Virus record (IMG/VR): IMGVR_UViG_3300024581_003792
Span: 127,006-191,005 of that record
Length of the DNA stretch: 64,000 nt
Source: a virus
Strand: one strand, 5' to 3'
Part shown: one piece after another, positions 1 through 64,000 of the stretch
Layout: the number at the start of each line of letters is the position of its first letter
How positions within the stretch are numbered: position 1 is the stretch's first letter
Notes under the pieces: generated by a model
The model's input: only the letters and a program-made list of their open reading frames with translations
Told to the model about the DNA's origin: nothing
Databases searched by the model: none
Position numbers and translations under genes: made by a program

Positions 1-10
1 ATATAAATAA

Positions 11-778
11 ATGAAAATCTTCAACGAAAGCAACGAGGGGTTGTTCGGCTCATCTTTAAATTGGATTAACGCAAGATTGCCTTATTTATATAAAAATAAC
101 ATATACCCCGATTGGGATATCAGGAATGTAAACCACGGCAATCCTTCGGATCAAGACAGAATTATTCCATATATCATCAAGCCAAAAAAACAAACAACAA
201 ATTCAGATGCAAAAGTAGATCTACTAAGTATAGAAAGGCACCAGTATACTGATTTTAAAGAAGCAAACTTTTATTTCAATGAGTATTTTGAGTTCTGCTC
301 AAGCATTACAGATAAACTTGACACAGACTTTATGCCCGAAAAATGTTTAGGCATTCATTTTCGAGGCACGGATAAATTAGCCAACAATAAAGACTGCAAA
401 ATCATTAACTTAAATGCTTTTTTACTAAAATTAAAATCTTTTTTGGGTAATCGTTGCTTTGATTCAGTTTTTGTAATATCAGATGACGCAGATAGCAAGC
501 AAAGCATTATAAGTTTCCTTAAAGACTTAGGTTTTACAGTTTTGTCAACCGACTTATCTCCACATTTCCATAAGACGTTAGCTTCTAATCCCGACAAACT
601 TTCTATTACCAAAAATTCTATCTTGGAAATGCTGCTTTTATCAAAGTGTCAGTGCGTTATAAAATCTCACTCTGCCTTTTCTAGTTGGGCAAAGATAATT
701 AATCCTGACCTCGAAATGTATCGAGTTAATGGGTGCAAGAATAATTGGTTTCCTGATTATTATCTGCCTGAGTTTTAA
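11..778 (+). CDS. Fucosyltransferase-like GT-B protein (NodZ/FUT8-like)
   Basis: LGIHFRGTDK, VFVISDD and EMLLLSKCQCVIKSHSAFS match the three motifs of GDP-fucose-dependent transferases; lies in a glycan cluster. Confidence 0.55.
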   Translation: MKIFNESNEGLFGSSLNWINARLPYLYKNNIYPDWDIRNVNHGNPSDQDRIIPYIIKPKKQTTNSDAKVDLLSIERHQYTDFKEANFYFNEYFEFCSSITDKLDTDFMPEKCLGIHFRGTDKLANNKDCKIINLNAFLLKLKSFLGNRCFDSVFVISDDADSKQSIISFLKDLGFTVLSTDLSPHFHKTLASNPDKLSITKNSILEMLLLSKCQCVIKSHSAFSSWAKIINPDLEMYRVNGCKNNWFPDYYLPEF

Positions 779-1482
779 TGAAAGCTCTCTGTTTCACTTT
801 TGATCGGAACATGCCGATTATGGAGTATGTTTTGTATACATATTTTAAATGCTGGCCAGATAATCCTTTCGTTTTTTATATTCCCTGGAACAATGTCCAG
901 CCCGAACACTTAATTGAGCAATATGGCGCCGATAAAATCAAGCTTCTCAAGACAGATAGTGCGGTAAAACCCACCATAAGAACTCTTCTTTCGGTTGTTG
1001 ATAAAAATGAATTTGTATGGTGGGCGCAAGATGACAAATACATCTTAGACTTCAAGAACAAACAGATGATCGAATATTTATACAAATTTGATTCAGAAGA
1101 TATCGGTGGATTTATGTTTACTAAAAACGCAGACGCTCATAAAAGCTTTCTAAAAACAAAACATAATTTTGGAGCATATGAATTAGTCAAAAAAAGAAAC
1201 CATCATCAGATATTCCAGCCGCAGTGGATAAAAAAAGAAATAATTGAATTTTTATATTTAAATAATAGACTTCCAGAACATTATCCTTTATTAGAGTTAT
1301 ATACGATTATGAATTTCAAACCAATCAAAGATTTATATTCAGTTCAACAAAACTACATTAATATTGCTGAGTCGCTTGACCAAGGAAAATTGACGTCTAA
1401 TTTAGTGTACCATATGAATGAGGATAATTTTAAAATACCAGACCTTCCTCGCTGCAATAAAACAATGATATATAAGGATTAA
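778..1482 (+). CDS. Hypothetical protein, possibly glycosyltransferase-related
   Basis: 234-aa ORF coupled by TAATG overlap; WAQDDKY may be a GT-A acidic motif; product not recognised. Confidence 0.6.
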   Translation: MKALCFTFDRNMPIMEYVLYTYFKCWPDNPFVFYIPWNNVQPEHLIEQYGADKIKLLKTDSAVKPTIRTLLSVVDKNEFVWWAQDDKYILDFKNKQMIEYLYKFDSEDIGGFMFTKNADAHKSFLKTKHNFGAYELVKKRNHHQIFQPQWIKKEIIEFLYLNNRLPEHYPLLELYTIMNFKPIKDLYSVQQNYINIAESLDQGKLTSNLVYHMNEDNFKIPDLPRCNKTMIYKD

Positions 1483-1484
1483 TT

Positions 1485-2027
1485 ATGAGCTTAGGTAACA
1501 AAGAGACTTTACAATTTATAAAAGATGGCGATGTTTGCGTTGAAGTTGGCGTCTGGCAAGGTGATTTATCTCGCCAGATAGCTCAGTTACCAATTTCTAG
1601 ACTTTATTTAATCGATCCTTGGCAATCAATCAATGATGTTGAAGGCAGGCTTCATAATACTGACCAGAAAAAGCTTGATGATATCTACAACAAAGTCCGC
1701 CGCCGGTTTTTCTTCAACAAGAAAGTTGAATTGCTTCGTAAATTTTCTGCTGATGCAATGTCTGACATTCAAGACGGTTCGGTTGATTGGATATATATAG
1801 ACGGAAATCATAGCTATGAGTTCGTAAAAGAAGACCTGAACGGCTGGTGGCCAAAACTTAAAAGCGGGGGTTATTTATGTGGCGATGATTATATCGACGG
1901 CAAATACCAAGTTGAGCAACTACAATTCGGAATTGTCCAAGCTGTTGATGAGTTTCGAGAAGAAAAAGAGTCTGAAATCTCTTATTCGGAGCTAATCAAA
2001 GATCAGTTTGTATTTCAAAAGAAGTGA
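1485..2027 (+). CDS. Class I SAM-dependent methyltransferase (Methyltransf_24-like)
   Basis: VEVGVWQGDLS, LIDPW, DWIYIDGNHSYE, GGYLCGDDY. Confidence 0.85.
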   Translation: MSLGNKETLQFIKDGDVCVEVGVWQGDLSRQIAQLPISRLYLIDPWQSINDVEGRLHNTDQKKLDDIYNKVRRRFFFNKKVELLRKFSADAMSDIQDGSVDWIYIDGNHSYEFVKEDLNGWWPKLKSGGYLCGDDYIDGKYQVEQLQFGIVQAVDEFREEKESEISYSELIKDQFVFQKK

Positions 2028-2611
2028 TTTCCCACTCTCTGCCTTGCATTTTCGTGCATATTCCAAAATGTGCGGGCAGTTCAATAAACCAACAGTTAGA
2101 ATTAAAATCTATGGGGTTTTCGGGGCATGCCCCAATGTCATATCACTCCAAACATTCTGATTATTTTTCATTTACTTTTATTCGCAATCCATATGATCGG
2201 GTAGTTTCGGCGTATAAATATTTTCGCAAACTGAAACCAGGGCATCGTTGGTATAAAAGAAACAGCATAATATCTGATGCCGCTAACGAAATGGAGTTTG
2301 GTGAATTTGTGCATCACATACCTGATTTTATGAAGTTAATGAAGAGGGAGGAAGGTTCTTTTGAATCTGGCATTCACTTTCAACCGTTTTATTATTTTAT
2401 TGATCAGCCAATTGATTTCATTGGTCGCTTTGAAAATATTCAACAAGATTATGCTGCGATCTTATCTCATTTAAAACTTTCCCCCAAGCCCCTTCGCAAA
2501 ACCAACTCAACAAATAACTCAAATTACAGACAATTATACATAGAAGAAACAAAGAACCAAGTGTATAATATATACCAAGAAGATATTAAAAAATATAATT
2601 ATCAATTTTAA
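2024..2611 (+). CDS. Sulfotransferase (Sulfotransfer_2 family), ST1
   Basis: 5'-PSB motif FVHIPKCAGSSI and 3'-PB motif IRNPYDRVVSAY; FIGRFEN; GTG start. Confidence 0.85.
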   Translation: MISHSLPCIFVHIPKCAGSSINQQLELKSMGFSGHAPMSYHSKHSDYFSFTFIRNPYDRVVSAYKYFRKLKPGHRWYKRNSIISDAANEMEFGEFVHHIPDFMKLMKREEGSFESGIHFQPFYYFIDQPIDFIGRFENIQQDYAAILSHLKLSPKPLRKTNSTNNSNYRQLYIEETKNQVYNIYQEDIKKYNYQF

Positions 2612-2616
2612 AATTT

Positions 2617-3195
2617 ATGACCACTGAATTCCCACTTCCTTACGAGTTTGAACTAGATGATTCACGACTATCTTTACTTGAAAAGATCAAACCAGAAGAT
2701 AAATGTGCTGAAATCGGTGTTTTTAAAGGAGATTTTTCTGAATTTATACTAAAAATGGAGCCCTCAGAACTTCATTTAGTTGATCCATGGATCAGTATCA
2801 TGGACGTTCCAGCCAGATGGCATGCTATTCCGCAAGAAGATATGGATAGCATCAAGCAAGATGTGGCCGATAGATTCTCGGCTGATTCTCGTGTGAATAT
2901 AATCAGCAAATATTCCATCGATGCACTTGATGATATTGAAGACAACTCATTAGATTGGATATATTTAGACGCTAACCACTCTTATTCTTTTGCCCAGCAA
3001 GACCTTGAAAACTGGTGGCTCAAATTGAAAGCTGGAGGGTTTTTATGTGGAAACGCATATCAAGATGATGACGCACAAGTAAGATTACTGGATTTTGGTA
3101 TTATTCCGGCGGTAGATACATTTCTTGAAGATCATTTTGAAGAAATTGCTAATTTTGAAACCTTTAAATATCAATATCTATTAACAAAAAAATGA
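2617..3195 (+). CDS. Class I SAM-dependent methyltransferase, paralog of 1485..2027
   Basis: AEIGVFKGDFS, LVDPW, DWIYLDANHSY, GGFLCG; co-linear with the upstream paralog. Confidence 0.85.
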   Translation: MTTEFPLPYEFELDDSRLSLLEKIKPEDKCAEIGVFKGDFSEFILKMEPSELHLVDPWISIMDVPARWHAIPQEDMDSIKQDVADRFSADSRVNIISKYSIDALDDIEDNSLDWIYLDANHSYSFAQQDLENWWLKLKAGGFLCGNAYQDDDAQVRLLDFGIIPAVDTFLEDHFEEIANFETFKYQYLLTKK

Positions 3196-4184
3196 AAGTA
3201 TTAGTTGGAGGAGCAGGCGGCTTCATCGCCGGTTATTTAGTTAAAGATTTATTGGCGCAAGGGCATGAAGTTATTGCCGCCGACATTAAGCCTGCAGATA
3301 TGTGGTATCAGACTTTTGATAACGCCGAAAACCACGCTAACTGTAATCTACAAGAAAAAGATCATTGCTACAATTTAAGCGTCGGTGTTGATCGCATCTA
3401 TAATCTTGCTTGTAATATGGGTGGTATGGGTTTTGTCGAAAACAACCAAGCCCTCTGCATGGAGAATGTTTTGATCCAGACTCATATGATGATGGCAGCA
3501 AGAGACAATGGCGTTAAAGAAGTTCTTTACAGTTCTACTGCCTGTGTTTACCCAGCTGCAATTCAGTCTGAAATCAAAGACGAATCATCTCAGGCGCTTA
3601 AAGAATCTGATGTATTTCCAGCGAATCCAGATGATGGATATGGGTGGGAAAAATTGTTTAGCGAATTAATTACTTATTACTACGGAAAAGATTTTGATAT
3701 TGATTCGCGCACCTGCCGTTACCACAATGTCTATGGCCCCTTTGGAACATGGCGTGGTGGTCGTGAAAAAGCACCTGCTGCAATTTGCCGTAAAGTTATC
3801 GAGGCTAAAATGAGCGGCAAGCACGAAATTGAAATTTGGGGAGACGGCGAACAAACTCGTTCATTTATGTTTATTGATGACTGTTTGACCGGCATGGATT
3901 TAATGTGGGAAAAAGGTGATTCTCGCCCACTTAATCTTGGTAGTGATCGCATGGTTTCTATCAATCAGCTTGTTGATATTGTAGAAAATATCGGCGGTAT
4001 TAAATTAAAAAGAAACTACAATTTGGATGCTCCTCAGGGAGTTCGTGGTCGTAACAGCGATAATACTATGATTAAAGAAGTATTAGGTTGGGCGCCATCC
4101 ATCACCCTTGAAGATGGACTTGAAAAAACATATGAGTGGATTTATAATCAAATGCAGAACTGCAAAGATTCTGATGGATATTAA
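3192..4184 (+). CDS. NAD-dependent epimerase, GDP-mannose 3,5-epimerase-like
   Basis: GGAGGFIA Rossmann motif, YGWEK catalytic YxxxK, GGREKAPAAICRK, WGDGEQTRSF, GVRGRNSDN. Confidence 0.8.
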   Translation: MKVLVGGAGGFIAGYLVKDLLAQGHEVIAADIKPADMWYQTFDNAENHANCNLQEKDHCYNLSVGVDRIYNLACNMGGMGFVENNQALCMENVLIQTHMMMAARDNGVKEVLYSSTACVYPAAIQSEIKDESSQALKESDVFPANPDDGYGWEKLFSELITYYYGKDFDIDSRTCRYHNVYGPFGTWRGGREKAPAAICRKVIEAKMSGKHEIEIWGDGEQTRSFMFIDDCLTGMDLMWEKGDSRPLNLGSDRMVSINQLVDIVENIGGIKLKRNYNLDAPQGVRGRNSDNTMIKEVLGWAPSITLEDGLEKTYEWIYNQMQNCKDSDGY

Positions 4185-4198
4185 ACCCCGAACTTATC

Positions 4199-4393
4199 AT
4201 GATTGAATTTTACAATGTAAAAAAGAAGGAAAAGGTTCAGATTGATGAATCTAAAGTTACAAAACAATCAATGGAGCGCACAACAAAAACAGGTAAAATT
4301 TCAATTCGTTATGCTCTAAGAGCGGTTGATGATGACGGAATGAAACTCACTAAGTTTTGTAGTAAAGCTGATTACGATAAAATACCCGATTAA
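4199..4393 (+). CDS. Small basic hypothetical protein
   Basis: 64-aa Lys-rich ORF, translationally coupled to the next gene. Confidence 0.75.
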   Translation: MIEFYNVKKKEKVQIDESKVTKQSMERTTKTGKISIRYALRAVDDDGMKLTKFCSKADYDKIPD

Positions 4394-4827
4394 TGGGCCC
4401 GATTCTCAATACGATTATAGGTGCAGGAATCAAACTGGCCTGTAATCTTATTAACGCTTGGCTTGAACAGCGTCGCCATAATCAAATTTTATTGGCAGCT
4501 CGGGACAATGAGATGCTTCAGGCCTTAATCTCTAATCAATCCGAGCAGGCTAGTGACTCTTTTGTAAAGGTAACTCGGCGAGTACTGTTTATGAGTATTA
4601 CATTTACAATGTGCTACCTCATGGTGTATTATGCGCACAATCCCGAGATCACTTATGACATTATCGTACCGAAAGGAGAAAACGCCAGATGGGGTTTTTT
4701 TAGTTACCTCTTTGGGGCTAAAGAATGGGATGTGGTTCAAATGACAGGCGGATTAATGCTATCGTCATTTATGGATCTTTGCTTTATGGTCATTGGGTTT
4801 TATGCGATACCAAGTAAAAGAAGGTAA
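4393..4827 (+). CDS. Membrane protein (holin-like possible, unproven)
   Basis: Hydrophobic segments VLFMSITFTMCYLMVYY and GGLMLSSFMDLCFMVIGFYAI; basic C-terminus. Confidence 0.6.
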   Translation: MGPILNTIIGAGIKLACNLINAWLEQRRHNQILLAARDNEMLQALISNQSEQASDSFVKVTRRVLFMSITFTMCYLMVYYAHNPEITYDIIVPKGENARWGFFSYLFGAKEWDVVQMTGGLMLSSFMDLCFMVIGFYAIPSKRR

Positions 4828-4830
4828 TTC

Positions 4831-4859
4831 TTGACAATTTATTTGCATTGTGATATACT
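4831..4859 (+). promoter_or_regulatory. Sigma70-type promoter
   Basis: TTGACA-17 nt-TATACT with extended TG; GTG start 7 nt after the -10. Confidence 0.85.
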
Positions 4860-4865
4860 TATTTC

Positions 4866-5198
4866 GTGCTCCACAATCAAAAGAAAAAAATAATTGAAAA
4901 TCTAGTTGTCGTACCAGACAAACAAAAACGTAATTTTTGGGGTAGAGAAATTAAGTCTTTAAATATTCTTTTAGAGAAATACCCTGAAGAAAATTTTTGG
5001 AAAGGCTTGACTTTCTCTGAAAAATTTGATAGTATTATTGTTCTTCGCTCTGGTTACTTTGCAAACGAGCTTAAAAAAAAGTATAAAAGATACAAATACA
5101 ATATACCTCAACAAAAAAAACTTGAATTAGGAGAAAAAGCAGGAGATGATTATACAAAACAAGTTAAACCCAAAAACCTTAGAGAATTTTTATCATGA
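4866..5198 (+). CDS. Hypothetical protein (replication operon leader)
   Basis: 110-aa basic ORF overlapping the recA start (ATGA). Confidence 0.7.
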   Translation: MLHNQKKKIIENLVVVPDKQKRNFWGREIKSLNILLEKYPEENFWKGLTFSEKFDSIIVLRSGYFANELKKKYKRYKYNIPQQKKLELGEKAGDDYTKQVKPKNLREFLS

Positions 5199-6316
5199 GT
5201 AAAACAGCAGAAATAGAATCTAAAGATTCACTTAAAAGCTTTCTTAAGCAAAACGAAGATCATCATTATAATTTTGAAGATGAGATTGATTATAAAGTTT
5301 CTTGCGGAAGCTTAAAAGTTGACTTTGATCTGGATGGTGGACTAGGCCCCGGACTTCATAGATTTACAGGCATGAATGAAGGCGGAAAAAGTTCTGAAGC
5401 TCTTGAAGTTATGAAAAACTTTTTAAAAATGGATAATGCGAAGGGAGTTTATATTAAAGCAGAAGGTCGTTTATCAAAAGAGATGCGGGAAAGATGCGGT
5501 ATTGATTTTACATACGAAGAAGATGAATGGGACAAAGGAAAATGCTTTATATTTGACTGCAACATTTACGAAACCGTGCTTGATTTAATGAGAGTTCTTG
5601 TTGCTAAAAATCCCGAAAGAACAAAATATTGCTTCGTACTAGACTCGCTAGATGGATTAATCATGAAGGATGATTTAAGCAAAGGTTTTGAAGATTCCCA
5701 CAAAGTAGCTGGAGGTGCACTTCTTGGCGCCAAGTTTATGCAAAAGATGAGTATTGCTTTAGCTAAGCGTGGCCATATGGCTATTTTTATATCTCAAGTT
5801 CGGGCTGATATTAAGCTTGACCCTTATAGTAAAGCTCCGATCAGACAAACAACAGCAACAGGAGGCAACGCTCTTCTTCATTTCGCTAATTATATTCTAG
5901 AATTTGAGCCTAGATTTAAAAAAGATTTGATCTTAGAGAACCCAACTCAACCAATTGATCAGCAGAAGAATAAAATTCTTGGCCATATAGCTAAAATTAC
6001 TGTTAAAAAGTCTCCGAATGAAAAGACTAACTATACATTAGAGTATCCAATTAAATACGGAAGAACTAAAGGGACATCTATCTGGGTTGAAAAAGAAGTA
6101 ATTGACATGCTGTACCTTTGGGGTTATGTTAATAAAAAAGGCGCGTGGATATCTGCAGAGCCAGACTTTTTAGAGCTCGTAAAAGCCAACAAACTAGATT
6201 TTCCAGAGAAAGTTCAAGGTGAACCTAAGCTAAATTCATTACTTGAAAACAATCCAGATTTAACTTCATTTTTGATTAATCATTTTAAGGAGCTTATTTA
6301 TAAAGAACATAATTAA
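5195..6316 (+). CDS. recA: RecA/UvsX-like recombinase
   Basis: Walker A GMNEGGKSS, YIKAEG, Walker B FVLDSL, IFISQVR, TGGNALLHFA, KITVKKS. Confidence 0.88.
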   Translation: MSKTAEIESKDSLKSFLKQNEDHHYNFEDEIDYKVSCGSLKVDFDLDGGLGPGLHRFTGMNEGGKSSEALEVMKNFLKMDNAKGVYIKAEGRLSKEMRERCGIDFTYEEDEWDKGKCFIFDCNIYETVLDLMRVLVAKNPERTKYCFVLDSLDGLIMKDDLSKGFEDSHKVAGGALLGAKFMQKMSIALAKRGHMAIFISQVRADIKLDPYSKAPIRQTTATGGNALLHFANYILEFEPRFKKDLILENPTQPIDQQKNKILGHIAKITVKKSPNEKTNYTLEYPIKYGRTKGTSIWVEKEVIDMLYLWGYVNKKGAWISAEPDFLELVKANKLDFPEKVQGEPKLNSLLENNPDLTSFLINHFKELIYKEHN

Positions 6317-6726
6317 TGGTATTTAAAACACTAACCGGATCTTCAAAAAGAGTAAAAAAACCTAAAAACTACCTAATAAAGTGGGATGGGCAAAGTCTCA
6401 GCAAATTACAATTCTCCACAAAACAGTTTTTAAAAAGCTACTGGGACGTAGATATCGTGTTCGAAGAGTTCCCAATTCCAGGTACAAGAATGCGCTTTGA
6501 TTTCTATAATTCTAATAAAAATATCGCCGTTGAGGTTCAGGGAGGTCAACATCTAAAGTACACCCCCTTCTTTCATGGAAAATCAAAGTCCACATTTCTT
6601 AGTCAAATAAGAAGGGACAATGATAAACAAAAATTTTGCGAATTGAACAAAATAAAATTAGTCGAAATTTATCCTAATGATGAATTGTCAGTTGATTTAT
6701 TTAAATCTTTTGGCGTTATACTCTAA
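6316..6726 (+). CDS. Vsr/DUF559-like PD-(D/E)XK endonuclease
   Basis: EEFPI..RFDFY..IAVEVQGGQH..D..K...C....I.LVEI. Confidence 0.7.
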   Translation: MVFKTLTGSSKRVKKPKNYLIKWDGQSLSKLQFSTKQFLKSYWDVDIVFEEFPIPGTRMRFDFYNSNKNIAVEVQGGQHLKYTPFFHGKSKSTFLSQIRRDNDKQKFCELNKIKLVEIYPNDELSVDLFKSFGVIL

Positions 6727-6731
6727 CATAT

Positions 6732-6740
6732 GTGTAATAT
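6732..6740 (+). promoter_or_regulatory. GTGTA-class promoter motif
   Basis: GTG-TAATAT, start codon 7 nt downstream. Confidence 0.6.
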
Positions 6741-6746
6741 AAAATA

Positions 6747-7028
6747 GTGAGCAATAATATTGATCCAGAAAATTTAAATGTTTTTTCCATACCGGAATCT
6801 ATGCTTGAAAAACTCTTTGAGTTTACGGGTGACGCAGATCACAGCAAAGGATTCATCTTGGCTTATGTAGACCAAGAGGGCAAGCCTATGGTTTATACTC
6901 GCAGTCAAAATCAAATTATTGAGATGGGATTGCGCAAAGCTTTGGAAAAATATTTAATTACGTTAGAAGAGGCTGAAAGTATGTATGGGGCAGAAAATGA
7001 TGACCCCGACAATAAAGGTCTTGACTGA
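6747..7028 (+). CDS. Acidic hypothetical protein
   Basis: 93-aa ORF, GTG start, fills the gap before dnaB. Confidence 0.75.
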   Translation: MSNNIDPENLNVFSIPESMLEKLFEFTGDADHSKGFILAYVDQEGKPMVYTRSQNQIIEMGLRKALEKYLITLEEAESMYGAENDDPDNKGLD

Positions 7029-7049
7029 TTCGCTTCTTTCTGATAACAT
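7021..7049 (+). promoter_or_regulatory. Sigma70-type promoter
   Basis: TTGACT-17-TAACAT with extended TG; ATG 7 nt after the -10. Confidence 0.75.
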
Positions 7050-7055
7050 AGCTCA

Positions 7056-8552
7056 ATGATATATTCTCCTGAAGTAGAGAAACAGCTTCTTGCTGGTTTA
7101 TTAAATTACCCAGATAAATATGTAGAGATAGCAATGTTTGTTGGCTCTAAAGATTTTTTCTTTGAACCTCATCAAATTATCTACAGCTTTATAAAGTCTG
7201 ATTACGAAGCGGGAAATCACATAGATGAGATTATACTTTCTGAACGAATTAAACTTTCGGGCATTTCTTTTGAAGACAATATCAATGTAGCTGACTATTT
7301 AAGAGCTTTAAAGCTAAAAAAGTCATCGAAAGAATCTGTAATCGAGTGCGCTAAAGAGCTTTGCAAACTCTCAGCTCGTAGATCTTTATCTAAAACAGGT
7401 CAAGAAATGCAGAATGCAATGAAAAACATTGATCCTTCAAAAAGTTTAAATGAAATCATTGAGTCATGCGATAAAATTTATTCAGCAAATATTGATCTTT
7501 ATGAAAACGGAGAAAACTTTCCTCAAAATATCTATTCGGATATGGAAGAAATCATTGAGCTTCGAGGCAACAACCCTCAAGATAACTTTGGCCCCGTCGG
7601 ACCGCATCCAAGATTACATGAGCTCTACGGTTCTCTTTTGCGCCCAGGAAATATAACTACTATAGTGGCAAGAACTGGTGTTGGTAAAACTCAATTTGTT
7701 ATGGATTTTTGCAATAAAGTTTCGGCGTCTGAAGGCATACCTGTTCTTCATCTAGATAACGGAGAAATGAGTAAGGAAGAATTAATCATGAGGCAATGTT
7801 CATCTCTCTCAGGCGTACCTCTTTCTCTTCTTGAGACGGGTCGCTGGAGAAATGCAGGGCAAGAAGTTGTCGATAAAGTTCGAAGGGTGTGGAATATAGT
7901 AAAAAATTATCAGTTTTATTATCAAAACGTTGGTGGTATGGATTCAGATGGAATCATGCAGTTAGTCAAACATTTTTATTTTGGTCAAGTTCAACGAGGC
8001 AATGAAATGATTCTGTGTTATGACTACATCAAAACTAGCTCAGAAAAAATGGGTAACAAAGCAGAGTATCAAGTGGTCGGAGAAACAGTTGACAAATTCA
8101 AAAGACTAATTCAAAGAGAGATAGTATTTAACGACAAACCTATGATCTCTATGATGACCAGCGTTCAGAGTAATCGGGCTGGAATAACAAATAATAGAAC
8201 CTCAGACAATATTGTTGAAGATGAGAGTATCGTATCGCTATCAGATAGAATTACTCAATTCAGCTCGCATTTACTCTCATTAAGGCAAAAGACTACAGAT
8301 GAATTAGCAGAAGAAGACAATATGTTCGGGACGCATAGATTAACTTGTTTTAAATACAGGCATTTAGGCGACAATGTTCATAGAGCTATACAACCAGTAA
8401 GAATGCCAAATGGAGACTTAAAAAGAAACTTCATTAATTTAAGTTTCGAAAACTTTAATATTACTGAGATTGGAGACCTACAAGACATGGTAGACTCTCA
8501 AGTTGATGTTGGGCTTATTAATGGTCAAGGAGCCTCAGATATTGATATATGA
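7056..8552 (+). CDS. dnaB: Replicative DnaB-family helicase
   Basis: N-terminal EKQLLAGLL domain, Walker A ARTGVGKT, LDNGEMS, Walker B LCYDYI, VQSNR. Confidence 0.9.
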   Translation: MIYSPEVEKQLLAGLLNYPDKYVEIAMFVGSKDFFFEPHQIIYSFIKSDYEAGNHIDEIILSERIKLSGISFEDNINVADYLRALKLKKSSKESVIECAKELCKLSARRSLSKTGQEMQNAMKNIDPSKSLNEIIESCDKIYSANIDLYENGENFPQNIYSDMEEIIELRGNNPQDNFGPVGPHPRLHELYGSLLRPGNITTIVARTGVGKTQFVMDFCNKVSASEGIPVLHLDNGEMSKEELIMRQCSSLSGVPLSLLETGRWRNAGQEVVDKVRRVWNIVKNYQFYYQNVGGMDSDGIMQLVKHFYFGQVQRGNEMILCYDYIKTSSEKMGNKAEYQVVGETVDKFKRLIQREIVFNDKPMISMMTSVQSNRAGITNNRTSDNIVEDESIVSLSDRITQFSSHLLSLRQKTTDELAEEDNMFGTHRLTCFKYRHLGDNVHRAIQPVRMPNGDLKRNFINLSFENFNITEIGDLQDMVDSQVDVGLINGQGASDIDI

Positions 8553-9598
8553 CATCAGATAAGATAAAAGATATTCTGACAAATCTTGGTTATAAACTTA
8601 CTGATTGTGGAAATCATTGGAGAACCAGCGCCTTATACCGAGGCGGAAGCAATCCTACCGCAGTACAAGTCTATAAAGATTCTGGCGTTTGGTTAGATTA
8701 TGTCAAAAACTCTCAAGCGTTACCTCTTGAATCTCTTATACAGGCGACACTTCAGACCAACGACAAAGAGCAAATTAAAAAAATCACAGGAGGCTACGAT
8801 TTTTCCATCAGCAGAACAGAAGTTATCGAGCGCCCTAAACTTACTATGGAAAAAACATACCCAGAATCAATGCTAGACAAATTACTACCTCACTATAAGT
8901 TTTATAACAATAGGGGTATTTCTAGTGAGACCCTCGTGTTTTTTAAAGGTGGACTAGCAACAGAAGGGGCTATGTATCAGCGTTTCGTCTTCCCAATATA
9001 TAACGAAGATGGTCAAATTTATGGGTTTAGTGGTAGAGACATGACTACATCCAACCCCAATCGCCCTAAATGGAAACATATAGGTAAAAAATCCAACTGG
9101 ATTTATCCTTATTATGTGCCACATGATTCATGCAATATTATTCAACAAGCTATGTCTGATAAAGATTTAGTTATATTAGTCGAAAGTATAGGCGACTTAC
9201 TGCAATTGCACGAACAAGGAATTAAAAATGTGTTAGTTACTTTTGGGACATCTTTATCGTCTAAATTATTATGCTTTTTAGTTTCTGCGGGCTGTTCTAA
9301 AATTGTACTATCATTAAACAATGATTCCAATCAAAAACATAACCGAGGAAGAATAGGTTCATTCAAGTCTTATTTAAAATTATTGAATTATTTCCCTCAG
9401 GATGATATTATAATACACCCGCCTACTGAAAAAGATTTTGGCGAAATGAAACAAGAACAATTTCCAGAATGGTTGCAATATCTAGAAACCGGAGCATACA
9501 AAGATGATCAACCGAATTACCAAAAAGAAGTTTTGGATTTAATTGACCAAAAAGAGATACCATCTTCTTTGTACAAAAAAAAGTATTTTGATGCCTGA
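8549..9598 (+). CDS. dnaG: DnaG-type primase (TOPRIM)
   Basis: RFVFPIYNEDGQIYGFSGR, PKWK, ILVESIGD, LSLNND; adjacent to dnaB. Confidence 0.85.
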   Translation: MTSDKIKDILTNLGYKLTDCGNHWRTSALYRGGSNPTAVQVYKDSGVWLDYVKNSQALPLESLIQATLQTNDKEQIKKITGGYDFSISRTEVIERPKLTMEKTYPESMLDKLLPHYKFYNNRGISSETLVFFKGGLATEGAMYQRFVFPIYNEDGQIYGFSGRDMTTSNPNRPKWKHIGKKSNWIYPYYVPHDSCNIIQQAMSDKDLVILVESIGDLLQLHEQGIKNVLVTFGTSLSSKLLCFLVSAGCSKIVLSLNNDSNQKHNRGRIGSFKSYLKLLNYFPQDDIIIHPPTEKDFGEMKQEQFPEWLQYLETGAYKDDQPNYQKEVLDLIDQKEIPSSLYKKKYFDA

Positions 9599-10655
9599 AC
9601 TAACTCCATTATCCGCCAGTAGAATTAAAAAAGCTCAAAGTTGCTCATGGAGTTATTGGGCTAGTTATATCTTAAAAGTCCCAGATAAGAGCAACGATGG
9701 CGCAAGTCGCGGGTGGATTTGTCACTTAATCTTTGAACTTTTAGGCAATCCTCGCCACCGCCCAATATATGACGAATTAATATTAAAAGATGACATTTTT
9801 GCTTGTGAACCAATACGAAGATTAGTTGGATATCACGCTAGAAAACTAAACGTAAACGATAAAGAGAACTTACAGTTAATTAACGACATGACCTTGGCGG
9901 GTCTGCATTTTGATTTCTTTGGAGGCGCAAGAGGTGAGCCTGACGAAGCTATATCTGAGCAAGAGTTCAATATTACAGTAGATGAGGCAGACAAACTTTA
10001 TAGATTAAGAGGCTTCATAGATAAACTATTCTTCTATAAAGATCAAGAGCTAGCTGTAATCAGAGACTTTAAAAGCAGCAAGGCAGTATTTAAAGGTAAA
10101 GAATTATCAGATAATCTACAAGATTTATTATACACTTTGGCGGTCAAAAAATTATTCCCTCATTACAAAAAAAGACAAGTAGAATTTTTATTTTTGAAAT
10201 TTGACCTGCATGCTTCTGGTAATGTTAGAATGGATGAAATTACAGATGAAGAGTTAGAGGGCCTAGAATACTACTTAACAGAGATACAAGAATTTATTGA
10301 TAACTTTGATGAAGAAGATGCCCGCAGTAACTTCGCAGGAGCGCAAGGCTATCCTTCTGATGGAACATTTGGCGGCCCCCTAATGTGCGGCAAAGATGGA
10401 TATAAAATATCTAAAGGTAGCCCTTTATTAGATAAAGAAGGCAACCCTATTGTCGCATACATATGTCCATATAGAAAACCTATGACCTATTTTGTGATTA
10501 AAAATAAAGACGGCAAAATTATTAAATCTGTCTTTGAAGATCAAAAAGATACACTCCAGGCGAATGATTCAGAGGGTGAATTTATAGAAGAAATGCATTA
10601 CGAAGGTTGCCCCTACTGGAACCGCCCATCTGTAGAAATCGACGATTTTCTTTAA
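9591..10655 (+). CDS. PD-(D/E)XK nuclease (Cas4/AddB-like exonuclease)
   Basis: LSASRIKKAQSC, RGFIDKL, IRDFKSS, QDLLYTLAV, C-terminal cysteines; ATG 9591 preferred over the track's TTG start. Confidence 0.8.
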   Translation: MPELTPLSASRIKKAQSCSWSYWASYILKVPDKSNDGASRGWICHLIFELLGNPRHRPIYDELILKDDIFACEPIRRLVGYHARKLNVNDKENLQLINDMTLAGLHFDFFGGARGEPDEAISEQEFNITVDEADKLYRLRGFIDKLFFYKDQELAVIRDFKSSKAVFKGKELSDNLQDLLYTLAVKKLFPHYKKRQVEFLFLKFDLHASGNVRMDEITDEELEGLEYYLTEIQEFIDNFDEEDARSNFAGAQGYPSDGTFGGPLMCGKDGYKISKGSPLLDKEGNPIVAYICPYRKPMTYFVIKNKDGKIIKSVFEDQKDTLQANDSEGEFIEEMHYEGCPYWNRPSVEIDDFL

Positions 10656-10661
10656 AATTTT

Positions 10662-10670
10662 GTGTACTCT
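10662..10670 (+). promoter_or_regulatory. GTGTA-class promoter motif
   Basis: GTG-TACTCT, ATG 8 nt downstream. Confidence 0.55.
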
Positions 10671-10677
10671 GTTATGA

Positions 10678-10947
10678 ATGACAGATACAATTGAGAACAT
10701 TTGCTATGAATATGCAGAAAATTCTTTATTCTCTAAAGACGTTACTGTTTTTGGCGCGCCAATAAAGATAATTGTTTACTTGCAATACAAATACATTGGA
10801 GAGCTCTCAAGGTTTTTATGTAATTACGGTTACGAGATCTCTTCTCAAAAAAATACGGGTAAGCATTTTGGTATAGTCAGATTTGAACTAACAAATGTGA
10901 GCGCCCTTGATTGTTTCTTTGATAATAACAAAAGAGGAGGAATTTAA
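10678..10947 (+). CDS. Hypothetical protein
   Basis: 89-aa ORF between motif and next gene. Confidence 0.65.
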   Translation: MTDTIENICYEYAENSLFSKDVTVFGAPIKIIVYLQYKYIGELSRFLCNYGYEISSQKNTGKHFGIVRFELTNVSALDCFFDNNKRGGI

Positions 10948-10948
10948 A

Positions 10949-12112
10949 ATGTTTTTGGTGGGGATAATATTCTTATCGGGCATATCAATATCGTTGGTTG
11001 CTGCGTATTTTAGTATAGTTGGTTTAGCTACAATGTTTCCGGGGTCGATGGAAGCTATCGTTATAATGGGAGCGGTACTTGAAATAGGAAAACTTGTTGC
11101 AGCTGTCTGGCTTCATAAGAATTGGCATGAAGCTTTTGGTTTCCTTAAGTATTACTTACTTTTAGCTGTCGTAGTATTAAGCGCTATAACCAGCATGGGC
11201 ATCTTTGGCTTCCTTTCTAAGTCTCATGTAGAGCATGGCGCCTCAATTGAGAAAGAGCAGGCAGTGATAGCACAGATTGAAAGTAAAATAGAAAGAAAAC
11301 AAACGTTTATCACCCAAAGAAAAGATCTACTTTCTCAGTTTGAAAAACAAACACAGTCTACAAGTGAAAGCTCGGACCAAATCATAAAAAGATTGGACGA
11401 TAGAATCAAAGCAATAAAAGAAGAAGAAACCTCTTTATTAAAAATCCAGAATGATTTATTATTAAAATTTGATTCAGATATAAAAACATTAGATCAGGAG
11501 CTTGAGTCCTCTAAAAAAAGCACAGGCTTTTTTGGCGCCAACAACTTTGATACAGTCAATAATTCACAAAAACCCAAGAGAGAACAGATCAACAAAGATA
11601 GAAATTTTGCTCTAGAAAAAATTGAAACAGTAAAAAAAGAAACTATTCAAAAAATCTCAGATGTTAGATCTCAGATTGACTCAATACAGTTCCAAGACAA
11701 GCCCACTACAATAGACAATCCAAAAATATCTCAGTATCAAAATGATATAGAGGAAGCTTATAATGAGATTGGTGAATTAGAGAATGAAAAATTTGAATAC
11801 GGTGCAGCATTGAGAGCACTAGAAACAGAAATTGGACCAATTAAATACATTGTCGGGGCGCTTGATGAATGGATAGGTTTAGACGTTAACACAGAGCAAG
11901 CCATTAGAATTATTATAGTTATCTTGATTTTTGTTTTTGATCCTCTAGCTATTCTTCTTTTGATCGCTGCTACGATTACCTATTCTAAGAATAAAGAAGA
12001 AGATCTTCCGCCCGATATAAGAGATATCAGAAACAAACTCTTGGATGAATTGGAAGAGTATATAAACGAAGGTGGATTAGCTGAACATTTCATTGAAAGA
12101 ACAAAGAAATAG
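10949..12112 (+). CDS. Multi-pass membrane protein with long coiled coil
   Basis: Three N-terminal hydrophobic helices, heptad-rich middle, C-terminal helix (IIIVILIFVFDPLAILLLIAA); SD AGAGGAGG before ATG 10949. Confidence 0.8.
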   Translation: MFLVGIIFLSGISISLVAAYFSIVGLATMFPGSMEAIVIMGAVLEIGKLVAAVWLHKNWHEAFGFLKYYLLLAVVVLSAITSMGIFGFLSKSHVEHGASIEKEQAVIAQIESKIERKQTFITQRKDLLSQFEKQTQSTSESSDQIIKRLDDRIKAIKEEETSLLKIQNDLLLKFDSDIKTLDQELESSKKSTGFFGANNFDTVNNSQKPKREQINKDRNFALEKIETVKKETIQKISDVRSQIDSIQFQDKPTTIDNPKISQYQNDIEEAYNEIGELENEKFEYGAALRALETEIGPIKYIVGALDEWIGLDVNTEQAIRIIIVILIFVFDPLAILLLIAATITYSKNKEEDLPPDIRDIRNKLLDELEEYINEGGLAEHFIERTKK

Positions 12113-12113
12113 C

Positions 12114-12142
12114 TTGACTTTAGGCTGCACATATGCTAAATT
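12114..12142 (+). promoter_or_regulatory. Sigma70-type promoter
   Basis: TTGACT-17-TAAATT with extended TG; ATG 7 nt after the -10. Confidence 0.75.
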
Positions 12143-12148
12143 ATATGC

Positions 12149-12922
12149 ATGTTGCTTCCATTATTTAAAAGTCATTTTTCAATAGGAAAATCAATACTAA
12201 CTCTAGACGCCCCAAAAGAAGAAGGTCAAAACGAATCGTCCGATTCAGTCTTTGATATTGCCTCACAAAATAATCTAGATAAAGTGGTTTTGGTTGAGGA
12301 TTCTTTTATGGGATTCTTGCAGGCTCGTAAAATTTGCTCTGAATTATCCAAGCAGTTAATATTTGGTATTCGATTAGATTTTTGTGAAGACGCTTCCAAG
12401 ATAGAAGATGCTAAAGATGTCACGTGCAGCCATAAAATTATCATATTCCCCAAAAATTCTGAAGGCTGCAAAAACCTCAACCATATATATACTCTCGCTA
12501 AAACAAAACACAATGGCTGGCTAGATCTTAATATTCTGAAAAAGCACTGGGTAGAAGAAAATCTTGCGTTGGCCGTTCCCTTTTACGACTCTTTTCTTTT
12601 TAAAAATTTAACTACTTTTCAATCTTGCTTTGTACATTTCACCTTCACCAAGCCAACTTTTTTCGTAGAGAATAACGGCTTACCGTTTGATTCAATGATT
12701 CAGGATTCTGTCTCAAAGTACTGCGAAACAAATGATTTGATGACTCAGGAGGTTCAATCAATTTACTATAAAGATAAAAAAGACTTCTCTGCTTATTTAA
12801 CATATAAATTAATATGTGGCAGAAATTCCTTTGCAGGAAAAGAGCTTTCATTAGAAAAGCCTAACTTCGACCACTTGGGCAGCGATCAGTTTTGCTGGGA
12901 AAGCTACATGGAGAAAGTATAA
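12149..12922 (+). CDS. Stand-alone PHP domain of DNA polymerase III alpha
   Basis: PLFKSHFSIGKSIL, LVEDSFMG, IFGIRL, IIIFPKNSEG.KNL follow the DnaE PHP pattern; next to the PHP-less catalytic gene. Confidence 0.75.
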   Translation: MLLPLFKSHFSIGKSILTLDAPKEEGQNESSDSVFDIASQNNLDKVVLVEDSFMGFLQARKICSELSKQLIFGIRLDFCEDASKIEDAKDVTCSHKIIIFPKNSEGCKNLNHIYTLAKTKHNGWLDLNILKKHWVEENLALAVPFYDSFLFKNLTTFQSCFVHFTFTKPTFFVENNGLPFDSMIQDSVSKYCETNDLMTQEVQSIYYKDKKDFSAYLTYKLICGRNSFAGKELSLEKPNFDHLGSDQFCWESYMEKV

Positions 12923-12923
12923 A

Positions 12924-13562
12924 ATGGAAGACTTACTAAGATTTAAAAAACAACAAAAGTATATGGTTTTTGATTTCGAAACCTGTAACCTCAATTTGGT
13001 TTCGGAGCATAATAAACCTTGGCAACTAGCCTTCTTAATCTACCATGGAGACAAACTGATTGAATCAAATGATTATCACATTCATTGGGAAGATTTGCGG
13101 ATGTCCGAAGGGGCTAGAAAGGTTACAGGATTTAATGAATCTAAGTACAAGCGTTTGGCCAAACCGGCAGAAGAAGTACTAGATCATTTCGAAAAGTATC
13201 TATACGATGATGATTACATTAAGCTTGGGCACAATATATTTGGCTTTGACATTTACATTCACAATATTTTCAGGCGGCTCTTAGGGAGAAAAACAGACTA
13301 CTCTTACCTAAACTCATCGATTGATACTCTTTGTTTGGCTAAAGCCATACATAAAGAAATAGATCTCAATGAAGATGATCAGTTTTTATCTTGGCAGTTT
13401 AAACTAAACTCTATTTACGAAAGGGGAATGAGGTTAAATTTAGGGGCATGCTGCAAAACTTATGAAGTTGATTTTGATCCTGCTAAATTGCACGACGCTC
13501 TCTATGATATACAAAAAAACTATGAAGTCTTTAAGAAAATGCTATGGAATATAAAAATATGA
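12924..13562 (+). CDS. DEDDh 3'-5' exonuclease (DnaQ/epsilon-like)
   Basis: ExoI VFDFET, ExoII GHNIFGFD, ExoIII LHDALYD. Confidence 0.88.
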   Translation: MEDLLRFKKQQKYMVFDFETCNLNLVSEHNKPWQLAFLIYHGDKLIESNDYHIHWEDLRMSEGARKVTGFNESKYKRLAKPAEEVLDHFEKYLYDDDYIKLGHNIFGFDIYIHNIFRRLLGRKTDYSYLNSSIDTLCLAKAIHKEIDLNEDDQFLSWQFKLNSIYERGMRLNLGACCKTYEVDFDPAKLHDALYDIQKNYEVFKKMLWNIKI

Positions 13563-13780
13563 AAGAAAACATAAATTGCTATCTTGAATTATACTCAAAA
13601 GAGATCCATAATCTTATGGAAGAGTCTACTTATTTGTATGAAAAAATAAACTCTAAACCTAACTCTTATTGGGAATTTAACAAACAGGAATATAATAATA
13701 TTTTGGAAAAAATTAAAGACATAGAAACAAGCGGGGAAGCATTGCTTACTTGCAAGAATGATTGTATAGCAGATTTATGA
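13559..13780 (+). CDS. Small hypothetical protein
   Basis: 73-aa ORF coupled at both ends (4-nt overlaps). Confidence 0.6.
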   Translation: MKENINCYLELYSKEIHNLMEESTYLYEKINSKPNSYWEFNKQEYNNILEKIKDIETSGEALLTCKNDCIADL

Positions 13781-16353
13781 TTTCCTTCGCAGAACAATTC
13801 ACAGAGTACACTGATTGCATACCCCCAGGTGTTCGTTTACCTAAGATTGAAATCAGTCAAAAGCAGTATGAGTCGATCAATGCCGACCCAAATATATCAA
13901 ATTATGATTTCCTTCGTAAGTTATGCTTGGCAGGTGTCAAAGAAAAAGGTATAGATAAGTTTAAAAACGCTCAGGCCTATTATGACAGAGCCAAAGAAGA
14001 ACTCTCAATATTAAAAGAACTAGGATTTATAGATTATATATTATTAAACTGGGATATTTTAAACTATTGCCACGAAACTGATATACCTACAGGGCCAGGA
14101 AGGGGCAGTGCCGCCGGATGCTTAGTTCTCTACTTGATTGATGTAACGAAGATTGATCCAATTAAATATGATTTATTCTTTGAAAGGTTTGTCAGTAAAA
14201 GCAGGGCGAAAAAAATAGAAAAAGATGGAATTACATATTTAGATGGAAGTCTTCTTGCGGACGTTGATAATGATATCGCTTATGAACATAGATACAAGGT
14301 CATTGATTATATTGAGAACAAATATCCCGGACGAACAGCAAAGATTCTAACACTGAATACCTTGAGCAGTAAACTCTGTATCAGAGAATGTGGCAAAATA
14401 GTGGGTGGCTTTAACGAGTCAGACATTAATGCAATTACTGCGCTAATACCTAAAAACTTTGGCAAGGTTTCCTCTATTCACGAGGCTATCGAGACAACAG
14501 AAAAATTAAAAGAGTGGGCTGAAGAAAATGCTGAGGTAATTAGAATTTCTAAAAAATTAGAAAATTTAAATAAAAACAGTGGAGTGCATCCATCAGGAAT
14601 AGCTATTTCACACGACGAGATATCAACCTTATCTCCATTGCAAGCCACTAACGAAGGGGCATTGGTTACTGCTTATGATATGAATTGGGTTGCAGAGTTG
14701 ATGGTTAAGTTTGATATTCTTGGCTTAAGGACCTTGAGCGTGGTGTACGATGCTTGCGAATCTCTCGATATTGATCCACTTAAAATTCCACTAGACGACA
14801 AGAAGACATACCTGCCATTTCAGGAACTAGAATACGCCCATGGCTTATTTCAAATAGAAGCCCACACTAACTTTAGTGTTTGCAAGAAAATAAAACCAAC
14901 TAATTTAGAGCAGTTGAGTGCCGTTGTTGCTATTGCAAGGCCTGGAGCTTTAGATTTTGCTGACCAATATTCAGACTATGTTCGTACTGGCGACTTTCAA
15001 AGTCAGCATGAGATATATGACGATGTGCTTTCCTATACAGGCGGTATTCCGCTGTACCAAGAACAGCTAATGAAAATGGCTGTAAACATTGGCTTCACAC
15101 TCGATGAAGCTGAACAGCTTAGAAGAATCGTTGGAAAGAAAAAAGTTGACCAAATGCCTGCATGGAAAGCCAAGATCGAAGCTAAAATCATAGAGAACAA
15201 ACTACCGCTTGAGGCAGGAGATATACTTTGGAGAGTCGCAGAAGATAGTGCAAATTATTCTTTCAATAAAAGCCATTCAATTGCTTATAGTACGCTTAGC
15301 GCTTGGACTACTTATTTAAAATTCAATCATCCCAAAGAATTTTTTCTTTCTTTACTAAAGATGACTAAATTTGAACCTACGCCACAGGCAGAGGTTTCAA
15401 GAATCAGTCAAGAGTTACCCTTCTTTGGAATCAAATTATTGCCTCCAAGTATATTACGATCCAAAATGGACTTCTCTATTGAGGGAGACAACATCAGGTA
15501 TGGATTAAGTAGTATCAAAGGGATCAGTGAAAAGTCTTTAAATGCCCTGCGTAAATTTAGAGATGAAGAAAGTAAAACTAAATTTGATTTATTTTTGGCG
15601 GCAAAGTCTGCGGGACTTAATATCGGTGTACTATCAGCATTAATACAAGCAGGCGCCCTCACTGACGATCCAACGGATGACAGATCAAAGCTTGTGCTTG
15701 AAGCTCAATTGTTTAATATCCTTACCGACAGGGAGAAGCGTAATTTCATAGCAATATCTGAGGCTGATGGCGTGGATCTTTTTGCTATATTCAAAAGAGT
15801 TACAGAGTCAAACTTTACTGAAATTGGGGATGACAACAGGCCACTAATTAAAGAATCAAGATACAATACATTGAAAAAGAAATATGATCCTTATAAAAAA
15901 ATCTATTATAAAAATAGTAAAAGTCAAAAGTTCGCAAATTGGTATTTTGAAAAACAATTATTAGGATTTAGTTATTCAGCAGAGCTATCTGAAGTCTTTG
16001 ATCACGATACAAACAAACCTAAAAATTCTGTTTATTTTAAATCTTTAGAGCCTCGAGAATCTTCTAAGTATATTTTTTCTGTAGCTTTTTCAAAGAAAGA
16101 TAAATCAAGAAACGGAAACATGTATATTAAACTAGAGCTAGAAGATGAATTCGGCACAGTTGACGCCATACTTTGCGACACTGCGCGCGAAAAGAAATGT
16201 ACCAACTATATCGAAAAGCATAAGGTTCCAAAAGAAGGTAGTATAATAACACTGCACGGAGAAAAAACTAGAGACGGAGATGCTATTTTTGTAAATAATA
16301 TGAAGATAGTTGATGAAATGATATATATGAACTTAAAAGATCTTAAGGTGTAA
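13777..16353 (+). CDS. dnaE: DNA polymerase III alpha catalytic subunit lacking PHP
   Basis: GPGRGSAAG, LFFERF, ADVDND, GVHPSG, KFDILGL, YSFNKSH, IRYGLSSIKG, C-terminal OB fold. Confidence 0.92.
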   Translation: MISFAEQFTEYTDCIPPGVRLPKIEISQKQYESINADPNISNYDFLRKLCLAGVKEKGIDKFKNAQAYYDRAKEELSILKELGFIDYILLNWDILNYCHETDIPTGPGRGSAAGCLVLYLIDVTKIDPIKYDLFFERFVSKSRAKKIEKDGITYLDGSLLADVDNDIAYEHRYKVIDYIENKYPGRTAKILTLNTLSSKLCIRECGKIVGGFNESDINAITALIPKNFGKVSSIHEAIETTEKLKEWAEENAEVIRISKKLENLNKNSGVHPSGIAISHDEISTLSPLQATNEGALVTAYDMNWVAELMVKFDILGLRTLSVVYDACESLDIDPLKIPLDDKKTYLPFQELEYAHGLFQIEAHTNFSVCKKIKPTNLEQLSAVVAIARPGALDFADQYSDYVRTGDFQSQHEIYDDVLSYTGGIPLYQEQLMKMAVNIGFTLDEAEQLRRIVGKKKVDQMPAWKAKIEAKIIENKLPLEAGDILWRVAEDSANYSFNKSHSIAYSTLSAWTTYLKFNHPKEFFLSLLKMTKFEPTPQAEVSRISQELPFFGIKLLPPSILRSKMDFSIEGDNIRYGLSSIKGISEKSLNALRKFRDEESKTKFDLFLAAKSAGLNIGVLSALIQAGALTDDPTDDRSKLVLEAQLFNILTDREKRNFIAISEADGVDLFAIFKRVTESNFTEIGDDNRPLIKESRYNTLKKKYDPYKKIYYKNSKSQKFANWYFEKQLLGFSYSAELSEVFDHDTNKPKNSVYFKSLEPRESSKYIFSVAFSKKDKSRNGNMYIKLELEDEFGTVDAILCDTAREKKCTNYIEKHKVPKEGSIITLHGEKTRDGDAIFVNNMKIVDEMIYMNLKDLKV

Positions 16354-16357
16354 TCAT

Positions 16358-18769
16358 ATGGGAATGGACACTTCACCCAATTTTACTCCTAAAGCTCAAC
16401 AAATAATATCTCAAGCCAAGCTGTTCGCTAATTCATTAAATGATCCAGAGGTAGAAGGCGCGCATCTTTTGCTTGTTATATTAAATAGTAACTATGCATT
16501 AATCGATGACTTTCTTTCTAGTTTTGGATTCACTACTTCAGAGATTAAAGCTTTTGTGACTTCTTTTTGCGGTCTTAAAAAGAATGACAATGAAATAGAG
16601 TTTTCTAAATTTTCTGAAGAATTTGCCATTATTCTTTCTAAAGCTCATGAGTTTTCAAAAGAGATAGATGATGATCATGTGGGTATCGAACATTTCTTTT
16701 TTATATTCTTAAATGCTTTTGATGGAGCTCTTTATAGTTTTTTTAAAGCTTATGAGGTTGACGTAGAGAACTTGGTAAAAACTTTCATTCTTTTAATTAA
16801 AAATGATAGTTCAATTTTTGCTATGCGTAACCCTATTGATGAGCCAAGGATTCCGCGCTCTCGACCATCAAGTACTCAACAACCCAAAGAAAGCACACTT
16901 GAAAGTTTTGCTGTAAATCTAAATCAATTATGCGCTTCTGGTAAAATTGGAGAAATAATAGGAAAAGATTATGAAGTTGACAGGGTTTGCGAAATTTTAT
17001 CTAGGAAAATAAAAAACAATCCTCTGCTCATTGGTGACCCTGGTGTTGGCAAAACTGCCATCGTTGAAGGCTTGGCGCATAGAATTGTTTCCGGGAAAGT
17101 TCCTCCTTTTTTGCTCAACAAAGAAGTTTACGCTGTTGATCTAGCATCCATGATAGCTGGCACTAAATACAGAGGTCAATTTGAACAAAGAATCAAATCA
17201 TTGCTTTCTGAATGTAAAGACAACCCGAATCTAATTTTATTCATAGATGAAACTCACACTTTGGTGGGGGCTGGTGGAGCAGAAGGAGCAATGGATGCGG
17301 CAAACATACTCAAGCCAGCTTTAGCAAGAGGGGAAGTTACCCTTATCGGAGCAACAACTTTCCCTGAATTTAAAAAAAATATCGAAAAAGATGTTGCGCT
17401 AACCAGAAGGTTCGAAACTATACAAGTTCAAGAACCTACTCGAGAAGAGTGCTTGCTCATACTGAAAGGAATCAAAAAATCTTATGAGTCTTTTCACGAC
17501 GTAAAGTATCCCGTTAAAATTTTAAATCAAATTGTTAGGTTGTGTGATTTATATCTTCCTAGCAAGAGGTTTCCAGACAAGGCTATTGATGTGCTCGATG
17601 AAGTTGGTGCTAAAGTTAAGATACGCAACCTTACTCCACCCAGGGAAATATCTGACCTAGAGGATGAGATTTACGGAGCTATAGATTCTAGTAAATTTAA
17701 TGAAGACATCGATAAAGAGCTTCTTGATAAATATGATACATTACTCAACCAGTGGAAAGAGGAAGAAGTTGAGGGTATAAGTGCAAATGACGTACTTGAA
17801 GTTATTTCCCAAAAAGCAAAAATACCAAAAGACAACTTAATACAAGAGAAAAACGATAAAACTAAATCAATCGAAAAACATTTATCGAAAGATATAATTA
17901 ATCAACCCGAGGCAGTCTCATGCATGAGTCGTTCAATTTTAAGATCTAAAATTGGCCTTAAAGATCACATGAAACCAATAGGATCTTTCTTGTTTCTTGG
18001 TGCAACAGGCGTAGGCAAAACATGGAGCGCTAAAATGCTAGCAAAACATTATTTTGGCTCATCAAAAAATATCTTCAGGTTTGATATGTCGGAATATTCC
18101 GATAAAGTCTCATCATCAAAGCTAATTGGGGCATCTCCTGGATATGTTGGCTATGAAGAAGGAGGTTTATTGATTGAGAATCTAAAGAAAAAACCTCATT
18201 GCGTTTTACTTTTTGATGAAATAGAAAAGTCTCACGCAGAAGTTCAGCAGCTTTTATTACAAGCTCTAGAGGAAGGTGAAATAGAAGACAACAATGGAAA
18301 TAAAGCTTACTTCAAAGACACAATTATTATACTTACAAGTAATATAGGTTCAGAATTAACTACCAAATCAACCCTTGGTTTTGGGCCCTCACAAGAATCA
18401 AACACTTCTAAAATTCATGATGCAGCCAAAAAGATACTAAGCCCAGAGCTTATCAATCGACTTGACGAAATAGTTGTATTTAATCATCTAGAAGAAAAAG
18501 ATCTACAAAAAATATTCAAAAAACAAATAAAAGAATTGCAGGTTAAATTAAAATCAAAAAAAATAAAAATTAATTACTCTGACGAAGTTCTTGAATTTAT
18601 GTGCAAGAAAGCTTCTTCTGAAAAAATGGGAGCGCGCCCCTTAAAAAGGCTAATACAGCAAAATATAGAAGATAAAATCGTAGATTATTACTATAATAAT
18701 CAGATAATTAGCGAGGCTCTATTTAATTTTACCATAGTAAACGAAGAAGTTAGATTTAATATATCATAA
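16358..18769 (+). CDS. clpC: ClpA/ClpC-type AAA+ unfoldase
   Basis: Two Clp-N repeats, GDPGVGKT, LFIDE, KYRG pore loop, GATGVGKT, GYVG, LLFDEIEK, LGF ClpP-docking loop, GARPLKR. Confidence 0.88.
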   Translation: MGMDTSPNFTPKAQQIISQAKLFANSLNDPEVEGAHLLLVILNSNYALIDDFLSSFGFTTSEIKAFVTSFCGLKKNDNEIEFSKFSEEFAIILSKAHEFSKEIDDDHVGIEHFFFIFLNAFDGALYSFFKAYEVDVENLVKTFILLIKNDSSIFAMRNPIDEPRIPRSRPSSTQQPKESTLESFAVNLNQLCASGKIGEIIGKDYEVDRVCEILSRKIKNNPLLIGDPGVGKTAIVEGLAHRIVSGKVPPFLLNKEVYAVDLASMIAGTKYRGQFEQRIKSLLSECKDNPNLILFIDETHTLVGAGGAEGAMDAANILKPALARGEVTLIGATTFPEFKKNIEKDVALTRRFETIQVQEPTREECLLILKGIKKSYESFHDVKYPVKILNQIVRLCDLYLPSKRFPDKAIDVLDEVGAKVKIRNLTPPREISDLEDEIYGAIDSSKFNEDIDKELLDKYDTLLNQWKEEEVEGISANDVLEVISQKAKIPKDNLIQEKNDKTKSIEKHLSKDIINQPEAVSCMSRSILRSKIGLKDHMKPIGSFLFLGATGVGKTWSAKMLAKHYFGSSKNIFRFDMSEYSDKVSSSKLIGASPGYVGYEEGGLLIENLKKKPHCVLLFDEIEKSHAEVQQLLLQALEEGEIEDNNGNKAYFKDTIIILTSNIGSELTTKSTLGFGPSQESNTSKIHDAAKKILSPELINRLDEIVVFNHLEEKDLQKIFKKQIKELQVKLKSKKIKINYSDEVLEFMCKKASSEKMGARPLKRLIQQNIEDKIVDYYYNNQIISEALFNFTIVNEEVRFNIS

Positions 18770-18796
18770 TTTAATCGTCAAATCACCCATAATATA

Positions 18797-18805
18797 GTGT
18801 ATAAT
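18797..18805 (+). promoter_or_regulatory. GTGTA-class promoter motif (virion operon)
   Basis: GTG-TATAAT, ATG 8 nt downstream. Confidence 0.65.
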
Positions 18806-18812
18806 ATGTATT

Positions 18813-21800
18813 ATGGCCGATAGAAAAATTTCAGAATTTCAAACATTTAGTGGTACACAAGACGGAGAAACTTATTATATAATAGCCAGTGGAGACCCAA
18901 GCAATAGCAGGGCTGAAAACTACAAGATATCTTTTACTGGTCTCGCAGACGACGTATTCAAGACTTATCCAGAATATATAAGTGGGGCGACTGGGGCTTT
19001 TTCTGACTCGTTAACAATCAGCGGGCTTTCAGTTCTTACGGGATTTGACATTGGTGGAGGGACCTCGATTATTGCTGGCACCACAGAAGAAATATCATTT
19101 GGAGGGACAGATCCTAGTGATACTCGTGAAGTTGCCTTCCAGCAAGCTGGTGAAACTAAACTAGCTATTAACGAAGATGGAGATATTGAAATATCACAAT
19201 CTTTAAATGTTTCAGAGTCTGCTACTATTGAAGGCGGATTGACAGTACAAGAGGGCTCAACAACTACCTTGAATGGCCCGACCAAAATCAACGATACACT
19301 AACCGTCGATGAAGGAGTAGGAACATTATTAGGAGGATCCTTGACGGTCTCGGATATTACTAGAATCGACGGTGCTACAACAATTAATAACACATTAACA
19401 GTTGAAGACGGATCAAGCACGACTCTTGGCGGTACACTTACAGTCAAAGATGGAGCAACTTTAAGTAAAACATTAAGTGTTGCTGGTGCGACTACCCTCA
19501 AGAGCACTTTGACGGTTGAGGACGGAAATAAAACAACTCTTGGTGGAGAGCTTGCCGTTAAAGAAAAAGGGGTTTTTGCAAAAGGTGTTGATATTGGAGG
19601 AGAATTGACCGTTGGTGGTACAACCTTAACAGATCTTTTGGCAGGAGTAAGTATTGATTCGCTAGGGGATATAGAAGATGTTACTCTCACAAGCATAACT
19701 GCTGATGATATTTTGCAATGGGATGGTTCTAAATGGGTAAATGTAGATGTCCTTGGAGATATTACCACGGCTCTTGCTGGAAAAGCTAACTCAAGCCACA
19801 CTCATGCGATATCTGATATTACGGGTCTAAGCGCACAATTGGCTGACAAAGCTAACTCAAGCCATAGTTTATCTTCTCATTCAGATGTTAGCGCAACAGC
19901 TCCTAGTAATGGTCAAGTTTTAAAATGGGATGGGAGCGAATGGGCTCCTGCCGCAGATGATGCAGGTTTATCTTCTGTAGATTGGAGTCAAGTCGGTAAC
20001 AAGCCTACTACTTTTGCTCCCTCAACCCACACTCATGCGATATCTGATATTACGGATCTAAGCACACAATTGGCTGACAAAGCTAACTCAAGCCATACTC
20101 ATACGATATCTGATATTACGGATCTAAGCACACAATTGGCTGACAAAGCTAACTCAAGCCACACTCATGCGATATCTGATATTACGGATCTAAGCACACA
20201 ATTGGCCGCCAAAGCTAACTCAAGCCACACTCATACTTGGGGCGATATTTCAGGCGGAGATTTTAATTCTTTAACCAATTTCGACACAACCACAAAATTT
20301 GACATCTCTGATTATCTTGCGGTTTCTGATTCGGGTGGAAACAATGTAAGAAAGATTACCGTAGAAGACTTAATACAACTCCATAACGCCGAAAAAACTA
20401 AAGAACAGCTTGACGCGAGTGATACTGACGAGGCAACGCTACTTGACCCTACTGAAACTATTGAAGTTGATCCTGACGAAGGAGGAGGAGTGCAGGTAGA
20501 ATTTGATGCTGTAGAAGGTCGATGCGTTTTAGCTAATGATCCGCCCCTTACATTGAGTAATTTCAAACAATTAATCGATCCATTTGGCGGCTTAAAATTG
20601 AACCCTACATATGGCACACCTGATGGAAATGGTTGCAGATCCTATAGTTATACTATTTCTGTTGACGATAGTGGCTCGGAGGCTACAGAATACACCCTGC
20701 TTTTAGGAAAGCATGATGATATAGATATCAAAGGGTCATCGACACCTGTTGATGTTCGTGGTCATAGTTTACACGGAAGAGATCCTACTGATAACGATGG
20801 AGGACTTGGTACTGAAGGAAAAGTTTTTGATAACAGCGCCACCACCACTTCATTTGTTACCAATCTTGTATCTGCTGAGAATGATATCTACAAAGATAGA
20901 CCTTTAGAAATCAATGGGCAAGTACGCACTATATCTTCTTACAATGGAACCACAAAGGTCGTAACATTAAGCAGTGCACTAAGCAGTGCTCCATCTAACG
21001 ATACTGCTTTTACGATAAAAAACACAATGAGTTATCATGGATTATTAGATCCTAATGTTGATACTAATTTTATTTTTATGGGTTATAATCCAACAAATGA
21101 TACTGGCCTTGGTAAAAACATTACTAGTTTTGATGACAATAGTTGGAAAAGTAGCACTAATGTATATGTTGATAATGGATATGTTAGACGAGACACAATC
21201 AAGGCTAAAGAGTTTTTTGAATATAGTCCAACACCCGTAAAAAGAAGGTCTGATGATGGAGAGTTTGCTCCATGGATGGTTGCTCAAGCACACAACAGCG
21301 CAACGGCTTACAAAAGATTAAGTTTAGTAACTAGTGGTGGAGTATGGTATCTAGCAACTAGATATGTTCCTGCTAACACATCTATTACAAATACAATTTA
21401 CTGGGAAGTAAGAGATGGAAATCGGCCTTGGGATTTTAATAGGATAGTAAAACATGGCAGTGATTACTATATTGCAAAAAATCCTGGCGGTGCATCAACG
21501 GATCGCACGAATACCACTGATTGGCACAAACTGACTACAGCACAATTAAATAATCCAGTTTTAGATGTGCCTTGTAACAATAGGGCTGAAGCTAATTTTT
21601 ATAATAGACATAACGGTAATTTTGCTTTTAGATCTAGCCCAGATTCCAATGTTGTCGCACAACCTTTTATTAGCTGGCAAGGTATTCGTAATTACATCAA
21701 TACTTTCCTTCAGGGCGCCAGTAAAATAACGGTGCTTGTACGAGACCCAAACTTACCAACTGACTATGTTGCCGATTATAGCCTTGTTGATCAAAAAAAT

Positions 21801-23162
21801 GGCGGGGGGGCTATGATGATACATGCCGGCGCTCATATCTCAAACCCTTCATGTGTTTTTAGTTTTTGTAGTCCAATTATTAAAAAACCAAGAAAATATA
21901 AAGTCGATCTTTCTGCAATGACATCAAGAGGAACTCAAACACCGGGATATGGTCCTGGTAATTTCCATATCTTTTTTTGGTTTACAGGTCCAGGTCACAG
22001 ATATACTTCACTATCGAATGTATATTTTAAAATTTATGGTCAAAATGAGGGAGCAAGCGACGGAAATGGTAGTTTTAATTTTATGCGTGTTGACACCTCT
22101 TCCGGAGGCGATATTAGCGGAGTAACTTATGATTTAGCAAATGCTGCAACTTCCACTTCTAATCATTTTACAGCTCTTACCCTTTACGGCGGCGATACAT
22201 CGATGTGGAATTTGAACAATAATAGTGCATTAACTGCATACAGAACGCTTGGTCCTGATGGTACATTTTCATGGCAAAAAACTATGACTTTCACTACAGG
22301 CGCAGGAGCGAATGCAGGAACCACATCATCTTATGCATTATCAGAGCTGGATGGAGCATGTGGCTTTAGCGCAGAAGTTCATGGTAATCAATACATTAGA
22401 TTTAGATTTGTGGAGATAGTTAATGGTTCTAGAGGGTTCAGAATTTTCCACTGGAATACTGCAAATTTTTCACACTTTACATCGAATGGCTTTAGGTTTT
22501 CTCCAATAACCGCTAATTCTAGCACTCGATTGTTCGGGGATTTTGGCTCTTATGAGTTTGCTACTTTGGCTAGTAGTAGCGCAACACTATATCACTCAAA
22601 TCCAGCGGCGGTTTTATCTACGACATCTCAAGTGCTAGATAAATTTGGTGATGGTAATAAATATTTTATTTGGGCTCAAGATAGTAAAACCTGGGAATAT
22701 GCGGCAGTGATGTCGGGGCCCGATACTACTCCAAATATTTACAACAATAATATAAATAGTATGTCAGCAACAAATAAAGCTTATTGGCCAGCTGCTCCCA
22801 AACGTACGGGCACAAGTTACGCAACATTCACAACAGATTCTACTTTATACAAAGACCCAGTCAACACAACAAGCACTACCTTAACCACTTATTTTACGGG
22901 TGCACCGATGTTAACCAATCAAACATTAATAAATCTTTCGAGAAAGAGTTTTGGATTAGGCGAGGGATTATGCTTAGGTCTAGGTTTCGGTGCTTCTGCC
23001 GGTAAACTGAATAATATAGTTAGTGGAACCTCAATAGTGCCAAATATAGACAGTAGCTTTGCAGACAATACCGCAATTATAGCTCAATCGTTATCAGACA
23101 ACATAGTTATTCAGACAAATAATGTAACCACATTGTCAAGTAAATCTTATACTCCATCTTAA
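18813..23162 (+). CDS. Large tail fibre/virion protein
   Basis: N-terminal RKISE motif, TLTV..G..TTLGG repeats, HTHxISDITxL phage tail repeats, S/T/G/N-rich beta-rich C-terminal region. Confidence 0.75.
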   Translation: MADRKISEFQTFSGTQDGETYYIIASGDPSNSRAENYKISFTGLADDVFKTYPEYISGATGAFSDSLTISGLSVLTGFDIGGGTSIIAGTTEEISFGGTDPSDTREVAFQQAGETKLAINEDGDIEISQSLNVSESATIEGGLTVQEGSTTTLNGPTKINDTLTVDEGVGTLLGGSLTVSDITRIDGATTINNTLTVEDGSSTTLGGTLTVKDGATLSKTLSVAGATTLKSTLTVEDGNKTTLGGELAVKEKGVFAKGVDIGGELTVGGTTLTDLLAGVSIDSLGDIEDVTLTSITADDILQWDGSKWVNVDVLGDITTALAGKANSSHTHAISDITGLSAQLADKANSSHSLSSHSDVSATAPSNGQVLKWDGSEWAPAADDAGLSSVDWSQVGNKPTTFAPSTHTHAISDITDLSTQLADKANSSHTHTISDITDLSTQLADKANSSHTHAISDITDLSTQLAAKANSSHTHTWGDISGGDFNSLTNFDTTTKFDISDYLAVSDSGGNNVRKITVEDLIQLHNAEKTKEQLDASDTDEATLLDPTETIEVDPDEGGGVQVEFDAVEGRCVLANDPPLTLSNFKQLIDPFGGLKLNPTYGTPDGNGCRSYSYTISVDDSGSEATEYTLLLGKHDDIDIKGSSTPVDVRGHSLHGRDPTDNDGGLGTEGKVFDNSATTTSFVTNLVSAENDIYKDRPLEINGQVRTISSYNGTTKVVTLSSALSSAPSNDTAFTIKNTMSYHGLLDPNVDTNFIFMGYNPTNDTGLGKNITSFDDNSWKSSTNVYVDNGYVRRDTIKAKEFFEYSPTPVKRRSDDGEFAPWMVAQAHNSATAYKRLSLVTSGGVWYLATRYVPANTSITNTIYWEVRDGNRPWDFNRIVKHGSDYYIAKNPGGASTDRTNTTDWHKLTTAQLNNPVLDVPCNNRAEANFYNRHNGNFAFRSSPDSNVVAQPFISWQGIRNYINTFLQGASKITVLVRDPNLPTDYVADYSLVDQKNGGGAMMIHAGAHISNPSCVFSFCSPIIKKPRKYKVDLSAMTSRGTQTPGYGPGNFHIFFWFTGPGHRYTSLSNVYFKIYGQNEGASDGNGSFNFMRVDTSSGGDISGVTYDLANAATSTSNHFTALTLYGGDTSMWNLNNNSALTAYRTLGPDGTFSWQKTMTFTTGAGANAGTTSSYALSELDGACGFSAEVHGNQYIRFRFVEIVNGSRGFRIFHWNTANFSHFTSNGFRFSPITANSSTRLFGDFGSYEFATLASSSATLYHSNPAAVLSTTSQVLDKFGDGNKYFIWAQDSKTWEYAAVMSGPDTTPNIYNNNINSMSATNKAYWPAAPKRTGTSYATFTTDSTLYKDPVNTTSTTLTTYFTGAPMLTNQTLINLSRKSFGLGEGLCLGLGFGASAGKLNNIVSGTSIVPNIDSSFADNTAIIAQSLSDNIVIQTNNVTTLSSKSYTPS
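19797..20234 (+). repeat. 66-nt coding repeat (HTHAISDITDLSTQLADKANSS)
   Basis: Near-identical units at 20028, 20094, 20160, a partial unit at 20226 and a displaced copy at 19797. Confidence 0.9.
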
Positions 23163-23165
23163 GGT

Positions 23166-26063
23166 ATGGCGCAAAATAGAAAAATAACCGATCTACCTCT
23201 TATTGACCCAAGAGGTGACCTGAGGTTTGTTGTAGCTACAGATGCAAACAATTTTTCTGTATCTCTTGAAAGTATAAGTCAAGATATTCTATCTGAACTG
23301 CCACCCGATTTAGTCACCAAGCAAGACCTCATAAATAGTGGTCAATTTCTTCATAATTACATCGATGATGTTAATGCTGATCTAGGATCCAGCGGATCTT
23401 ATTTAAACTCTTATATTGATTCTCTTAGTGGTGCATTAAGTGCCACAGGTATCGCTTTAGAAAATGACATTAATAATTTATCGGGCAACCTTCTTGTTAC
23501 CGGTCAGTATTTATATGATGCCATTGAGATAGTTAGTGGAGATTTGCTCGCCAGCGGTACATTAATCAACCAAAGCTTTAATCTTGTCTATCAAGACATT
23601 GCATCCACCGGGGCTAGTCTTTCTGGAAGTCTGTCTGCTACCGGAGAAGCATTAAAGTCGCAACTCGATCTAGTTGTTGACGAGCAAGGTAATTTAAATA
23701 ATCAATTATTTGATTCTTTTAATTCTCAATTCGGTGGAACATATATATATTTTTCTGATTTAGAGAATAAACTTGGTCCAACAATAAAAACTTTTTACGA
23801 GACTCCTACTCAAGATATATTTTTATCAGGTGTAACTGTTGATTCCGCTCGTCGTTGCAAGGCTTATCTTCGTTGGGATGGTCCAGCAAACGAGTACATG
23901 GGAACAGGATACATCAATGGCCAACAGATACCTTTTCAAAATATACGCGAATTAGGCACACAAACTCGTCGATTTGAAGGCTTTATAGATAATTTAGATT
24001 TGCGAGGCAAGACAGAAATCACTGGTGCAGTTAATAATATAACGGGCTATATTAGCTTAAGAGAATTAGGTACTGGCCCCAGTGCTACATCCGTACAAAT
24101 AAACGATATTTTTTCAGCGACGCCAAAAGCTGGCACAGAACTAGGTAATGATGCATTAAAACAAGATGATGTTATTGATATACAAGTGACATACCCTAGC
24201 GGACTTTTTGATAGCCACGATACCTCTGTCAGTGGTATTCAGGTTATGGATGAAGGCATATCAAATGGCACAAATTTCGTATCATATACTCCTGCGGTTT
24301 TGGGAGACGGCTCACGTTTATATACGATACCTGTAAGTGTTTCTAATCGAGATGGAATTGATCAAGGTGTTAGTGTTAGAGCATTGAATAATTTTGGTTC
24401 AACTGGAATAGTTAATACATCTTCTAATTTCATTTCTTTGGATCAAACATATCCTGTTATTACAGCCGCTGATCCCGTATCTTATAATGGAAGATCCGAT
24501 GGATTGAGGCAAGGAGAGTCTACTACATTCACCAACAATATTTCTGACTTTGATCAGTTTGCCGATACTGTTAGTTATACTCCAGTATTAACTGATGGAT
24601 GTTTAGTAGATGTCAACAACCCCGACACTTTCGAGGCGACTAAAACTGTATCTTATGTGCAGGGAACATTTACTGACTCAGACAACATTGAAATCTATGC
24701 GGTGCGTAGTTCTAATGGTGCAAATGATACCGAATATGTTTCTGTAAAAGTAGCAAACGGTATGAGCGTTGAGTCTTCAGAAATTATCACTCCAGCCGTG
24801 TCAACAAATTCTCCAAATTTAATTGGCACTACTGATTTAAAAGGCGGAGATACTGTTAATGTTGAAGTCGAGATTGATGTTAAAGATGTTGCTGCGAACA
24901 CGATACAAATAAAAGTATTAAATTCTGGCATTTCAGACGGCAGTCAAACTTCTTTTTCTAGTTATAGTTTTGTTTTGGTAGCTGGAAATGTTTACAAATA
25001 TACGGTTCCAGTAAAAGTAACAAGCAGTAACTCAAGAAACGGCAGCCAATCAGTTGTTATTCAGGCAAGAAACAGCTTTGGGGTATTAAGTGCTGAATAC
25101 ACATCCGACAATACTGCTTCAGTAGACAATGTTGGGCCATCTATTTCGTTCAGTAGTATTACTTACCCAACTAATCAGCAAGCAATTAAGTCTGGCGAAT
25201 CGGCAACAGTTGCTCACAGTATTTCAAATTACGATTCTGTAGTTTATGACAGCCCAAATGGGCAGTTGACTATTAATAATACTTCTACGTTCGAAGCTAA
25301 TAAAGTTTGTGATTACAATTCAGGAGGGTATAACATATCGAGCGCCAACTTTAGGGCCACTGCTACAAAATCTACAAATGGAATAGTAGAATCTGATACT
25401 GAGGTTGTATTTATTGCCAACACACCAATGAGTTTAACAATCAGTGGATTAGCATCGAAATTAGTTAGTTCTAATAGCGGACAAAACTACAACTTTTCTT
25501 TAAATTCTGACCAAAAATATAACGCTTTCCCGACTCTCGCTGTTGACTCTAATCAAACAAATGCGTCTTCATTGACGCATACAAGTCAAAGCACCAATGG
25601 AACTAATTCTTTTCGGATAAATGTTAATGATTCGCATACCAAAGGTAGATTTAATTGGCAGGTTTCTGCATTTAATTTAGCGGGCATTGAAACAACTACA
25701 GTCAGTCCGTCAACATATAATATTGAAGGATTTAACTCAAGAGATATATTTGCTAGCCCTCAATCCTTATCTGCTGGGCTTGCTCCTATTGGTACATCAG
25801 TTACTAATCCAAATAATGTCGATTTAGAAAATACCAGTGAAGGTGGGGCGGGACCAAATGGTGGTACAATTTATACATACAAATCTATAGCAAATGGAAC
25901 ACAATTAGATTTTACTTTTGATTTTAACAATGAATTTACCGTTTGTGATTCTTCCGGCTTAACAGATAGCAATGGTGATCACATATTTAATCTAGACGCA
26001 CTCTCCAGAGCTGCTAATACAGACGTCAATAACCCTGCAAAATATATAGTTAGCGAGGATTGA
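23166..26063 (+). CDS. Virion structural protein (coiled coil plus Ig-like repeats)
   Basis: N-terminal RKITDLP motif, SG/TG helical repeats, three similar beta-sandwich-like segments ending D...P.I. Confidence 0.65.
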   Translation: MAQNRKITDLPLIDPRGDLRFVVATDANNFSVSLESISQDILSELPPDLVTKQDLINSGQFLHNYIDDVNADLGSSGSYLNSYIDSLSGALSATGIALENDINNLSGNLLVTGQYLYDAIEIVSGDLLASGTLINQSFNLVYQDIASTGASLSGSLSATGEALKSQLDLVVDEQGNLNNQLFDSFNSQFGGTYIYFSDLENKLGPTIKTFYETPTQDIFLSGVTVDSARRCKAYLRWDGPANEYMGTGYINGQQIPFQNIRELGTQTRRFEGFIDNLDLRGKTEITGAVNNITGYISLRELGTGPSATSVQINDIFSATPKAGTELGNDALKQDDVIDIQVTYPSGLFDSHDTSVSGIQVMDEGISNGTNFVSYTPAVLGDGSRLYTIPVSVSNRDGIDQGVSVRALNNFGSTGIVNTSSNFISLDQTYPVITAADPVSYNGRSDGLRQGESTTFTNNISDFDQFADTVSYTPVLTDGCLVDVNNPDTFEATKTVSYVQGTFTDSDNIEIYAVRSSNGANDTEYVSVKVANGMSVESSEIITPAVSTNSPNLIGTTDLKGGDTVNVEVEIDVKDVAANTIQIKVLNSGISDGSQTSFSSYSFVLVAGNVYKYTVPVKVTSSNSRNGSQSVVIQARNSFGVLSAEYTSDNTASVDNVGPSISFSSITYPTNQQAIKSGESATVAHSISNYDSVVYDSPNGQLTINNTSTFEANKVCDYNSGGYNISSANFRATATKSTNGIVESDTEVVFIANTPMSLTISGLASKLVSSNSGQNYNFSLNSDQKYNAFPTLAVDSNQTNASSLTHTSQSTNGTNSFRINVNDSHTKGRFNWQVSAFNLAGIETTTVSPSTYNIEGFNSRDIFASPQSLSAGLAPIGTSVTNPNNVDLENTSEGGAGPNGGTIYTYKSIANGTQLDFTFDFNNEFTVCDSSGLTDSNGDHIFNLDALSRAANTDVNNPAKYIVSED

Positions 26064-26064
26064 T

Positions 26065-27360
26065 ATGGGTGCTTTTGAAGATTTTGTAAACGCCAACTTA
26101 GGAATCAGGAAGCCCCTGATTTTTGATTTTGCCCCTCCAACTGGTGCAGGAAAAAGCTTAAAAGCTGCCGGTATTAGGGGGGCGCATTTCTTAGATTTAA
26201 ATACTAATTTTCTTTACGAAAAAACTGGTGAAAATAATAATATTGACTGGGTAAAGATTGCTAAACTCGGTGATTCCCGAGGAGAACCTGGCGGCGCAGA
26301 CACTAATGTACAATTTGTTAGCGGCGACAAACTAGCAGGCTCAGAATACTTGGTATATAACTACGAAACCAATCAGTTAAGTGGGGCAAGTGGACATTTT
26401 GATAATCTTTCAGTTCAAGACGGATTTGTTTCTAATGATTTGCATGTTTCTGGAGATCTTCACATAAGTGGCAAGACCTATGTTAACGAGATATTAGATT
26501 ATACAATAACTGGATCGATCAGTGGTTATAGTGGGTTCTATCATCATCTGTACTCTGATTTCATCACAGGAAATACCGGCCATTATAAAGACGAAATTAT
26601 TATCGGAGAAGGAGGTGCAGAAGATGGCGTAATCATAGATGGCGGAAGCATTATTGCTGGCGGTAATTTTGAAATGTCTGGCGATCTAGTTGTCAGCGGC
26701 AGAAATGTCATTCAGGGTATCGATGAAGTAAGCGGTTTCGCCAAGTCTGGCATTGATCGTTTGCAAGGAGGATTAGGGGAGGTCAGCGGTTTCGCAGAAT
26801 CGGGTATGAGCGGCCTGCGGGATGGTTTAAGTGGGGTCAGTGGTTTTGCAGAATCTGGAATTAGTGGTTTAAATGAAAACTTACTTTTTGTAAGCGGCGA
26901 ATCTTTGGCGAATTTTGTTGCCTTAGGAGATGATATAGATATCCTCGAGGACGATTTACTGATAGTCAGCGGTGAATCTCTCGCTAATACCGTTGCGCTC
27001 AGTGACGATATTACGATAGTTTCTGATGATGTTGTTGCCGTAAGTGGTCTTAGTACTGCAAATTTTGTAGCGTTGAGTGATGACGTCTCTTTAATTAACT
27101 CGAGTTTACCTTTTTTGTTTTCTCTAGAAATTCCTCAGAATATATCGTCGAGCGGTATTAAATTCTTGGACTTAGGAAATAATGTTAATTATATTATTCC
27201 TCCTCAAGTGCACGGAAACATGACATCTACTGGTTCAGTTGCATATATTTATGATTATTACATTCATGATATCACAACCACTGGATTTCATATTGATTTT
27301 AGCGATGTAATTTCAGAGAGCGGGCATTCTATTGATCTTGCAATCTTTAAAAAAGCATAA
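26065..27360 (+). CDS. Virion fibre-like protein with VSG repeats
   Basis: PGGADTNVQF collar-like motif; VSGFAESG and VSGESLAN periodic repeats. Confidence 0.6.
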   Translation: MGAFEDFVNANLGIRKPLIFDFAPPTGAGKSLKAAGIRGAHFLDLNTNFLYEKTGENNNIDWVKIAKLGDSRGEPGGADTNVQFVSGDKLAGSEYLVYNYETNQLSGASGHFDNLSVQDGFVSNDLHVSGDLHISGKTYVNEILDYTITGSISGYSGFYHHLYSDFITGNTGHYKDEIIIGEGGAEDGVIIDGGSIIAGGNFEMSGDLVVSGRNVIQGIDEVSGFAKSGIDRLQGGLGEVSGFAESGMSGLRDGLSGVSGFAESGISGLNENLLFVSGESLANFVALGDDIDILEDDLLIVSGESLANTVALSDDITIVSDDVVAVSGLSTANFVALSDDVSLINSSLPFLFSLEIPQNISSSGIKFLDLGNNVNYIIPPQVHGNMTSTGSVAYIYDYYIHDITTTGFHIDFSDVISESGHSIDLAIFKKA

Positions 27361-27365
27361 ACATC

Positions 27366-28226
27366 ATGGATAGAATATTTAAATATAATAAAATTAATAT
27401 AGGCGGTTCTCTTCTCTACACAGATGCTAATGGAAATTTTTTAATAGAAAATGATGCTGGAGAAATTATTTTTAATAGTAGCGCAAAAGTTTGGACACCA
27501 AATAGGTTCTTGGATTTAGCTTGTTGGTATGATGCGTCAGATATCGCTAGCATCACCGAATCATCCAATGTGATTTCTCAAATTAATGATAAATCAGGCA
27601 ACGGATTTCATTTAAATGTCATAACTGCGGGCAAGAATGGACCTAAAACAGGAATACAAACTCTAAATGGATTAAATGTTTTATCATGGGATTCAGTTGA
27701 TCAGATTCTTGAAAACGATTCTTTTTCATTTGATCAAAACTCTGAACCATTATATTTGTCAGCTATTTTTAGATGCGATCAAGATAACGCTCAGGATTTT
27801 ATTATCGCAGGAACAGAGGACACAGCGGCTGGACAAAGAATGGGTGTAAGAAGAATTTCTCCTAATGATTCACTACAAATACTTGGTGGCAGCGGTGGGG
27901 GTGCAAACATTGCACTCGGTTCAAGTGCTGACACTGCTCCAGAAGGTCAAGATATTTTACTTATTATAAAATTTAACTCAAATAATTCTTATATTAGTAT
28001 TGATGGAGACATAAAGGCTCAAGGAGATATTGGCACAAATTCTTTTTCTTCATTAAATATCGGCGGCAATGAATTAGAGTCAAGCAACATGAAGGGTTAT
28101 ATTGCTGAATTAATTCTCTCAAGAGGAGACTTTAAAGCTGCGGAAACAGAAGGTTACCTTGCCCATAAATGGGGACTAACCGCAAATTTACCTAATAATC
28201 ATATATACAAATATAAGAGGCCTTAA
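27366..28226 (+). CDS. LamG/concanavalin-like virion protein
   Basis: WYDASD..SQINDKSGNG, GYIAELI, EGYLAHKWGL. Confidence 0.7.
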   Translation: MDRIFKYNKINIGGSLLYTDANGNFLIENDAGEIIFNSSAKVWTPNRFLDLACWYDASDIASITESSNVISQINDKSGNGFHLNVITAGKNGPKTGIQTLNGLNVLSWDSVDQILENDSFSFDQNSEPLYLSAIFRCDQDNAQDFIIAGTEDTAAGQRMGVRRISPNDSLQILGGSGGGANIALGSSADTAPEGQDILLIIKFNSNNSYISIDGDIKAQGDIGTNSFSSLNIGGNELESSNMKGYIAELILSRGDFKAAETEGYLAHKWGLTANLPNNHIYKYKRP

Positions 28227-28231
28227 ATTAA

Positions 28232-28240
28232 GTGTAACAG
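28232..28240 (+). promoter_or_regulatory. GTGTA-class promoter motif
   Basis: GTG-TAACAG, ATG 10 nt downstream. Confidence 0.55.
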
Positions 28241-28249
28241 TATAAAGAG

Positions 28250-31069
28250 ATGAAAAATATCAAGAAAGTTAGCAAGTTACCATTAGTAGTAGAGCCTAAT
28301 ACAATTTATTATAGTAGATTAACTCGTGAAATTATTTTAACCACGAGCAGAGGAAAAGAAAAATTTCAAGCATTATACTTACCAAAAGATGTTGATGCAT
28401 TTAGTGTTGCTAAATACTATCCCTTGTATGCTACAGAAGCCCTAGCTAAAGCTAACTCTCCAACAGGTGGTGTTGTTGCTTATGGAGAAGCTGAATTAGG
28501 CCCAGCCCCAGCAGGAGTAACTTATCCAGTTTATATGCCAGCAGGATTATCTGTTAAATATTTAGGAGATTATGTTGATCCCGCTGGTGACGACGATGGA
28601 GATGGAGTTCTTAATTTTAGAGATCCCGATTTTGTTGGCCTTGATGCATTGATTGATGCAGGATATAAAGGCATTGATCCATATACTACCCCGAATAATG
28701 TCACTTTAAATGTAAAAGACTACTTAGATAATCCAGATTCTGGAACCTATAATGATACTGAGTCTGACATAGTAGTTTCTGTCGCTGTGCGCGGCCTTAT
28801 GATTGGTCCAAATGGAGAAAAGAAATTCTTTTTTGGCCCGGGTGCGGCTATTATACCTCCAGGCTATGTGCTTTTTCAAGATCAGGGGGCAACAGGCAGT
28901 CCTTTACCTGCCCCAGTTCCAGCATATACAGGAGACCCATTTCTTACGCAAGGATTAACACCTTCTTCACTTTCTTCTGCTAATTATAATGGGACCGATC
29001 CATTTAGTACTTCTAATAATGTAGATGTAAATATTAAGGATTATCTTTCTAATCCAAGTAGCGGTTCGTTAAATGATACTGGCTCTGAAGTTGTTGTTTC
29101 AGTTCAAAATTCAGGTATTATTGTTGGGCCAAACGGAGAAATAAAAGTTTTCTTGGGTGCGGGTGCTGCTGTAGTGCCAGACGGTTGGGTTCTTTTTGAA
29201 GACATTGGATCAACGGATTCTCCTTTGCCAGAGCCTTCGCCGGCATACACAGGTGACCCATTTTCTACTACAGGTGGAAATGTTAATATAACTGATTATA
29301 TACAAAACCCAGATAAAGGCTCACATAATGGCACAGGTGGTCCAATAGAAATCCATAGCCTGCAATCAGGTATTATCGTCTGCGATGACGGTTCAGTCAC
29401 ATTAGTTGCTCCGGGAATTATCACGCTAAATGATTCGTGCACATTCTTTAAGGACACAGGCAATACTGGATATCCTCTGCCAGATTTAACTCCAGCATAT
29501 ACAGCTGACCCGATTACAGTAAATAGTCAAGATATTAATGTAAAAGACTATCTAGATGATCCAAATTCTGGTTACAAAAATACTACGGGTTCACCGCTAG
29601 ATATTAAGATCAACACAAAATCTATTGTTATAAAGCCAGATGGCACAGTTGTTACTTACAATCCACCAGCAGTTATTACTTTAGGAGTAGACGACATTTT
29701 AATTAGCGATAAAGAAGATAAATTATCTAAAGTTAGCGTTGAAGTTAACATAGAAGACTATCTCGACCAGCCAAGTTCTGGCTCAGCTAACACTACTGGC
29801 ACAGACATCACAATAAACACAACAAGACCAGGTATTCTGGTTGGCCCAAATGGCGAAATTAAATACTTTTTACCGGGCGACATTACTATACCAAAAGGTT
29901 GGGTAATATTTGAAGAGCTTTCAGGGAAAACCACACCTTTGCCTTGGTCTGGTTATACAGGAGAAGATCCGTTTACGACTAGTCAGGGTGTTGATGTTAA
30001 CATTAAAGATCATTTAGAGAATCCTGATGGCGGCTCAATTAATAATACAAATCAAGATATTGAAATTGATGTTACCGAAAAGTGTATACTTGTCTTGCCT
30101 GACGGTACAGTAACGGAAGTTGGCCCCGGAGTTATAACCATGACACCAGGTTCTGTTCTTTTCTCAGAAGAATCTAAATTGGTTAAAAAAGCAGTTTCTG
30201 TAGGTCTCATAGATCCTCCTCTTCCACCTTCTGCGACACTAGCTACTTCCAAACAATGGTTTGAGACTTCAAATGGAGACTTGATTTTGCGCACGGCGGT
30301 TTACGATTCAAGTGATCCTGCAGTAAGATTATGGGAAGGTAATGCTGAAGGTGACTATACTCCTCTTGATGTGCCTGTGAGTTCCACTACTGACGACGCT
30401 CAATATTTTGAAATCACTACTGATGGTGATGTTACCCCAAGATCTTCGAATACAACTCTTTCCGAAAGTCCTGCAGAAGTGACCGCAAGCAATGATAACC
30501 AACAAAGTGCGCCAGCTTCTCCCTCAAAAGGAACAGCGTATTATGTTTATGGTGACGACGGAACCAATGGAGAAGGATATTATTATCCTGTTTATTTAGC
30601 AGATACAGGTCTATCTTCATATCATACTCATAGTATAGGGAGTGTAACTTATTATATGGAAGATTCAGATTCCAACCATGCGGAGCCTTCAATGCCCGCA
30701 AATAATACTTTGCAAATTGCACCTAATTCATCTTTACCCATACCGCCAGAATTTTCTGCAGGAGATAGTACAACTTGGTATGGAATGTCTGTTACTATAA
30801 TTACAGATAACAGTGATGGAACGTATAATATTGATACTTCAAACGATGGGGTAGCAGATAGTAATAACATTTCCGGTACCGCATTAAATACCGATATAAA
30901 TGGTAACAAAATTTCAGGAAGCTGGACACCCTTGTATTCCTTAGGAGACACTGTAACCTTAAATGGTAATTCAGTCACGATTAGCAGTGTGAAAACAAAC
31001 TATTTGTACGATGTCACAGATTCTACAGGCAGTACCATTTCAGATGTTCATGAAACATTACTTTCGTAA
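28250..31069 (+). CDS. Repeat-rich virion/adhesin protein
   Basis: Ca-binding-like DDDGDGVLNFRDPD, six internal N(I/V)xDYLxxPxxG repeats, S/T-rich C-terminus. Confidence 0.65.
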   Translation: MKNIKKVSKLPLVVEPNTIYYSRLTREIILTTSRGKEKFQALYLPKDVDAFSVAKYYPLYATEALAKANSPTGGVVAYGEAELGPAPAGVTYPVYMPAGLSVKYLGDYVDPAGDDDGDGVLNFRDPDFVGLDALIDAGYKGIDPYTTPNNVTLNVKDYLDNPDSGTYNDTESDIVVSVAVRGLMIGPNGEKKFFFGPGAAIIPPGYVLFQDQGATGSPLPAPVPAYTGDPFLTQGLTPSSLSSANYNGTDPFSTSNNVDVNIKDYLSNPSSGSLNDTGSEVVVSVQNSGIIVGPNGEIKVFLGAGAAVVPDGWVLFEDIGSTDSPLPEPSPAYTGDPFSTTGGNVNITDYIQNPDKGSHNGTGGPIEIHSLQSGIIVCDDGSVTLVAPGIITLNDSCTFFKDTGNTGYPLPDLTPAYTADPITVNSQDINVKDYLDDPNSGYKNTTGSPLDIKINTKSIVIKPDGTVVTYNPPAVITLGVDDILISDKEDKLSKVSVEVNIEDYLDQPSSGSANTTGTDITINTTRPGILVGPNGEIKYFLPGDITIPKGWVIFEELSGKTTPLPWSGYTGEDPFTTSQGVDVNIKDHLENPDGGSINNTNQDIEIDVTEKCILVLPDGTVTEVGPGVITMTPGSVLFSEESKLVKKAVSVGLIDPPLPPSATLATSKQWFETSNGDLILRTAVYDSSDPAVRLWEGNAEGDYTPLDVPVSSTTDDAQYFEITTDGDVTPRSSNTTLSESPAEVTASNDNQQSAPASPSKGTAYYVYGDDGTNGEGYYYPVYLADTGLSSYHTHSIGSVTYYMEDSDSNHAEPSMPANNTLQIAPNSSLPIPPEFSAGDSTTWYGMSVTIITDNSDGTYNIDTSNDGVADSNNISGTALNTDINGNKISGSWTPLYSLGDTVTLNGNSVTISSVKTNYLYDVTDSTGSTISDVHETLLS

Positions 31070-31084
31070 AAAATATAAAAATTT

Positions 31085-31093
31085 GTGTATACT
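31085..31093 (+). promoter_or_regulatory. GTGTA-class promoter motif
   Basis: GTG-TATACT, ATG 19 nt downstream with a GAGG SD in between. Confidence 0.55.
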
Positions 31094-31111
31094 TTATAAA
31101 GAGGAAAAAAT

Positions 31112-32311
31112 ATGGCAACTAAAAACTTAATACCAAGATCAGACGGAGAAGGAGGAATCGGAAAACCAGGTGTTGCTTGGGGATCTGGAGTATTCAAGAC
31201 TGGATCATTCCAAGAACTTACCGTACAAGGAAATGCTGTTTCAACAGGTAGCTTTACAGAATTAAATGATTTGAGCGCCGCTGTTACATGGGCAAACGTT
31301 CCTGATGTTAACATTACAGAGAGTTCTGTCACTCAACACGAGTCTGCTTTATCGATAACATCAAGCCAAGTCAGCGACTTATCTTCACAAGGTTTTCTGA
31401 CGCAAGAAACGAATGACTTGAGTTCGAATGTTACATGGGCAAACGTTCCTGATGTTAACATTACAGAGAGTTCTGTTACTCAGCACTCGGGCGCTCTCGA
31501 TATTGGTGCCGACCAAATTGATTTCAACAGCAGCCTCATACCTGACACAAATGCCGCTTACGATTTAGGTTCTGCAGAGAAAAAGATTCGGCATTTATAT
31601 TTAAGCGATAATTCCTTAAAACTTGGAGATGTAAGTATATCTATAGACACACAAGGAGATGTATCTATTCCTGCTGGTATCAAAGTAGGATCTGCGTCAA
31701 TAAAACCAGACCCAAATAATCCAGAAGTTGTATCTTTTGATAAAGTACCTAAAGTTTCAGACAGCGAAGGTAATCCTGTTACGATTTTAACCGCTGATAA
31801 ATTAGGCCTTGGAACTTCTGCCGTTTTAAGCGGTACATCTCAGGACATTCAATTTAAATTATTAACTGACGAAAATCGATTTGTGGTAGGAACCACGGGA
31901 GAAGGCGGGCTAGCTTCTGGTTGGTATCGTTTTAATGACTTTAATGTTAAAGGTGCAACTGACGTCGGGGCTCATACTTTAAACCCAGTCGATACAAGAA
32001 TTTATTCTGATGAAGATTCCTTTGTTTACATGACACGGGATGCATACGGAAATAGAGTAGCTCACTTGGTTGGCGGAGATGAAACTCCAAACCCCGCAAA
32101 CAATATTGCTCTGGGATTAGCCATTAAGATTGATAGTTCTGATACTCCTGAAGATATTGAATTTACACATACCGATGGAGAGCAATACTCTTTAGTTAAT
32201 GGAGATAGTGACAGCAAAGGCGTCAATGGATTGCCAGTCAGACAAGGCTTTCAAGCTGCATCGATAGGTGCATACGCTCAACCATTATTGATTGATGGCG
32301 GGTATTTCTAA
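31112..32311 (+). CDS. Tail-fibre-like protein
   Basis: Two LSxxVTWANVPDVNITESSVTQH repeats; LIPDTNAAYDLGS..IRHLYLS fibre motif. Confidence 0.65.
   Translation: MATKNLIPRSDGEGGIGKPGVAWGSGVFKTGSFQELTVQGNAVSTGSFTELNDLSAAVTWANVPDVNITESSVTQHESALSITSSQVSDLSSQGFLTQETNDLSSNVTWANVPDVNITESSVTQHSGALDIGADQIDFNSSLIPDTNAAYDLGSAEKKIRHLYLSDNSLKLGDVSISIDTQGDVSIPAGIKVGSASIKPDPNNPEVVSFDKVPKVSDSEGNPVTILTADKLGLGTSAVLSGTSQDIQFKLLTDENRFVVGTTGEGGLASGWYRFNDFNVKGATDVGAHTLNPVDTRIYSDEDSFVYMTRDAYGNRVAHLVGGDETPNPANNIALGLAIKIDSSDTPEDIEFTHTDGEQYSLVNGDSDSKGVNGLPVRQGFQAASIGAYAQPLLIDGGYF
31282..31476 (+). repeat. Exact 48-nt direct repeat, period 147 nt
   Basis: tgttacatgggcaaacgttcctgatgttaacattacagagagttctgt at 31282-31329 and 31429-31476. 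Confidence 0.9.
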
Positions 32312-35184
32312 TGGCGGCAGTATATATACAGCCAGGAACAGGAACAGGGTCGGGAACCCTAGAAGATCCTTACTTTTATTCTGAGTTATCTACAGCGGAA
32401 ATAAGCGCGGGAAGCGGAGGTACTATTTTATTTACAGATGGAGTCTACGAGTTTACAGGTGATGCTGAACTGAAGGCTGATGGAGTCGTCTATAAGTCTC
32501 AGAATCATTTAGGCGCAACTTTAAAGCGTAATGTACCAGGTGGAGCAAATACCGTCATTGTAAGTGATCCTGCAAATGCGGCTGGCTCAATAATTGAGGG
32601 GTTTTATATACAAGATTTACACATTGCGTTTTTTCCTGCAAACGATCCTGCTGCCACAAATATACCCAAAGCTATAAATATTAAACAACATGATACTGCG
32701 TCATCTCTGGCAACCTCTGTGATAACAAAAAGTGGTGATGAATCTAATAATTATCGTTTTTCTGTGGAAGGCTCTGAATTTAAATATATTGCTCCAGCTT
32801 TAGATTACATCCGTCCTTTTAGTAGGTGCAGTAGTGGAGATATGAAAAATTGCACAGTCTATATGGATCTGTCTGCTGCAACAGGTATTTCGAACAGATT
32901 AAGTGCCCACTGGCGTAGTTTAGAAAACACTATTCTCAGCTCAAATAACTCACTTAATAACCCAATAAATTATGCACAGTCTGCTACTAATTGTGCGTTT
33001 TACAATATGGGCTCAATTAATGAAACGGGCGGAATCAATAATATAAGCACTAACCCGTTGTTTATTGATGCTGATAATGGCGACCTTCGCCTCCGCCCAA
33101 ATTCTCCTTTAATTGGAGGGGTGCAATCTGAATCAACAAACAACAATTATTACTTGCAACCAGGAAATCCGTACAATGGCGATGGCTCTCAGAAAGATGC
33201 CTCAGCAATGGCCGCTGATGGAGATCCTGGTCCTTTTAATGATTTTAAGGAAATTGTGGCTGCAGATGTTCCATATGGATCAACCATTGTAATACTGAAT
33301 GGTACATATAACTGGACTGATGCTTTGGGAAAATCGTCATCAAACGTTAACTCCACCAACTGGGAGGACTATACTCTTGCGGGTTATAATTATGTTGCAG
33401 AAACAAGCGGGCAGGTTATTTTCGATGGACAAAACCATTATAACAGTGTTTTTGTATATAAGCCTTTTGGTGGTACTCCTGGGGCTGGAGTCTACATGGA
33501 TTTAGACACAACATTTACTGGTATACAATTCAATAATATTGCCTCATCATCTTATGATTTTAGATGTCAAATTACTAGCCATAGTGGTGCGGCTGGGCAA
33601 GGATCATGCACTTTCATAAATTGCGATTTCTTAAATTGGATCATCCCACTTAACACATCTTGGGCAGGAGGAGGCCGATACGTTGGAGAGTTCTCTTCTT
33701 CATTTCACTGGAAAGGTTGCAATATTAGCATTGCTATTGATACTGGGAGTGCAGGTTTATTCTCGGGAGAAGATAACTTACAAAAAAATTCACAGCATGG
33801 AGACTGGAGTATTGAAAACTGTACATTCTACATTCATCACGGAATAACTACATTCAATGGAAGAAATGCGCCTAATGGCACATATTTTCCCTTAGCGAGG
33901 GTTTTTAGTGGTTACGACCAAAGCGGTACGCTTTTTAAAAATAATATAGTTTTTAACGGCACAGATGGAGGCGCTGCTAAATTAGGTCCAAGTTCACTCA
34001 CCAGCCTACCCAAAGTAGAAAACAATGCGCTTGTGGGTTTTGATGATGAGCCTATATTTCAAGACAGACTGGCCGAATTCAACAACATTCTAAACATCGA
34101 TCCTCTTTTTGTTGCTCCAGATAATAATGATTTTCGCCTCCGCTCAAACTCCCCACTTATTAGAGGGATAGAAACTTCATCCCTCTTGCCAACAGATGCT
34201 TTTTATGTCGATTTTGATGATGGCAATGACTCAAACGATGGAAAAACTTTAGAAAATGCATTTGCTACTATTTCTGCAGCTCATGATGCATCAATCCATT
34301 TAGATACAATTATCATTGTTAATAAAACTGTTTCGCTTTCTGCCAATTTAACGTTTCCTGCTGGTAGAAAATATAGACCCCTTGATAAATGCACGATAGA
34401 TGGAGCTGATACTCATCATATTTTGATTACAGACTCCGCAGGTCTAGACACTCATGTGACTGGATTTAATTTCAAAAGATTACGTGACACAAAAGCTTTG
34501 ATAGATTTTTCTGGCTCGGATGATAGTTCCTTGATTACCTTTCAGAATTGTGTGATAGAAGGACTCTTAACAGGCACCAAAAGTTCTGCCATTGGAGGCG
34601 CCAGCGATTCTTGCCGTTCAGCAAGAGAAGGTTCCTTGATTAAGGGTTGCTCTTTCGATGTCGGCTGGAGCTCAAGCACTATAACTACTGGAGGTAACTC
34701 TTGTGGTTTTGTAGCTGTTGATAAAACTGACCTTATTTCTTGTACATTTAGGGCAAAAGATATCACCCCATTAAACAATACATCTTTGTTCCTGGTTGGA
34801 ACTGGGGGATACGGAGCATGGTCTCACGGGCCACCAATTGGTCCAGTAGAAGTAAAAAATTGCATTGTTCACGGTAACGACAGAATGAATTATGGTAATG
34901 GCGGCGGCAGTGGCGGTAATCTAGGTTTTACCTCAAATTCGAGAGTTACCACGGCTTCTGCTAATTATGTTATACATAGCTGCTGTCTTTATGCTATCAA
35001 AGGAGACCCTATGGCAATAAATAATTCGACTAACTTATTCTTTAGAGGTACCGTTAAGGGTGACAGAAATATACCCACAGAATCGGTGGAGGATACAGTA
35101 ACTATAGATCCAGAACTAGTTGATCCTGAAAATGGCGACTTTAGATTGAGGCCAAGCTCTAAATTAATAGGTGAAAGTAGATAA
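32311..35184 (+). CDS. Three-module parallel beta-helix-type protein (tailspike/adhesin)
   Basis: Each module begins with a Y/F..P/D...G.G-type motif and ends P.(F/L)(V/I)....D.RLR..S.LI. Confidence 0.65.
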   Translation: MAAVYIQPGTGTGSGTLEDPYFYSELSTAEISAGSGGTILFTDGVYEFTGDAELKADGVVYKSQNHLGATLKRNVPGGANTVIVSDPANAAGSIIEGFYIQDLHIAFFPANDPAATNIPKAINIKQHDTASSLATSVITKSGDESNNYRFSVEGSEFKYIAPALDYIRPFSRCSSGDMKNCTVYMDLSAATGISNRLSAHWRSLENTILSSNNSLNNPINYAQSATNCAFYNMGSINETGGINNISTNPLFIDADNGDLRLRPNSPLIGGVQSESTNNNYYLQPGNPYNGDGSQKDASAMAADGDPGPFNDFKEIVAADVPYGSTIVILNGTYNWTDALGKSSSNVNSTNWEDYTLAGYNYVAETSGQVIFDGQNHYNSVFVYKPFGGTPGAGVYMDLDTTFTGIQFNNIASSSYDFRCQITSHSGAAGQGSCTFINCDFLNWIIPLNTSWAGGGRYVGEFSSSFHWKGCNISIAIDTGSAGLFSGEDNLQKNSQHGDWSIENCTFYIHHGITTFNGRNAPNGTYFPLARVFSGYDQSGTLFKNNIVFNGTDGGAAKLGPSSLTSLPKVENNALVGFDDEPIFQDRLAEFNNILNIDPLFVAPDNNDFRLRSNSPLIRGIETSSLLPTDAFYVDFDDGNDSNDGKTLENAFATISAAHDASIHLDTIIIVNKTVSLSANLTFPAGRKYRPLDKCTIDGADTHHILITDSAGLDTHVTGFNFKRLRDTKALIDFSGSDDSSLITFQNCVIEGLLTGTKSSAIGGASDSCRSAREGSLIKGCSFDVGWSSSTITTGGNSCGFVAVDKTDLISCTFRAKDITPLNNTSLFLVGTGGYGAWSHGPPIGPVEVKNCIVHGNDRMNYGNGGGSGGNLGFTSNSRVTTASANYVIHSCCLYAIKGDPMAINNSTNLFFRGTVKGDRNIPTESVEDTVTIDPELVDPENGDFRLRPSSKLIGESR

Positions 35185-35211
35185 GTAGAATATTAAGAAA
35201 GGATATTTCTA

Positions 35212-38200
35212 ATGGCAACAGTATATTTAAAAAAAGTTGAATCAAGCTCTAGATCCGAATGGGCACCTGGAACCTCTTATGTAGTAGGTGATAGAGTATG
35301 GATCGAAGATGCTTCTACGGTTGTTAGCTTCACTAACACCTACGGCGATCAAAATAACAATGCAATACGAACATATGTATGCATAAAAGATACATCTTCA
35401 GCAACCTCTCCGTTAAACAACACAACTGACTGGACAGAAGCAGGAACAAAAGAATATCCATATCATTCGGTAGGTGGAAACCTTACAAATAGTACCATCA
35501 GTCCTGAGTCTTATCTTGAAGCCACGAACGATAGATACGCGACAACTAGCGCTTGGGGCTCACTTTTTCACCATCTCAGGCGTGGAGAATCTGGATATTC
35601 ATTGGGTAAATTGATTCTTCTTGCAGATGAAGAATATCCTTTATTTTTAGCGACTACACGCATGTATGTTGCTCATTTTGAATTAGAGCCTGATCCTTCG
35701 ATCAAGAGAATTAGGATTCATTTTCAAGGTGGAAACATTGGGTCGAACATGGCTCATAACGATTTTGACTCTGTTTTTGGCAGAGTCAAAAAATGCGATC
35801 TTTATTTTTCAGGCGCCTTACCTAACAACAATATCATAGGCGGCATATATGATAATTTGAGTAAAATTGAATTTGATGAATGCTACTTCGGGAGTGGAGA
35901 AAAGATTGGGCTTGGAGCACCGACTAACGTCAGTGGCTTGACCATTGGTTCAAGAAATTTTATAGGACTCAATCTATGCACTGTTGATTTTCCTAATATT
36001 GACACCTATTATATTTCTTGGGATGCTCATTCACATTCCACTGGAGTTCGTTCTTATATCAAAAATTCTACCCTTCGTTTTAAATCAGCTACTGCTACAG
36101 GTCCATTAATTAATAATGCTCATATTGATGTTGAAAATTCTATTTTTTATTTTGATAGCCTTGGTGGTAATACTACAACTTATACTACCATTGCAACTTA
36201 TGCACAAAATTTAGCGAAAGATTTCGTTGTTTATGTCAAGGATGAAAGCCTTTATACATTAGATGAAAACGGTGGATCATTTACTGGTACTGTTATCAAG
36301 ATAGATCCTAAATTTGTGGATGATTCAGGAGACTATCGCCTCCGCGCAAATTCTCCTTTAATTGGAGGGGCGCAAGCATCGTCCGAACAATCAAAACTAG
36401 AATCTCAATATCCTGATGGAAAATGGTTTGATGCTAACGCAGCCGCAGGAGGAGATGGAAGCTGGGCAACCCCATATGATAGTTTATTTGATGCCATTGA
36501 TTCTTTTTCGGGGGTCAATACAGCTACCGTATTGGTAAAAGAGGGCGACCATCCGATGTATCAAGGCTGGGATAACAATGCAAATGGTACACCAGCTCAA
36601 GTTCATTCTAAAATCGAAATTATCGGAATAAATAGTAACGTTCGATTTACCACTGAAAACAACGTTAATACTTTTTGCCAATTTTATCTGGGCAGTCAAT
36701 CCTTTGATGACACAGAATTTTTCTATAAAAATATAGATTTTCATATAAACAACACAACAAGTTATATAAATCGAGGTCTTTTTTTTAATCCTATAAGAAA
36801 TAAACTCTCCCTGCATCAGTGTAAAATCACTCAGTCAAGCACTGGTGAGATAATGTCCGGCGCCATTTTCTATCAAGCAGGAACCGCTGGTGATCCAGCA
36901 GAGATAGAGTTGATCGGACTTGAATATATAGCTGTGACCTGGAGGACCCAACATAGTGACAACTCCTGCATATTTAATATAAATTGCAAAATTACAGCTA
37001 AAAATTGTACATTTTTTGAGCCAGAACGATCAATGCTGCGAACTGGTCACGCGGCTGTTAAAAGTGTTTTTTTAGGCAGACCACATAGCTCATCGATTTT
37101 TGAAAATTGTATATTTAGAAGTGACATTAAGTATGGTACAGGGGCTTATAATTCAAGGCAATTTTTTAGCCCTCAAACTAATTTTTATAGCGGAACGTAC
37201 TCAAACCTTGGTTTGTTTAAAAACTGTTCAATTTCTTCTAAATATGGCTCTTTTACTGATAATGCTAATTATGATTTTAGATTATATAATCACCAAGAAA
37301 ATTGCTCGCATGAAGATCCTAAGTTTGTGAATGCAGCTCTTGGTTCAGAAGACATGAGACTACAAGCAAGCTCCCCACTTATTGGCGGAACTACTGGTAA
37401 TTCTTCCGAAGAAAAATGGATCGCTCGTGCTACGAAAGAAAACAAAACATATGCATTTTTTGATCCTGCAGCGACAGGTACAGGTGATGGTTCATCTTTA
37501 GTTGATGCATGCACCGATCTTTTTGAAGCTATTGCGGCGGTTGATTATGGCGGCTACATTTTTGTAGCTGATATGGATCATACTTTTTCATCATCAGTGC
37601 TTATAGATAAGCCAGTAATAATTCAAGCATTAAATTCCGGCAAAGCCATATGGAGAGCCACCACTCCAGCGACACGTCTTTCGTTTTATCCTACTGGCTA
37701 CCAGATGTACATTAATACTACAAGTGGAGATGACCAAAGCAATACTTTTGCTGGAACTCCATCTACTAATACTCAAAATGTAGATGGATACTACAAAGGC
37801 ATGACAGTGGTTTTTGACGGTTCATCTACTACGGCTCAGGCCAATGATGTTTACACCATCACAGATCATACGTACGATGGAACTACCCACACATTTACAT
37901 TTGATAAACCTCTTAATGGTTCAGTAACTGGCTCAGTTAGATTATTCCAAGAATTAAGTACCGCTGAAGATATCGGCGCAAGAGATATGGTTTTAATTGA
38001 TTTTAATACGACGACAGGTTCTAATGGTAATGGTGTAACATTTCAAATTGACTCTAAAACTTCCGACATAGCATCTACTACTTCATATAAAAATATGGTT
38101 TTTGAAAGAAACAAAATACTTCAAACATCGAATATAACAGGCAACTATAAGACTGGTTTACATTTTAGAAATGACAAGAAAACTATAATCTCTAATCGTT

Positions 38201-38601
38201 TTGTCGTAAAAGGGAATGCTATTTCGGTTCAAATTTACTCCGGAAATGCACAAAATAAAGCTTATCCAACAAATTTGGGCCAATCCAATATTCAAACTGA
38301 AGCTAGCTCAGTAAATAGCAGGTTTATATCAAATAATTCAATTTATTTTTATAGTAATTTAGACAGCAGTGCATCCATTGTTTCTGGTCATGCTACTAAC
38401 ATTGGCGAAAATAACATTTTTGTCATCGAAAATTTATATAACAATGCTCCTGGCTCAAATGCCTCAACATTTGATATGGCTAACAACAATTATTATTCAG
38501 GGTTTAACAATGGAAATCTAAATGGTAATCCCTTCGTTGATGCAATTAATGGTGATTTTAGAATTAGACCAAACTCCGAATTAATAGGTAAAGGTAAGTA
38601 A
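35212..38601 (+). CDS. Three-module parallel beta-helix-type protein with N-terminal CBM5/12-like motif
   Basis: EWAPGTSYVVGDRV...YVCI...W; modules end DYRLRANSPLIG, DMRLQASSPLIG, DFRIRPNSELIG. Confidence 0.65.
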   Translation: MATVYLKKVESSSRSEWAPGTSYVVGDRVWIEDASTVVSFTNTYGDQNNNAIRTYVCIKDTSSATSPLNNTTDWTEAGTKEYPYHSVGGNLTNSTISPESYLEATNDRYATTSAWGSLFHHLRRGESGYSLGKLILLADEEYPLFLATTRMYVAHFELEPDPSIKRIRIHFQGGNIGSNMAHNDFDSVFGRVKKCDLYFSGALPNNNIIGGIYDNLSKIEFDECYFGSGEKIGLGAPTNVSGLTIGSRNFIGLNLCTVDFPNIDTYYISWDAHSHSTGVRSYIKNSTLRFKSATATGPLINNAHIDVENSIFYFDSLGGNTTTYTTIATYAQNLAKDFVVYVKDESLYTLDENGGSFTGTVIKIDPKFVDDSGDYRLRANSPLIGGAQASSEQSKLESQYPDGKWFDANAAAGGDGSWATPYDSLFDAIDSFSGVNTATVLVKEGDHPMYQGWDNNANGTPAQVHSKIEIIGINSNVRFTTENNVNTFCQFYLGSQSFDDTEFFYKNIDFHINNTTSYINRGLFFNPIRNKLSLHQCKITQSSTGEIMSGAIFYQAGTAGDPAEIELIGLEYIAVTWRTQHSDNSCIFNINCKITAKNCTFFEPERSMLRTGHAAVKSVFLGRPHSSSIFENCIFRSDIKYGTGAYNSRQFFSPQTNFYSGTYSNLGLFKNCSISSKYGSFTDNANYDFRLYNHQENCSHEDPKFVNAALGSEDMRLQASSPLIGGTTGNSSEEKWIARATKENKTYAFFDPAATGTGDGSSLVDACTDLFEAIAAVDYGGYIFVADMDHTFSSSVLIDKPVIIQALNSGKAIWRATTPATRLSFYPTGYQMYINTTSGDDQSNTFAGTPSTNTQNVDGYYKGMTVVFDGSSTTAQANDVYTITDHTYDGTTHTFTFDKPLNGSVTGSVRLFQELSTAEDIGARDMVLIDFNTTTGSNGNGVTFQIDSKTSDIASTTSYKNMVFERNKILQTSNITGNYKTGLHFRNDKKTIISNRFVVKGNAISVQIYSGNAQNKAYPTNLGQSNIQTEASSVNSRFISNNSIYFYSNLDSSASIVSGHATNIGENNIFVIENLYNNAPGSNASTFDMANNNYYSGFNNGNLNGNPFVDAINGDFRIRPNSELIGKGK

Positions 38602-38611
38602 TTTTTTCTTC

Positions 38612-38640
38612 TTGACAGTTTTTTGTTTTTCTGCTATTTT
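38612..38640 (+). promoter_or_regulatory. Sigma70-type promoter
   Basis: TTGACA-17-TATTTT with extended TG; ATG 8 nt after the -10. Confidence 0.75.
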
Positions 38641-38647
38641 ATATAGC

Positions 38648-39184
38648 ATGAACTTATTATATAAGACCCGAACATATTTAGTTGGGCATATGCAATATCT
38701 TAGTGGTCGCGATTGGCGCCAAGAGGTGACTGAAAAACTTGAGCCCCTTAATATCACTTGCTTTAATCCTTACGAGAAACCATTCATGAAAGACGTTGAA
38801 GAAGACGAAGCTTCACGCCAAGAAATGGAAACATGGATGAAAACAAAACAATATGATCGCGTAACTGAAAAAATGAAAACTGTTCGTGCATATGATTTAA
38901 ATCTTGTGGATCGCAGTGATTTTATTGTAGCTCATTTAGTTCCTGATGTTGCAAGTTGGGGAAGTGCCGAAGAAATCGTCACGGCTGTACGCATGAAAAA
39001 ACCTATTTTTATTAGTATGGAAGGCGGCAAATCAAAAACACCTCTTTGGATGCTAGGAATGTTGCCCCATAAATTTATTTATAATAATCTTGACGAAGTC
39101 ATAGAAATGTTGTATGCTATAGATAATGGCAGCAAACCAATTGACTCAGATAGATGGAGATTACTAAGAAAGGAATATAGATAA
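38648..39184 (+). CDS. Nucleoside 2-deoxyribosyltransferase-like / nucleotide N-glycosidase
   Basis: YLVG.M, DWR, CFNP, DL..VDRSDFIVA, WGSAEE catalytic-Glu-like motif. Confidence 0.7.
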   Translation: MNLLYKTRTYLVGHMQYLSGRDWRQEVTEKLEPLNITCFNPYEKPFMKDVEEDEASRQEMETWMKTKQYDRVTEKMKTVRAYDLNLVDRSDFIVAHLVPDVASWGSAEEIVTAVRMKKPIFISMEGGKSKTPLWMLGMLPHKFIYNNLDEVIEMLYAIDNGSKPIDSDRWRLLRKEYR

Positions 39185-39185
39185 C

Positions 39186-39269
39186 ATGGACTTCGGAACA
39201 ATAATAATAATGTCAATTATCTTTGGTTACATACTATGTAAAAACACCGGAGAAATTAGAAAATTCTAG
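39186..39269 (+). CDS. 27-aa single-TM peptide (not in ORF track)
   Basis: MDFGTIIIMSIIFGYILCKNTGEIRKF; ATG 1 nt after the upstream stop. Confidence 0.45.
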   Translation: MDFGTIIIMSIIFGYILCKNTGEIRKF

Positions 39270-39297
39270 ATTTTATATTAATATAAACAATACAATT

Positions 39298-39549
39298 ATG
39301 TCAGATAATAAAGAAAATAAAGAGTGGAATGACCGAGAAATCGGCGCATTATGGGTTAATGCAAAGCAAGGTAGCAACGAAAAGTACCTTACAGGACAGA
39401 TCAACGGCGCAAAAGTGATCATGTTCAAAAATAAGTACAAGGATGACAATCCCAAGGCTCCTGACTTTCGCATTTACAAACAGAAAGATCAAGAAGAAGG
39501 TGCCGCTAAAGTAGCTGTCCAAGAAGAACCTGAAGAAGATCTTATTTAA
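39298..39549 (+). CDS. DUF736-like putative ssDNA-binding protein
   Basis: IGALW..YLTG..VIMFKN.YK..PDFRI with an acidic tail EEPEEDLI; ATG 39298 preferred. Confidence 0.6.
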   Translation: MSDNKENKEWNDREIGALWVNAKQGSNEKYLTGQINGAKVIMFKNKYKDDNPKAPDFRIYKQKDQEEGAAKVAVQEEPEEDLI

Positions 39550-40670
39550 TGAATACTAAGTACGGATTAGTCTGCGTTTCTAAAATCTTACAACAAGAGG
39601 ATCAATCAAATTCTTTTGTTGGGATTACCCGTAAAGCTTACTCTGAACTCGCCTCCGAAAAAGGAGATCAAGAGGCCAGAAGAAAGCTGAAAGATGAAAT
39701 ACTTCATAATCTTAATTTGACCGTTAAGATTATAGACTTCTGCCGTGACAGTAACATTGATCATTACAGGTTAAACACCTCGATCTTCGGGATTCTATCT
39801 GATCCTTCTTTTGATTTGTCGGTGCATGATTTGCCTCAGAAAAACGAAATTTTTGAAGCTATCAAAGAGATTGGGAGAACTTCCATAACCAAAGGAGTCT
39901 CCCTTTCTCTGCAGCCCGATAAATTCTGCAAACTCATTGATGATGATGATGGAGTTGTAGAAAAATCAATCAAAGAAATCAATTTCTACTCTTGGTTTCT
40001 AGATGAAATAGGCACACAAGAAAATATTTCGGCGCCGATACATTTACATTTAAATTCACAACCAGACAAACAAGATCATGATTCCTATTGTGACTTCGCA
40101 GATCGGTTCTACGAAAATTTTAAAGAGCTAGATGCTGGAGCGCAAAAAAGACTTGTATTAAAGAATGCAGATCATGGAGTCTGGAGTGCGTTTAATTTAT
40201 TTAAATACTTACATGTTTATTGCTATGAGGAGCATGACTTTGGCTTTCCGTTGGCTTACAATAATTTATTTGATGTTTTAAACCCTTCAAAAATAGATAA
40301 CTCCGTGGTTGAGCAACAGATAAACGTCGGAGCATTTCACGAGACGTGGCATGGGGTTGTGCCTGTTTTCACTTGGACTGAATCCAAGAGCCCCGAACAA
40401 CCTAGGGCGTTAGCAAATGAACTTTCCGCCCATATCCCTGATTTTGGTTACCAAATTAAATGGGAAGTTGATGTTAGCGATAAAGACATTGCTATACTTA
40501 AATTATTTAGTGAAGATGGACCAAGCAGAATCTCTGAAGAAGCACTTCGCAAGATCACTCGGGGAAGATATCAAAAAGTTACAAATAATTATAACGCATT
40601 ATACGAAGCTGCCAGACAAGTAAAGATTGTATCGCAAGATGGTCAAGGTGAAATAATCGATGGCCAATAA
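39549..40670 (+). CDS. uvsE: UV-damage endonuclease (UvsE/UvdE) homologue, apparently metal-ligand-depleted
   Basis: GLVC, HNL.LT.KII, YRL.TSIF, P.KF..L, V.EKSIKE, RLVL.N.D follow the UvdE TIM-barrel order. Confidence 0.7.
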   Translation: MNTKYGLVCVSKILQQEDQSNSFVGITRKAYSELASEKGDQEARRKLKDEILHNLNLTVKIIDFCRDSNIDHYRLNTSIFGILSDPSFDLSVHDLPQKNEIFEAIKEIGRTSITKGVSLSLQPDKFCKLIDDDDGVVEKSIKEINFYSWFLDEIGTQENISAPIHLHLNSQPDKQDHDSYCDFADRFYENFKELDAGAQKRLVLKNADHGVWSAFNLFKYLHVYCYEEHDFGFPLAYNNLFDVLNPSKIDNSVVEQQINVGAFHETWHGVVPVFTWTESKSPEQPRALANELSAHIPDFGYQIKWEVDVSDKDIAILKLFSEDGPSRISEEALRKITRGRYQKVTNNYNALYEAARQVKIVSQDGQGEIIDGQ

Positions 40671-40728
40671 TATACTGTAATAAAATACAAAATTTTGGTA
40701 TATACTTTATAGTTCTTTAATATTTTAT

Positions 40729-41096
40729 GGGCGTGTACTGGATTCGATTTAAATTGGATTAGTATACTGCAAGTAGGAGTTGCATCTGGCTCCTAAAAAA
40801 GGTGCAAAAGTTTACATGGCAATAAAGCACGTGTTAAGACCTTTGGTTTTCGCAAGACTGCCAAGGTCGCAATGGCAGCATAACGTCTGTCACCTCGTAA
40901 CTTTTGACGCAGATAAAAAGATTACGGGGTCATCAATCTGCAAAACAGATAAAAGTTTTCCTGTATCATAAACTGTCAATAATTGAAACAAGAAGTTGGA
41001 TGTTAATATCATAACTTTAAAAAAAATTAACTAAACTTGTAGATGTATATTCTTGAAGGTTTAAAGACGGGAGTTCGACTCTCCCCACGTCCACCA
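40729..41096 (+). ncRNA. ssrA: tmRNA (one-piece, 368 nt)
   Basis: Acceptor stem GGGCGUG/CACGUCC-ACCA with G3.U, T-arm GGGAG-UUCGACU-CUCCC, PK1 (GGAGU/GCUCC, UGCAUCU/AGGUGCA), pairings for PK2-PK4 and helix 2. Confidence 0.95.
40818..40883 (+). other. tmRNA tag reading frame (A)GNKARVKTFGFRKTAKVAMAA*
   Basis: Resume codon GGC preceded by UACAU (UA at -5/-4 as in canonical tmRNA); ends GCA GCA UAA inside helix 5. Confidence 0.8.
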
Positions 41097-41103
41097 TTTT
41101 ACT

Positions 41104-42384
41104 ATGAAACCTAACGAATTAAACAGAAGAGAATTTATTGCTAGAGCCGCCAAATCTTACTTGGGGGTAGGCTTGATGCCGCTAGTTGGATCTTACATCC
41201 ATGATAATGCATATGCCCTTACTCCAGGTGCTCGCCCCGCAAAAGCACGGCATGTTATTTATTTAAATATGGCTGGAGCAATGTCGCATCTAGACACTCT
41301 TGACCCGAAACCTCAAAGCCCCGATGTTCAAGGTCCGGTTGAAGCTATACAAACAAGCGTTGATAATGTATTTCTTTCCGAAAATTTGCCTACAGTTGCT
41401 AGGCATATGCACAATGCAGCTATTGTTCGCTCAGTTACCAGTAATCAAGGCGCACATGAACAGGCTAGTTATCTTATGCACACAAGCTACCAGAAGCGCG
41501 GCACTATTGTACACCCGACTTTTGGCAGTTGGGTTGCAAAACTTTCTGGCTCGATCAACAGAACTATTCCTGCGAATGTCAAGATCGGCGGCGGAGGAGG
41601 CGGAGCTGGCTTCTTAGAATCTCGCTACGGAGCTTTACCCTTAAGAAACCCCAAGGCAGGATTAGCCAACAGCTCGATGGCTGATTATCTAGACAGCACA
41701 CAATTTAATGATAGAATAAAAGCTGCAGAACAATTAAACGCAGTATTTAGTGAACAATATAATCAAAAACAAATTCGTGCTTATACTGATCTATATAAAG
41801 ATGCAGTAAAATTAATGCAGAGTGAAGATTTAAAAGCATTTGATATTTCTGCTGAACCAGAAGCTATGACTGAACTTTATGGCGCTAGTAATTTCGGACA
41901 AGGATGTTTACTAGCAAGAAGATTAATCGAGAATAAAGTTCGCTATGTTGAAGTAACTCGTGGAGGGTGGGATACACATGACAACAACTTTGATCGCGTG
42001 GCTGCTAATTGCGCGGATATTGACAAAGCCTTAGGCGCATTACTGTTTGATCTAGAAATGCGGGGCTTACTTGATGAAACACTTGTTGTTTTGACCTCAG
42101 AGTTCGGAAGAACTCCAAAGATTAACCCAAGAGACGGCAGAGATCATTGGCCAAAAGCTTTCTCAGCATTTTTTGCAGGAGGAGCTGTAAAAGGCGGTAC
42201 AATATACGGTCAAAGCGATGATAAAGGTATGGAAGTTGAACAAAATCCAGTTAAGCCTGAAGATTTGAACGCAACAATAGCGTATGCGCTTGGCCTGTCA
42301 CTCAACGATATACATTATTCTCCGTCTGGGCGACCATTTCAAATTGCTCATAAAGGTGAGCCAATCTTAGATATACTTTCTTAA
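41104..42384 (+). CDS. DUF1501-family protein with Tat signal
   Basis: NRREFI twin-arginine signal, GAMSHLDTLDPKP, GGWDTH, SEFGRTP, RDHWP. Confidence 0.88.
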   Translation: MKPNELNRREFIARAAKSYLGVGLMPLVGSYIHDNAYALTPGARPAKARHVIYLNMAGAMSHLDTLDPKPQSPDVQGPVEAIQTSVDNVFLSENLPTVARHMHNAAIVRSVTSNQGAHEQASYLMHTSYQKRGTIVHPTFGSWVAKLSGSINRTIPANVKIGGGGGGAGFLESRYGALPLRNPKAGLANSSMADYLDSTQFNDRIKAAEQLNAVFSEQYNQKQIRAYTDLYKDAVKLMQSEDLKAFDISAEPEAMTELYGASNFGQGCLLARRLIENKVRYVEVTRGGWDTHDNNFDRVAANCADIDKALGALLFDLEMRGLLDETLVVLTSEFGRTPKINPRDGRDHWPKAFSAFFAGGAVKGGTIYGQSDDKGMEVEQNPVKPEDLNATIAYALGLSLNDIHYSPSGRPFQIAHKGEPILDILS

Positions 42385-42392
42385 ACAAAGAA

Positions 42393-42420
42393 GCCCCCTA
42401 TTGCTAGGGGGCCTTACTTT
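42393..42420. terminator. Bidirectional intrinsic terminator between convergent genes
   Basis: GCCCCCTA-TTGC-TAGGGGGC hairpin with A-rich left and T-rich right flanks; a second hairpin GTTAGC-TTTC-GCTAAC at 42427-42442. Confidence 0.8.
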
Positions 42421-42447
42421 TGGAGAGTTAGCTTTCGCTAACGGCAA

Positions 42448-43254
42448 TTATTCGGGGCGTTTGCCTAAAGGTTTTCCGTCTTGGCCAATTTCGCCAGCTC
42501 TAATTTTTGTAGCAGATACTTCTTGTAGTTCTTTGCTTAACTCAAGTTGTTCGATATTGTAACCAACACCTCTGCCATAAAACACATCCATGATATTCGG
42601 TAGTTCAACAACTTTAATTTTATTGCCAAATTCTACGCATGCAGAATGAATCTCTGCTTTTACTTTATCAAAGTCATATGGATTTTTTTCATCGATTCCA
42701 CCCACATCTCTTAGCGCTATACAGCACTGCCCAGTTCTTTTGATTGCTTCTGCAACTAAAGTTTTATGTCCAATATGAAAAGGTTGATATCTACCTATGA
42801 GAAGCGCGGTTGGAGCTTGATTATCCCATTTTTCTGTCTCGTTTAATTTTTCTACGACTTTTTCTGCCCATTCATCTGCTGTGCCTTCAGTTAATCTAAC
42901 ATCATAGTTAAGTGGGCGCTCAAACATTTTATTAGTATCCTCGTATCTGCCCTCCATGATTCTATCTACCCATACTACAAAGTCGGCGCCAAAAGCTTTT
43001 CGTGTTTCTTGTGTCGGGCATACGAAGTCGGCGATAACATATCCTCCACCTAGCTTAGCCCAATCGCAAAGCTTCCCCATTCTTGTGGCATGCGCTAATC
43101 TATCTTCTGGTGAAAATCCTAACTCTGAATATATATCCTGCCTAACTGCATCTGCATTAAACCATGCGGCGTTAAGTTTCCGAACTAAGATTTCGGCTAA
43201 TGTTGTCTTTCCTGAGCCAGGAAGACCCATAATGAGAATTTTTCTTTTAGTCAT
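42448..43254 (-). CDS. APS-kinase-like P-loop kinase fused to an HxGH nucleotidyltransferase
   Basis: GLPGSGKTTLA, NADAVR, DFVCP, then GRYQPFHIGH and VSATKIR; ATG 43254 preferred. Confidence 0.78.
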   Translation of the reverse strand: MTKRKILIMGLPGSGKTTLAEILVRKLNAAWFNADAVRQDIYSELGFSPEDRLAHATRMGKLCDWAKLGGGYVIADFVCPTQETRKAFGADFVVWVDRIMEGRYEDTNKMFERPLNYDVRLTEGTADEWAEKVVEKLNETEKWDNQAPTALLIGRYQPFHIGHKTLVAEAIKRTGQCCIALRDVGGIDEKNPYDFDKVKAEIHSACVEFGNKIKVVELPNIMDVFYGRGVGYNIEQLELSKELQEVSATKIRAGEIGQDGKPLGKRPE

Positions 43255-43259
43255 GAAAT

Positions 43260-43268
43260 ATATTACAT
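43260..43268 (-). promoter_or_regulatory. GTGTA-class variant (ATG-TAATAT)
   Basis: One mismatch; ATG 6 nt downstream on the minus strand. Confidence 0.4.
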
Positions 43269-43295
43269 CTAAAATCATTTTTGAAGAAAAAAAAC

Positions 43296-43324
43296 TTGAC
43301 TTTCAATTCAATATCTAGTATACT
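43296..43324 (+). promoter_or_regulatory. Sigma70-type promoter
   Basis: TTGACT-17-TATACT preceded by an A-tract (UP-like). Confidence 0.85.
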
Positions 43325-43337
43325 CTTTTTATTAATT

Positions 43338-43550
43338 ATGAAAATCATTAGAAAAAATGTAACTAAGGATGCAGACTCAGTCTATGTTGTAACTAGACAT
43401 GGTCGCAGAGTCGAAGAAGTTAATTATAAAGTGAAGCACGAGGCAGAGTATCGAGCTTATCAACTTCAAGATATGGTCAAACAATATGATCACACTTCAG
43501 TGGGTAAAATTGATATAGTTTACACTTCTAAACCATATAAAATTTATTAA
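43338..43550 (+). CDS. Hypothetical protein
   Basis: 70-aa ORF from the first ATG after the promoter, coupled to dut. Confidence 0.7.
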   Translation: MKIIRKNVTKDADSVYVVTRHGRRVEEVNYKVKHEAEYRAYQLQDMVKQYDHTSVGKIDIVYTSKPYKIY

Positions 43551-43978
43551 TGAAAGTAAAGTTCAAAAAATTAGTACCTCACGCAGTTGAGCCTACTCAA
43601 GCTAATTCAAGTGACGCAGGGTATGACCTTACAGCTACTTCATTAAGTTACCCTAGCGTTTCTGATGGAGTTTACACAGAGATATGTACAGGTCTTGCTT
43701 TTGAGATACCCAAAGGTTACGTTGGATTAGTTTTCCCAAGATCAAGCATCAGTAAAACAAAGCATTTTCTTCGCAATTCTGTAGGTGTTATCGATAGCGG
43801 TTATAGAGGGGAAGTTAAATTACGTTTTTCTACTGATGAAACAAACACTTCGTATAAAATTGGGGACAGAGTCGGTCAGATAGTTTTTGTTAAATTACCT
43901 AAGATTGAATTAACAGAATCAACAGATTTGTCTGATTCACAAAGAAATACAGGAGGATTTGGTAGCAGTGGCTCTTAA
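43550..43978 (+). CDS. dut: Trimeric dUTPase
   Basis: AGYDL, PRSS, GVIDSGYRGEV, RVGQ, RNTGGFGSSG. Confidence 0.95.
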   Translation: MKVKFKKLVPHAVEPTQANSSDAGYDLTATSLSYPSVSDGVYTEICTGLAFEIPKGYVGLVFPRSSISKTKHFLRNSVGVIDSGYRGEVKLRFSTDETNTSYKIGDRVGQIVFVKLPKIELTESTDLSDSQRNTGGFGSSGS

Positions 43979-44186
43979 TAATTTTTTTATCAACTATTGT
44001 CTCAATAAGTTTTGTCCTTACTTATTGATCTCATTCTTATTATTTTATAATTCAGGTCTTGATTTATGGAAGGGTATTGCTGTATGCTTGGCCTGTTTTT
44101 TTCTGGATCGCTTTGCGTTTAAGGCTGGCTACAGTGTCGCCTATTGTGAATCTCGTAATATAGACATTTCTCCTAACGATGAATAA
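43968..44186 (+). CDS. Small membrane protein (start uncertain)
   Basis: Two hydrophobic stretches; fills the gap and overlaps the next start. Confidence 0.5.
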   Translation: MALNNFFINYCLNKFCPYLLISFLLFYNSGLDLWKGIAVCLACFFLDRFAFKAGYSVAYCESRNIDISPNDE

Positions 44187-44436
44187 AATCTTGAATAAAT
44201 TAAATTCTTTTTCCTATAAAATTAAACAAGCTATTTCGGGCCAAAAATACTATTTAGTATACCGATGTGCTGATAAAAAAATTAAAACCTATTTAATAGG
44301 AGACATTGATTTGTACAAATCTTTTGGAAACAAATCAGAGCAAAGAGACAATGCAGGTTTTCGTGCGTATTGTTTTGCTCGGAAACAGATTAGATCATTC
44401 AGGCATGATCGCATTGTATCCCTTACAAAGAAATAA
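44179..44436 (+). CDS. Hypothetical protein (WYL-like RSFRHDRI ending possible)
   Basis: 85-aa basic ORF; C-terminal AYCFARKQIRSFRHDRI. Confidence 0.65.
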   Translation: MNKILNKLNSFSYKIKQAISGQKYYLVYRCADKKIKTYLIGDIDLYKSFGNKSEQRDNAGFRAYCFARKQIRSFRHDRIVSLTKK

Positions 44437-44438
44437 TT

Positions 44439-45026
44439 TTGGATATTTTTTTATCTATTTGTTTTGTTTTAGCCGTATTTGTATGGATTTATACGCAATA
44501 TTCTCACAGCCCCAAACCTCAAGAGTCTACTTCTCAAACAGAAATAGACAAACTCCTCGACAGAGAAAAAAACAAAGAAATAATACATAATCAACAACTA
44601 GATAATTTACATAACGAAATAAACTTGTTGAAAAACAAATCAACAGAACTTAATATACAAAATAATAATTTACAAAAAGCATATAGTGATCTAGAAAAAG
44701 ACTATATTAAAAATAAGAACGACTTAGAAAATCAAATATTTGAGATTTCTGAACAAAAAAAGAAAGTAACATCCCAAAAGAAAAGTAGTGAAGTACGACT
44801 TGGACATATCGCCGAAACTTTGGCTCCCTTTCTCGATCAATTTGAATTTGATCCTGAAACTTGTGTCTTTTTAGGAAAACCTATTGACTATATATCTTTT
44901 GGAGACGATGAAATCACGCTTATCGAGGTTAAAAGTGGCAAAAGCCAGCTTAATTCTAAGCAACGCCACATCAGAGATCAAGTAAAAGCTAAACTTGTAT
45001 CTTGGAAAGAAGTAAGAATTCAGTAA
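44439..45026 (+). CDS. TM-anchored coiled-coil protein with Holliday-junction-resolvase-like PD-(D/E)XK domain
   Basis: N-terminal TM, coiled coil, GHIAETLAPFL, FLGKPIDYISF, IEVKSG..L...QR.IR. Confidence 0.8.
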   Translation: MDIFLSICFVLAVFVWIYTQYSHSPKPQESTSQTEIDKLLDREKNKEIIHNQQLDNLHNEINLLKNKSTELNIQNNNLQKAYSDLEKDYIKNKNDLENQIFEISEQKKKVTSQKKSSEVRLGHIAETLAPFLDQFEFDPETCVFLGKPIDYISFGDDEITLIEVKSGKSQLNSKQRHIRDQVKAKLVSWKEVRIQ

Positions 45027-45051
45027 ATTTTTTATTAACACAAACATAGTT

Positions 45052-45708
45052 ATGAATACTACTAAAATCATTGTGACAACCCTTCTTGGGTTTATTATTA
45101 ACGCCGCTTCTGCGCAGAATTTCTCCGCTAATTTGGGCTATGCCTCCGATTATTTTTACCGAGGTGCCTTAAAGTCAGAGGAAGCTGTCCAAAGCTCTAT
45201 CGGATTTGATACCGAAGTCGGAGGTTTCGGGCTTTCAGCCAGTGCCTTCACGAATCAATCGGTAGATGTTGGTTCAGACTCGTATCAGCTTGCATTAGGT
45301 GCTAGCAAATCTTTTGCTGATGATTTGGTGACCGCGTATGGAGGTCTTAATCACTTTGAAGATATTGATGGAGAAGCTCTTTTTGAGGCTGCGATTTCAT
45401 TGTCTGCAAACGTGCTTCTTTCTCCTACTCTTAATCTTTATCGTTCTATTGACGGCGAAGATCTTTTCACTTGGGAAGTAGGGGTCAATCATAAGTTTGA
45501 TCTTGATGTTGTTGCGCTCTGCGTTCATGGCTTATATGGTGAGACAGACTTGACTTCTTCACTTGATTCTGATTATTATGTTCTTGGAGCAAAAGCGTCC
45601 AAAGCAATTTCCGATTCAGCTGATTTATCAGTCGGGGCAGATTTTGTTGATTCAGACCTAACCGACAGAGAGTGGGTTTTTTCAACAGCCGTTTCAATCA
45701 ATTTCTAA
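45052..45708 (+). CDS. TorF/TIGR02001-like outer-membrane beta-barrel
   Basis: Signal peptide ending ASA, FSANLGYASDYFYRG, alternating beta strands, terminal Phe (AVSINF). Confidence 0.7.
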   Translation: MNTTKIIVTTLLGFIINAASAQNFSANLGYASDYFYRGALKSEEAVQSSIGFDTEVGGFGLSASAFTNQSVDVGSDSYQLALGASKSFADDLVTAYGGLNHFEDIDGEALFEAAISLSANVLLSPTLNLYRSIDGEDLFTWEVGVNHKFDLDVVALCVHGLYGETDLTSSLDSDYYVLGAKASKAISDSADLSVGADFVDSDLTDREWVFSTAVSINF

Positions 45709-45727
45709 TTAACCCCTAATAAAAATT

Positions 45728-45985
45728 ATGAAAGATACACTAGAAAAAATTACTTGTGCAGTAAAAGGAATTGCTGTTACATTGTTAAGCGTACTTGGAC
45801 TACTTATTATTGTTCAAGCTGTATTCGGGGAGTCCGCTCCTGTTAATGTTATCGGTAACCTTGAAGGTTTGCTTGGTGGTTTTGTTGGCACAGGCGCCGA
45901 CTTTACTTCCTTTGTGACTTTAGTGTTGGTTGTTGCTCTTATTGGCAAGTTAAGTTGCGATAGTGGTAACTGTAAATCCAAATAA
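45728..45985 (+). CDS. Small two-helix membrane protein
   Basis: Hydrophobic segments around FGESAPVNVIGNL. Confidence 0.7.
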   Translation: MKDTLEKITCAVKGIAVTLLSVLGLLIIVQAVFGESAPVNVIGNLEGLLGGFVGTGADFTSFVTLVLVVALIGKLSCDSGNCKSK

Positions 45986-46006
45986 CTTTTGGTTATAGGT
46001 TGACTG

Positions 46007-46034
46007 AGGGCGCCTTTCGGGGCGCCCTTTTTTT
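46007..46034 (+). terminator. Intrinsic terminator
   Basis: AGGGCGCCT-TTCG-GGGCGCCCT followed by a T run. Confidence 0.92.
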
Positions 46035-46062
46035 GATATTGAAAAAATTTTCGAAACGCAAG

Positions 46063-46091
46063 TTGAATTATAGTGGACTATATATTACAAT
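46063..46091 (+). promoter_or_regulatory. Sigma70-type promoter with palindromic spacer
   Basis: TTGAAT-17-TACAAT; spacer contains TATAGT-GG-ACTATA. Confidence 0.65.
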
Positions 46092-46099
46092 AGAATTAG

Positions 46100-46306
46100 A
46101 TGGACGACGAATTTGAAGAACCAACAGGCCCAAGGGACTACGACGAGCAGACAGATGCATTTCGTTTTGACTTAGATGATCTAGTCGAGCGGTACTTGCA
46201 TGAGTTCGACATAAACACAATCACTATGATTGGTGCGCTACAAGAAAAAATTCAAGAATTAGTAAATGATGGAAGTTTTGAATCTGATATAGAAATTGAT
46301 GAATAA
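46100..46306 (+). CDS. Small acidic hypothetical protein
   Basis: 68-aa D/E-rich ORF. Confidence 0.7.
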   Translation: MDDEFEEPTGPRDYDEQTDAFRFDLDDLVERYLHEFDINTITMIGALQEKIQELVNDGSFESDIEIDE

Positions 46307-46871
46307 TATTATTATAGGTGTTACAGGCTTTGCTAGATCTGGCAAAGATACTTTTTTTCAAGAAAGCTCTAGATTATTATCTAAGGCTAAATGCCATAGG
46401 TATGCCTTCGCGGACGCACTAAAAGAGGAGTCTGATGATTTCTTAAAAAAACATGTTGGAATTTCTGCGTTCACAGAAGAAGCAGAGGACAAAGAATTAA
46501 TTAGGCCATTCTTAGTGACTTATGGTACGCATTTAAGGCGCAAGCTTGACCCGAACTGCTGGATAAAGAAAGTAGAGCAAGCCATTGAAGATAACCACAA
46601 AGACTCTAAGGACAATTTTATTTTTATAACTGATGTTAGGTTTGAAAACGAGGCTCAATGGGTTAAATCTATTGGAGGTATCATCACCAAAGTAACTCGA
46701 GAGGGTGTCAAGGCCGCCAACCAAGATGAACATGTTCAGTCAGCTCTGATTGAGAAACATGTAGACCTTCATATTATGTGGCCTACTTATAAGCCAGGAG
46801 ACATCAAAGAATCCCACGCATTACTAAAACCAGTTTTGAAAAAAAATTTCCGCAACTACGTTGAGTATTAG
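46299..46871 (+). CDS. Deoxynucleoside monophosphate kinase (T4 gp1-like)
   Basis: IIGVTGFARSGKDT, FADALKE, R.FL..YGT..RR, ITDVRFENE. Confidence 0.85.
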   Translation: MNNIIIGVTGFARSGKDTFFQESSRLLSKAKCHRYAFADALKEESDDFLKKHVGISAFTEEAEDKELIRPFLVTYGTHLRRKLDPNCWIKKVEQAIEDNHKDSKDNFIFITDVRFENEAQWVKSIGGIITKVTREGVKAANQDEHVQSALIEKHVDLHIMWPTYKPGDIKESHALLKPVLKKNFRNYVEY

Positions 46872-46883
46872 TGGACTATATAT
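46861..46883 (+). promoter_or_regulatory. Second copy of the 46063 element (operator-like)
   Basis: ttgagtattagtggactatatat versus ttgaattatagtggactatatat, 20/23 identical. Confidence 0.55.
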
Positions 46884-47052
46884 GAAATACAAATCACAAA
46901 AAAAATATCAAAAAAGCGAAAAAGGGAAAGAAGCGCTTTCTAAGGCTCAAAAGAAGTATGACGAAGAAAATCTTGAAAAACGTCGCGAGCAAAAGCGTGA
47001 ATATATGCGCAGAAAACGAGCTGAAAACCCAAACTATTGTAAATGGAAATGA
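46882..47052 (+). CDS. Small highly basic helical protein
   Basis: 56 aa from ATG 46882; K/R/E-rich. Confidence 0.7.
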   Translation: MKYKSQKKYQKSEKGKEALSKAQKKYDEENLEKRREQKREYMRRKRAENPNYCKWK

Positions 47053-47195
47053 GTAAATCTAATAAATGTGGAAAGAGCTGCGGGGTTTCACGTTCTTCTG
47101 GTAATGGAAAAGGTGACGCGCCGAGAAACAATCACTCCAAAAAATTTAAATCTAATTACGAAAAAATCAATTGGTCAAAAAAAACAAAAAAGTAA
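47049..47195 (+). CDS. 48-aa basic protein (not in ORF track)
   Basis: MSKSNKCGKSCG...GKGDAPR...FKSNYEKINWSKK; ATGA coupling. Confidence 0.65.
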   Translation: MSKSNKCGKSCGVSRSSGNGKGDAPRNNHSKKFKSNYEKINWSKKTKK

Positions 47196-47204
47196 ATTTA
47201 AGGC

Positions 47205-47233
47205 TTGATCAAATGTTTACGGTATGGTATATT
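47205..47233 (+). promoter_or_regulatory. Sigma70-type promoter
   Basis: TTGATC-17-TATATT with extended TG; ATG 8 nt after the -10. Confidence 0.7.
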
Positions 47234-47240
47234 ACCATCC

Positions 47241-47555
47241 ATGCGAATCATTAAAAAAGAACCGGAATCCTATGACTACGGTCATTATTGGAAAGTCCAA
47301 TATACAGAAACTAGGCCAAACGGAGAAAAACTTAAATTCAGAACTATTATTTATTGCCGGTCAAAATCTTTTGCTCTCAATATCTTGCAAAAGAAAACAA
47401 ATGAAGATTTTCCGGGTTCTAAGGTTTCTTGCGTGGAAATATCAAGAATAGGCGCACATTCTCGTTTTAATAACAAAAAACTGTCAATTAATGATTGGTT
47501 TCATGTCAGGAATGCATCTTTTCCGAATGAAGTTAATATTTTATTTAAAAAATGA
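47241..47555 (+). CDS. Hypothetical protein
   Basis: 104 aa from ATG 47241. Confidence 0.65.
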   Translation: MRIIKKEPESYDYGHYWKVQYTETRPNGEKLKFRTIIYCRSKSFALNILQKKTNEDFPGSKVSCVEISRIGAHSRFNNKKLSINDWFHVRNASFPNEVNILFKK

Positions 47556-48229
47556 ATATTACCAAGCAAGATATAGCAAAGTACAATAAATTACTTGCCG
47601 ATTTTCAGCCTGATATTAGGTACATAATAAGAAGATTTCGAAAGAATTTTCATGCGCTTTCAGAAGAAGAAGTTGCCTCAGAAGTTAATAAAAGACTTTC
47701 GAGTTATAAATCAAGATACATAAAGCATGACAGAGCTTGCTTGACCGAAGACGGTTTTAAGCGTTTTGCTTACGCCTGCACAAAAAATGCCGTTTTCTGG
47801 ACAATGAAAGGAGCTACGGGTAAGGATGAGCGTTATCGAAAAACTTTCACTACTTGTAGCTTTATGGCGCCTGATGGATCTGATGAATCAGAATCTGAAT
47901 GGGTTTTTAAAGTGATGACTTCGGCCAAAGAAGATAGTTTTCTAGAAGAAATAGACAAGCCTAATAATGTTGAGCTTATTTTAAAATGGATCAGAGATTA
48001 CAGCGACTTTTTGAGTGAGAAAGAAATGATCGTGTTTAATGATTACGTATCTGGCAAACCTCAAAGAGAAACAGCTATCACAATTAATGAAACCAGACAG
48101 TCGGTTGCTTGTATACAAAAAACTGTTGCTGACAAGATAAAATCCAATATAAAAGTTAACCTCAATCAGGATAATTCAGCTGCTAGAATAAAAAAAGGCT
48201 ATAAATCAATAAATCATCTGTTTAGATAG
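47552..48229 (+). CDS. Phage sigma70-family (ECF/gp55-like) sigma factor
   Basis: Region-2-like FKRFAYACTKNAVFW; region-4-like LSEKEMIVF..YVSGKPQRETA..INETRQSVACIQK. Confidence 0.65.
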   Translation: MNITKQDIAKYNKLLADFQPDIRYIIRRFRKNFHALSEEEVASEVNKRLSSYKSRYIKHDRACLTEDGFKRFAYACTKNAVFWTMKGATGKDERYRKTFTTCSFMAPDGSDESESEWVFKVMTSAKEDSFLEEIDKPNNVELILKWIRDYSDFLSEKEMIVFNDYVSGKPQRETAITINETRQSVACIQKTVADKIKSNIKVNLNQDNSAARIKKGYKSINHLFR

Positions 48230-48239
48230 ATAATAAATT

Positions 48240-48248
48240 GTGTATATA
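48240..48248 (+). promoter_or_regulatory. GTGTA-class promoter motif
   Basis: GTG-TATATA, GTG start 6 nt downstream. Confidence 0.55.
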
Positions 48249-48253
48249 CTTAT

Positions 48254-48484
48254 GTGAAGTTTTCTTTTGGTGAAGTTGCAATGTTAATAGGTCTAGCTCT
48301 ACTAGGCATCACTGCATACAACCAATATAATCAGCTTCAATACGCAAAAGAGACTATACAGACTCAACACGAAGCCATCAACAAGCAACAAGAACTAATT
48401 AATCATCAGATAAGATATATTGGGTTAATGGAGTCTCAGACCGTCAATTCACGCCAAAACCCTATCTATAGAGGCCCGTTATGA
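48254..48484 (+). CDS. Single-TM coiled-coil protein
   Basis: N-terminal hydrophobic helix, Gln-rich heptads. Confidence 0.65.
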   Translation: MKFSFGEVAMLIGLALLGITAYNQYNQLQYAKETIQTQHEAINKQQELINHQIRYIGLMESQTVNSRQNPIYRGPL

Positions 48485-48858
48485 CCTTAAGAGAACTGAT
48501 AGAGTCCAATAACTACAAAAAAGTCTTCAATTACCTCTATCAAACTTATTTTAAAGGTAAAAAAAACAGCGTAGTAATAGAATCAGATTTAAAATTTTAT
48601 AAATTATGGTCTGATCTTAAAAAGCTTAAAAAATCAAATCAAGATTTAATTAAGATTTATATCACCAAAACTCCAGGCGAAGACGGCTTTATAGATGTTT
48701 GCCTGTTTGATGAAATAAAAGATGAGATTTTACCCCTTGATTTTCTAGGCTCTCAAGATATAATAGATACAGAGGTTTACAAGGCATTGAATATTAATGA
48801 CTACCAAACTTTGGCGCATATATTATTTTATTTAAACAGTTTAAAAAATATTACATGA
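48481..48858 (+). CDS. Hypothetical protein
   Basis: 125-aa ORF coupled at both ends. Confidence 0.7.
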   Translation: MTLRELIESNNYKKVFNYLYQTYFKGKKNSVVIESDLKFYKLWSDLKKLKKSNQDLIKIYITKTPGEDGFIDVCLFDEIKDEILPLDFLGSQDIIDTEVYKALNINDYQTLAHILFYLNSLKNIT

Positions 48859-49253
48859 AAAAAGTAGCAATCAGCGGTTATTTTGACCCAATACATATTG
48901 GTCACTTAGAATATATTCGGTTGGCGCGTGAACTTGGAGATTATTTAGTGGTTATCGTGAATAATGACAAGCAGGCAGTTCTTAAAAAGGGAAAGTCTTT
49001 TATGTGTGAAGATGATAGACTTCAAATAGTCTCACAAATTAAAGGTGTTGATGAAGCAATATTATCTATTGATGAAGATAAAACTGTATGCAAGACGCTT
49101 GATTTAATTAAGCCCGACATTTTCGCCAATGGTGGAGATCGTAGCAATTCAGAGATTCCAGAATTTAAAATATGCAAAGAAAATGGCACTCAAGTTGTTG
49201 ATGGACTCGGAAGTAAGATCCGATCATCTTCAGAACTTACAGGCATTAAATGA
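48855..49253 (+). CDS. Cytidylyltransferase-family nucleotidyltransferase (TagD/RfaE-II-like)
   Basis: SGYFDPIHIGH, LVVIVNND, FANGGDR, KIRSSS. Confidence 0.85.
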   Translation: MKKVAISGYFDPIHIGHLEYIRLARELGDYLVVIVNNDKQAVLKKGKSFMCEDDRLQIVSQIKGVDEAILSIDEDKTVCKTLDLIKPDIFANGGDRSNSEIPEFKICKENGTQVVDGLGSKIRSSSELTGIK

Positions 49254-49759
49254 ACCTATATAACTTGCCCACTCATGCTAAAAGCCCTCGAATCGTTAAC
49301 GCAGTCATTGAAATTGAAGAGGGTTCAAAAAACAAATATGAATATGACGGAGATCTGGGGGTATTCATGTATGATAGATGTCTCAATTCTGCTATGGTTT
49401 ATCCCGCAAGTTATGGTTTTATTCCAGGAACTTTGTGCGAAGATGGTGACCCTTTGGATATAATGGTGATCAGCCCCGAACCTATCAAAAGAGCAACAGT
49501 TCTTGAGGCAAAAGTTTTAGGAGTTCTCGACATGGAAGATGAGGGCGACAAAGATTACAAAATTATAGCCGTGCCAAATTTTTATACTAGAAAATATAGT
49601 AACATCAAAGATGTGGAAGATAGTTTTCTCAAAATCGCAAAGAATTTCTTCGCTCACTATAAGGATTTAAGTATGAGCGGTGATCGCGTTAAAGTATTTG
49701 AGTGGCATCACAAGCAATACGCCTACGATATCATCGATAATAGACTTACCAACAAATAA
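49250..49759 (+). CDS. ppa: Family I inorganic pyrophosphatase
   Basis: IEI..GS.NKYEYD, YPASYGFIP.T, DGDPLD, D.KII, FF..YK. Confidence 0.92.
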   Translation: MNLYNLPTHAKSPRIVNAVIEIEEGSKNKYEYDGDLGVFMYDRCLNSAMVYPASYGFIPGTLCEDGDPLDIMVISPEPIKRATVLEAKVLGVLDMEDEGDKDYKIIAVPNFYTRKYSNIKDVEDSFLKIAKNFFAHYKDLSMSGDRVKVFEWHHKQYAYDIIDNRLTNK

Positions 49760-49760
49760 C

Positions 49761-49835
49761 ATGGAAACATTAATCATAATCGGGGCGCTAGCAATTCTCT
49801 ACGGGATTTGCGCTAAAGACGCATACAAATGGTAA
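49761..49835 (+). CDS. 24-aa single-TM peptide (not in ORF track)
   Basis: METLIIIGALAILYGICAKDAYKW; ATG 1 nt after the ppa stop. Confidence 0.45.
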   Translation: METLIIIGALAILYGICAKDAYKW

Positions 49836-49839
49836 ATAA

Positions 49840-49848
49840 GTGTACCTC
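49840..49848 (+). promoter_or_regulatory. GTGTA-class promoter motif
   Basis: GTG-TACCTC, GTG start 6 nt downstream. Confidence 0.5.
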
Positions 49849-49853
49849 TTTTA

Positions 49854-50054
49854 GTGAGAGGTATTTTTATTTTATTGATTATTATTTTATGCTGCGGTTG
49901 CTCTCACACTAAAAAGCCCCAGAAACAAGAAAAAAATTGGCTCAAAATATACGAAAACGAGCTGAATGTTGCAAGAGAAAACGATGATATTAACGCATGG
50001 ATATTTTTTTGGCCCGAATATATAAAAGAATTGCAAAACAGAAGTAAAAACTAA
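49854..50054 (+). CDS. Small putative lipoprotein
   Basis: Basic-hydrophobic signal followed by CCGCSH. Confidence 0.55.
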   Translation: MRGIFILLIIILCCGCSHTKKPQKQEKNWLKIYENELNVARENDDINAWIFFWPEYIKELQNRSKN

Positions 50055-50074
50055 GCTAGTTTTGATTTACTATA

Positions 50075-50083
50075 GTGTAATTA
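50075..50083 (+). promoter_or_regulatory. GTGTA-class promoter motif (second glycan cluster)
   Basis: GTG-TAATTA, ATG 10 nt downstream. Confidence 0.55.
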
Positions 50084-50092
50084 AATCTATCA

Positions 50093-50911
50093 ATGGATTA
50101 TACTAAATATTTATCAGTTACATACGCTTGCACTAAAAAAGAATATCTGTCTGGCGAGCTTACAGATTCTATCAACCGCTTTCTTTCCATGAAACCATCA
50201 AGGGTTTATTGCTTTGATTTGTTTTTGATATTTGACCAAGGAGATGAATCCGAGTATTCCAGCTTACTGGACTTTGAATCAAATAAAAATATCAATAAAG
50301 TTTTTGTTCATTCATTAAATATTCCTGATAAAGATAACATCTACATTAGAAGCAGGCATTCATTAAAGAAATTCAAAGAGATTGGGGAGCCCACTCTAGG
50401 TTTATCTGCTGGACCAAATAATTTATTTTTTGGCGCCATGAATTACCTTTCTAAGAAAGAATATGATTATCATATGCTACTTGAAACAGATACAAGACCG
50501 GTAAAATATTTTTGGTTTGATTTGCTTTTTAAATATTCGCAAAATAATGATTTTTTAATTGGCGGCAGTACTTACAAAGGTCACCGCGAACTCCCCAAAG
50601 AAGCTTTTTGGGCAGACCACTTAAATGGAGTTGCAATTTATAGAAACTGTGACAAGTTGCACGATTTACTGAGTGCATCTAAGACACACATAATGCAACT
50701 AATTAAAGATGGACTGCATGATTATTTTGTTAATTTTGACATTGGCATTAATTACTACATAAAATCTTCAGATTCCTTGCTGGATAAGTACAATGATGTA
50801 GTTGATACTGATATTATAGTAAATGCCTCACTTGGTGTAGATGCAAGCATCAAAGAGCAAGACATACTAACGAAACACAGAAAAGCAATTATTTTGCATC
50901 AAAAAATTTAA
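50093..50911 (+). CDS. Hypothetical protein, possible GT-A glycosyltransferase
   Basis: SAGPN..FF, MLLETD, HLNGVAIY; family not firmly recognised. Confidence 0.55.
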   Translation: MDYTKYLSVTYACTKKEYLSGELTDSINRFLSMKPSRVYCFDLFLIFDQGDESEYSSLLDFESNKNINKVFVHSLNIPDKDNIYIRSRHSLKKFKEIGEPTLGLSAGPNNLFFGAMNYLSKKEYDYHMLLETDTRPVKYFWFDLLFKYSQNNDFLIGGSTYKGHRELPKEAFWADHLNGVAIYRNCDKLHDLLSASKTHIMQLIKDGLHDYFVNFDIGINYYIKSSDSLLDKYNDVVDTDIIVNASLGVDASIKEQDILTKHRKAIILHQKI

Positions 50912-50918
50912 ATTAAAA

Positions 50919-51764
50919 ATGAAATGCAAGATACCAGTACTACTACACATACCTAAAAATGCAGGAAGTTATATAATTCAGATTTTGACCAAATATTTCA
51001 TTAGGCTTAAAAAAAAAGCATTTAATTTAAGAGTCAGAAGAGTGACGGTAACAACTCGAGACTCAACCTTGACTGTTTTTTGTCATTTTTTGACGGATTA
51101 TTGGGTTTCAGATCAACATATGAAACGTGTTGCGGAAAGAGCGAGCTCTTGTAGTTTAAGTACTTTTTTGACTTATTTAAAAAACGAACAGTTAGAAGTT
51201 TTAAGTATAGTTGTAGAGCCTATCGGTATGTCAGACATAAGAGAAGGATGTTTTTTGGCTTACAAAATTATTGATTTATGTGAAGCTGAACCTTTTAATT
51301 TCACCATATTCAGGGATTCTTTTTCTCGACAGCAATCTTTGTATTACTATTTAACTGGTGATGCCTCGTCTCATGAACTTTCTCACCATTCTATTAAAGA
51401 GAATTCTTTTATTGATTATATAAATTCGCCTTCACTTGAGGATTCCTGGCTTATACGGATTCTTTCTGGGGTTAAATCAACCACTAAATTAAATAAATAT
51501 TGGTTTAAAATTGCCTCTAATTTCTTAGATTCTAATAATTTCTTTATCGTAGATATTAATGATACAGATTATGCAATAAAATATGTACTTGAAAAATGCT
51601 TTGATGATCCTATTGAAGCCATTGATCTAGAGCAACCCTTTTATAATAGTACAAGTGCAAAAAATAAAATCACAATCCAAGATCTAGAAGAAGGGACAAA
51701 ACAAAAATTTTTAAAACATACATATTGGGACAGAAAATTATGGGAAAGATATTGCGGGGAATAG
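50919..51764 (+). CDS. Divergent sulfotransferase, ST2
   Basis: LLHIPKNAGS, TIFRDSFSRQQSLYYY, D..LWE C-terminus. Confidence 0.7.
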   Translation: MKCKIPVLLHIPKNAGSYIIQILTKYFIRLKKKAFNLRVRRVTVTTRDSTLTVFCHFLTDYWVSDQHMKRVAERASSCSLSTFLTYLKNEQLEVLSIVVEPIGMSDIREGCFLAYKIIDLCEAEPFNFTIFRDSFSRQQSLYYYLTGDASSHELSHHSIKENSFIDYINSPSLEDSWLIRILSGVKSTTKLNKYWFKIASNFLDSNNFFIVDINDTDYAIKYVLEKCFDDPIEAIDLEQPFYNSTSAKNKITIQDLEEGTKQKFLKHTYWDRKLWERYCGE

Positions 51765-51845
51765 ATAAATTTAACTATAAATTTTAATGAATTACAAATC
51801 TCGACTAAAATACATTTTTGAACCCAAACAAGTTACAAATTAAGC

Positions 51846-52535
51846 ATGAATGTAATATCATATTTTAATCCAATTGTAGGTGAAAAATTTTCAAAAGAAA
51901 GTGGCGAGCTTATTTCTATCTGGAAACAATCCTGGATTCAACAAGGATGGAGTCCCATAGTATTAAATGAAACTTGTGCGCAAAAAAATGATTTATACCA
52001 AAAATTAAGCTTCAATAATCCTAATTCGAACTTTTATAAAGAAAATCCTGCCGGTTCATTTAAGTATAATCGTTGCTGTTACTTGCGACTTCTTGCATAC
52101 TGTCAATATGTGAAAGAAAATGGCCCTACTTTATATTGCGACTATGATGTCATCAATTATGGACTGCGTTCAGATATTTTGAATAAAATTGATAAAAATT
52201 CAGTCCTATGCGAGCAAAGATCGGTTATCTATCTTGATGAATTTGGAGCTAGAGATATAGAGAGAGTTTTAATTCAATGCGAAAATACAGATAAATTAGA
52301 ATGGCATCACCGCAATGACATGCGCCTAATCGAACATGAAACCACAGTCTTCAAATTATTAATTAATAAAGAAAAACAATATATTTACTGCTGTAGTGCT
52401 TACACAGATAGAGATCATATTTGTCCATTAGTTCACTATAATGGAGGTTGCTATTTAAGAGGTGCACCAAAACATTTATCTAGGTCAGAAGTAGTATGGG
52501 CTCATGGAAGGTTAAAAAATGCTAATATCTCATAA
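51846..52535 (+). CDS. Putative GT-A glycosyltransferase
   Basis: WKQSW..QGW.P.VL, CYLRLLAY, YCDYDVIN (DxD). Confidence 0.55.
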   Translation: MNVISYFNPIVGEKFSKESGELISIWKQSWIQQGWSPIVLNETCAQKNDLYQKLSFNNPNSNFYKENPAGSFKYNRCCYLRLLAYCQYVKENGPTLYCDYDVINYGLRSDILNKIDKNSVLCEQRSVIYLDEFGARDIERVLIQCENTDKLEWHHRNDMRLIEHETTVFKLLINKEKQYIYCCSAYTDRDHICPLVHYNGGCYLRGAPKHLSRSEVVWAHGRLKNANIS

Positions 52536-53223
52536 ACATAAATTCATCACAATTGATATCCCTAAAACTGGAACAAGATCGTTTCGCGAAAGTTTGATTC
52601 CGCTTGGAGTAATTGATGAATTTGGAGTACCAAATTTAAAAGCAGAATTTTATCAACACGACGGTGCAATTCGCGCAAAAAAACAATTCGTAAAAAACGG
52701 CTGGAACTGGAATGAGTATTTTAAATTCACCATTGTTCGCAATCCATGGCAAAGATATTTTAGTTTCTTTAAATATTTCAAGCAAAAATCAGAAAGATAT
52801 GTAAATTCAAAATTAATGGGAGCTTATTTAAACTCCAAATCCAATGTCTGGCAACATTCTGGCTTATACCAAAACTGGATCAACCAAGAAATCAATGACT
52901 GCCGACAAGCATTTGATCTTTTTTCATCAAGTGGTAACGACCAAACTGTATTAAAAAACATTATATTAAACAACAACTCGCAAGATTCATATTTCTGCGA
53001 TGAAAGTGGAAAAATTATAGTAGATCATATTGCTGAGTTTGAGAACTTACGAAATGAATTTGTTTTATTGTGTGATAAACTCGGTATTCAAGCTCCAACC
53101 CTTCAACATGGCAACAAAAGCGCAAATTCACTCAACATGCACGACATCTACAACCAAGAATTAATTGATCTCGTAGCGCAAAAAGAAAAGAGCGTAATAG
53201 AATTAAAAGGATATAAATATTAA
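52519..53223 (+). CDS. Sulfotransferase, ST3
   Basis: IDIPKTGTRS, VRNPWQRYFS, EFENL, E....KGYKY. Confidence 0.82.
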   Translation: MLISHKHKFITIDIPKTGTRSFRESLIPLGVIDEFGVPNLKAEFYQHDGAIRAKKQFVKNGWNWNEYFKFTIVRNPWQRYFSFFKYFKQKSERYVNSKLMGAYLNSKSNVWQHSGLYQNWINQEINDCRQAFDLFSSSGNDQTVLKNIILNNNSQDSYFCDESGKIIVDHIAEFENLRNEFVLLCDKLGIQAPTLQHGNKSANSLNMHDIYNQELIDLVAQKEKSVIELKGYKY

Positions 53224-53227
53224 ATAA

Positions 53228-53281
53228 ATGATGATAATATATACATATTACGAAAACATCGGCAGAGAAATTGGAGAGTAA
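53228..53281 (+). pseudogene. 17-codon remnant ORF (MMIIYTYYENIGREIGE*)
   Basis: Fills the ST3-ST4 gap, TAATG-coupled to ST4; resembles the N-terminus of 51846..52535 and/or the EFGE* cassette end. Confidence 0.4.
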
Positions 53282-54315
53282 TGAACAACAATAAGCAACC
53301 GGGGATTGACACCAAATCTCTACAATTCATACATATCACAAAAAATGCAGGGACGTCCATAGAGAGAGTAGGTAAACTCATGCCTGGTACAAACTGGGGC
53401 AAAGAATGTGATTGGTTTAATCGTATGTATTTTAGACGCATTCCAAAACCAGACAACGTAAAACGCATATATGATATAATTTGGCATTTGAATGACAAAT
53501 TCGAAAAATGGCTAAATGATACATTGCAAATAATATTGCCATACGAAATAAAGGTAAAAAATGTCAAGGTAACTTACCTTAATACTAATTACCAGTCAAT
53601 TGATCACGATCTCACTCTGTCTAGTTATTTTTATCTCGATAATTTTATAGAATTTTTAAAATTATGGGGAATAGATTCTTTATATCACGACGATTTACTA
53701 AACATTAAAGATTCTTTAATAAATCATGATGGAGATATTGCCTTGACATTATGTGAATACAATAATATTCCGATAGAAGATTATATATATGATATATGGC
53801 ACGTCCCATTATCTTTAGCAGATGACAACTGTCTAGAATATATTCAACAACATCATGATTTATTTTGTGTGATTCGTAACCCATACACCAGAGTCTTGAG
53901 CGAATATTACTGCAAATGGAATATGTTTAACACACAAACGCTCGGCAATAAAACCGACACATTGGATGCTCATGTGTTCAACAGTAACTTAAAACGTATA
54001 TTACAAGCTGTTGAACAATCCCTTTCGGCTGGAAAAATTCTCACACACTGGGCGCCTCAGAGCATGTATTACATGAAAAACGGTCAACGGATCATGCCTG
54101 AAAATAATGTGTTGAGATTTGAATCATTAAAGTCTGATTTTGCTCAACTATGCAAAAGATACTACCTACCTTACGAATCATCTTACCTGAAAAAACACAA
54201 CAAGTGTGAGGCTGAAAACAGATTCAGAGCGAAGGATATCGAAAGAGAAAATCTCGACATGATAAATCATATTTACAGAGAAGACTTTAAGTACAGTGAT
54301 TATAAAACAATTTAA
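53281..54315 (+). CDS. Sulfotransferase with large insertion, ST4
   Basis: FIHITKNAGTSIE, IRNPYTRVLSEY, HWAPQ, LRFESL, Y.EDF. Confidence 0.8.
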   Translation: MNNNKQPGIDTKSLQFIHITKNAGTSIERVGKLMPGTNWGKECDWFNRMYFRRIPKPDNVKRIYDIIWHLNDKFEKWLNDTLQIILPYEIKVKNVKVTYLNTNYQSIDHDLTLSSYFYLDNFIEFLKLWGIDSLYHDDLLNIKDSLINHDGDIALTLCEYNNIPIEDYIYDIWHVPLSLADDNCLEYIQQHHDLFCVIRNPYTRVLSEYYCKWNMFNTQTLGNKTDTLDAHVFNSNLKRILQAVEQSLSAGKILTHWAPQSMYYMKNGQRIMPENNVLRFESLKSDFAQLCKRYYLPYESSYLKKHNKCEAENRFRAKDIERENLDMINHIYREDFKYSDYKTI

Positions 54316-54327
54316 ACTAATATAAAA

Positions 54328-55119
54328 ATGATAGACAAAATCTATGTAATAAATCTATCGGACAGAATTGACCGATTTGAAAAAATTCGCAGTCTAGATT
54401 CTAGAGTTCAAAGGGTTAATGCTGTTGATACCAGAACGAACAATAATGCGCTAACAGATTACAGCCTCAGCCTAGAGCCCGTAGGCCTGGGGGCTCAAAT
54501 ATATTTCTCAACCAGTCGCGGAGCAGTCGGAGCATACTTGAGTCACTACAAATGCTGGAAAAAAATCCTTGAATCAAATGATGAATGGGTAATGATAATT
54601 GAGGATGATATTAATAGAAATGATTTAAAAAAATTTTTACAGACAGACTATCAATTTACTAAGCAACATGATTTTTATCAATTGGGCGAGCGAACTAATC
54701 AATACGAATACATCCCCAATTTTAACGGATTTGAATGTTATGTTATCAACAGGCGAGCAGCACAAATATTTATTGAATCAACTCATGACAGATCCCACTT
54801 TAACAATAAAATTGACGCGCAACCACTACAACCTGAATTTAGGCAACACAACCTATTCAAAAATGAAAAACATATTGATTGGAGTGTAAACAATGTTATC
54901 TCCTGTGCGGTAGACAAGCTCGCGGGATACTGTGCGCATGAAGACCATCCGGAAGATAAAAGGATTAGAATAAAATTTATATGCGAAGTCAGTCTCGACC
55001 CTAAGTTGAGTGAATCTGATATACAAGATAAAGATATAGAAGGATGGTGGGATTGGTCATCTGAACAGTTAGAGGATTTTGTATATAATAATAAAAAGTT
55101 TAAATACTGGAAACATTAA
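54328..55119 (+). CDS. GT25-family glycosyltransferase
   Basis: IYVINL..R.DR, GAVGAYLSH..CW..I, IIEDD. Confidence 0.8.
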   Translation: MIDKIYVINLSDRIDRFEKIRSLDSRVQRVNAVDTRTNNNALTDYSLSLEPVGLGAQIYFSTSRGAVGAYLSHYKCWKKILESNDEWVMIIEDDINRNDLKKFLQTDYQFTKQHDFYQLGERTNQYEYIPNFNGFECYVINRRAAQIFIESTHDRSHFNNKIDAQPLQPEFRQHNLFKNEKHIDWSVNNVISCAVDKLAGYCAHEDHPEDKRIRIKFICEVSLDPKLSESDIQDKDIEGWWDWSSEQLEDFVYNNKKFKYWKH

Positions 55120-55120
55120 G

Positions 55121-63437: not shown

Positions 63438-63678
63438 GTCTTCCCAAATTGTTTACTCTGAACATGGTTACGACGAATGCTTTGAATATAAAGATGGAAG
63501 CGGAAGAGTTCCCGATGGGAATGCAGTTGGGTATGAGGTTGATGCTTCTAACGGATACAACGACAATCCCTGCGTGAAATTAATTCTATTTGAAGATATT
63601 AAATATAGTGAATATGGTCACGACTATTGGGATAATATTGAACTCGAACATGATATAGAAAGAGTAATAATACCATGA
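63427..63678 (+). CDS. Acidic hypothetical protein
   Basis: 83-aa ORF coupled to neighbours. Confidence 0.65.
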   Translation: MKIKSSQIVYSEHGYDECFEYKDGSGRVPDGNAVGYEVDASNGYNDNPCVKLILFEDIKYSEYGHDYWDNIELEHDIERVIIP

Positions 63679-63932
63679 TAAACTTTAGGAAAGGGTACGA
63701 GCCAAATAATTCAAAAAACGATCTAGTCAAGAAATTACAAAAAATTTTAGATTTAGTTTATAATGAAGAATCGGAATATTACCCCGGATCATTTCACCCA
63801 GAAACCGATTTAGCGGAAGTTACCGATGCTATTTTTCAAATCTTGTTCAATCAAAACAACGAATCAGTTCATATTATAATTGATAAAAATCCAAATAATA
63901 GTCTCGATATGACTATCGACAAAATTGAATGA
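63675..63932 (+). CDS. Hypothetical protein
   Basis: 85-aa ORF, ATGA coupling. Confidence 0.65.
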   Translation: MINFRKGYEPNNSKNDLVKKLQKILDLVYNEESEYYPGSFHPETDLAEVTDAIFQILFNQNNESVHIIIDKNPNNSLDMTIDKIE

Positions 63933-64000
63933 GTAATCGCCAAATAATAGACGGACCTAATAACTACTATAAAAAAGTAGAATTAATTCGCCGCCCACTT
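63929..64000 (+). CDS. 5' fragment of a gene truncated by the window edge
   Basis: ATG overlapping the upstream TGA; open to the end of the window. Confidence 0.5.
   Translation, partial: MSNRQIIDGPNNYYKKVELIRRPL

What the first reader, a model, noticed from the sequence alone, without database searches (positions are those of the whole stretch)
42448..43254. Kinase-HxGH fusion as a candidate minimal PAPS synthase
Seen: a 268-aa protein with an N-terminal APS-kinase-like domain and a C-terminal ~110-aa HxGH domain (GRYQPFHIGH...VSATKIR). Known: animal PAPS synthases have the same order (APS kinase, then ATP sulfurylase), and ATP sulfurylase belongs to the HxxH nucleotidyltransferase superfamily. 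Caveats seen: the kinase lacks the usual RDPKGLY lid and the second domain looks more like NMNAT/NadR than Sat and is much smaller. Inference: either a stripped-down sulfate-activating enzyme or a NadR-like kinase/adenylyltransferase for another substrate.
Basis: partly seen in the sequence, partly recalled or inferred. Interest (0 to 1): 0.65.

Follow-up and report, generated by a model that had tools for sequence, protein, structure and literature searches.

The report
Phage minimal PAPS synthase candidate
A large uncultured marine phage that carries about nine sulfate-adding enzymes also encodes a small two-domain protein that most likely makes their sulfate donor (PAPS) by itself, using an NMNAT-like domain in place of any known ATP sulfurylase; no enzyme assay exists yet.

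Summary
Window 42448-43254, on the minus strand, encodes a 268-aa protein. Its N-terminal domain is APS-kinase-like, with a short lid. Its C-terminal 128 aa form a compact HxGH...SxTxxR nucleotidyltransferase (NT) of the archaeal NMNAT/PPAT lineage.

The NT is not a homologue of ATP sulfurylase (Sat) beyond the superfamily.
- **Phage genes.** The phage has 9 sulfotransferase genes, a CysQ PAP phosphatase and an inorganic pyrophosphatase. It has no Sat, no CysD/CysH-family gene and no second APS kinase.
- **Neighbours.** The family is common in phages and Alphaproteobacteria. It lies next to three different sulfotransferase types.
- **Gene forms.** It occurs fused, reversed or split into adjacent genes.
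- **DUF2061.** In 53 of 81 viral loci a DUF2061 membrane protein follows it. DUF2061 is also found fused to a bona fide CysN.
- **Phyletic pattern.** Kinase-only genomes have CysN or Sat in 11 of 12 cases. Fusion genomes have one in only 23 of 49. In a sample requested at ≥95% completeness, all 7 carriers have a sulfotransferase and 4 lack both CysN and Sat.

My estimates: the kinase makes PAPS, about 0.85; the NT makes APS from sulfate, about 0.6. All evidence is computational, and I found no paper on the family. The same scan had already noted the wider sulfation system in this window.

The parts
42448..43254 (-). Gene for the 268-aa kinase-NT fusion (P0001); stop codon at 42448-42450
   Evidence: PHROG 10255 E 5e-53; AF2 pLDDT 93.4
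42835..43254 (-). N-terminal APS-kinase-like P-loop domain (residues 1-140). It has the P-loop GLPGSGKT, NADAVR (DGDxxR in APS kinases) and LGFSPEDR...H. The lid is shortened to RYEDTN.
   Evidence: Pfam PF01583, 46 bits. The family profile hits PDB APS kinases at E down to 7e-17. The top 46 Foldseek PDB hits are all APS kinases or the APS-kinase-like domains of bifunctional sulfate-activating enzymes.
42451..42834 (-). C-terminal compact nucleotidyltransferase domain (residues 141-268). Motifs are GRYQPFHIGH, VRD, NP, PNI, YGR(D/G)VGY and SATKIR.
   Evidence: Profile against PDB: MJ0541 NMNAT at E 2e-12, first ~75 residues only. VIA-align gives Z 10.6 for NMNAT, 10.2 for PPAT and 8.4 for Sat 1V47. 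HHalign against a Sat profile aligns only the HxxH stretch, probability 34%.
42391..42414 (.). GC-rich hairpin with T tracts on both strands, between the convergent DUF1501 gene (ends 42384) and this gene (ends 42448). It is probably a bidirectional terminator.
   Evidence: a consensus scan only
43257..43306 (-). Promoter-like sigma-70 sites upstream of the start codon: TTGAAA-18-AAAAAT ending at 43277, and TTCAAA-17-TATATT ending at 43257. There is no obvious Shine-Dalgarno sequence.
   Evidence: consensus matches only
49250..49759 (+). Inorganic pyrophosphatase. It would pull the unfavourable ATP + sulfate -> APS + PPi step forward.
   Evidence: PF00719 E 1.9e-48; NF002317 E 1.9e-45, below its cut-off
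61345..62145 (+). CysQ-type 3'(2'),5'-bisphosphate nucleotidase. It removes PAP, the by-product of sulfotransfer.
   Evidence: PF00459 E 2.6e-50; TIGR01331 228.7 bits against a cut-off of 228.8
2024..2611 (+). Sulfotransferase (Sulfotransfer_2-like), a PAPS consumer
52519..53223 (+). Sulfotransferase (Sulfotransfer_2-like)
53281..54315 (+). Protein with a C-terminal Sulfotransfer_2-like part
56721..59147 (+). Array of four Sulfotransfer_2-like genes (56721-57284, 57288-57899, 57903-58514, 58518-59147). They carry the PKxGxxS and RNPxDRxxS PAPS-binding motifs.

Best explanation
The gene encodes a self-sufficient, minimal PAPS synthase that supplies the phage's sulfotransferases. Step 1 is inferred. 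The C-terminal NMNAT/PPAT-lineage HxGH nucleotidyltransferase domain transfers AMP from ATP to sulfate, giving APS + PPi. Its acceptor pocket is truncated relative to NMNAT. It also carries a family-specific motif, YGR(D/G)VGY, in which Gly227 and Arg228 are invariant; I propose that Arg228 binds the small anion. The phage pyrophosphatase at 49250-49759 removes the PPi. Step 2 is well supported by homology. The N-terminal APS-kinase-like domain phosphorylates the 3'-OH of APS with a second ATP, giving PAPS. PAPS is then used by the 7 sulfotransferase genes in the window and 2 elsewhere in the genome. The by-product PAP is cleared by the phage CysQ at 61345-62145. In many other phages the enzyme is paired with a small two-transmembrane DUF2061 protein. 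In some bacteria the kinase is fused to a DUF4118 membrane domain, which suggests action at the membrane. My sub-estimates are: the protein supplies PAPS, about 0.85; the NT domain is the sulfate adenylyltransferase, about 0.6.
For: KINASE DOMAIN. Pfam APS_kinase scores above its cut-off. The family profile hits about 25 PDB APS kinases at E 7e-17 to 1e-8. The top 46 Foldseek hits for the pLDDT-93 model are all APS kinases or the APS-kinase-like domains of bifunctional sulfate-activating enzymes. Family-conserved D35, R38, F47, R52 and Q/H55 align with the DGD Asp, the Arg, the LGFS Phe, the EDR Arg and the Asn of APS kinases. I recall these as APS-contacting residues; that is from memory and was not checked.

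PAPS DEMAND IN THE PHAGE, WITH NO OTHER SUPPLY. The phage has 10 Sulfotransfer_2 matches in 9 ORFs, and they carry intact PAPS-binding motifs. It has CysQ and a pyrophosphatase. It has no Sat, no PAPS_reduct-family gene (CysD/CysH) and only this one APS-kinase match, in a record that CheckV rates as complete. The five nearest viral relatives (71-94% identity) each have 5-10 sulfotransferase matches.

INDEPENDENT ASSOCIATIONS WITH SULFOTRANSFERASES.
- A sulfotransferase-like gene lies within 6 kb in 26 of 83 viral fusion loci and within 5 kb in 15 of 23 split-gene loci.
- A small Sulfotransfer_1/3-type gene lies next to the split kinase/NT genes, Pfam-confirmed in three loci.
- TPR+Sulfotransfer_3 genes are adjacent in Bradyrhizobium and related MAGs, and a Sulfotransfer_2 gene is adjacent in L014.

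COUPLING OF THE TWO DOMAINS. The family occurs fused in both orders (P0137 is NT then kinase). In 18 of 23 viral loci with a stand-alone NT gene, a stand-alone kinase gene is adjacent or within a few genes. SAR11 single-cell genome loci L080-L084 show two adjacent ORFs.

DUF2061 LINK. DUF2061 lies directly downstream in 53 of 81 viral loci. It is also fused to kinase-only forms, and to a bona fide CysN encoded next to a PAPS_reduct-family (CysD-like) gene.

PHYLETIC PATTERN. Genomes with the kinase-only form have CysN or Sat in 11 of 12 cases. Genomes with the fusion have one in 23 of 49 (Fisher p 0.008; p 0.07 without the SAR11 single-cell genomes). Carriers that lack both include a 4.0-Mb Acetobacteraceae assembly deposited as 'chromosome: 1' (G053) and a 0.7-Mb Saccharibacteria MAG with 5 sulfotransferase matches. 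In a sample of 301 alphaproteobacterial genomes requested at ≥95% completeness, 7 carry the family. All 7 have a Sulfotransfer_3 gene, 4 of them within 10 kb, and 4 of the 7 lack both CysN and Sat.
Against: No biochemical data exist.

The NT domain's nearest relatives are NMNAT, NadM and PPAT, not Sat. A profile-profile comparison with Sat aligns only the generic HxxH stretch, at 34% probability. So sulfate as the acceptor rests on context and phyletics alone.

The kinase lacks the canonical lid and scores far below the TIGR00455 cut-off (40 against 138.7 bits).

Several fusion-bearing phage records had no sulfotransferase of the families searched. G032 and G025 are rated 100% and 90% complete, and Xylella phages Salvo and Bacata are complete genomes. 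Only a Sulfotransfer_2 model and a profile built from this phage's sulfotransferases were run on whole records. G015 (100% complete) was negative there, but its locus L129 was a hit in the later jackhmmer count.

The G053 chromosome has no Sulfotransfer_2 or Sulfotransfer_3 match.

About half of the carrier genomes also have CysDN, so the NT domain is not needed there for APS.

Many of the genomes counted as lacking CysN and Sat are MAGs or single-cell genomes whose completeness the tool did not report. In some I saw cysD, cysN and a second PAPS_reduct gene clustered, so one missing contig could remove them together.

SAR11 might obtain APS through AprAB. That is from memory and was not tested.
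Confidence: 0.6

Rival explanations
1. Only the kinase half works in sulfation. It is an APS kinase that uses host-made APS. The NT domain catalyses an unrelated or accessory adenylyl transfer (NMN/NaMN, a cofactor precursor or an unknown phospho-compound), or acts as a nucleotide-binding regulatory domain.
For: By sequence and fold the NT domain is nearest to NMNAT/NadM/PPAT and shows no specific similarity to Sat. Kinase-only relatives exist in phages (phiRSL1, RsoM2USA) and in bacteria. 23 of 49 carrier genomes have CysN or Sat anyway.
Against: The phage and at least four genomes from the sample requested at ≥95% completeness have no known source of APS. The two domains stay together whether fused, reversed or split. 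Kinase-only forms are found almost only where CysN or Sat is present. The catalytic HxGH His residues and the SxTxxR Arg are invariant or nearly so, which argues against a purely regulatory role. The NMNAT half that I recall forming the nicotinamide pocket has no counterpart in the profile alignments.
Confidence: 0.2
2. A NadR-like NAD salvage enzyme: the kinase phosphorylates nicotinamide riboside and the NT domain adenylylates NMN to NAD, for example to counter NAD-depleting host defences.
For: The GRxQPFHxGH and SxTxxR motifs are those of archaeal-type NMNAT. In Xylella phage Bacata the upstream gene is annotated COG3236, which I recall is the NADAR family. One automatic JGI name reads 'nicotinamide riboside kinase/phosphopantetheine adenylyltransferase'.
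Against: The kinase is APS-kinase-like by sequence and structure, not RNK-like. NadR and NMNAT NCBIfam models score 20 bits against cut-offs of 181-341. The profile match to NMNAT stops after ~75 residues, before the part I recall as the NMN pocket. The recurrent partners are sulfotransferases, DUF2061 (also fused to CysN) and CysQ, not NAD genes.
Confidence: 0.05
3. A CoA-synthase-like enzyme, or an activator of another anion. Either a PPAT-like NT makes an adenylylated intermediate (dephospho-CoA or similar) that the 3'-kinase then phosphorylates, or the NT adenylylates a different small anion (selenate, phosphonate, thiosulfate) to give a PAPS analogue.
For: PPAT is as close structurally as NMNAT (Z 10.2 against 10.6). 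APS kinase and dephospho-CoA kinase both phosphorylate the adenosine 3'-OH (established biochemistry). A cytidylyltransferase for a phosphonate (Fom1, 5X3D) appears among the structural neighbours.
Against: No CoA or phosphonate genes were seen among the neighbours I annotated. The neighbours are sulfotransferases whose motifs are the canonical PAPS-binding ones. CysQ and DUF2061-CysN point to sulfate.
Confidence: 0.07

Closest known systems
Animal bifunctional PAPS synthase (PAPSS1/2)
   Same: Same domain order: APS kinase at the N-terminus, HxxH-superfamily adenylyltransferase at the C-terminus. Same proposed two-step chemistry. The kinase domains are structural neighbours (2OFW/2OFX at the top of the Foldseek list).
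   Different: This protein has 268 aa; the PAPSS1 chain 1X6V_B has 630. The NT domain is about 128 aa and of NMNAT/PPAT lineage, and has no Pfam ATP-sulfurylase match. The PAPSS1 sulfurylase domain scores only Z 6.9 against it. The kinase lid is shortened.
Bacterial/archaeal APS kinase CysC (PF01583, TIGR00455)
   Same: P-loop, (D/N)xDxxR, LGFSxEDR and SP/CP-type motifs, and the fold.
   Different: The second half (Pfam profile positions 92-152, including the RDPKGLY lid) is replaced by a shorter RYxDTNxxFExP segment. TIGR00455 scores 40 bits against a cut-off of 138.7. The kinase is always linked to the NT domain, to DUF2061 or to DUF4118.
Archaeal-type NMN adenylyltransferase (MJ0541/MTH150; NadM N-domain)
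   Same: GRFQPFHxGH, NPF and SxTxxR motifs, and the first beta-alpha-beta-alpha-beta half (E 2e-12; Z 10.6).
   Different: It lacks about 25-50 residues, which I recall as the nicotinamide-ribose pocket and the C-terminal helices. It has the unique YGR(D/G)VGY motif, with Gly227 and Arg228 invariant. TIGR01527 scores 20 bits against a cut-off of 181. The genomic partners are sulfation genes.
ATP sulfurylase Sat (PF01747) and CysDN
   Same: The proposed reaction. Sat belongs to the same HxxH nucleotidyltransferase superfamily (Z 8.4 to 1V47 over 119 residues).
   Different: No Pfam match. HHalign aligns only 23 columns around HxxH, at 34% probability. The QxRNP and GRDHAG motifs of Sat are not alignable. 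CysDN is a PP-loop ATPase plus GTPase with an unrelated architecture.
NadR (NMNAT + ribosylnicotinamide kinase)
   Same: It combines an HxGH adenylyltransferase with a P-loop kinase, and NadR chains are structural neighbours of the NT domain (Z 8.6-9.2).
   Different: The domain order is opposite and there is no HTH domain. The kinase is APS-kinase-like. TIGR01526 scores 20 bits against a cut-off of 341.

Membership tests
APS kinase (PF01583 / TIGR00455) | Walker A P-loop GxxGxGK(S/T) | tested here: met
   GLPGSGKT. G10, G15 and K16 are invariant across 48 family members.
APS kinase (PF01583 / TIGR00455) | DGDxxR and LGFSxEDRxxN substrate-site motifs | tested here: met
   NADAVR and LGFSPEDRLAH align to DGDxVR and LGFSxEDRxxN of 2GKS, 7YQ0, 2YVU and PAPSS1. 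D35, R38, F47, R52 and Q/H55 are conserved in the family. Their role in APS contact is from memory.
APS kinase (PF01583 / TIGR00455) | Mobile lid (RDPKGLY...) and full-length profile match above the curated cut-offs | tested here: not met
   The Pfam match covers only profile positions 5-91 of 152. TIGR00455 scores 40 bits against 138.7. The lid is replaced by RYEDTN. A weak alignment puts Y104 and FERP opposite the FTGID...YEKP segment of PAPSS1.
APS kinase (PF01583 / TIGR00455) | APS kinase fold | tested here: met
   The top 46 Foldseek PDB hits are APS kinases or the APS-kinase-like domains of bifunctional sulfate-activating enzymes. E is down to 2e-9, and TM normalised by target length is 0.22-0.76, about 0.55-0.76 for single-domain targets.
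ATP sulfurylase Sat (PF01747) | Profile-level homology including the QxRNPxHxxH, GRDHAG and ISGTxxR motifs | tested here: not met
   No PF01747 match. HHalign of the NT profile against a 5-sequence Sat profile aligns only 23 columns around HxxH, at 34% probability.
ATP sulfurylase Sat (PF01747) | Shared nucleotidyltransferase fold | tested here: inconclusive
   1V47 scores Z 8.4 over 119 residues, and yeast, human and plant Sat score Z 6.5-6.9. All rank below NMNAT and PPAT at Z 10.2-10.6.
ATP sulfurylase (by activity) | Catalyses ATP + sulfate -> APS + PPi | not testable with these tools
   Supported only by context and phyletic pattern.
Archaeal-type NMNAT (TIGR01527) | GRxQPxHxGH and SxTxxR ATP-site motifs | tested here: met
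   GRYQPFHIGH and SATKIR. H160 and H163 are invariant across both alignments, R252 is invariant in A1 and ≥90% in A2, and S247 is nearly invariant.
Archaeal-type NMNAT (TIGR01527) | Full-length match including the NMN-binding half; curated cut-off | tested here: not met
   TIGR01527 scores 20.3 bits against 181.2. The profile match to MJ0541 and MTH150 ends at about residue 84 of 132.
NadR (TIGR01526) | NMNAT domain followed by an RNK-type kinase; curated cut-off | tested here: not met
   20 bits against 341, and on the P-loop only. The domain order is opposite and the kinase is APS-kinase-like.
Animal-type PAPS synthase | APS kinase followed by a Sat-type sulfurylase domain | tested here: not met
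   The order is kept, but the second domain is not Sat-type.

The most novel reading that the evidence does not exclude
The C-terminal domain is a third, non-orthologous class of ATP sulfurylase, recruited from the NMNAT/PPAT branch of HxGH nucleotidyltransferases. Fused to a lid-less APS kinase, it would form the smallest known self-sufficient PAPS synthase (about 250-270 aa). This module, often with the DUF2061 membrane partner, is spread by phages and used by Alphaproteobacteria, SAR11 and CPR bacteria. It would allow sulfation in cells that have no CysDN or Sat.
Probability: 0.55. Interest if true: 0.8.

Novelty: new variant of a known kind. Interest (0 to 1): 0.72.

Why it matters
PAPS synthesis is textbook chemistry with two known sulfurylase types, Sat and CysDN. 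A 128-aa NMNAT-derived sulfurylase would be a new enzymatic solution, and it would give a very small, portable PAPS-generating module for enzymatic sulfation. It would assign a function to a large unannotated family: at least 575 viral contigs, about 2% of sampled alphaproteobacterial species, and PHROG 10255, now named only 'kinase'. It would also give DUF2061 a first functional context. Ecologically, it would explain how phages run extensive sulfation programmes in hosts that cannot activate sulfate; I recall that SAR11 is such a host. It would also show that genomes scored as lacking sulfate activation may still make PAPS.

Tried and rejected
1. The 'GRD' resemblance. I recalled that the family motif YGR(D/G)VGY looks like the GRDHAG loop of Sat. 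I fetched five Sat domains and confirmed their motifs. HHalign then aligned only the HxxH stretch, so I dropped this as evidence.

2. Conserved neighbours in cellular loci. Apart from sulfotransferases the contexts are variable. No CysD or CysN lies next to the gene in any fetched locus (BLAST).

3. CysQ as a universal companion. It occurs only in this phage and two close relatives, G001 and G002.

4. DUF2061 in this phage. None was found.

5. Sulfotransferases in fusion-bearing phage records. By the models run on whole records, none was found in G032 (100% complete), G025 (90% complete), Salvo or Bacata. G015 was negative there, but its locus L129 was a hit in the later jackhmmer count. The use of the enzyme in the records without a sulfotransferase stays unexplained.

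6. Contexts of single stand-alone NT and DUF4118-fused proteins. Only short contigs were available.

7. Literature. Searches for the family, for DUF2061 and for phage PAPS synthesis found nothing relevant.

8. ESM Atlas. It returned only viral 'cytidyltransferase' clusters.

9. Host or taxon by hallmark gene. The DnaB-like protein is below 27% identical to any phage record in the collection.

10. Tree. Only the quick tree finished, and three rows were long-branch artefacts.

11. Not run: a complex-prediction job and read mapping. No binding or expression claim is made.
Full report
OBSERVATION

The ORF lies at window 42448-43254 on the minus strand and encodes 268 aa. It is the only minus-strand gene in a long plus-strand block. 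It converges on a DUF1501 gene, and a hairpin with T tracts on both strands lies between them. The window is part of a 213,830-bp IMG/VR virus record that CheckV rates as complete. The DnaB-like protein of this phage is below 27% identical to any phage record in the collection, so there is no close cultured relative.

Pfam finds APS_kinase at residues 6-87 (46 bits against a cut-off of 21.1). The match covers only profile positions 5-91 of 152. Pfam also finds CTP_transf_like at residues 152-176. PHROG 10255, named only 'kinase', matches the full length at E 5e-53. AlphaFold2 on a 48-sequence alignment gives pLDDT 93.4.

THE TWO DOMAINS

Kinase domain. The family profile hits about 25 solved APS kinases at E 7e-17 to 1e-8. 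The top 46 Foldseek PDB hits are all APS kinases or the APS-kinase-like domains of bifunctional sulfate-activating enzymes. The family conserves these motifs, which align with the corresponding APS-kinase motifs:
- the P-loop
- (N/D)xDxVR, with D35 and R38
- (L)GFSxEDRxxQ/H, with F47, R52 and Q/H55
- ADFVCPT

I recall these as the residues that contact APS. The canonical lid is replaced by a shorter RYxDTNxxFExP segment. A weak alignment places Y104 and FERP opposite the FTGID...YEKP segment of PAPSS1. The curated TIGR00455 cut-off is not reached.

NT domain. A profile of 51 sequences hits archaeal NMNATs (MJ0541 at E 2e-12) and NadM, but only over the first ~75 residues. The domain folded alone has pLDDT 94.2. 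Foldseek gives NadM, NMNAT and PPAT over about 77 residues. VIA-align gives NMNAT Z 10.6, PPAT Z 10.2, T. thermophilus ATP sulfurylase Z 8.4, and eukaryotic Sat Z 6.5-6.9. H160 and H163 are invariant in both alignments. R252 is invariant in A1 and ≥90% in A2, and S247 is nearly invariant. The family also has its own motif, YGR(D/G)VGY, with G227 and R228 invariant.

I tested my recollection that this motif resembles the GRDHAG loop of Sat. A profile-profile comparison with five Sat domains aligned only the HxxH stretch, at 34% probability. The domain is therefore not a reduced Sat. If it is a sulfurylase, it is an analogue recruited from the NMNAT/PPAT branch.

CONTEXT IN THE PHAGE

The genome has 10 Sulfotransfer_2 matches in 9 ORFs, 7 of them in the window. 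They carry the PKxGxxS and RNPxDRxxS PAPS-binding motifs. The phage also encodes:
- a CysQ-type PAP phosphatase at 61345-62145 (TIGR01331, 228.7 bits against a cut-off of 228.8)
- an inorganic pyrophosphatase at 49250-49759

It has no Sat, no PAPS_reduct-family gene (CysD/CysH), and no APS-kinase match other than this gene. Consumers, by-product removal and PPi removal are all present. The only candidate for donor synthesis is this protein. The five closest viral relatives (71-94% identity) each have 5-10 sulfotransferase matches.

THE FAMILY ELSEWHERE

The family is large. There are 144 representative clusters at E<1e-30 and at least 575 confirmed viral stretches. Full-length homologues at 50-60% identity occur in many Alphaproteobacteria, including Bradyrhizobium, Inquilinus, Hyphomicrobiaceae, Xanthobacteraceae, Acetobacteraceae and Pelagibacteraceae. 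They also occur in Saccharibacteria and Melainabacteria MAGs. A quick tree shows phage and cellular clades interleaved. The window's clade is purely viral.

Four independent lines link the family to sulfate activation.

(a) Sulfotransferase neighbours of three kinds.
- TPR+Sulfotransfer_3 genes lie immediately beside the gene in Bradyrhizobium sp. Pha-3 (L060) and in MAG loci L015 and L030. Homologues of the same cluster flank it in B. uaiense (L041).
- A Sulfotransfer_2 gene is adjacent in L014.
- Sulfotransfer_2-like genes are found in 23 of 83 viral loci.
- A small Sulfotransfer_1/3-type gene sits just upstream of the kinase in a separate phage group.
- With both models combined, a sulfotransferase-like gene lies within 6 kb in 26 of 83 fused viral loci and within 5 kb in 15 of 23 split viral loci.

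(b) Domain coupling. The two domains occur fused in both orders. They also occur as adjacent separate genes (SAR11 loci L080-L084).

(c) DUF2061. A 67-aa two-transmembrane protein lies directly downstream in 53 of 81 viral loci with otherwise varied neighbours. DUF2061 is also fused to kinase-only forms. In addition it is fused to a CysN that passes TIGR02034 at 545 bits and is encoded next to a PAPS_reduct-family (CysD-like) gene. Some bacterial kinase-only forms carry a DUF4118 membrane domain instead.

(d) Phyletic pattern. An APS kinase needs a source of APS.
- Genomes with the kinase-only form have CysN or Sat in 11 of 12 cases.
- Genomes with the kinase-NT fusion have one in only 23 of 49. 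Fisher p is 0.008, or 0.07 without the SAR11 single-cell genomes.
- Of the 16 genomes tested that lack both CysN and Sat, 15 also lack any PAPS_reduct match.
- Fourteen of 28 fusion-carrying genomes that lack CysN nevertheless carry Sulfotransfer_3 genes. They include a 0.7-Mb Saccharibacteria MAG with five sulfotransferase matches.

To reduce the completeness problem I drew 301 alphaproteobacterial genomes, requested at ≥95% completeness. Seven carry the family. All seven have a Sulfotransfer_3 gene, and in four it lies within 10 kb. Four of the seven have neither CysN nor Sat.

INTERPRETATION

The simplest reading is a self-sufficient PAPS synthase, in which the NT domain makes APS and the kinase makes PAPS. 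The kinase assignment rests on homology plus context, and I put it at about 0.85. The sulfurylase assignment rests only on context, on gene fusion and fission, and on the 'orphan APS kinase' argument. I put it at about 0.6. The truncated acceptor side and the invariant Arg fit a small anionic acceptor, but that is inference.

WHAT DOES NOT FIT

- Several fusion-bearing phage records had no sulfotransferase of the families searched. These are G032 and G025 (100% and 90% complete) and Xylella phages Salvo and Bacata. G015 was negative in those searches, but its locus L129 appears in the later jackhmmer count.
- The 4.0-Mb Acetobacteraceae chromosome G053 has no Sulfotransfer_2 or Sulfotransfer_3 match.
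- About half of the carrier genomes also have CysDN.
- Many of the genomes counted as lacking CysN and Sat are MAGs or single-cell genomes, and the tool reported no completeness for them.

RIVALS

I keep three rival readings at lower odds: an APS kinase with an unrelated NT function, NadR-like NAD salvage, and a CoA-like enzyme or one that activates another anion.

NOVELTY

Seven full-text searches found no paper on this family, on the function of DUF2061, or on phage PAPS synthesis. Subscription-only literature was not searched. An earlier first-reader note of this scan on the same window had already listed the sulfotransferases, this fusion and a pyrophosphatase as one candidate system. I verified those components independently. 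I rate the finding a new variant of a known kind: the chemistry and domain order are known, but the sulfurylase module is not orthologous to known ones, and the family and its partner are uncharacterised.

Noticed in passing
L112-L174 (viral loci), e.g. L114:6747-6950: A 67-70-aa two-transmembrane DUF2061 protein lies directly downstream of the fusion in 53 of 81 viral loci. DUF2061 also occurs as tandem duplicates, fused to kinase-only forms (P0301-P0306), and fused to a bona fide CysN (P0305) next to a PAPS_reduct-family (CysD-like) gene. This points to an uncharacterised membrane component of sulfate activation, either an anchor or an uptake element.
   Followed up: partly
P0122, P0172, P0187, P0196, P0197, P0215, P0222 (metagenomic proteins): The kinase domain, and in P0122 the whole fusion, is repeatedly fused to a DUF4118 membrane domain on either side. 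I recall DUF4118 as the membrane domain of KdpD sensor kinases.
   Followed up: partly
L190-L203 (viral contigs): A separate phage group carries a sulfotransferase, kinase and NT as separate neighbouring genes. In most of these loci they are consecutive. They sit amid arrays of 2OG-Fe(II) oxygenase-like genes and a carbamoyltransferase.
   Followed up: partly
L001 (Xylella phage Salvo), L002 (Bacata): In these ~56-kb Casjensviridae phages the fusion sits near a MazG-like pyrophosphatase and a gene annotated as cysteine dioxygenase; in Bacata the gene just upstream is annotated COG3236. No sulfotransferase was found by the models used. What PAPS would serve there is unexplained.
   Followed up: partly
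L048, L081-L084 (Pelagibacteraceae single-cell genomes): In several SAR11 loci the gene lies beside a GCV_T-family protein, an MTHFR-like protein and an enoyl-CoA hydratase; the GCV_T match brings DmdA to mind. In L045 it lies beside a Cys/Met PLP enzyme, an MFS transporter and a TENA/THI-4 protein. These are possible organosulfur contexts. In L080-L084 the gene appears as two adjacent ORFs.
   Followed up: no
genomes G050-G054, G056, G059, G061, G062, G065, G066, G071 (2.3-5.6 Mb alphaproteobacterial assemblies): These carriers of the fusion showed no CysN, Sat or PAPS_reduct-family match at all. Either the assemblies are incomplete, or these organisms do not assimilate sulfate by the known route.
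   Followed up: partly
window 61345-62145: The phage CysQ scores 228.7 bits against the TIGR01331 cut-off of 228.8. It is shared only with the two closest relatives, G001 and G002, among 45 fusion-bearing viral records.
   Followed up: yes
window 38612-39184 and 46296-46871: A nucleoside 2-deoxyribosyltransferase-like gene and a dNMP-kinase-like gene flank the region. They are nucleotide-metabolism genes with no evident link to sulfation.
   Followed up: no
window 50919-51764: The earlier first-reader note lists a sulfotransferase starting at 50919. My PF03567 genome search and NCBIfam scan gave no match for this ORF.
   Followed up: partly
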